Source: Vibrio cholerae ATCC 14035 (GTDB taxonomy: Bacteria; Pseudomonadota; Gammaproteobacteria; Enterobacterales; Vibrionaceae). Taken from it: 32,000 nt of DNA. Positions 1-32,000 of this stretch are shown in pieces. Every line of letters begins with the position of its first letter. Position 1 is the stretch's first letter. The translations under genes and the position numbers were made by a program. The notes under the pieces are model-generated. The model saw nothing but the letters and a program-made list of their open reading frames with translations, searched no databases and was not told the origin of the DNA. The stretch lies in assembly GCF_000621645.1 (NCBI RefSeq), contig NZ_JHXR01000004.1:120001-152000 (forward strand), given 5' to 3'.

Positions 1-125
1 TGCTCCTCTGCACTCCTGTGTATGATGGGAGCTGTCTCGCCGAGTGGAGACTTCCGTAAGGGAGTGTCGTGCAAGCTCGCAGTTCCTTGTTTTTCTGAAG
101 TTTCTGACTTCCTATAGGCTCTAAT

Positions 126-1148
126 ATGGCAAGAATTAAAGATGTTGCTGAACTTGCAGGTGTGAACCGCTCTACCGTATCGAGGATCATCAATGGTGAG
201 GGGAAATTTAAAGAGGAAACGCGGCGTAAGGTTGAGCAAGCAATGGCTCAACTTAATTATCGACCGAGTGCAATAGCCCGTTCTTTGGCGACCTCCTCAT
301 CGAATATGATGGGTCTTCTAGTCACGTATTACACAGGTGGCTTTTTTGGTGAAATGATGGAACAGGTGCAAACCGAGTTGGATATGCACCATAAGTTTTT
401 GATCACAGCACAAGGCCATCACTCTGCACAAGGAGAGAGAGAGGCGATACAGCGCTTTCACGATCTGCGTTGCGATGGGTATGTTCTGCACAGCCGGTAT
501 TTATCAGACGATGATTTGCGAGCATTAGCTCAGCAGCCGACTCCCTTTGTTCTTCTCGATCGTTATGTGGCAGGTTTGGAAGAGCGCTGCATTACTTTTG
601 ACCATCGTGGAGCAAGCCAGATAGTGGTGGAGCATCTCATTCAGCAAGGCCACAGGAAAATTGCTTGTATCACCGGACCGCTACACAGACACAATAGTCG
701 TCTACGGCAGCAAGGCTATCTCGATGCCTTAGCTCAAGCGGGGATTCTCCCGAGCAAGTCACTGTGTGAAGAAGGCAATTACGGTCGCAAAAGTGGTTAT
801 TTTGCGATGCAGCAGCTATTCGCTCGCCACCCCGAGATCACGGCTGTTTTCTCGTGTAGTGAGGAGATGACGACTGGGGCGCTGCAGTATTTACATGAAC
901 AAGGTATTGCGGTGCCGGGGCGGATTTCTATCGTCAGTTTTGACAGTGTTGATTTGTGTGAGAGTCTATATCCAACGGTGACGGCGGTACATTTCCCGAT
1001 CAGCGAAATGGCACGTGCGGCGGTGCAGTCATTGATTGCGATGGTGAAACAGCAACCGACAGTCGGTCCGCAAAGCTTTCGTCCGATCTTAAAAAAGCGT
1101 CACGCCGATCAACCACTGTCGAAAATAGCTGAAAGGCAAGACTCATAA
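126..1148 (+). CDS. LacI/GalR-family transcriptional regulator
   Basis: The N-terminal HTH (MARIKDVAELAGVNRSTVSRIINGEG...YRPSAIARSLA) is typical of the LacI family. It is followed by a periplasmic-binding-protein-like sugar-binding fold. The specific effector is not identifiable. Confidence 0.85.
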   Translation: MARIKDVAELAGVNRSTVSRIINGEGKFKEETRRKVEQAMAQLNYRPSAIARSLATSSSNMMGLLVTYYTGGFFGEMMEQVQTELDMHHKFLITAQGHHSAQGEREAIQRFHDLRCDGYVLHSRYLSDDDLRALAQQPTPFVLLDRYVAGLEERCITFDHRGASQIVVEHLIQQGHRKIACITGPLHRHNSRLRQQGYLDALAQAGILPSKSLCEEGNYGRKSGYFAMQQLFARHPEITAVFSCSEEMTTGALQYLHEQGIAVPGRISIVSFDSVDLCESLYPTVTAVHFPISEMARAAVQSLIAMVKQQPTVGPQSFRPILKKRHADQPLSKIAERQDS

Positions 1149-1251
1149 ACGACCCTCAGTGATTTGAAGTTTACAGCCAACGCTAACGCTGCTGTAAGCG
1201 TTAAGTAATAGGGGAGTAAAAAGTCAGCGGGGATAAAAAGTAAGAGCGGAT

Positions 1252-1290
1252 AAAAAAGTGTCGCGAACACAATCGTGTAGGCGACACTTT
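1252..1290. terminator. Hairpin terminator shared by the convergent LacI-family gene and opgH
   Basis: Stem GTGTCGC (1258-1264) pairs with GCGACAC (1281-1287), with an inner ACAC/GTGT pairing. An A6 run precedes it (a T-tract on the minus strand, just downstream of the opgH stop) and TTTcagTTT follows it. Confidence 0.7.
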
Positions 1291-1294
1291 CAGT

Positions 1295-3460
1295 TTAGAC
1301 AGTCTGGTTCGCTAAGCTGGGCGGCAGTTTGGCTACCTGCTGGATCAGCAGGGGATTGCCAAGAACATAACTCAGTTCGACTTTGGTCAGTAGCGCCAAT
1401 AGGCTTTCCTGACTCTCCGCTTCCTGTACTTTAATGCGTGCTACCGCATCCAAAGGCTCAATCGCGGTGCCGGGTTGGCGCGACGGCAGTTTATCCATCA
1501 TCGCAATATGTAGAGCGATCAGGTTGTGATCAGCAAGTACCATGCGTGCGTTCCACACTTCCTGAAGATCCACCACATACTCGTCACGACGAGCTTGCGC
1601 AGCAAGCACAATAGCCGGTGTTTCAATTTCTTCTGGAGTCGCAAGAATGCGTTTTTGTTTAAACCAAGCTCCGATGGTGTATGACGCCGTGATCCCAGAG
1701 AGTGGTACAGAGAACCACAAACCGATTAAGGCTGGAGACATCCACGCCAGTAGGGTCCATGAGTCGAGCATCGCTGCATAACCAAGGAGTACTCCCGCTG
1801 TCATATGCCAACGGTGGCGGTACAGCAAGTCTTTGATTGGCAAGCTACCGTCATCACGTCGTTGAGGAGCCCAACCACTATCACGTCCAAACAAAATCGA
1901 CACAACCGCGCCACAGTGGATGAGCATCATGATGGGAGCGACCAGTGCAGACAGTAGGATCTCTGTCACCGCGCTGAGTATGACTCTCAGTCGTCCCCCT
2001 AAGGTACGACACATTTCACCATCAAACATCAGCAGCAGTAATCCGAAAATTTTCGGGCTAAATAGAATACCCATGGTGATGTAAAATAGTTGCAATGCGC
2101 GTGCGGAGTCCATGACCGGCCAAGTCGGGAACAGTGAAAACTGCTCGGTAAAATACTCAGGACGAATAAAGTGCGCTTGCAGTGCCAGTAACAAACCCGA
2201 CAAAATCAACAGCAGCCAAAATGGCGAAGAGAGGTAGGACATAATGCCCGTAGTCAGGTGCAAACGACTGATCCAGTGCAGACCTTTGGTGCCTATGATG
2301 CGGCTGTGTTGCAGGTTGCCTTGACACCAACGGCGATCGCGCACGGCTAAATCGATAATCGAAGGAGGGCACTCTTCAAAAGAGCCACTCAGATCCGCGG
2401 CGATGGTAACACTCCAACCTGCGCGACGAATTAAAGCAGCTTCCACGAAATCGTGACTGAGGATATGTCCACCAAAAGGCGGTCTACCAGATAAATGCGG
2501 TAGGCCAGCGGCACTCATAAAGGCTTCCGTACGAATAATCGCGTTGTGACCCCAGAAGTTACCTTCCTTTTGTACCCACCAAGCCAGACCAGTACCGACC
2601 ACTGGACCATAGATGCGAGCGGCAAACTGCTGCACACGAGCCATGAGCGTCGTGCCATTGATCAGCGCCGGAATGGTTTGAATCAATCCAGCATCTGGGT
2701 CACTTTGCATCCGTTGAGCCAATGAAATCATAGTACTTGGCTGCATCACACTATCGGCATCCAATACTAATAAGTGGTCGTACCCCGAGCCCCAACGACG
2801 GCAGAAATCGGCAATATTCCCCGCTTTGCGCGCAATGTTTTTACGACGGCGGCGGTAATAAACGTTAGCTTTACCTGCGGTTTGTTGACGCAGCAACCAG
2901 AAGGCTTGCTCTTCAGATAACGCCACTTCAGGATCGGTGGTGTCACTGAGAATAAACCAATCGAAGGCATGTCCGTGTTCAGTTTTCGCCAGAGCCAAAG
3001 CCATGGTTTCTACTGCGGCAAAGACTCGATCGGGTGCCTCGTTGTAAGTCGGCATCAAAATTGCGGTACGTGTCGTTAGGGGTTGTTCTGTATTGGGGGC
3101 AGGTTTGCGACTCGCGAGAACAAAAAATCCGGCAATCGAGCTTGAGAAGGCTAAGGCAATCCAGCAGAAGTTGATAGCAAAGAGAACCAGTACCGCGTAT
3201 TCGATAGGCGTTAGTCCACCGACCAAAAATACGCCGCGCATTTCAAAGATGGCAAAAGCAGAAATGAGTAAAGCAAAACCAACCACAAACACACGTCGCC
3301 ACGAGCAGGATTTAACCCCACCCGTTTGAATGGCGTCACGCGGAAAACCTTCACTCAGTCGTTTAAGATTTTGTTCCGGCATTTCGCCGTGTTGTTCTGG
3401 TGGCATGGCAGAGCCTCCCATTAACTGGGAGGCTCCTTGTTCAACCATTGGGTTTGTCAT
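1295..3460 (-). CDS. opgH: Glucans biosynthesis glucosyltransferase H (OpgH/MdoH)
   Basis: Strong similarity to E. coli OpgH across the GT2 core ([61 protein letters not shown]) with multiple TM segments. It lies 18 nt downstream of opgG as in the mdoGH operon. The N-terminus is shorter than in the E. coli protein. Confidence 0.9.
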
Positions 3461-3478
3461 AAAAAATCCGAGTACTTA

Positions 3479-5116
3479 CTACAGGGTCCAACGATACAAC
3501 CAAGTTTCTACAGGACGCGCTTCTTGCAAAGTGAGCTCTGCCCGTAGTTCAGCCAGCGTCACTTCGCCTGGATCAAATTCAAATGAGAGGCGATAGCCAT
3601 TATTGGCAGGGTTATCACGCAGTACAACGTTACTGATTACCCCAGCATTGCTGCGCACTTTCGGTTCTGGCATCTGTGCAGGCTTGGCACCTTGGACTTG
3701 GTAATCAATCACGAACAAACGTTTTGGCGTTGGTTTGGCAATATCGGCACGTCCACTCGCAGTACGGCTTACAGTGATCGCTTGTGGATTCGCTTCTGGT
3801 TGCGCACCCCAGTTGAGGTGATAAGAGAAACGATATTCACTGCCTGCTGCAAGAGGTTGTGCTGGCTTCCAGAAGGCGACAATGTTGTCGTGAATTTCTG
3901 ATTGAGTTGGAATTTCTGTCAACACGACAGCACCAGGACCCCAGTTACCGACCGGTTCAACCCACAGACTTGGACGTTTTTCGTAATGGGCTTCCAAATC
4001 TTGGTAGTTGGCGTAATCGCGCTCACGCTGCATCAAACCAAAGCCTTGCGGTGAGTTGTCCATAAAGGCGCTCACTTGCAGTGTGCTAGGGTTAGCCAAT
4101 GGACGCCACAAACGTTCACCACGTCCGTTGATCATCAATAAACCATCAGAATCATGCACAGAAGGACGGAAATCATCGGTCTTCTCACGGCCATTTGGCG
4201 AATGCATGAACATACTGGTTGCCGGAGCTAGACCAACTTTGCTTAACTCCACGCGTGGGAAGAGTACCGCCTCAACGTCCATACGAGTATTTTCTCCTGG
4301 ACGAATAGAGAAACGATACGCACCAGACACGCTTGGGCTATCCAGTAGGGCATGGACCACAATCAAGTTGGTGTCGTAGTTTGGTTTTTCCACCCAGAAG
4401 GCACGGAAAATAGGGAACTCTTCACCCGCTGGATCGGCAGTTTTGATGGCCAAGCCACGCGCAGACAAGCCATACGCATTGCCTTTACCCAGAGCACGGA
4501 AGTAGCTTGCTCCTTGGAATACAAACAGTTCATCAAAATAGGATGGGCTGTTGAGAGGGTAATGCACACGAAGACCACTATAACCAATATCTTCAGTCGG
4601 CAGGTTCTGTTGTAGAACTTCGCCAGCGGTGAACATATTGGGGTCGTAACTTAGGTGAGTGGCTTGGTTGCCTTCAACAAGTGCAATTTCAATCAGATCT
4701 TGGAAGAAGAAACCGCGATGGAATAGTTGCATTTGATATGGTAGGCCATCTGCTTTCCACACTGCACTGTCGGGTTTAAAACGAATATCGCGGTACTCAT
4801 CATAACTGATATTGGCCAAACTCTCTGGTAGCGGATCTTTTAAGGCAACATAAGGCTTTTTCGCCAGTTGGCGAGCTAGGCGAACAACGGTGTCGTTATC
4901 AAACGATCCCGTTTTGGCAAAGCGAACCACATTTTTAACTTCGCCAGCTTTTGTTGGCTTAGTAGACTCTGAATTCACTGGAGAAGAGGCATTAGTATTT
5001 TTAATGTCTGTAGCAAAACCATTATCAGACATCAGCAAAGAAGCCCCAAACAGCAGGGAGAAAAGTACAATCAGTTTTTGCGCATGACGTTGCACGGCGC
5101 TGGACACACGAATCAT
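3479..5116 (-). CDS. opgG: Glucans biosynthesis protein G (OpgG/MdoG), periplasmic
   Basis: Collinear with E. coli OpgG (GASYFRALG...[10 protein letters not shown], FPx[21 protein letters not shown]). I chose ATG at 5116 (MIRVSS..., Sec-type signal peptide ending FA-TD) over the ORF-track TTG at 5137. Neither start has a clear SD. Confidence 0.88.
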
Positions 5117-5520
5117 ATAGAAATGAACCGATAACAAAGTGAAATACGAAGATAGCTTAAGAGTTTACTGCAATTTTGCTGACCGGACGGTATCGCAGGA
5201 AATTGCAGGTCTCATTAAGCGCGAAAGATAGCAGAACTGTAAAAAAATGCACAACATATGTTGTTGAGAACTGTCTTTATCAGATATTTTCTATTCATAA
5301 GCTTATATCCTTTAGTTATATGTGATTTTGGAAGGCAAATCACGTTGTGTGAGAGCAAAAAGTTTGGCATAAGCCAGTAATTTGTCGTTTAAGACCTTAT
5401 AACATAAAAGGTTAATTCTGGTCTGTGACAAGTTGTGAGAAAAAATGACAAAACGAGTGCGCTTTAATCGAATAGTGTTTACTATCGTGACTCCTTCGTT
5501 CCAACCTTTTGTTTGACATA

Positions 5521-7410
5521 ATGAAATTAACACTAAAACACAAACTGATTGGCGCAAGTTTATCGGCAGTGGTGGTGATGGCGACGGCATTGACTTGGTT
5601 TTCCGCCAGTCAATTGCAACAGCAAACCAGCAATGCGGTTTATACTCGTGCTGACGCAATTTCTTCGACCGCTGCTAAAGGCATCTCAGATTGGATTTCT
5701 ATCCGTAAATCAATTAGTACTGCGTTTAATGCTCACATTGAAGCACAAGATGTTGTCCCTTATCTGCAACAAGCGCGCAATGCGGGTGGTTTTGACGATA
5801 TTTTTTACGGTACGACTGATGGCGCGATGTACCGCTCACATCCAGAGCGTAATCGTGCGGATTACGATCCACGTACGCGCCCTTGGTATAAAGATGCAGC
5901 CAGTGCGGGTAAGCAGATCATCACCACCGCATACAGTGATGCGATAACCGGCGCACTGCTTGTGACGATTGCAGAACCTGTTCGCCTTAACGGTAATATG
6001 AGTGGTGTGGTTGGCGCAGATGTCCTCATTGATCAGCTGATTGCGGACGTGATCAGCATGGACGCAGGAAAAAATGCACAAACCATGTTGATTGATGGCC
6101 AAAACGGTTCGTTTCTAGCACATCCAGATAAATCCTTGCTACTGAAGCCTGTGACGACGCTCTCTTCTGCTTTGGACATGCGCACTATCGAGCGTGCTGC
6201 GAATCAAGGTGAGTTGCTTGCGCTTAAACTGAATGGCGTGGAGAAGTTCTTCTTTTTCACTGCGGTACCCGATACACCTTGGTATTTCGCAGTACAGATG
6301 GACAGTGATACCGAATACGCCTCTCATTCTGAGTTATTAACAGGCCTTATCACTACTGCGTTACTGATCACTGTGATTGTGATTGTGGTTGTGATTGTCT
6401 CTTGGCTCGTTAGCTTCTTGTTCCGTGATTTGGGTCGTGTATCGAAAGCGCTGGAGGAAATTGCCTCTGGTGATGCCGATTTGACACAACGTTTAGAACC
6501 TCGCAGTGATGATGAAGTCGGACAACTGGCAAGCAACTTCAATACCTTTGTGAGCAACATGCACACCATGGTACTCAAGTTAAGCCATGTTTCAGCCGCA
6601 TTGGCGCAGCAGTCGAAAGTGACGGCGGCACAAGCGGAAGAGCGCAGTAGCCGAATTCGCTTGCAACAAGACGAAATCAATATGGTGGCTACCGCAATTA
6701 ATGAGATGGCTGCTGCCACTCAAGAAATTGCGGGTAATGCGGATCACACGGCGCAAAACGCAGGTGAAGCCGTGACGGCGTGTGTCCATGGCGCGGGTCA
6801 AGTCACTCAAACGCAGCGTTCGATTCAATCTTTGGCTGAAGAAGTACAAGTCGCGACCGAAGTTATTCAAGAGCTGGAAGCACATGGTCACCAAATCAGT
6901 ACGATTCTGTCGACGATTCAGAACATCGCTGAACAGACCAACCTACTGGCGCTGAATGCGGCCATTGAAGCTGCCCGTGCGGGTGAGCAAGGACGTGGTT
7001 TTGCTGTCGTGGCTGATGAAGTTCGTGTGTTGAGTCAACGTACCCACGCGTCGACCAAAGAAATCCAGCAGATGATTGAAACGCTGCAAGCCACCACAGG
7101 TAAAGCGGTAGGTATTATGGACGACAGTCGTCGCCTCGCGGACACCAGTGTTGATGATGCGAATGAAGCTTCGGTTAGCTTGGAGCAGATCCATAAAACT
7201 GTAGAACGTATCAGTGATATGGCGACGCAAATTGCGTCAGCGGCTGAAGAGCAAGCTTCTGTGACTTCGGAGATCACTCGCAATACCGTAGGTATTCGTG
7301 ATGTTTCAAATGATCTCGCGCAAGAAGCTCACTCCGCTGCTGAACAAGCTGCAGAGTTGTCTGAACTGTCTCATGAGTTAGAACAAGAGATCCGTCGTTT
7401 TAAACTGTAA
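5521..7410 (+). CDS. Methyl-accepting chemotaxis protein with a dCache-type periplasmic sensor and HAMP domain
   Basis: Two TM segments flank a ~250-aa periplasmic domain carrying the Cache hallmark [13 protein letters not shown] follows, then the conserved MCP hairpin tip [35 protein letters not shown] at 5521 is preferred over TTG at 5509. Confidence 0.9.
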
Positions 7411-7436
7411 TGACGTCACTGACAAAGTCAGAGTAA

Positions 7437-7460
7437 GGAGCGCTTGATGCGCTCCTTTTT
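7437..7460 (+). terminator. Rho-independent terminator of the MCP gene
   Basis: GGAGCGC-ttgat-GCGCTCC followed by TTTTT, 27 nt after the stop codon. Confidence 0.8.
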
Positions 7461-7541
7461 CGTTCTTATGTATCTCGTCGTTTCGAGTTTCGATTCGCGG
7501 TCAAAGACCTATATAGGGCTCTTAGCCACAGAGCACAGAGC

Positions 7542-8252
7542 CTAAAGCCACAAAGACTGAATAGCGGTGTGGGGTGGGAGATGGTGCGCGCACTGCGCTT
7601 GAAAAAGTTCTGCGGTCGCAATGGCATCCGTCAGCGCATGGTGAGGTGAGTAGGGCGGTAAGTGATAACGCATCCGTGATTGCCCAAGGCGTATTGAGGG
7701 TAAAGGTCGACGTGCAATCCGTTGCCACAGCGAGCGTTGCTTATCCAGTAACTGACGTTCAATTTCTAATGTATCCAACACGGGAAACTCGATCGCCTCG
7801 CCCCATATATTCAGGCTAATCTGGCGCAAAAAATCACGTTCAATATGCCTAAAGTGTACGACGACAATCTTGCCGTGCAGCGCCTCGAGTAATTCCTTCA
7901 ACACCTGTTCTGGAGCTTGCGCATGCTGCAACTCGGAGTGCGTGATCCCATGGAACACTATCGACTCATCTTCAAGCGGTTGAGAGGGTTTTACTAACCA
8001 ATACCGAGCTTGACTAAGAAAAATCCGTTGAGTAGTAAAAGGCACTAAACCGATACTCACAATGGCATCTTGCTCGGCATTCAGTCCCGTTGTTTCAAAA
8101 TCGAGGGCAACCAGTGAGCACTGATGAATCGGTGTTGAGCCTTCAACCAGAGGTTGAGCATAAAAGCGCTGTAAATGGGTTTGCCGAGCCTGCTGGGCTA
8201 AGTGAGCAAATCGAGCGGGCCAGTAAATCGCAGAATCGAACATGGCGCTCAC
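7542..8252 (-). CDS. DnaQ-like DEDDh 3'-5' exonuclease (DNA pol III epsilon-like domain protein)
   Basis: Exo I motif is LVALDFETTGL. An Exo II-like region is VVHFRHIERDFL. Exo III is HHALTDAIATAELF (H-x4-D). The GTG start at 8252 overlaps the upstream stop as GTGA; an alternative ATG lies at 8243. Confidence 0.8.
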   Translation of the reverse strand: MSAMFDSAIYWPARFAHLAQQARQTHLQRFYAQPLVEGSTPIHQCSLVALDFETTGLNAEQDAIVSIGLVPFTTQRIFLSQARYWLVKPSQPLEDESIVFHGITHSELQHAQAPEQVLKELLEALHGKIVVVHFRHIERDFLRQISLNIWGEAIEFPVLDTLEIERQLLDKQRSLWQRIARRPLPSIRLGQSRMRYHLPPYSPHHALTDAIATAELFQAQCAHHLPPHTAIQSLWL

Positions 8253-10138
8253 TTAAAATGTTGGTTGGCTTGGTAACGATACTTAAGATAATTCTGTCCG
8301 TTACTGAGGATCTGAAACGCATCTTTTAAGTTGCGTCGTTCAAAGTCCGAAAGATGTTCCGGCTCGATACTGTTGTCGGCCTCACGCTCTTGTTCAACAT
8401 CAATCGCTTGATGGCGAATCCGCACCATAGCGATGAATTCCAAGGCATCACGCAGATCTTTGCCTTTACCTTGTGGGAGCAATCCTGCTTCAATTACATC
8501 ATCTAAACGTTCAAACGAGTTTTTAGCGCGTGAACCTGCGGCGAGGGCATGTACGCGGATCAAATCTGCCAGTGGTGCTGTCCCGCGACGTTTCAAATTG
8601 ATGGAGTTGTTATGGCGTCCATCTTTTTCCATCACGAAATTCTTAAAAAAGCCCAGTGGCGGCGTGCGATTGAGCGCATTACGCGCCAAACAGGCTAAAA
8701 ATCGCTGATTGCGTCTGGCGCGGCGTACGATAAAACCAGACAGTTGCTCGGCCCATTTGGTGCGGCCATAGACACCATCGAGATCAAAAAAAATCGACGC
8801 ATTGAGCAGAGCTTGCGGGTTGGGATTATCAATCCAGTCAGCAAAGCAGGTTTCCCATTCTTTGCGAGTCATGCGCCATTTCGGATTGCTAGCCATGATC
8901 TCACCATCACACAATGGGTATCCGCAGCGGTCTAATCCCCTACACACCAACTCAGCAAATTGAGCAAAATAAGCACCATGCTGCTGCACATCGTAGCGAT
9001 CATCTAAAATCAGAGCATTATCTTGATCGGTCACAATCAACAGTTCATCGCGTCCCATCGAACCAAAGGCGACAAAACAGTAGGGTAGTGGCGCAGCACC
9101 CAACTCGGCCTCGACTAATTCAATGATGCGCTGCGTGAAAGCGCGGCCAATGGTCGACATCGCAGTACCAATCATGTGTGAATTGGCGTCTTCGTTAACT
9201 AAACGTACGAAGCTTGCTTTGACTTCATTGGCGAGTTGAGCCAAATCATCAATACAAGTTTGCTGGTAGATACGACTGACTAAAAGCAATGAGTTTTGCG
9301 ACTCATGGCGTACGATGTCGGTCATGTCGATGATACCAATCGGCTGCCTTTCTCTTAATACAGGGAGGTGGTGAACGTTATTGCGTAGCATGGCGAGCAT
9401 GGCTTCATAGACGTAAGCGTTATGATCCAGCGAGATGACCTCATGAGTCATGACTTGGCTGACGGTCTGTGTGACATCCATACCTTGCGCCAAGACGCGT
9501 CGGCAGAGGTCTCGTTCCGTGACAATGCCGACCATGGGCGTTGAGTCATCTTCCGTATCAAGCAGGATCTGGTTATCGAGGATCAGCAGCGCAGAGACAT
9601 TTTCATCTGCCATGCGCTGTGCCGCCTGTTGAATAGAGGCTTGTTTGTCTATCGTTGGTGCTGAACGGGTTAACAGCTGTTTGACTTTGCTGGTGATAAG
9701 ATCATTTTGTTCTTTTTGTTTAGCAACGGTTTGACGCAAGCGTACGGCTTGCTCTACTTCAACAAAATCGGCAAAACTATCAAACTCTTGGTGTAAACGG
9801 TGAAAGAGCGCTTCAGGCAAACAGTACAGCAGCGTATCTTCAATTGCAGTGACCGCAAAAGACACTTGGTTACGCGTTAATAACCCCATTTGTCCAAATA
9901 GACTGCCTTCCGTCAGTCGATTGTACAGCTCACCATGACGTCGATAGACTTCGACCGCCCCACTACGAACCAAATATAAATCACTGATGGCTTGTTTATA
10001 GCCAATAATCGGTGTGTCTTTACGAAAGTAGGCAATTTCAATTTGTTGAGCGATTTCAGGCAGTCGTTCGTTGGGTAAGGCATCAAAAGGCGGATGCTGT
10101 TGCAGGAATTGTTGAATCTCGATTAACTCGGCGTCCAT
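8249..10138 (-). CDS. Signal-transduction protein with cNMP-binding, tandem CBS and DUF294-type nucleotidyltransferase domains
   Basis: The N-terminal cyclic-nucleotide-binding fold is LVRSGAVEVY...GSLFGQMGLL. Two CBS repeats follow. The pol-beta-type NTase motif is FGSMGRDELLIVTDQDNALI, followed by a C-terminal helical substrate-binding region. ATG at 10138 has GGAG 6 nt upstream and is preferred over ATG at 10162. Confidence 0.8.
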   Translation of the reverse strand: MDAELIEIQQFLQQHPPFDALPNERLPEIAQQIEIAYFRKDTPIIGYKQAISDLYLVRSGAVEVYRRHGELYNRLTEGSLFGQMGLLTRNQVSFAVTAIEDTLLYCLPEALFHRLHQEFDSFADFVEVEQAVRLRQTVAKQKEQNDLITSKVKQLLTRSAPTIDKQASIQQAAQRMADENVSALLILDNQILLDTEDDSTPMVGIVTERDLCRRVLAQGMDVTQTVSQVMTHEVISLDHNAYVYEAMLAMLRNNVHHLPVLRERQPIGIIDMTDIVRHESQNSLLLVSRIYQQTCIDDLAQLANEVKASFVRLVNEDANSHMIGTAMSTIGRAFTQRIIELVEAELGAAPLPYCFVAFGSMGRDELLIVTDQDNALILDDRYDVQQHGAYFAQFAELVCRGLDRCGYPLCDGEIMASNPKWRMTRKEWETCFADWIDNPNPQALLNASIFFDLDGVYGRTKWAEQLSGFIVRRARRNQRFLACLARNALNRTPPLGFFKNFVMEKDGRHNNSINLKRRGTAPLADLIRVHALAAGSRAKNSFERLDDVIEAGLLPQGKGKDLRDALEFIAMVRIRHQAIDVEQEREADNSIEPEHLSDFERRNLKDAFQILSNGQNYLKYRYQANQHFK

Positions 10139-10262
10139 GGAGGCTCCTATCGTTACAAACATGCGTTAGGCAATGTTTTTGGCGGTATGGCAGACCATAC
10201 TACCTCAATTTATTGCCTTAGGGCTAATCGGAGCACGCAGAGATAGGGAAAGGAGTCTATCT

Positions 10263-10377
10263 ATACCCTTCCTACTTGATGCTGCAGCGGTGTTGGCTAC
10301 GTTCGTTTACCTGTATCTATGCTCATGGGGATGAACTCACTTGCCGCCTACCTGCAACTCCAAGTAGTTTGGGTATA
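10263..10377 (+). repeat. ERIC/IRU-like hairpin element, 115-bp copy with a 12-bp net shorter central region
   Basis: Termini are TATACCC...GGGTATA. It is near-identical to the copies at 13704 and 18214, except that CACCCCAATCACATAGTT is replaced by TACCTG. It lies between the aspC terminator and the DUF294 gene start. Confidence 0.85.
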
Positions 10378-10384
10378 TGAACAG

Positions 10385-10419
10385 TAAAAAAACAAAAACC
10401 GGCCATATTCCAGCCGGTT
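10385..10419 (-). terminator. Rho-independent terminator of aspC
   Basis: On the minus strand, AACCGGC-tggaatatg-GCCGGTT is followed by TTTTGTTTTTTT, about 23 nt after the aspC stop. Confidence 0.8.
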
Positions 10420-10442
10420 TAAGAGAGTCATTGACGATGCGA

Positions 10443-11627
10443 TTACATCACCGCAGCAATGCCTTGGCACAAGGGTAGCATGTTTGATTTGGTCATCCCC
10501 GCTACGCTGATGCGGCCAGAGCCGACGATATAGATACCCAACTCTGATTTGAGGCGTGCAACTTGCTCTTTGCTTAGGCCAGAGAAAGAGAACATGCCGT
10601 TTTGACGCTCGATAAAGCTAAAGTCAGCGTCTACACCCACTTCTTTCAATGTGTTAACGAAAAGTACGCGCATCTCTTGAATACGTTCACGCATTTCCGC
10701 GACTTCGGCTTCCCATTCTGCGCGTAATTCTGGGTTGTTCAGAATATAAGTGACAACGGCAGCACCGTGAGCTGGTGGGTTTGAGTAGATAGAGCGGATA
10801 ATCGCTTTAACTTGTGAGAACGCCGTTTCTGCAACGGTTGTTGAAGGTGCAACCAGCGTGAAGGCACCGACACGTTCGTTGTACAAGCCAAAGTTCTTTG
10901 AGAAAGAGCTGGCAACCAGAATCTCAGAGTTGTATTTCGCAAAAATACGTAGGCCAGCCGCGTCTTCTTCCACACCTGAAGCAAAGCCTTGGTAAGCAAA
11001 GTCAAACAGAGGCAGTAAGCCTTTGTCAGCCACCAATTTCGCCAGTACTTCCCACTCTTGCTCTGTTGGGTCAATACCCGTTGGATTGTGGCAGCAGCCA
11101 TGCAGTAAAACCACATCGCCTTTCTCTGCCTGCTCTAAATCTGCCAGCATAGCGGCAAAATCTTTGTCTTTGGCATCATAATAAGCGTATTGCGTAGTTT
11201 CCAAGCCAGCGGCATTGAACACACCGTGATGGTTAGCCCAAGTTGGGTTACTGATCCAGACTTTCACATCGCCCAGTTGACGCTTAATAAATTCACCCGC
11301 CACACGCAGCGCACCAGTGCCACCAGGGGCTTGCGCTGTTTTTGCCAGTTTTTGTGTCACTATGTCCGAATTCGCGCCGAACAGCAGTTTTTGTACTGCT
11401 AAACCGTACTCAGCTGTCCCTTCGATCGTGAGATAAGATTTGGTTTTCTCTGACTCAAGCAGTGCGGCTTCTGCTTTCTTTACAGTAGCGAGAACCGGGG
11501 TTTCACCTGCTTCATTCTTATAAATACCTACACCGAGGTTAATTTTGTCGGTACGAGGGTCTTTTTTGAACTCTTCAGTTAAACCTAGGATAGGGTCAGC
11601 GGGAGCGGCAACGACTTTTTCGAACAT
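10443..11627 (-). CDS. aspC: Aspartate aminotransferase
   Basis: Collinear with E. coli AspC from [16 protein letters not shown] through the PLP lysine region [15 protein letters not shown]. The start is set at the ATG that aligns with the E. coli N-terminus, 17 codons inside the ORF-track start. Confidence 0.95.
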
Positions 11628-11855
11628 AAAGCACATCCATGTCAAGTTAGGGTGGGAAGGGATGATTGAACTCATCAAAATTTACCGTATTTATACCTCC
11701 CTCGTATTCAGGTGACAACAGCACCTGAAAGAAAATATCGAAAAATTTTTACTTGGCTGAAAAACTGGGAATAGTTGGTCATTTGTGATGTAAAAGCCTT
11801 GGGCTTTTCAGCCTAAGGCGAGATGAATTTTTGTCCGGTTATTGAGGCAATACAT

Positions 11856-11986
11856 CAATAAGATAAGATTTGGCGATGTTCAGATCATTACGTATTAAAT
11901 TTTCATTTCTTTCCATCGTCATGGATTGAGCATTCGCAAAGCAGAGCGTCGCCAACACCGCTGCAGCTTCAAGTAGAAAAGGTATA
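11856..11986 (-). repeat. Decayed ERIC-like element in inverted orientation
   Basis: The minus strand reads TATACCTTTTCTACTTGAAGCTGCAGCGGTGTTGGC, matching 33 of the first 36 nt of the element's left arm. Similarity then weakens progressively; the distal arm resembles CTGCAACTCCAAGT only loosely. It starts 10 nt after the HD-GYP gene stop, and the left boundary is approximate. Confidence 0.45.
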
Positions 11987-11995
11987 ACTACAACC

Positions 11996-13447
11996 TTATG
12001 CGGCATCTTTAAAGTGTGCTGCAATGGCCACGAACTTTTCCTCAACCGCGAGAAAAGCCTCGACCACGACAGGATCAAAATGGTGACCACTGCCTTCGAC
12101 AATAATGGCTTTGGCTTTGTCATGACTAAAAGCCGGTTTATAAACCCGAGCTGAAATCAAGGCATCATACACATCGGCTAACGCCATTAAGCGACCGGAA
12201 AGCGGGATGGCTTCTCCTTGTAATTGCGCCGGATAACCCGTGCCATCCCATTTTTCGTGGTGAGTGAGAGCAATTTCTTTGGCAATGGCGAGGAAGGAGC
12301 TCGTCCCTAAATGGCGCTCAGCAATCGCAAGTGCTTGCGCCCCGATACGCGGATGCTCTTTCATGACGGTGAACTCCTCATCGGTCAGTTTGCCCGGTTT
12401 GAGCAGAACCGAATCTGGAATGCCAACCTTGCCTACATCATGTAATGGCGCGGATTTGTAGAGTAGTTCGATATAAGCCGGGGTTAACAGCGTTGAATAT
12501 TGGGGAAAAGCAGCGAGATATTCTGCTAACGCTTTGACGTATTCTTGAGTGCGAAGAATATGTGCCCCTGTCTCGTTATCTCGTGATTCCGCGAGAGCCG
12601 ATAAGCTGACGATAGCCACATCACGTGTGGTTTTGACCTCATTTTGCGTAGCTTCTAAGCTGTCTAACATCTGATTGGTCAACATGGCGACATTGCCTAA
12701 CTCATCGTTAGAGTAGACGGGAAGGCGTACTTGGAGGTTGCCTTGCGTCACGGCTTGCAATGAGCGCTCCTGATGGTCGAGGATCTCTTTCATCACTCGA
12801 CTCCAGAGTACGAGAATGGCCGTGATGTAGCCGCCTAACACCAAGGACAAAAAGGCAAACTCTTTCACAATGCTGATCTTGCCACTGCCATCAAGTAGGC
12901 GCGCAGGGTTATTTTCCAGCCAGTGAATATCTTTGATTGCGACCATGCTGAGCATCACCGTCAGTGTGCTGATTAAAAGGACGATCAAGCCAATCAGCTG
13001 TTTGACTAAGGAACGTCGCTCATCAGAAGAGAGAGCAAGGTTCTGACTTTGAGGCATTTGGCGCAGCGTTCTTAACTTACTGCTTAATTGCAATAACGCT
13101 CCGGTGAAGAAACCAAATAAGGTCATTCCAAACAGTACTTTTAAATTACTGTCTAACGTGAACTGGTATTGCAGATTGTAGTAAAGCGCTAAAGGCAGGC
13201 TCATTGCGAAGAGGAGTGCCGTGTCCAATTGGATAAATTGCTGTTTTCTTGCCCAAATGTGCTGGCGAAGCAGAGTATGCCGAATCAGCCATGCGAGGAT
13301 GAAGACAGCACCCACCTGAGTGGCGATTTCACGAGTGCTTAATGTCGCGAGAAAAGGACAGACTCGGCTTGTGTAAAGCGCAAAGAGCACTCCAGCAAGC
13401 GCATAGAGTCCAAACGTCAGTGGGGCATGGTAAATCGTGTTTTTCAT
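11996..13447 (-). CDS. Membrane-bound HD-GYP domain c-di-GMP phosphodiesterase with HAMP domain
   Basis: A multi-TM N-terminus is followed by HAMP (NLQVRLPVYSNDELGNVAMLTNQM), the HD motif (PLHDVGKVGIP) and the GYP motif (HHEKWDGTGYP). ATG at 13447 is preferred; the ORF-track start at 13474 is TTG. Neither start has an obvious SD. Confidence 0.85.
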   Translation of the reverse strand: MKNTIYHAPLTFGLYALAGVLFALYTSRVCPFLATLSTREIATQVGAVFILAWLIRHTLLRQHIWARKQQFIQLDTALLFAMSLPLALYYNLQYQFTLDSNLKVLFGMTLFGFFTGALLQLSSKLRTLRQMPQSQNLALSSDERRSLVKQLIGLIVLLISTLTVMLSMVAIKDIHWLENNPARLLDGSGKISIVKEFAFLSLVLGGYITAILVLWSRVMKEILDHQERSLQAVTQGNLQVRLPVYSNDELGNVAMLTNQMLDSLEATQNEVKTTRDVAIVSLSALAESRDNETGAHILRTQEYVKALAEYLAAFPQYSTLLTPAYIELLYKSAPLHDVGKVGIPDSVLLKPGKLTDEEFTVMKEHPRIGAQALAIAERHLGTSSFLAIAKEIALTHHEKWDGTGYPAQLQGEAIPLSGRLMALADVYDALISARVYKPAFSHDKAKAIIVEGSGHHFDPVVVEAFLAVEEKFVAIAAHFKDAA

Positions 13448-13680
13448 AGCAAGTGATAGAACCCAAATGGTCAATAAGTTACGGCTAGTTAAGTATAAGC
13501 AGCATCATTAAAGTGAGTGTGATTTATTATCGTTTTGAATAAAGGCGCGGATTTTATAGACATTGCTGGGTGATGACCACTTTAAAACGAACATTTTTTG
13601 AGTGGTCGTATCAGAGTGTAACGATTGAGAGGAGCAATAATTGCTTTTTGTATCAAGGAATACTGTTAAGATACGTCCTG

Positions 13681-13910
13681 TAGTCGGGGAGCCTGAGAGC
13701 GTATATACCCTTCTTACTTGAAGCTGCAGCGGTGTTGGCTACGTTCGTTCACCCCAATCACATAGTTTATCTATGCTCATGGGGATGAACTCACTTGCCG
13801 CCTACCTGCAACTCCAAGTCGTTTGGGTATAACAACGTGCGAATTAAAGGCTGAGATCGCGTAGCGAGACCCGTTGAACCTGATTCAGTTAGGACTGACG
13901 TAGGGAACTA
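13681..13910 (+). promoter_or_regulatory. TPP (THI-box) riboswitch aptamer upstream of thiD, interrupted in P3 by an ERIC-like element
   Basis: The aptamer reads UAGUC-GGGGAGCC (13681-13693), a 155-nt insertion, GGCUGAGA (13849-13856), UCGC-GUA-GCGA, ACCCGUUGAACCUGAU, UCAGU-UAGG-ACUGA and CGUAGGGAACUA (ending 13910). This matches the conserved TPP core as in E. coli thiM and thiC. UAGU pairs with ACUA to close P1. Confidence 0.8.
13704..13831 (+). repeat. ERIC/IRU-like hairpin element, full-length 128 bp
   Basis: Termini are TATACCC...GGGTATA. The central core CGTTCACCCCAATCACATAGTT / GCTCATGGGGAT resembles the ERIC consensus regions targeted by the ERIC2 and ERIC1R primers (from memory). 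I counted about 95% identity by eye to the copy at 18214. Confidence 0.88.
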
Positions 13911-13959
13911 TCCTCAACCGCTGGTATTGTCTCACCATTGATTTGCAGTTTGGGATCAG

Positions 13960-13977
13960 TTCCTGTTTTCACAGGAG
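13960..13977 (+). promoter_or_regulatory. SD-sequestering hairpin (putative riboswitch expression platform) of thiD
   Basis: UUCCUGU-uuuc-ACAGGAG. The 3' arm contains the AGGAG Shine-Dalgarno (13973-13977), 5 nt before the thiD ATG at 13983. Confidence 0.55.
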
Positions 13978-13982
13978 CTTTT

Positions 13983-14831
13983 ATGTCAACAATCTCTTCT
14001 ATTCATACTCCCATAGTGCTGACTATCGCAGGCTCAGATAGCGGTGGTGGCGCTGGAATTCAAGCCGATATCAAAGCCATTTCAGCGACAGGGGGTTACG
14101 CCTGCTCAGTGATTACCGCGATTACTGCACAAAATACGCAGGGTGTTTCCGCCGTTTTTCCTTTGCCATTAGCAGTGGTTGAGCAACAGTTAGACGCCGT
14201 GTTTAGCGATATTCCCGTCTTGGCAGTCAAAATTGGTATGCTGGCGGATGCCCCAATCATCGCTCTGGTTGCTAAGAAACTACGCCAATATCAACCAAAA
14301 TGGATTGTGCTCGACCCAGTGATGATCTCAACCAGTGGCCATCATTTATTGGCGGCAGAGGCAGTCGAGACGTTAAAACGTGAGCTATTACCGTTAGCCA
14401 ATCTCATTACGCCTAATCTGCCAGAAGCGGCGGTTTTAGTGGGGATGACGCAACAAGAATGGCAGCAGAATCCGCAGCAGGGTGTTACCGCGCTTAGTCA
14501 GTTAAACACACCAGCGGTACTGCTCAAAGGCGGTCACGACCATCAGCAAGCCAACAGTGATGACTTACTGATTCAAAGTGGTGATAGTCGTTATTTCTGT
14601 GCGCCCCGTATTGCTACGAAGAATACGCATGGCACGGGCTGCTCACTCTCATCTGCGATTGCTTCATACTTAGCGCAGGGGGCTGAGTTAGTGGAAGCGG
14701 TGGATAAAGCCAAACAGTATATCCACCAAGCTATTGTGCATGCCGATCAATTGAGGATCGGCCGAGGTTATGGGCCGATACACCATTTTTATCTACTGCA
14801 AATGGCTAAAAGCCAACAGAAAAGCCAATAA
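13983..14831 (+). CDS. thiD: Hydroxymethylpyrimidine/phosphomethylpyrimidine kinase
   Basis: ThiD signatures are VLTIAGSDSGGGAGIQADIK, DPVMISTSG, ITPNLPEA and THGTGCSLSSAIA. The start is set at the ATG with AGGAG upstream, 15 codons inside the ORF-track start. Confidence 0.92.
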   Translation: MSTISSIHTPIVLTIAGSDSGGGAGIQADIKAISATGGYACSVITAITAQNTQGVSAVFPLPLAVVEQQLDAVFSDIPVLAVKIGMLADAPIIALVAKKLRQYQPKWIVLDPVMISTSGHHLLAAEAVETLKRELLPLANLITPNLPEAAVLVGMTQQEWQQNPQQGVTALSQLNTPAVLLKGGHDHQQANSDDLLIQSGDSRYFCAPRIATKNTHGTGCSLSSAIASYLAQGAELVEAVDKAKQYIHQAIVHADQLRIGRGYGPIHHFYLLQMAKSQQKSQ

Positions 14832-14848
14832 GAGTGAGCTTGAGGTAT

Positions 14849-14878
14849 AAAAAAACCGTCTCGTTTGAGACGGTTTTT
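14849..14878. terminator. Bidirectional Rho-independent terminator between convergent thiD and asnS
   Basis: AAAAAAA-CCGTCTC-gttt-GAGACGG-TTTTT. Confidence 0.85.
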
Positions 14879-14896
14879 ACATTCAACAGAGCGGAA

Positions 14897-16297
14897 TTAG
14901 AAACTCGCGCTACGTGGAGTACGTGGGAACGGAATAACGTCACGTACGTTACCCATACCAGTTACGTAAGACACGAGACGCTCGAAGCCCAGACCAAAGC
15001 CCGCGTGCGGCACTGTGCCGTAACGGCGCAGGTCGCGATACCAGTCCATGTGCTCAGGATCGATGCCAAATTCACGCATACGCGCATCAAGAATATCCAA
15101 ACGCTCTTCACGCTGTGAACCGCCGATTATTTCACCAATGCCCGGTGCCAAGACGTCCATCGCCGCAACGGTTTTGCCATCTTCGTTCATACGCATGTAA
15201 AACGCTTTGATGTCTTTTGGATAGTTCTTCACGATAACCGGTGCTTTGAAGTGCTCTTCTGCAAGGAAACGCTCGTGCTCAGAAGCCAAATCAATGCCCC
15301 ATTCAACAGGGAATTCAAACGTTTTGCCGCAGTTTTTCAGAATTTCAATCGCATCAGTGTAATCCACTTGTGCGAAATCAGATTCAACAAATTGCTCAAG
15401 ACGCGCAATCACTTCGTTATTAATACGATCGTTAAAGAACTCAAGATCGTCACGACGCTCTGCCAGTACGGCTTTGAACACGTACTTCAGCATGTCTTCA
15501 GCCAGTTTTGCTACAGTGTTCAGGTCAGCGAATGCAACTTCAGGTTCAACCATCCAGAATTCCGCCAAGTGACGGCTGGTGTTTGAGTTTTCCGCACGGA
15601 ATGTTGGACCGAAAGTGTACACTTTGCTGATCGCACAAGCGTAAGCTTCCGCGTTGAGCTGGCCTGATACGGTCAGGAAGGTTTCTTTACCAAAGAAGTC
15701 TTGGTTGTAATCCACTTTACCTGCATCAGTACGCGGTAGGTTTTCCATATCCAGCGTTGAAACGCGGAACATTTCACCTGCGCCTTCTGCATCAGAAGCG
15801 GTGATAAGAGGCGCTGAAACCCAGAAGTAACCTTGTTCATGGTAGAAACGGTGAATCGCTTGTGCCAAGCAGTTACGAACACGCGCAACCGCACCGATCA
15901 CGTTAGTACGTGGACGCAGGTGAGCCACTTCACGCAGATATTCAATCGAATGACGCGTTTTCGCCATTGGGTAAGTGTCAGCATCTTCAACCCAACCGAC
16001 GACTTTTACGTCAGACGCAGCCAGTTCAAATGCTTGGCCTGAAGCTGGAGATTCAACAATCTTACCGGTTACTTCAACGGAACAGCCTGTAGTGAGCTTC
16101 AGAACTTCGTTGTCGTAATTATTGAGATTATTAGGAACCACGGCCTGAATCGGGTTGAAACAAGAGCCGTCATAGATGGCAAGAAACGAAATTCCAGCTT
16201 TGGAATCACGACGTGTGCGAATCCAGCCGCGAACAGTGACTTCACTGTCTACTGCGAGCTTGCCGCTGAGTACGTCATTTACAGGCGCGTAAGTCAT
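14897..16297 (-). CDS. asnS: Asparagine--tRNA ligase
   Basis: Near-collinear with E. coli AsnS (466 aa in both), from [38 protein letters not shown] to the C-terminus [16 protein letters not shown] lies 9 nt upstream of the ATG at 16297. Confidence 0.95.
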
Positions 16298-16443
16298 GTT
16301 TATTACAGTCTCCGTTGAGATATAAAGACATCCCAATGCCATTTGCGCTCGTCATTGCGCAAAAAATAGACGAAACATTGGGTTGTAGAGAGTTTTACAG
16401 ATTCAACGGAACATATTACCTGTCAATTTGTCAGCTTCAACCT

Positions 16444-18075
16444 TTAATGTGGTTTCCGCGCAGAATTCTTAGCAATCAAAGTAAATTGATTCAGCAAGGA
16501 CTCCAATTGTTGTGACAAATGTTCAAGATCGATGCTGATCTCACGCGTCTCACTTGCCGATTGTGATGTGTTGTTCGCGTGATGAGTGATGACATCAACC
16601 TTATTTTGGATCTCATGACTGACTTCCGTGGTGCGTTTGGTCTGCTCTTGAATGCCCATAGCATGGCTTAGCACTTGTTGCATTTCGCTGACCACACGAG
16701 TCATGGCCGCTGAGAGCTCTTCCACTTCGGATGAACGCTGATGCGCATGAGAGCAGACGGTATCTACCGAAGAGAGCGAGGCTTGGCTGTCACGCTGAAA
16801 TCCTGCGATGATGTTTTCAATATTTCCGGTTGCTTCAGTGGTGCGTGATGCAAGATGACGCACTTCATCTGCAACGACAGCAAAACCGCGACCTTGTTCG
16901 CCCGCTCGCGCCGCCTCAATAGCGGCATTCAGCGCAAGTAAGTTAGTTTGTTCGGCAATGCCTTTGATCACGCCAAGAATGGATGATACTTGGCCAGTTT
17001 GATTATTTAATTCCACAATCCGTTGTTTGACCGCCTCAATATCGCCCACCAGATTTTTGATATCTTCACTGGCTGCGTGTGCTTGCTTGGCACTTTGCTG
17101 AACAATACTGGTGGTGTGATTGACCAATTTAGACGCTTCTTCGGTCGCAAACTCCACTTGTTGCTGCTTACCTTGCATATCCGTGATGTTGGTTTGCACT
17201 TCTGCAGTTTCTTTTTGTTGATTGTTGGCCGCCTGATCGGTGACTTGCGCGACATTCGTAAGCTTTTTGGCCGAATCAGCAAGGGAATGGGAAGTGTCTT
17301 GCACTTGTTGCAAGCTGTCTGACACCGTATCCATCAGTGAGTTGATGGATACCGCCAGTTGCCCGAGTTCATCTTTTCTATCGTTTTCGAGTCGATGGGA
17401 AAGATCTTTACTCTTACTCACTTCACACATAAAGGCCGACGTTTTTTGCAAAGGGAGAACGATAATTCTACGCATGAAAAACAGCGTCAACATAAAACCA
17501 AACAGCGCAATAACCGACATAATGCCGACACCAATAAGAGTGCGATGATTCACCATTTGCGTTAAGTGGTTAAGATTAAACTCAAGACGAATTACACCAA
17601 GCACTTCACCTTCTGGTGCGATGTGACAAGCCACACAGTTAGTACCACGATAGTTTTCACTCGACTTCATCGGCAAGGCAACCACAATGCCTTTCCCCCA
17701 ATCGGCTTGATAGGGCTCTATAATGGTTTCGCCTTGTAATGCCCGTTGATCAATTTCATCTTTCGGTTGTTGATCCGTGCTTCCGGGGCCATAAATCTTG
17801 TTTAAAGAAGGCGCTCGAATGACGCGAACTTGTTCAATGCCATCTTGTGCTAATGCTTTTTGGCGTAGCGTCTCTTTTTGTGCCATGGTGCCAGTCAGCA
17901 TCATCATGTTCAGGCTATCAAAGTAGTTACTGGCTTTGTCGTGCAGCTGCTCACTTAACACGGAATGAATGAGATCTTTTTGCTGCCAATATTGATAAGA
18001 CGTTGAGCCCGCCAAAACTAAGGCAAACACGGTGATTAATGTCAGCAGCAATTTACTAAGAATGGATGAGTTCAT
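16444..18075 (-). CDS. Methyl-accepting chemotaxis protein with a periplasmic sensor domain carrying a CxxCH motif
   Basis: TM1 spans about aa 8-24 and TM2 about aa 179-201. CVACH at aa 147-151 (nt 17623-17637) lies in the periplasmic domain. HAMP follows, then the MCP tip [32 protein letters not shown]. Confidence 0.9.
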
Positions 18076-18213
18076 GATAGTTTTGTAATTATAAGTGACC
18101 CCGACTTATGTAAATATAGCGTTAATTCACTAGGTGACAAACGTAGACCAATTGTTAGTGTGACCTTAACCAAAGTGTGAGTTTAAATATGAGGTATGAC
18201 GCATACTCTTAGC

Positions 18214-18341
18214 TATACCCTTCCTACTTGAAGCTGCAGCGGTGTTGGCTACGTTCGTTCACCCCAATCACATAGTCTATCTATGCTCATGGGGACTCAC
18301 TCACTTGCCGCCTACCTGCAACTCCAAGTAGTTTGGGTATA
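18214..18341 (+). repeat. ERIC/IRU-like hairpin element, full-length 128 bp
   Basis: Same family and orientation as 13704-13831. It lies in the divergent MCP/queD intergenic region. Confidence 0.88.
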
Positions 18342-18472
18342 TTGCATTGATTATTGAGGAATGTTTCTCAGTCGCTGGTGTGAGAGGGGCGGTTTGTCCG
18401 AATTATGTTTTGAATAGCCTTGTTTCAGCAGCAGAGATTTCTTAGTATTGCGGCTCTTTTTATGCCCCGAGA

Positions 18473-18841
18473 ATGATGATGAAAACAGAATTATACAAAG
18501 AGTTTATGTTTGAGGCTGCTCACCACTTACCGCATGTGCCCGCTGGTCATAAGTGTGGTCGTTTGCATGGACACTCTTTTTTAGTTCGTCTGTATGTTGA
18601 AGGTGAGGTTGATCCCCATACCGGTTGGGTAGTGGATTTTGCGGAAATCAAAGCGGCATTCAAACCGATTTATGATCGTCTCGATCACTATTATCTGAAT
18701 GATATCGAAGGGTTAGAAAACCCAACCAGTGAAGTGTTGGCGAAATGGATTTGGCAGCAACTCAAGCCTAGCTTACCGCTGCTGAGCAAAGTCGAGATCA
18801 AAGAAACCTGCACCGCGGGTTGTATTTATCGTGGTGAATAG
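18473..18841 (+). CDS. queD: 6-carboxy-5,6,7,8-tetrahydropterin synthase
   Basis: Almost collinear with E. coli QueD ([24 protein letters not shown], [14 protein letters not shown]-terminus). Three consecutive ATG codons at the start leave 1-2 codons of ambiguity. Confidence 0.92.
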
Positions 18842-18879
18842 CGAATCGATTTGAGATTCAGAGTGAAAACGCCCCACAT

Positions 18880-18908
18880 AAAAAACGCCCGGAAATCCGG
18901 GCGTTTTT
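18880..18908. terminator. Bidirectional Rho-independent terminator between convergent queD and sdaA
   Basis: AAAAAA-CGCCCGG-aaat-CCGGGCG-TTTTT. Confidence 0.85.
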
Positions 18909-18929
18909 GTAAGCACAAAAAGGTTCTGA

Positions 18930-20291
18930 TTAACAGATCACTTTGATCGCCAAGCCACCTTGTGAGGTTTCACGGTACTTAGCATTCATGTCCTTGCCGG
19001 TTTCCAGCATGGTTTCAATCACTTTATCCAGTGAAACACGTGGGGCAGAAGAACGACGCAGCGCCATACGGGTTGAGTTGATCGCTTTCACCGCTGCAAT
19101 GCCGTTACGTTCGATACATGGCACCTGTACTTGTCCTGCAACAGGGTCACAAGTCAAACCAAGGTTATGCTCCATCGCGATTTCAGCCGCCATACAGACT
19201 TGCTCTGGGCTACCGCCTAAAAGCTCAGCAAGACCCGCTGCTGCCATAGAACAAGCGACACCGACTTCACCTTGACAGCCCACTTCTGCACCTGAGATAG
19301 ACGCATTACGTTTGTACAAACCACCAATCGCGCCAGAAGCAGCGAAGTAACGGATGTAGTCTTTCTCAGTCACGGTTTGGATGAATTTGTCGTAGTAGGC
19401 GAGTACCGCAGGGATAATGCCACACGCACCGTTAGTCGGTGCAGTGACTACACGGCCACCGGCTGCGTTTTCTTCGTTAACCGCAAACGCATACATGTTT
19501 ACCCAGTCAACCACCGCCATTGGATCGTTGGTGGTTTTTTCGGACGTCAGCAGTTGTTGACGCAGCGCTGCCGCACGGCGTGGTACACGCAAAGGCCCAG
19601 GTAGGATGCCTTCGGTGTTCATCCCGCGTTCCATACACTCACGCATGGTACGCCAAATGTTCGCGAAATAGGTGCGCACTTCTTCGTCAGAATGCATGGC
19701 TTTTTCGTTCGCCATAACGAGCGTGCTGATCGAGAGGCCACTCTCTTTACATTGGTTCAGCAGCTCTTCCGCTGAACGGAAAGCGTAAGGCACTTGAATA
19801 AGAGATTCGTTCTCTTTACCAAAGTGCTCTTCATCAACAATGAAACCACCACCGATAGAGTAGTAAGTTTTGCTGAAGATTTTCTCGTCGTTGATCCATG
19901 CGTGAATCTGCATGCCGTTTTCGTGCAAAGGCAGATTAGTGCGGTGGAAATTCATCCCACCTTCACGAGGGAAAGAGACGGTATGACAGTGCATACCAAC
20001 AGGAAGACGTTCTGTTTCTTCTACACGAGCGATAAAGCTCGGAATCGAGTCGATATCCACTTTCTCTGGCGTATTGCCTGCCAGACCCATGATGATAGCG
20101 ATATCCGTGTGGTGACCTTTCCCTGTCAGTGATAGCGATCCATAAACGTCCACGGTGATTTTAGTGACGTCGCGCAATTTTCCCATTGAGCGTAGTTCGT
20201 CAATAAACTCTTTACCCGCTTTCATCGGTCCAACCGTGTGTGAACTTGAAGGACCAACACCGATTTTATAGATATCAAATACACTAATCAT
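18930..20291 (-). CDS. sdaA: L-serine ammonia-lyase (L-serine dehydratase, Fe-S type)
   Basis: Full-length match to the single-chain SdaA/SdaB family ([41 protein letters not shown], cysteine-containing region [14 protein letters not shown]). It lies downstream of sdaC, so the sdaA versus sdaB assignment is arbitrary. Confidence 0.9.
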
Positions 20292-20309
20292 TTTGAATGC
20301 CTCAAAACT

Positions 20310-20335
20310 AAGCCCCCCTAAGGGTAGGGAGGCTT
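20310..20335 (-). other. GC-rich intercistronic hairpin between sdaC and sdaA
   Basis: The minus-strand RNA reads AAGCCUCCCU-acccuu-AGGGGGGCUU, a 10-bp stem including one G-U pair, followed by AGUUUUGAGG. The GAGG is the likely sdaA SD. Confidence 0.45.
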
Positions 20336-20383
20336 TTGGTATAGTTATGTTTTGTGTTTTAAGCTCATACGCAGAGGTAGAGA

Positions 20384-21637
20384 TTAAAGAGCGCCGTAGA
20401 TTACAGAACTAATCGCAGCCAAGCCACAAATAACTGTAAAAATCTGTACAGGTGCTGAAGTCTTGAACTTAGCCATTGCAGGCACTTTGTGCATTGCAAA
20501 TACAGGCAGCAGGAACAAGATAGCAGCAATCATTGGTGCGCCCATGGTTTCAATCATACCTAGGATGCTTGGGTTCACAATTGCTACAATCCAAGTGGTG
20601 ATGACGATGAAGCCCAGAGAGATTTTCTCAATCTTGCTGACTTGCATGTTGCTGCGTGATTTCACCAGACCGACTAGACCTTCATGAGCACCTAAGAAGT
20701 GACCGAAGTAGCTTGAGGTGATCGCTGCAAATGCCACGATTGGACCTAAGTAAGAGATGATCGGTGAAGCGTGTTCATTAGCTAGGTAAGACAGAACAGA
20801 GATGTTTTGCTCTTTTGCCATCGCCAGCTCTGCAGGAGACAGTGATAGAACTACCGAGAATACGAAGAACATCACGAAGCCCATCAGCATCATCGCTGCA
20901 CCGCCAGTAATCATGTCCGTTTTTTGTACGGCTTTATCACCAAACTGTTGGCGTTGCTCTTTAGAGAACTGAGAAATGATTGGGCTGTGGTTGAAAGAGA
21001 ACACGATGATTGGGATCGCAAGCCATACGATAGCAGGCATTGCTGACCAGTCAGGTGCGACTTCCATCATGGAAGTGTTCCAATCAGGGATCAGATAGAA
21101 AGAGAGAGCCAGCAGAATGAATACCAGTGGGTAAACCATGGCAGAAGTGGCTTTCAGCATCAGCTCCTTACCAAATACCACACCAGCAGTCATCGCCGTG
21201 ATCAGTGCACCAGATAGTAACCAGCGAGGAATCGATTCCATGCCGATTTGGTTAACGAGGAAAGAATCCACCGTGTTAGTGATGCCCACACCGTAGATCA
21301 GAACGATAGGATAGATGGCGAAAAAGTAAGCAAAAGTAATGAGGTTAGCGCCAGCTTTACCAAAATGTTCTTCAACCGTGTCAGTGATGTCTGCATCAGG
21401 ATTTTTTGCAGATAATACGAAACGAGCGAGAGACTTGTGTGCAAACCAAGTCATTGGGGCGGCAATCAGTGCGAGAAGAACTAATGGCCAGAAGCCACCC
21501 GCACCCGCTTTAATAGGTAGGAACAGGACACCTGCACCAACCGCTGTACCGAAAAGGGACAGAGCCCAGGTGAAATCTTTGTAGGTCCACTTGCTAGCAG
21601 AACGTGCTGTAGAAGTAGCCGCTGTTGTAGTATTCAT
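20384..21637 (-). CDS. sdaC: Serine transporter (HAAAP family, SdaC-like)
   Basis: About 11 predicted TM segments with an HAAAP-type N-terminus (WTYKDFTWALSLFGTAVGAGVLFLP). The position immediately upstream of the serine dehydratase gene matches E. coli sdaCB. Confidence 0.85.
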   Translation of the reverse strand: MNTTTAATSTARSASKWTYKDFTWALSLFGTAVGAGVLFLPIKAGAGGFWPLVLLALIAAPMTWFAHKSLARFVLSAKNPDADITDTVEEHFGKAGANLITFAYFFAIYPIVLIYGVGITNTVDSFLVNQIGMESIPRWLLSGALITAMTAGVVFGKELMLKATSAMVYPLVFILLALSFYLIPDWNTSMMEVAPDWSAMPAIVWLAIPIIVFSFNHSPIISQFSKEQRQQFGDKAVQKTDMITGGAAMMLMGFVMFFVFSVVLSLSPAELAMAKEQNISVLSYLANEHASPIISYLGPIVAFAAITSSYFGHFLGAHEGLVGLVKSRSNMQVSKIEKISLGFIVITTWIVAIVNPSILGMIETMGAPMIAAILFLLPVFAMHKVPAMAKFKTSAPVQIFTVICGLAAISSVIYGAL

Positions 21638-21935
21638 ATGTTTTTACTCATTTTGGGAACAGGAAATAAGTCGGAGCGCATTTTTGCACATTTTTCACAT
21701 AAGAAAACTAGATCTAAATCATGATTGGTTGTACTTATTGAAACTTCTATCAAAAACCTATTTTTGATCACGAAATTGGCGTGCCACATGTGAGAATTGT
21801 TAATGGGTTGGATTAGATTTAGTTATGTTTGCGTGAAAAATTCTCAGTGAATGGTCAGGAAAACGTTTGCTTGTTTTTTTGATTAGATTTTCTAATGATT
21901 TGTATTGCCTTGCCCAAAGTGAGAAAAATAGGCCT

Positions 21936-22550
21936 TCAAACTAACTCATTGTAATTAATAAATTGTTTTTGAAGGGATTGGATGATTTGTGCGGTCATAC
22001 CCCATATAAAATGTTGTTTATAGGAGAGGGCGAACAGTTTATGACGGTGTTTTTTTAACTGAAAAGTCCCGCTGTAGATCTTTTTTCGATCAAGCAAAAA
22101 ACTGATCGGCACTTCAAACACTTCATCGACTTCGTTGTGATCGAGCTGAATCGGGTAGTCGGATTCGACAAAAGCTAAAAAAGGCGTCACGGCAAATTGG
22201 CTTACGGTCACTAACTCAGGCAACTGACCAACAATACGAATTTTCTCTTCTGGGATGCCAATCTCTTCTCGTGCTTCTCGCTTTGCCGTCTGCTGTAACG
22301 AGTGGTCGCTCTCTTCGTACTTTCCGCCGGGAAAACTGATTTGCCCGGGATGATGCCTCAAATGTGCTGCGCGCTTGGTCATGATCACTTGTAGGCCTTG
22401 CGGGCGTTCTACTACGCCAATCAATACCGACGCTTTACGTAGCTTCTCTGGCGCTAAATGTGCGACGCGCCGCAAGCTTTCCTGAGGATAGGCGGCGGGT
22501 AAATGGAGCTGAAACTGCTGGATAAACTCGTGACGGCTAATGTTTTGCAA
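21936..22550 (-). CDS. nudL: CoA pyrophosphatase, Nudix hydrolase (NudL/YeaB-like)
   Basis: The Nudix box is GGKYEESDHSLQQTAKREAREEIGI, and the C-terminal FIWGMTAQII resembles E. coli NudL. The pabB-nudL-sdaA order matches E. coli. The only in-frame start giving full length is TTG at 22550. Confidence 0.8.
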   Translation of the reverse strand: MQNISRHEFIQQFQLHLPAAYPQESLRRVAHLAPEKLRKASVLIGVVERPQGLQVIMTKRAAHLRHHPGQISFPGGKYEESDHSLQQTAKREAREEIGIPEEKIRIVGQLPELVTVSQFAVTPFLAFVESDYPIQLDHNEVDEVFEVPISFLLDRKKIYSGTFQLKKHRHKLFALSYKQHFIWGMTAQIIQSLQKQFINYNELV

Positions 22551-22642
22551 AGCAGGCCTCTATACCGTGATTAACGTATAACACCTGTTATAGCGTGTTT
22601 CAAAAGGATGCGCTGTCGGTTACTGCACATTTGCCAGATATG

Positions 22643-22686
22643 ATATCCCCTTTCTACCGACTTGACGCTGTACGTAGGAAGGGGAT
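22643..22686 (-). repeat. Possible degenerate mini ERIC-like hairpin
   Basis: The minus strand reads ATCCCCTTCCTAC...GTAGAAAGGGGAT. It shares the CCCTTCCTAC / CAAGTCG..GTAG basal-stem pattern of the family but lacks the TATA ends and the core. Confidence 0.3.
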
Positions 22687-22691
22687 GGCTT

Positions 22692-22722
22692 GAGAAGAAA
22701 ACCGCCAGCGAGCATAGGCGGT
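22692..22722 (-). terminator. Rho-independent terminator of pabB
   Basis: On the minus strand, ACCGCC-tatgctcgct-GGCGGT is followed by TTTTCTTCT, about 24 nt after the pabB stop. Confidence 0.7.
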
Positions 22723-22746
22723 GCTGACGGTGGTTCAAACTGAGAG

Positions 22747-24123
22747 TTAGGATTCTAGGGTTGGAAGAATTCGGCTTAACTTATCTAGCGTTTCTTGATA
22801 CTCCGCAGCGCCTTCGCTGTCAGCCACCAAGCCGCCACCCGCCCAAGCGTAAAGCTGCTGCTGATAGGCCACTAAAGTGCGGATCGTGATGCTGGTATCC
22901 ATTTTTCCATGACGGCTGAGATAGCCAATTGAGCCACAATAAGCGCTACGGCGATGCGGCTCGAGCTCCTCAATGATTTCCATTGCCCGCACTTTGGGCG
23001 CTCCCGTAATCGAACCGCCGGGAAAACAGGCGCGTAACAGATCGGCGGCTTGGTATTGCTCATCCAGTGTTGCGCGAATCGTGCTCACCAGATGGTGCAC
23101 GGCGGGAAAGCTTTCGACATCAAACAACTTAGGTACATGCACGCTACCCGGCTTTGCCACACGACCAATATCATTACGCAGCAGATCGACAATCATTAAA
23201 TTCTCGGCCTGATCTTTTTCTGCGCTGACTAAATCTTGCTTGAGTAGGGCATCTTGTTGCTTGTCGGCATGGCGTGGACGTGTGCCTTTGATCGGTTTGG
23301 TTTCAATCACTCGATCACAAACTTGCAGAAAACGTTCTGGAGAAACACTCAAAATTGCGCCTTGTGGCAAACGCAAAAAGGCGGAGAAGGGCGCTTGATT
23401 ACCTTTTTCCAGCTTCAAATACGCTTGCCATTCACTACCAGTGTAGTGAGCCTGAAAACGCTGCGCGAGGTTGATCTGGTAACAGTCTCCCGAGCGTAAA
23501 TAGTCCTGTACACGAGCAAATTTATCTTGATAGGCGGTATAGCTCATATTGGATCGCCAAGGCGATGTGAGAGCAAAGTCAGTTACTTCGCTTGGCTTTA
23601 TCGCCTCTTGTTGGTTTAACCAACCCCAAGCGTCTTCAACATTTTGTCCGACCAATTGCGCGGTGTGCTGTTGGTGATCGACCACGAGCGCCCAAGAATA
23701 GATGCCCACGGCCATATCGGGCATAGCAATATCTTGTTCTGCTAAGCTAGGGAGGACTTCGACTCGGCGTCCTAAATCATAGGAAAAATACCCCAGAGCA
23801 CCGCCAACAAAAGGTAACTCCGACTCATCAGTCACTTGAGGAAGATACTGCTCTTGGATGTCAGCAAGAAGCGCAAAAGGATCTTCTCGTGACAATGTCA
23901 CGCCGTTCTGGGCGTGAATTTCAGTTTCATCACCAAAAGTCACTAAAGTGGCGAAAGGATTGGCGACCAGAATATCAAAGCGGCTATCCATATGGGTGGT
24001 AGACGCAGAGCGCAGCAGCATTGCCCAAGGTTGCTGCTCAATGGATGTGAAAAATTGTTTAGCAATATCAGGGTGATAAGTTAATTTTTTGTGTTCAATT
24101 GACAAAGTTTGGTTGTTATTCAT
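22747..24123 (-). CDS. pabB: Aminodeoxychorismate synthase component I
   Basis: Chorismate-binding enzyme signatures are SPERFL, PIKGTRPR, ENLMIVDLLRNDIGRV, FPGGSITGAPKVRAMEIIEELE and GGGLVADS. The size and the pabB-nudL-sdaA synteny favour PabB over TrpE or PheA-type paralogues. Confidence 0.85.
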   Translation of the reverse strand: MNNNQTLSIEHKKLTYHPDIAKQFFTSIEQQPWAMLLRSASTTHMDSRFDILVANPFATLVTFGDETEIHAQNGVTLSREDPFALLADIQEQYLPQVTDESELPFVGGALGYFSYDLGRRVEVLPSLAEQDIAMPDMAVGIYSWALVVDHQQHTAQLVGQNVEDAWGWLNQQEAIKPSEVTDFALTSPWRSNMSYTAYQDKFARVQDYLRSGDCYQINLAQRFQAHYTGSEWQAYLKLEKGNQAPFSAFLRLPQGAILSVSPERFLQVCDRVIETKPIKGTRPRHADKQQDALLKQDLVSAEKDQAENLMIVDLLRNDIGRVAKPGSVHVPKLFDVESFPAVHHLVSTIRATLDEQYQAADLLRACFPGGSITGAPKVRAMEIIEELEPHRRSAYCGSIGYLSRHGKMDTSITIRTLVAYQQQLYAWAGGGLVADSEGAAEYQETLDKLSRILPTLES

Positions 24124-24298
24124 TTGTGTAATTTGTGACAGAGAAACCGTTCATTGCGTAGCATCGCAGGGAAAGCAAGAGTATCATAAAAATCTCATAC
24201 AAAGCTGCTACTTAAAGAGTGAGCGTCTCCTTCGGTTTTGGAAGCAGTAATTCACCCAAGTCGCAGTACACGGAAGCATAACAATAACGAGGCGAGCA

Positions 24299-25816
24299 AT
24301 GACGGTAATACGCAAGCAAGATGTGATCAGCAGTGTCGCTGATGCGCTGCAGTACATCTCCTACTACCACCCATTAGACTTTGTAAAAGCCCTAGAAAAA
24401 GCCTACCAACGTGAAGAAAGCCAAGCGGCGAAAGATTCGATAGCGCAGATTTTGATTAACTCGCGCATGTCTGCAGAAGGCCACCGCCCCATTTGTCAGG
24501 ATACGGGTATTGTCACTTGTTTCGTCAATATTGGTATGGGCGTGCAATGGGATTCGACCGACATGACGGTGCAGCAGATGGTGGATGAGGGCGTGCGCCA
24601 AGCGTACACCAACCCAGATAACCCACTGCGTGCCTCAGTATTGATGGATCCTGCGGGCAAGCGCATCAATACCAAAGACAATACCCCAGCTGTGGTGCAC
24701 ATCAATATGGTGCCTGGCGATAAAGTGGATATTCAAATTGCGGCCAAAGGCGGCGGCAGTGAAAACAAAACCAAGATGGTGATGCTCAATCCGTCCGATG
24801 ATATTGCGGAATGGGTAGAAAAAACCGTACCCTTGATGGGCGCGGGCTGGTGTCCACCGGGCATGCTCGGCATTGGTATTGGCGGTACGGCGGAAAAAGC
24901 GGCCGTCCTCGCCAAAGAAGCTTTGATGGAACACATTGATATTCATGAGCTTATCGAGCGTGGTCCGCAAAATGCGGAAGAAGAGCTGCGTTTAGACATT
25001 TTCAACCGTGTGAATAAGCTCGGTATTGGCGCGCAAGGCCTTGGTGGTTTGACCACAGTGGTTGATGTGAAAATCAAATCGGCACCGACACATGCCGCTT
25101 CTAAGCCTGTCTGCATGATCCCCAACTGTGCGGCGACACGCCACGTGCATTTCACACTCGATGGCAGCGGCCCTGCGCAGTTAACACCGCCTAAGTTAGA
25201 AGATTGGCCACAAATCACTTGGGAAGCGGGCGCGAATACGCGTCGTGTCAATCTTGATAACATCACCCGTGAAGAGATCCAAACGTGGAAAACCGGTGAA
25301 ACGGTTCTGCTGTCTGGCAAGATACTCACTGGTCGTGACGCCGCCCATAAACGCATTCAAACCATGCTGCAAAAAGGCGAAAAATTGCCTGACAGTGTCG
25401 ATTTGAAAGACAAGTTCATTTACTACGTAGGTCCTGTGGACGCAGTAGGCGATGAAGTGGTTGGCCCTGCAGGCCCTACAACTTCAACTCGTATGGATAA
25501 GTTTACCGACATGATGCTGGAAGAGGTCGGCGTCATGGGCATGATTGGTAAAGCTGAGCGCGGCCCAGCTACCGTTGAATCGATCAAAAAACACAAAGCT
25601 GTTTATTTGATGGCAGTCGGTGGTGCGGCTTACTTAGTGGCGAAAGCGATCAAGAAAGCTCGCGTAGTCGCGTTTGAAGACTTAGGCATGGAGGCAATCT
25701 ACGAATTTGAAGTCGAAGATATGCCAGTCACTGTTGCTGTGGATTCAACGGGCGCGAATGCGCACCAAATCGGTCCAGATACTTGGCGGGTCAAAATCGC
25801 TGAAGCGGCCAAGTAA
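24299..25816 (+). CDS. fumA: Fumarate hydratase, class I (Fe-S dependent)
   Basis: N-terminal catalytic-domain motifs are ICQDTGIVTCFV and GGGSENK. The C-terminal beta-type domain is GKILTGRDAAHKRI, YYVGP and GKAERG. GAGG lies 6 nt upstream of the ATG. Confidence 0.9.
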   Translation: MTVIRKQDVISSVADALQYISYYHPLDFVKALEKAYQREESQAAKDSIAQILINSRMSAEGHRPICQDTGIVTCFVNIGMGVQWDSTDMTVQQMVDEGVRQAYTNPDNPLRASVLMDPAGKRINTKDNTPAVVHINMVPGDKVDIQIAAKGGGSENKTKMVMLNPSDDIAEWVEKTVPLMGAGWCPPGMLGIGIGGTAEKAAVLAKEALMEHIDIHELIERGPQNAEEELRLDIFNRVNKLGIGAQGLGGLTTVVDVKIKSAPTHAASKPVCMIPNCAATRHVHFTLDGSGPAQLTPPKLEDWPQITWEAGANTRRVNLDNITREEIQTWKTGETVLLSGKILTGRDAAHKRIQTMLQKGEKLPDSVDLKDKFIYYVGPVDAVGDEVVGPAGPTTSTRMDKFTDMMLEEVGVMGMIGKAERGPATVESIKKHKAVYLMAVGGAAYLVAKAIKKARVVAFEDLGMEAIYEFEVEDMPVTVAVDSTGANAHQIGPDTWRVKIAEAAK

Positions 25817-25857
25817 AGGCTTGCCTCTTCTCAGCGAGGAACTTGGCAAAAAATGAC

Positions 25858-25884
25858 AAAGGTGCACGTAAGTTGCACCTTTTT
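25858..25884 (+). terminator. Rho-independent terminator of fumA
   Basis: GGTGCA-cgtaagt-TGCACC followed by TTTTT. Confidence 0.8.
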
Positions 25885-25890
25885 AATAGG

Positions 25891-25925
25891 ATACCTTTCC
25901 TACTCGAAGCTGTAGTTTTGGTATA
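25891..25925 (+). repeat. Mini ERIC-like hairpin, 35 bp with the interior deleted
   Basis: ATACCTTTCCTACTCGAAGCTG joined to TAGTTTTGGTATA, that is, the left and right ends of the element without the ~90-bp interior. The basal stem ATACC/GGTAT plus CTAC/GTAG is retained. Confidence 0.55.
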
Positions 25926-25964
25926 CAATTCATTTCGTTATCGATAGGTCAGGAGTTAGTAGGC

Positions 25965-26150
25965 ATGCCTCGTTTTATTCAGATTCTACAAATCATTATT
26001 GCTGTGGTGATCGGTGCTGTGGTCGGTTACGACCTTATTTTGAACGGTATCAGCATTTTTAATGATAAATACGTCACCATCACCTGCGGTTTATTTGTGC
26101 TGCTTGAGATCGCACTGTTTGTCATCTACAAACTGATCGAAGAAGATTAA
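25965..26150 (+). CDS. Hypothetical small membrane protein (61 aa, two predicted TM helices)
   Basis: AGGAG lies 10 nt upstream of the ATG. Two hydrophobic segments (ILQIIIAVVIGAVVGY and TCGLFVLLEIALFVIY) precede an acidic C-terminus. I recognise no homologue. Confidence 0.5.
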   Translation: MPRFIQILQIIIAVVIGAVVGYDLILNGISIFNDKYVTITCGLFVLLEIALFVIYKLIEED

Positions 26151-26250
26151 TCCCTCTTATCGCTCCTGTGACTTGAATGGCTTATAGACAGGAGCGAGCC
26201 ATTACCCATTGTGATTTGCTCTGTGCCTAGTACTTACCTGAGCAAAAGCG

Positions 26251-26314
26251 ATACCCGAACGACTTGGCGTTTCAGGTAGTCAGCACTGCTGCCACTTTAA
26301 GTAGGAAGGGTATA
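26251..26314 (-). repeat. Internally deleted ERIC-like element, 64 bp, inverted orientation
   Basis: The minus strand reads TATACCCTTCCTACTTaAAGtgGCAGCaGTGcTGaCTAC|CTGaAACgCCAAGTcGTTcGGGTAT. The junction falls at the CTAC motif that occurs twice in full-length copies. Confidence 0.65.
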
Positions 26315-26374
26315 TTCATCTCACATTAAGCTTGAGTTTATTAAGCTGTGCGAAATCCTGATTTGGAGTGAACA

Positions 26375-27748
26375 ATGCAGCGTATTCGTCAAGAAATGAG
26401 CGACTTTATCCATCGTGGCCTCGATTCTCATGTCCGTCTTGCGGTGACGGGACTTTCGCGCGCAGGTAAAACGGCGTTTATTACCTCTCTCGTCAATCAA
26501 CTGCTGCATACGTCCAGCCATCATAATCTCCCTCTGTTAGCGGCGGATCGTGAGCAGCGCTTGATTGGCGCAAAGCGTGTGCCGCAAAGCAACATGATGG
26601 TGCCACGCTTTGCCTATGATGAAGCGTTAACCGAGTTGCAAAGCAGCCCTGCAAACTGGCCAGTGCCAACCCGAGATGTAAGCGAAATTCGTTTGGCGAT
26701 CAAATACAAGCCGAAAAAACGCAGCAAAAAGCTACTCACCAGTAGTGCAACTCTCTATCTCGACATTATCGACTATCCCGGAGAGTGGTTGCTCGATTTA
26801 CCGCTATTAGAGATGGATTACGCCACTTGGTCAGCACAGCAATTTCATGCTCTGCATGGGTTACGCAAAGAGCTCGCTAAGCCTTGGTGTGACGCTGTGG
26901 AGCAGCTTGATCTTCACCAAGAAGCTAATGAGCAAACCTTGGCGGCGATTGCCGCGAGTTACACCGACTATCTGCATCAATGTAAAGCCAGTGGACTGCA
27001 TTGGGTTCAGCCGGGACGATTTGTGTTGCCAGGGGAGCTGGAAGGTGCGCCTGTGCTGCAATTTTTCCCGTGTCATGCGCCGCAGGGCTCAGTGAGCAAG
27101 CAGAGCTATTACGCTTTGCTGCAAGCGCGCTATCAGGAGTACCAAAACAAGGTGGTAAAAGCCTTTTATAAGGACTATTTCGCGACGTTTGATCGCCAGA
27201 TTGTGTTGGTGGATTGCCTATCGCCGCTCAATGTTGGGCACGAATCGTTTTTGGATATGCGCAGCGCGCTGGAGCAAATCATGCACAGTTTCCGCTATGG
27301 GCGCAGTGGTTTGCTCAGCCGTTTATTTGCACCCAAAATCGATAAAGTCGTCTTTGCGGCTACTAAGGCTGACCATGTAACACCGGAGCAGCATGTCAAT
27401 ATGGTTTCTCTATTGCAGCAGATGATCCATCCGGCATGGCAGCATGCAGCCTATGAAAATATTGAAATGAACTGCATCAGCATGGCTTCGGTGCGCGCCA
27501 CGCAGTCAGGTTACATCATGCAGGGAGAGCAGAAGGTGGCGGCGATTCAAGGTATCACTCTGGAAGGTGAATCCATCACGCTCTTTCCCGGTGAGGTGCC
27601 GCGCAAACTGCCAGATCCCGATTATTGGCAGCGTCAGGCGTTTGATTTTACGGCGTTTCGTCCACTGCCCACGGCGATGGATGAGCCATGCCAGCACATT
27701 CGAGTCGATAAAGCCCTCGACATTCTGATTGGAGATAAACTGCGATGA
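26375..27748 (+). CDS. ycjX: YcjX-like P-loop NTPase (DUF463 family)
   Basis: The Walker A motif is [12 protein letters not shown] and the Walker B-like region is [11 protein letters not shown]. The size and the ycjX-ycjF-tyrR order match E. coli. GGAG lies 8 nt upstream of the ATG. Confidence 0.85.
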
Positions 27749-28764
27749 GCGATCTTAAAACCAAACAGATTTTTAGCGAGCCACTGCAAGGTAGTTTAGA
27801 AACGCCGAGCTTGACGGCTCAGCAGCAGTTTAGCGCACAAGAAAAGTTTGTGCCCATGAACATGGAAGAGCCAGCAGAAGAGGCATTGGAAGCTGAGCTT
27901 GACACCGTCATTCGACCCAGCAAAGGGCGCAAATGGTTTGCCGGTGGCTTGTTTGCGGCTTTCAGTGGTTTGGTCGCATGGCAGGCTATCGATAGCGTGG
28001 TACAAGCCATTCAACATTCGGACTGGCTCAGCCTAGGATGGGTGGGGTTTATCAGTGCTTTGGCGACGTTAGGGTTGGGCGCTATCGCGAAAGAGTTGTG
28101 GAAACTGCGTCGTCTACGTCAGCATTTTAGTGTTCAAGAACAAGCGCAAATCTTGATGGAGAATGATGCAGTTGGCCAAGGCCAAGTGTTCTGTGAGCAG
28201 ATAGCCAAACAAGGTAAAGTGGATAAGCAGGGCTACCAACGTTGGCTATCGGCTCTCAATAGTAGCCACAGTGATGCAGAAATTCTCGATTTGTATGATG
28301 CGTTGGTGGTGGCCGAACAAGACAAACAAGCCAGCCAAATTGTGACTCGTTATGCGACTGAAGCGGCCGCATTAGTGGCGATTAGCCCGCTCGCGATTGC
28401 TGATATGTTGCTGGTGGCTTGGCGTAACTTTTCCATGGTGGATCAACTGGCAAAAGTGTATGGCGTTGAACTCGGTTACTGGTCACGCATAAAACTGTTT
28501 AAAGCCGTATTGCTCAATATGGCGTTAGCTGGAGTCAGTGAATTGGCTGTTGATGCCAGCGTGGATCTGTTTTCCATGGACTTGGCCGGACGCCTTTCTG
28601 CCCGTGCAGGGCAGGGGGTAGGCGTAGGTATTCTGACCGCACGTTTGGGCATTAAAGCGGTAGGGTTGCTGCGTCCACTGCCATGGCACCCCGATCGTCA
28701 ACTCAAACTGAGTGCGGTTCGTAAGCAAGTCGTGAGTAAAGTGGCTGCTTTGCTCGCCAAATAA
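27745..28764 (+). CDS. ycjF: YcjF-family inner-membrane protein (UPF0283)
   Basis: The start overlaps the ycjX stop as ATGA. TM segments lie in the middle ([34 protein letters not shown]), and the C-terminal domain is typical of YcjF. Confidence 0.85.
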
Positions 28765-28783
28765 CCTTTCATTCTCGGAAACT

Positions 28784-28805
28784 GCGATCCGTTATCACGG
28801 ATCGC
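28784..28805 (+). other. 8-bp hairpin downstream of ycjF (possible weak terminator or RNA-stability element)
   Basis: GCGATCCG-ttatca-CGGATCGC followed by only TT, so there is no proper U-tract. Confidence 0.35.
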
Positions 28806-28836
28806 TTGACGCCGATCTGGGCTTGGGCGAAACTAC

Positions 28837-28854
28837 TGTCAACTTTTCGTGACA
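28837..28854 (+). promoter_or_regulatory. Putative TyrR box (autoregulatory operator)
   Basis: TGTCAACTTTTCGTGACA fits the 18-bp TGTAAA-N6-TTTACA dyad at the symmetric TGT/ACA positions. It lies 23 nt upstream of the proposed tyrR GTG start. Confidence 0.4.
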
Positions 28855-28877
28855 CTTTCAAACAGGATCCTATTAAA

Positions 28878-30419
28878 GTGCGTCTTGAAGTCCTCTGTGA
28901 AGACCGATTAGGTCTGACTCGCGAGTTACTGGATATTCTCGCCTCCAAAAGCATCGATCTGCGAGGGATCGAAATCGATGTGATCGGTATTATTTACCTC
29001 AATTGTCCTGATATTGATTTTGAAACCTTCAGTGAACTGATGGCGGAAATTCGCCGCATTCCCGGGGTGAAAGATGTCCGTAAAATCCAGTTCATGCCGA
29101 TTGAACGGCACAACACCGAATTGATTTCTCTGCTCAATAACTTGCCTGATGCGGTATTGGCGATCAACCTCAAAGGCGCGGTGGATATGGCTAACCACGC
29201 TGCGGCTGCATTGTTCAATCGTGAAGAATCCAGCATGATCGGCCAGCAAATTTCAGCCTTGATGCCCGTCTTCAACTTCACACGTTGGCTGGAAGGCAGT
29301 AAGTCTCGTCTGCGTGAAGATGTGGTCTTGGATGGACTGGATTATGTGATGGAAATCATGCCCGTTTACATTTCGAGCGATGCCAAACAATCCACCTTAG
29401 CCAGCGCGATGATGATGTTACGTGCTGCGAATGCGGGATTGACTAGCACAACTCAAATCCCACTACAGAGCAACTTAGGCTTTGAACATTTTGTGGGTGT
29501 TTCGAATCGACACAAAAGCCTGATGAGCCAAGCGAAAAAATTGGCCATGCTTGATCAACCTCTGCTGATTGAAGGGGAAACCGGCACAGGTAAAGAGATG
29601 CTCGCTAAGGCGTGCCATAACCGTTCGGATCGTTCTTCTGCACCCTTTTTGGTTCTGAGTTGCGCTTCGATGCCGGATGATGTGGCCGAAACCGAATTGT
29701 TTGGTCATGCGCCGGGATCTTTTAACCATCAACAAGGTCATAAAGGGATTTTTGAGCAAGCCAATGGTGGCACTGTATTTCTGGATGAAATTGGTGAAAT
29801 GAGTCCACATTTGCAAATTAAGCTGCTGCGCTTTTTGCAAGATGGCACTTTCCGTCGTGTCGGGGAGGAGCATGAAATCCACGTGGATGTGCGTGTGATT
29901 GCCTCCACGCGTCATAATTTAGCGGATTTGGCCGAGTCGCGCCGTTTTCGGGAGGACCTGTTCTACCGCCTCAATGTCTTGACGCTGCGTATTCCACCTC
30001 TGCGTGAACGCCCAAGTGATGTACAGCCGCTGCTTGAACTCTTCATCACCAAACACTGTAACAAGTTGGGCATGCTCAAACCTAAGTTGACCGACGATCT
30101 GCTGGATAAACTCAGTCAGTATCAGTGGCCGGGCAATATGCGCCAACTGGACAATATGGTGCTGCGTGCCTTAACTGAAATTGAAGGGGATGTGCTGGGT
30201 ATTGAACCGTTCCACCTACCGCAAGTGGACAGCGTAAGTTCTGCGCCTAGTATCAACCTCGATGGTTCGCTCGACGACATCATGAAGGAGTACGAATCGC
30301 AAGTGTTGGATCGTCTGTTCCAATCTTTTCCTTCCAGTCGTAAGTTGGCGAAAAGACTCAATGTTTCTCACACGTCGATCGCGAATAAGCTGAGGGATTA
30401 TGGAATAAGGAAGCGCTGA
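28878..30419 (+). CDS. tyrR: Transcriptional regulator TyrR (ACT-PAS-AAA+ sigma54-interaction-type-HTH)
   Basis: Collinear with E. coli TyrR starting at (M)RLEVLCEDRLGLTRELLDIL, giving 513 aa as in E. coli. The AAA+ motifs are GETGTGKE and GGTVFLDEIGEM. GTG at 28878 with AGGA upstream is preferred over the ORF-track TTG at 28806. Confidence 0.92.
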   Translation: MRLEVLCEDRLGLTRELLDILASKSIDLRGIEIDVIGIIYLNCPDIDFETFSELMAEIRRIPGVKDVRKIQFMPIERHNTELISLLNNLPDAVLAINLKGAVDMANHAAAALFNREESSMIGQQISALMPVFNFTRWLEGSKSRLREDVVLDGLDYVMEIMPVYISSDAKQSTLASAMMMLRAANAGLTSTTQIPLQSNLGFEHFVGVSNRHKSLMSQAKKLAMLDQPLLIEGETGTGKEMLAKACHNRSDRSSAPFLVLSCASMPDDVAETELFGHAPGSFNHQQGHKGIFEQANGGTVFLDEIGEMSPHLQIKLLRFLQDGTFRRVGEEHEIHVDVRVIASTRHNLADLAESRRFREDLFYRLNVLTLRIPPLRERPSDVQPLLELFITKHCNKLGMLKPKLTDDLLDKLSQYQWPGNMRQLDNMVLRALTEIEGDVLGIEPFHLPQVDSVSSAPSINLDGSLDDIMKEYESQVLDRLFQSFPSSRKLAKRLNVSHTSIANKLRDYGIRKR

Positions 30420-30994
30420 TGAATGGATTAAACAGCGAATGCCATTTCTATCAAACCGATGGTGACATTGTTGTACGCTGCGCGCAAATCAACGACGCCG
30501 AGCGTTTAAGCCAGTATTTTGTGGATAACCGAAGCCACTTGATTGAGTGGGAGCCAAGGCGTGAAGCTGAGTTTTTTACTGAGTCCGGCTGGCTGCAAAG
30601 GCTAATTAAGCTCAATGAATTGCACAAAATGAAGCTCGGTTACTATCTACTGATTTTGGATGCGCAAAATGATGCCATGTTAGGCACCATCTCATTTAGC
30701 AATATTATCCGCTTCCCATTCCATGCGTGTAATGTCGGTTACTCGCTGGCCTATGAGGCGCAAGGCAAAGGGATCATGACGCGTGCTTTGACGATGGCTT
30801 GTCAGTACATGTTTAGCGAGCACAACATGCATCGCATAATGGCTTCTTACATTCCGCACAATAAACGCAGTGAAAATGTGCTCAAACGCGTGGGTTTCGT
30901 GCTTGAGGGCCATGCTAAAGATTACTTACTGATCAACGGTAAATGGGAAGACCATAACCTGACTTCGCTGATCAATCCCAATTGGAAAGAATAA
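30419..30994 (+). CDS. GNAT-family N-acetyltransferase (RimJ/RimL-like)
   Basis: The acetyl-CoA-binding region is VGYSLAYEAQGKGIMTRAL...MHRIMASYIPHNKRSENVLKRVGF. The ATG overlaps the tyrR TGA by 1 nt (TGATG), with AAGGAAG 6 nt upstream. Confidence 0.85.
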   Translation: MNGLNSECHFYQTDGDIVVRCAQINDAERLSQYFVDNRSHLIEWEPRREAEFFTESGWLQRLIKLNELHKMKLGYYLLILDAQNDAMLGTISFSNIIRFPFHACNVGYSLAYEAQGKGIMTRALTMACQYMFSEHNMHRIMASYIPHNKRSENVLKRVGFVLEGHAKDYLLINGKWEDHNLTSLINPNWKE

Positions 30995-31088
30995 CCCGTT
31001 CGGCGAACCCCAAACCCTTTGGGAGCACGCAAAACACATTATTGAACAAGCGAGCCAAAACGGCTGGCTGAAAGTTTAAGGAAACTCA

Positions 31089-31562
31089 ATGTCTTATTTG
31101 CCTTTGGATCAATACCAAAGAAAATGGATTTTTACCCATGCGTCGATGCCAGTGCCTGAAGCTGATCTCGCTCAGATCAAACCCATGGAGCCACTACGCG
31201 CAGCACAATTTTGGAAGGAGAACATCAGTGCGACAAGTCCTGACGCTGAGCGTTTGAGCTCTCACGACTGGCCACGCAAAGCCAATAGCTGGTCTGGTGA
31301 GACAGGCTGGATGGCGGAGTGGGAGAGCGATGAACCAGAATTGCCGGAAGCATTGGCCGCCCACCTAGCATGGCAAGATGATGTCACCGTGTATTTCTGC
31401 TACGAGAAATACAACGTACTGGAGACCAAATGGTCAGTGTTTAAGCGCCATTGGAAGAACTTCCTGTTTTACGATGATGGCCCGTTTTTGCTTGGCCGCC
31501 GGCGTAAAGAAGCGCTCTGGTTCAGTAGCGAAGGCAAAGTAAAATTCGGGCAGCGCCCATAA
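31089..31562 (+). CDS. Hypothetical protein, Trp-rich and acidic (possibly the family annotated as DUF2947; assignment from memory and uncertain)
   Basis: AAGGA lies 7 nt upstream of the ATG, and a clean terminator follows directly. I recognise no catalytic motifs. Confidence 0.6.
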   Translation: MSYLPLDQYQRKWIFTHASMPVPEADLAQIKPMEPLRAAQFWKENISATSPDAERLSSHDWPRKANSWSGETGWMAEWESDEPELPEALAAHLAWQDDVTVYFCYEKYNVLETKWSVFKRHWKNFLFYDDGPFLLGRRRKEALWFSSEGKVKFGQRP

Positions 31563-31587
31563 AAAATCCGGCTTCGGCCGGATTTTT
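31561..31587. terminator. Bidirectional Rho-independent terminator
   Basis: AAAAA-ATCCGGC-ttcg-GCCGGAT-TTTT, between the hypothetical gene and the convergent transporter gene. Confidence 0.85.
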
Positions 31588-31629
31588 CTCTTCTTATTTC
31601 TTTCTTTCCTATGATTGACCGCGGTGCTT

Positions 31630-32000
31630 TTACTCTTGAGTCACTTTAGTCGGTGATTTCGCCGCGGACAGGGTAGAGCCCATGGACGCAGTAATGATCA
31701 TAAAAATCGCCAGCCACTGGCTCCATTGTAGAGTTTCACCCAAAATGGCTAACCCCGCCATCGCGGCAATCGCAGGCTCTAAGCTCATTAATACACTGAA
31801 ATGCTGTGTAGAGAGTCGGCTGAGTGCCACCATCTCAAGGCTATAAGGTAGGGCACTCGACATTACGGCGACCAGCAGTGCCATCGGCAGAATCGACCAG
31901 CTAAAAATCGAGGCTTCGGCCAATTGAGTGGCGATTGGGAAATAGATGACTGCGGCAACCAGCATCCCAATCGAAACCGTCATACCGCCTGAGCCTACGC
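31630..32000 (-). CDS. EamA/DMT-family transporter (RhtA-like), C-terminal part truncated by the window edge
   Basis: The hydrophobic C-terminal EamA repeat is ALPYSLEMVALSRLSTQHFSVLMSLEPAIAAMAGLAILGE. The reading frame stays open to position 32000, so the Met at 31983 is probably internal. Confidence 0.7.
   Translation of the reverse strand, partial: VGSGGMTVSIGMLVAAVIYFPIATQLAEASIFSWSILPMALLVAVMSSALPYSLEMVALSRLSTQHFSVLMSLEPAIAAMAGLAILGETLQWSQWLAIFMIITASMGSTLSAAKSPTKVTQE

Follow-up and report, generated by a model that had tools for sequence, protein, structure and literature searches.

The leader of thiD on chromosome 1 of Vibrio cholerae raises the question of whether a riboswitch can accommodate a mobile repeat within one of its helices and still control its gene. 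For the window analyzed here, i.e., a stretch of 32,000 nucleotides of V. cholerae ATCC 14035 (contig NZ_JHXR01000004.1, positions 120,001 to 152,000), the original prediction had proposed that the conserved blocks of a TPP aptamer are present in order but are split by a complete ERIC-like element, which might extend the P3 arm, might have been co-opted or might have inactivated the riboswitch. Judged from sequence comparison and folding, the thiD leader is probably a functional translational OFF TPP riboswitch that tolerates a mobile ERIC repeat at the P3 tip. The following features of the window are relevant for this interpretation:

13664-13672, plus strand: putative extended -10 promoter TGTTAAGAT, proposed from its conservation.
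13680-13694, plus strand: TPP aptamer, 5' part, with P1 GUAGU (13680-13684), P2 CGGG (13685-13688) and P3 GCCU (13691-13694).
13695-13703, plus strand: 5' side of the P3 extension, GAGAGCGUA; the homologue in V. mimicus and V. metoecus is GAGAGCGCA.
13704-13831, minus strand (V_AS5 orientation): full-length ERIC-type repeat, 128 nt, V_AS5 101.6 bits.
13832-13847, plus strand: 3' side of the P3 extension, ACAACGUGCGAAUUAA; the homologue at empty sites is GAAAGAGUGCGAAUCGA.
13848-13911, plus strand: TPP aptamer, 3' part, with P3 AGGC, J3-2 CUGAGA (13851-13856), P3a (13857-13867), P2 CCCG (13870-13873), P4/P5 (13879-13904) and P1 ACUAU (13907-13911).
13903-13964, plus strand: proposed anti-sequestor, GGGAACUAUCCU (13903-13914) with GGGAU-C-AGUUCCU (13952-13964).
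13958-13979, plus strand: predicted Shine-Dalgarno (SD)-sequestering hairpin, hiding the thiD AGGAG (13973-13977).
13983-14831, plus strand: thiD, hydroxymethylpyrimidine/phosphomethylpyrimidine kinase, 282 aa, intact.

Read from the window sequence, the thiD leader contains a complete TPP-riboswitch aptamer of 232 nt (13680-13911). The 5' blocks GUAGUC-GGGG-AGCC occupy 13680-13693 and the 3' blocks comprise GGCUGAGA (13849-13856), UCGC-GUA-GCGA (13857-13867), ACCCGUUGAACCUGAU (13869-13884), UCAG-UUAGGA-CUGA (13885-13898) and CGUAGGGAACUAU (13899-13911). All conserved blocks of the Rfam family RF00059, i.e., GGGG.GC (13686-13692), GCUGAGA (13850-13856), ACCC.UUGAACCUGAU (13869-13884) and CGUAGGGAA (13899-13907), are present in the correct order, and 155 nt lie in between the P3 strands GCC (13691-13693) and GGC (13849-13851); the ordered but split arrangement and the spacing given in the original prediction are both confirmed. 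The base pairs were transferred from the RF00059 alignment of orthologues with an empty site, and 25 of the 25 pairs of helices P1-P5 are canonical in the window. The aptamer is situated 72 nt upstream of thiD, with an expression platform present. ThiD matches Pfam PF08543 over its full length (E = 7e-95) and the identical protein is found in many V. cholerae genomes.

The inserted element has the termini TATACCC and GGGTATA, matching those of the second ERIC copy of the window (18214-18341), and each of the two copies is flanked by TA. On the minus strand it matches the full Rfam model V_AS5 (RF02818, positions 1-129; E = 1e-22), by which Rfam represents the V. cholerae copies, its score of 101.6 bits exceeding the gathering score of 96 bits. 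Moreover, it aligns over its full length (100% coverage, 77.5% identity) to a multi-copy repeat of E. coli that was detected in 5421 of 5426 genomes, with a median of 6 places detectable per genome; RefSeq leaves these copies unannotated and the repeat was named ERIC by its length, its copy number and PMC2267715. Both matches, together with the z-score of the hairpin on the thiD strand, place the complete 128-nt ERIC-like element at this site far above chance expectation. With the 127-bp ERIC/IRU repeats of Enterobacteria and Vibrio it shares the length of 128 nt, the terminal inverted repeats, the imperfect hairpin, the TA flanks, the multi-copy state and the full-length homology to E. coli copies. 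The V. cholerae genome contains 80-97 ERIC copies (PMC2267715). The termini of the element pair with each other, resulting in a single long imperfect hairpin of -47.9 kcal/mol (z = -5.6) on the plus strand, i.e., the thiD strand, and of -61 kcal/mol (z = -9.3) on the minus strand. In the thiD mRNA leader, the folding model predicts this 128-nt hairpin to cap P3 coaxially. ERICs are usually known from intergenic spacers and untranslated regions, possibly affecting mRNA stability, whereas the copy in the thiD leader resides in the structured core of a riboswitch aptamer, where it separates the paired strands of a helix.

A scan of the intact window with RF00059 gave no match at the gathering score of 54.3 bits, and the E-value mode returned a sub-threshold match of 46.2 bits (E = 4.5e-8) carried by the 3' two-thirds of the aptamer. 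The same thiD leader exists without the element in V. metoecus, V. mimicus and another Vibrio, and these orthologues are ordinary RF00059 members with 65.7-67.5 bits, showing that it is the 155-nt P3 insertion that brings the V. cholerae leader below the gathering score. Both the partial match and the scores of these orthologues, which share an identical aptamer core, place the TPP identity of the leader above chance as well. The V. cholerae aptamer with the element excised would be expected to reach the gathering score, because it has the same length as the V. mimicus leader L101 (65.7 bits) and differs from it only in P3-loop inserts.

Alignment of the thiD leaders of other Vibrio revealed empty sites in V. 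metoecus, V. mimicus and the loci L104-L108, i.e., filled and empty sites are distributed between species. The empty-site orthologues locate the insertion point to a TA in the apical loop of a pre-existing P3 extension of 27-29 nt, which contradicts the view that P3 normally closes with a short hairpin, at least for this lineage. Excising 126 nt, i.e., the element minus one TA, leaves a segment of 21 nt, exactly as long as in V. mimicus; the TA may be either a target duplication, giving a net insertion of 126 nt, or equally a part of the element termini. The aptamer core is identical between V. cholerae and the element-free leaders scoring 65.7-67.5 bits and differences are confined to the P3-loop insertions of the RF00059 model; the 3' part (13848-13911) shows 100% identity with V. 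mimicus and V. metoecus. The ERIC would have entered at this TA in the line leading to V. cholerae, once this had separated from V. metoecus and V. mimicus.

The V. cholerae-clade loci were gathered by exact-protein look-ups, and a contig scan with ThiD yielded relatives of at most 66% identity among the matches listed. ThiD variants of 89-94% identity were considered as deep V. cholerae lineages and were rejected, as their flanks are only ~1% divergent and the thiD coding region is recombinant; they are ordinary V. cholerae and therefore add no evolutionary depth for the leader. A metagenome scan revealed no V. cholerae-clade leader with an empty site. Metagenomes were also scanned for GGGTATA at distances of up to 30 nt ahead of a TPP core; the 13 matches all lacked an ERIC and were rejected as split aptamers, the motif being a promoter -10 or a P3 loop.

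Does the inserted hairpin disturb the aptamer? Computed without constraints, the minimum free energy (MFE) structure of 13680-13911 corresponds to the canonical TPP fold: all 25 pairs form, CGUAU of the P3 extension pairs with GUGCG and the ERIC stacks onto P3. For the aptamer fold, the ensemble cost amounts to 1.34 kcal/mol with the element in place, 1.32 kcal/mol after its excision and 1.31 kcal/mol in V. mimicus, i.e., excision shifts the cost for the isolated aptamer by just 0.02 kcal/mol. The proposal that the element extends P3 and leaves the ligand pocket intact appears well founded, being supported by the empty sites, the pairing of the termini, the canonical MFE and the conserved SD platform.

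Just upstream of P1, V. cholerae, V. mimicus, V. metoecus and L108 share the conserved motif CTGTTAAGAT / CTGTTAGAAT, and the sequence diverges farther upstream. A strict sigma-70 scan of 13400-14050 found no other plus-strand promoter, and the transcription start is predicted from the sequence at about 13679-13680, at the foot of P1. Downstream of the aptamer, the original prediction of a hairpin sequestering the thiD AGGAG holds as to its presence and conservation and needs correction as to its stem, which has 9 bp instead of 7 bp (13958-13966 with 13971-13979, loop of 4, -11.3 kcal/mol). This hairpin is invariant in the three species and within V. cholerae. The proposed anti-sequestor comprises 12 bp with one bulge, 12 of 12 pairs being canonical, and can coexist neither with P1/P4 nor with the SD hairpin. 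It is the MFE pairing in L108 and analogous pairings exist in the related Vibrio leaders L010 and L011. The two states are calculated to be nearly isoenergetic (ON -97.4 kcal/mol, OFF -96.0 kcal/mol).

In the mechanism that we infer, with respect to both TPP binding and the switching helices, the element would form a self-contained 128-nt hairpin in the mRNA because its terminal inverted repeats pair, and it would stack on P3, separated from the ligand pocket and the three-way junction by roughly a dozen helical positions, with the aptamer core unchanged. With TPP bound, P1 and P4 would hold GGGAACUAU and the anti-SD segment AGUUCCUGU would be free to pair with ACAGGAGCU, thereby hiding the Shine-Dalgarno sequence and switching translation off. 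If TPP is absent, GGGAACUAUCCU would pair with GGGAUCAGUUCCU, the Shine-Dalgarno sequence would be free and translation would be on. The leader resembles RF00059 members and translational OFF switches like that of E. coli thiM in the conserved blocks, P1-P5, the optional P3a and its position ahead of a thiamine gene, and also in the SD-sequestering hairpin and an anti-sequestor overlapping the P1 3' strand, as predicted here.

Alternatively, the insertion might have inactivated or crippled the riboswitch by hindering the pairing of the aptamer halves during transcription or by exposing the leader to RNase. In this case, thiD would have lost its response to TPP, and the intact aptamer would simply reflect an insertion too young for decay to have become visible. 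We consider this rather unlikely, although several observations fit to it. Next to the lacking match at the Rfam gathering score, the unconstrained MFE of the full leader (-107 to -108 kcal/mol) is another fold, 11-13 kcal/mol more stable than the aptamer state, in which the aptamer 3' half is paired with the linker. The aptamer state itself is 12.9 kcal/mol above the ensemble, compared to 7.5-8.7 kcal/mol in the element-free V. mimicus and V. metoecus. However, excising the element lowers this gap only to 11.1 kcal/mol, i.e., by 1.8 of 12.9 kcal/mol, and the isolated aptamer is almost insensitive to excision. In folds of growing prefixes, the 5' GGGG is transiently paired with CCCC of the element before the latter is complete; with the complete element the 5' strand is freed and P2/P3 and later P1 form as their partners emerge. 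A translational platform is governed by thermodynamics and tolerates folding delays better than a terminator platform, as in thiM-type switches, which also counts against inactivation.

Within V. cholerae, the aptamer core and the expression platform contain no segregating site in 113 positions, compared to 25 in 342 (7%) in the rest of the intergenic region, element included, of the same strains (Fisher p = 0.0012; for the aptamer alone 0/80, p = 0.007), with the power of the test being limited by the V. cholerae diversity of only ~1% and the non-independence of the sampled loci. No SNP was found in the 5' part of the aptamer (13680-13694) and no variable site in its 3' part (13848-13911) in 25 V. 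cholerae loci, and the 3' side of the P3 extension (13832-13847) has two variable sites. In favor of inactivation, flanking genes diverge V. cholerae-wide by only ~1%, such that little decay is to be expected, and one strain (L082) carries a 1-nt deletion of a G within the GGGG run of P2. On the other hand, the element is fixed in every sampled lineage (25 of 25 loci), and strains in which the thiD coding region was replaced by recombination retain the element-bearing leader. The absence of variation in core and platform disfavors an inactivated riboswitch.

The fixation of the element could also reflect co-option, with the element providing a second input into thiD expression, e.g., as an RNase III/RNase E site or by complementary ERIC transcripts (AS5) opening P3. 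This is improbable, and clearly more so than inactivation. Yersinia ERICs reportedly modulate the stability of neighboring mRNAs. This effect is also cited in PMC2267715, where a role of V. cholerae ERICs as RNA stability determinants is doubted. Furthermore, V. cholerae ERIC copies are transcribed as small RNAs, as AS5 at VC1225 was observed by sequencing and as several bands in northern blots (PMC2665243), and the thiD leader bears the complement of the V_AS5 orientation. However, the element has 7 variable sites in 128, close to the 16 in 190 of the upstream spacer, the stem variants 13723 G>A and 13826 G>A break pairs, one strain carries a GG insertion, and a search of the V. cholerae loci for compensatory changes in the stem yielded none. 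Judged from these variants, the element appears to evolve at about the neutral rate, which is the pattern of a neutral passenger, and we infer that it has no function of its own; the co-option raised in the original prediction gains no support from a stem that is weakened by its variants. Even slightly less probable is a composite sensor formed by the ERIC hairpin and the riboswitch, in which AS5-type RNAs or double-strand-specific RNases act on the P3 extension. If true, thiD expression, perhaps along with further leaders that carry ERICs, would be linked to a repeat-derived RNA network spanning the genome.

Finally, the 46.2-bit RF00059 alignment, the only one obtained by Infernal, starts at 13813 and lets the 3' end of the element stand in as a new aptamer 5' half, with AGUCGUUUGGGUAUAA (13817-13832) replacing UAGUCGGGGAGCC and the original 5' half being a relic, but this 5' half (13813-13832) was rejected as hardly credible, as the alignment has non-canonical P1, P2 and P3 pairs and lacks the P3 5' strand, the segment is locked inside the -47.9 kcal/mol hairpin and polymorphic at 13820 and 13826 whereas V. 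cholerae shows no variation in the original 5' half, and it is the authentic 3' two-thirds of the aptamer that produce the score.

The distal part of P3 is variable in length and independent of the ligand and can take up additional helical material, and long P3 arms are known from fungal and plant TPP riboswitches and from engineered grafts into P3 or its loop. The P3 arm of the V. cholerae thiD leader comprises 155 nt compared to 5-29 nt in other Vibrionaceae thiD leaders (RF00059 matches of 98-123 nt). Like the eukaryotic arms and the grafts, it adds an extra distal P3 helix; in contrast to these, the addition is an identifiable mobile element, and one recent enough for filled and empty sites to exist in sister species. 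A literature search found no published description of a MITE or ERIC inside a riboswitch and no mention of VC1296.

As a summary, the thiD leader represents a natural experiment, in which an aptamer absorbed a mobile element of 126 nt in a peripheral loop and is apparently still under selection, and alleles with the element (V. cholerae) and without it (V. metoecus, V. mimicus) allow a direct comparison. It explains a false negative, i.e., that the Rfam gathering thresholds miss a TPP riboswitch in a major pathogen and label only the repeat, as 'antisense RNA'; other split aptamers would likewise escape Rfam-based annotation. For riboswitch engineers it may offer a natural precedent for large P3 grafts, and for research on ERICs and MITEs it would be a case of an insertion site constrained by RNA structure.

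The window belongs to Vibrio cholerae chromosome 1, and the gene order around the thiD leader is aminotransferase (minus strand), MASE10/HD-GYP protein (minus), thiD (plus), asnS (minus) and chemotaxis receptor (minus). An identical ThiD is encoded in many V. cholerae assemblies, CP001235 among them. Reading of the 508-nt spacer 5' of thiD showed that all TPP-aptamer blocks named in the original prediction are present at the positions stated there, and that the P3 strands GCC (13691-13693) and GGC (13849-13851) are indeed separated by 155 nt. At gathering thresholds, Rfam gave just two matches in the whole window, both to V_AS5 (RF02818) on the minus strand. The features are as follows.

11996-13474, minus strand: MASE10/HD-GYP protein gene
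13664-13672: putative extended -10 box, conserved TGTTAAGAT (TGTTAGAAT in L108, an element-free Vibrio assembly)
13708-13832, minus strand: V_AS5 match in the thiD leader, 101.6 bits
13983-14831, plus strand: thiD, 282 aa, full-length phosphomethylpyrimidine kinase ThiD (PF08543, E = 7e-95)
18218-18342, minus strand: V_AS5 match, second copy, 103.7 bits

Upstream of the leader the species differ. A gene for a 205-aa hexapeptide-repeat acetyltransferase lies directly 5' of it in V. metoecus and V. mimicus (L095-L102, L104-L107) and is missing in V. cholerae at the corresponding 13475-13660; V. metoecus is also without the HD-GYP gene, and interspecies homology starts only ~55 nt 5' of P1.

Comparison of the two copies and their flanks placed the ends TATACCC...GGGTATA at 13704-13831 and 18214-18341, 128 nt each, confirming the full-length ERIC-like element proposed for the leader. 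It matches, over the full length and with 77.5% identity, an E. coli repeat that, to judge by length and copy number, is the 127-bp ERIC family; of 5426 complete E. coli genomes, 5421 carry it, with a median of six detectable places. According to a published survey, V. cholerae has 80-97 copies of ERIC (PMC2267715). The origin of V_AS5 is a cloned small RNA, antisense to VC1225, for which northern blots showed several bands (PMC2665243), so that the Rfam family in effect models the ERIC repeat. Folded as the thiD strand, the element is a single hairpin whose two ends pair (-47.9 kcal/mol, z = -5.6); its other strand gives the more stable fold (-61 kcal/mol, z = -9.3). The second copy, likewise full length, is oriented as the thiD copy, has TA on either side and lies in the spacer adjoining the chemotaxis-receptor gene (16444-18075, minus strand). 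In E. coli, two copies (NZ_CP144930.1, 2673306-2673432; NZ_CP144926.1, 2682957-2683083) are 93.8% identical to the V. cholerae element and all remaining ones are below 90%, suggesting that these two genomes acquired DNA with a Vibrio-type ERIC horizontally.

Orthologous leaders, obtained through ThiD relatives, were aligned and revealed empty sites. The repeat is absent from V. metoecus, V. mimicus and the Vibrio assemblies L104, L107 and L108, whose leaders are ordinary TPP matches of 65.7-67.5 bits and 119-123 nt; other Vibrionaceae thiD leaders reach 70-78 bits over 98-108 nt. V. cholerae, V. metoecus and V. mimicus do not differ in the 3' part of the aptamer, at the linker ends or in the Shine-Dalgarno (SD) hairpin, and V. 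cholerae and V. mimicus have the same aptamer 5' part. The sites compare as follows.

Empty site (V. mimicus): GCC UGAGAGCGCAUGAAAGAGUGCGAAUCGAA GGC
Filled site (V. cholerae): GCC UGAGAGCGUA[UA UACCC...GGGUA UA]ACAACGUGCGAAUUAAA GGC

Removal of the element together with one TA (126 nt) leaves GAGAGCGUAUAACAACGUGCG, 21 nt, the exact length of V. mimicus GAGAGCGCAUGAAAGAGUGCG, and thus the P3 extension predates the repeat in this lineage. The extension is a small loop-capped stem (CGUA/UGCG in V. cholerae, CGCA/UGCG in its sister species), and from this alignment the repeat is placed at a TA in the apical loop of the pre-existing extension. L108 carries a different 25-nt extension at the equivalent place, showing that this region is free to vary.

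The aptamer fold tolerates the insertion in the models. Twenty-five base pairs (P1, P2, P3, P3a, P4, P5) were transferred from the Rfam empty-site alignments to window coordinates; all are standard in V. cholerae, and all recur when the 232 nt of 13680-13911 are folded without constraint (minimum-energy structure, -74.8 kcal/mol). In this structure the repeat continues P3 by way of a 4-5 bp base, an internal loop, the CGUAU/GUGCG pairing, a bulge of 6 nt and the element stem. Forcing the aptamer fold costs practically the same ensemble free energy in all versions, at 1.34 kcal/mol for the intact V. cholerae sequence, 1.32 kcal/mol without 13706-13831, 1.31 kcal/mol for V. mimicus and 1.56 kcal/mol for V. 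metoecus, in agreement with the suggestion in the original prediction that the element could simply extend P3 and leave the ligand pocket intact. In folds of growing prefixes, the aptamer 5' strand first pairs transiently with the element 5' arm, is freed into a weak hairpin of local pairs when the prefix reaches the end of the element at 13831, and has formed P2 and P3 by 13875 and the whole aptamer by 13911. For the complete leader, the unconstrained optimum is another structure with the aptamer 3' half paired to the linker, 12.9 kcal/mol below the aptamer state (11.1 without the element, 7.5-8.7 in the sister species); this modelled optimum is mostly element-independent and is a caveat for any thermodynamic argument. 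The pairing involves linker 13920-13950, complementary over ~25 bp to the P3 3' strand, CUGAGA and P3a (13838-13866); it gives the full-leader minimum of -107 to -108 kcal/mol, is distinct from the anti-sequestor described below, and forms without the element too, less stably in the sister species.

Downstream, AGGAG (13973-13977), five bases 5' of the ATG, is buried in a hairpin of 13958-13966 with 13971-13979 (loop UUUC, -11.3 kcal/mol); the predicted SD sequestration is thus present, with a stem of 9 bp instead of 7 bp. GGGAACUAUCCU (13903-13914), which takes in the 3' strand of P1 and some of P4, is complementary to the 5' arm of this hairpin and the preceding GGGAU (12 standard pairs, one bulge). 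The leader has -97.4 kcal/mol when this anti-sequestor helix is enforced and -96.0 kcal/mol when the aptamer is, the SD hairpin forming too in the latter case. The two states are near-isoenergetic, and ligand binding could therefore decide between them; the switch would set the anti-sequestor helix against aptamer plus SD hairpin. In the L108 leader this helix is itself predicted to be the optimum, and the leaders of V. nereis and V. hepatarius (L010, L011) have analogous GGGAACU:AGUUCUU pairings and share the AGUUCYU...AGGAGC arrangement. Switches of the thiM type are translational OFF switches, and the platform modelled here would follow the same logic. The sequence at 13664-13672 looks like an extended -10 box, with a predicted transcription start at ~13679-13680, and a strict plus-strand promoter scan found no alternative, in particular none between element and thiD.

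The element was found at the same position in 25 of 25 V. cholerae loci recovered, a set that spans environmental, classical and El Tor assemblies as well as strains whose thiD is recombinant.

Variable sites among the 25 loci
Upstream spacer: 16/190
Between -10 box and P1: 1
Element: 7/128, one being a GG insertion
P3 extension, 3' side: 2
Linker: 1
Aptamer core (80 nt): 0
Anti-sequestor/SD segment (33 nt): 0

Variants of thiD with 89-94% identity were rejected as deep lineages, since divergence from the window is ~1% in the genes on either side and 6-12% in the thiD coding region, indicating that the coding region was swapped by recombination and the leader retained. In many V. cholerae strains (L091-L093, L111-L120) the thiD coding region (compared with 13983-14831) and the thiD-asnS spacer are 12-20% divergent, and the leader, the HD-GYP gene and asnS only ~1%; the replacement is localized, with its 5' boundary at or just inside the thiD start. 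Short-read assemblies often break or are scaffolded inside the leader ERIC (Logan contigs L094 and L110, a run of N in L083), the broken contigs starting 180 nt upstream of thiD, and automated surveys of this leader will hence lose many strains.

The main interpretation of the original prediction, that the TPP riboswitch still works and has an ERIC repeat nested at the P3 tip, is probably correct and the best-supported reading, given the empty sites, the folds and the lack of substitutions in the core. That the switch has been inactivated with too little time to decay is unlikely: core and platform have 0/113 variable sites vs 25/342 in spacer, element and P3 extension (Fisher p = 0.0012; aptamer alone 0/80, p = 0.007), in a set of related strains whose low total diversity leaves this alternative some room. 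The sole core change also speaks for it, a missing G in the P2 GGGG run (equivalent to 13686) in L082 (AP026558.1, a complete genome with an otherwise identical locus), which may be a real, riboswitch-damaging mutation or a homopolymer error; counted as variable, it gives 1/113 (p = 0.009). Co-option of the element for added RNase or antisense control is more doubtful still, as two variants within it (13723 G>A, 13826 G>A) disrupt one G-C pair apiece, and the element, whose variants are not stem-preserving, behaves as a nearly neutral passenger.

RF00059, the Rfam TPP model, gave no match on the intact window at the gathering score (54.3), and by this criterion membership is not claimed for the intact V. 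cholerae sequence. In E-value mode it aligned 13813-13923 at 46.2 bits, joining the genuine 3' two-thirds of the aptamer to a surrogate 5' half from the repeat end, so poor a match that a 5' half supplied by the element is scarcely credible. The low score stems from the penalty that the model sets on insertions; the intact sequence has all structural and contextual features of a TPP riboswitch, and orthologues of it that lack the element are ordinary family members.

The searchable literature contained no description of this case or of a riboswitch interrupted by a MITE or ERIC, and in two metagenome scans neither an empty allele of V. cholerae type nor another example turned up. The nested repeat gives no pointer to a new mechanism. 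The thiD leader is an annotation blind spot and, moreover, a tidy natural demonstration of aptamer modularity.
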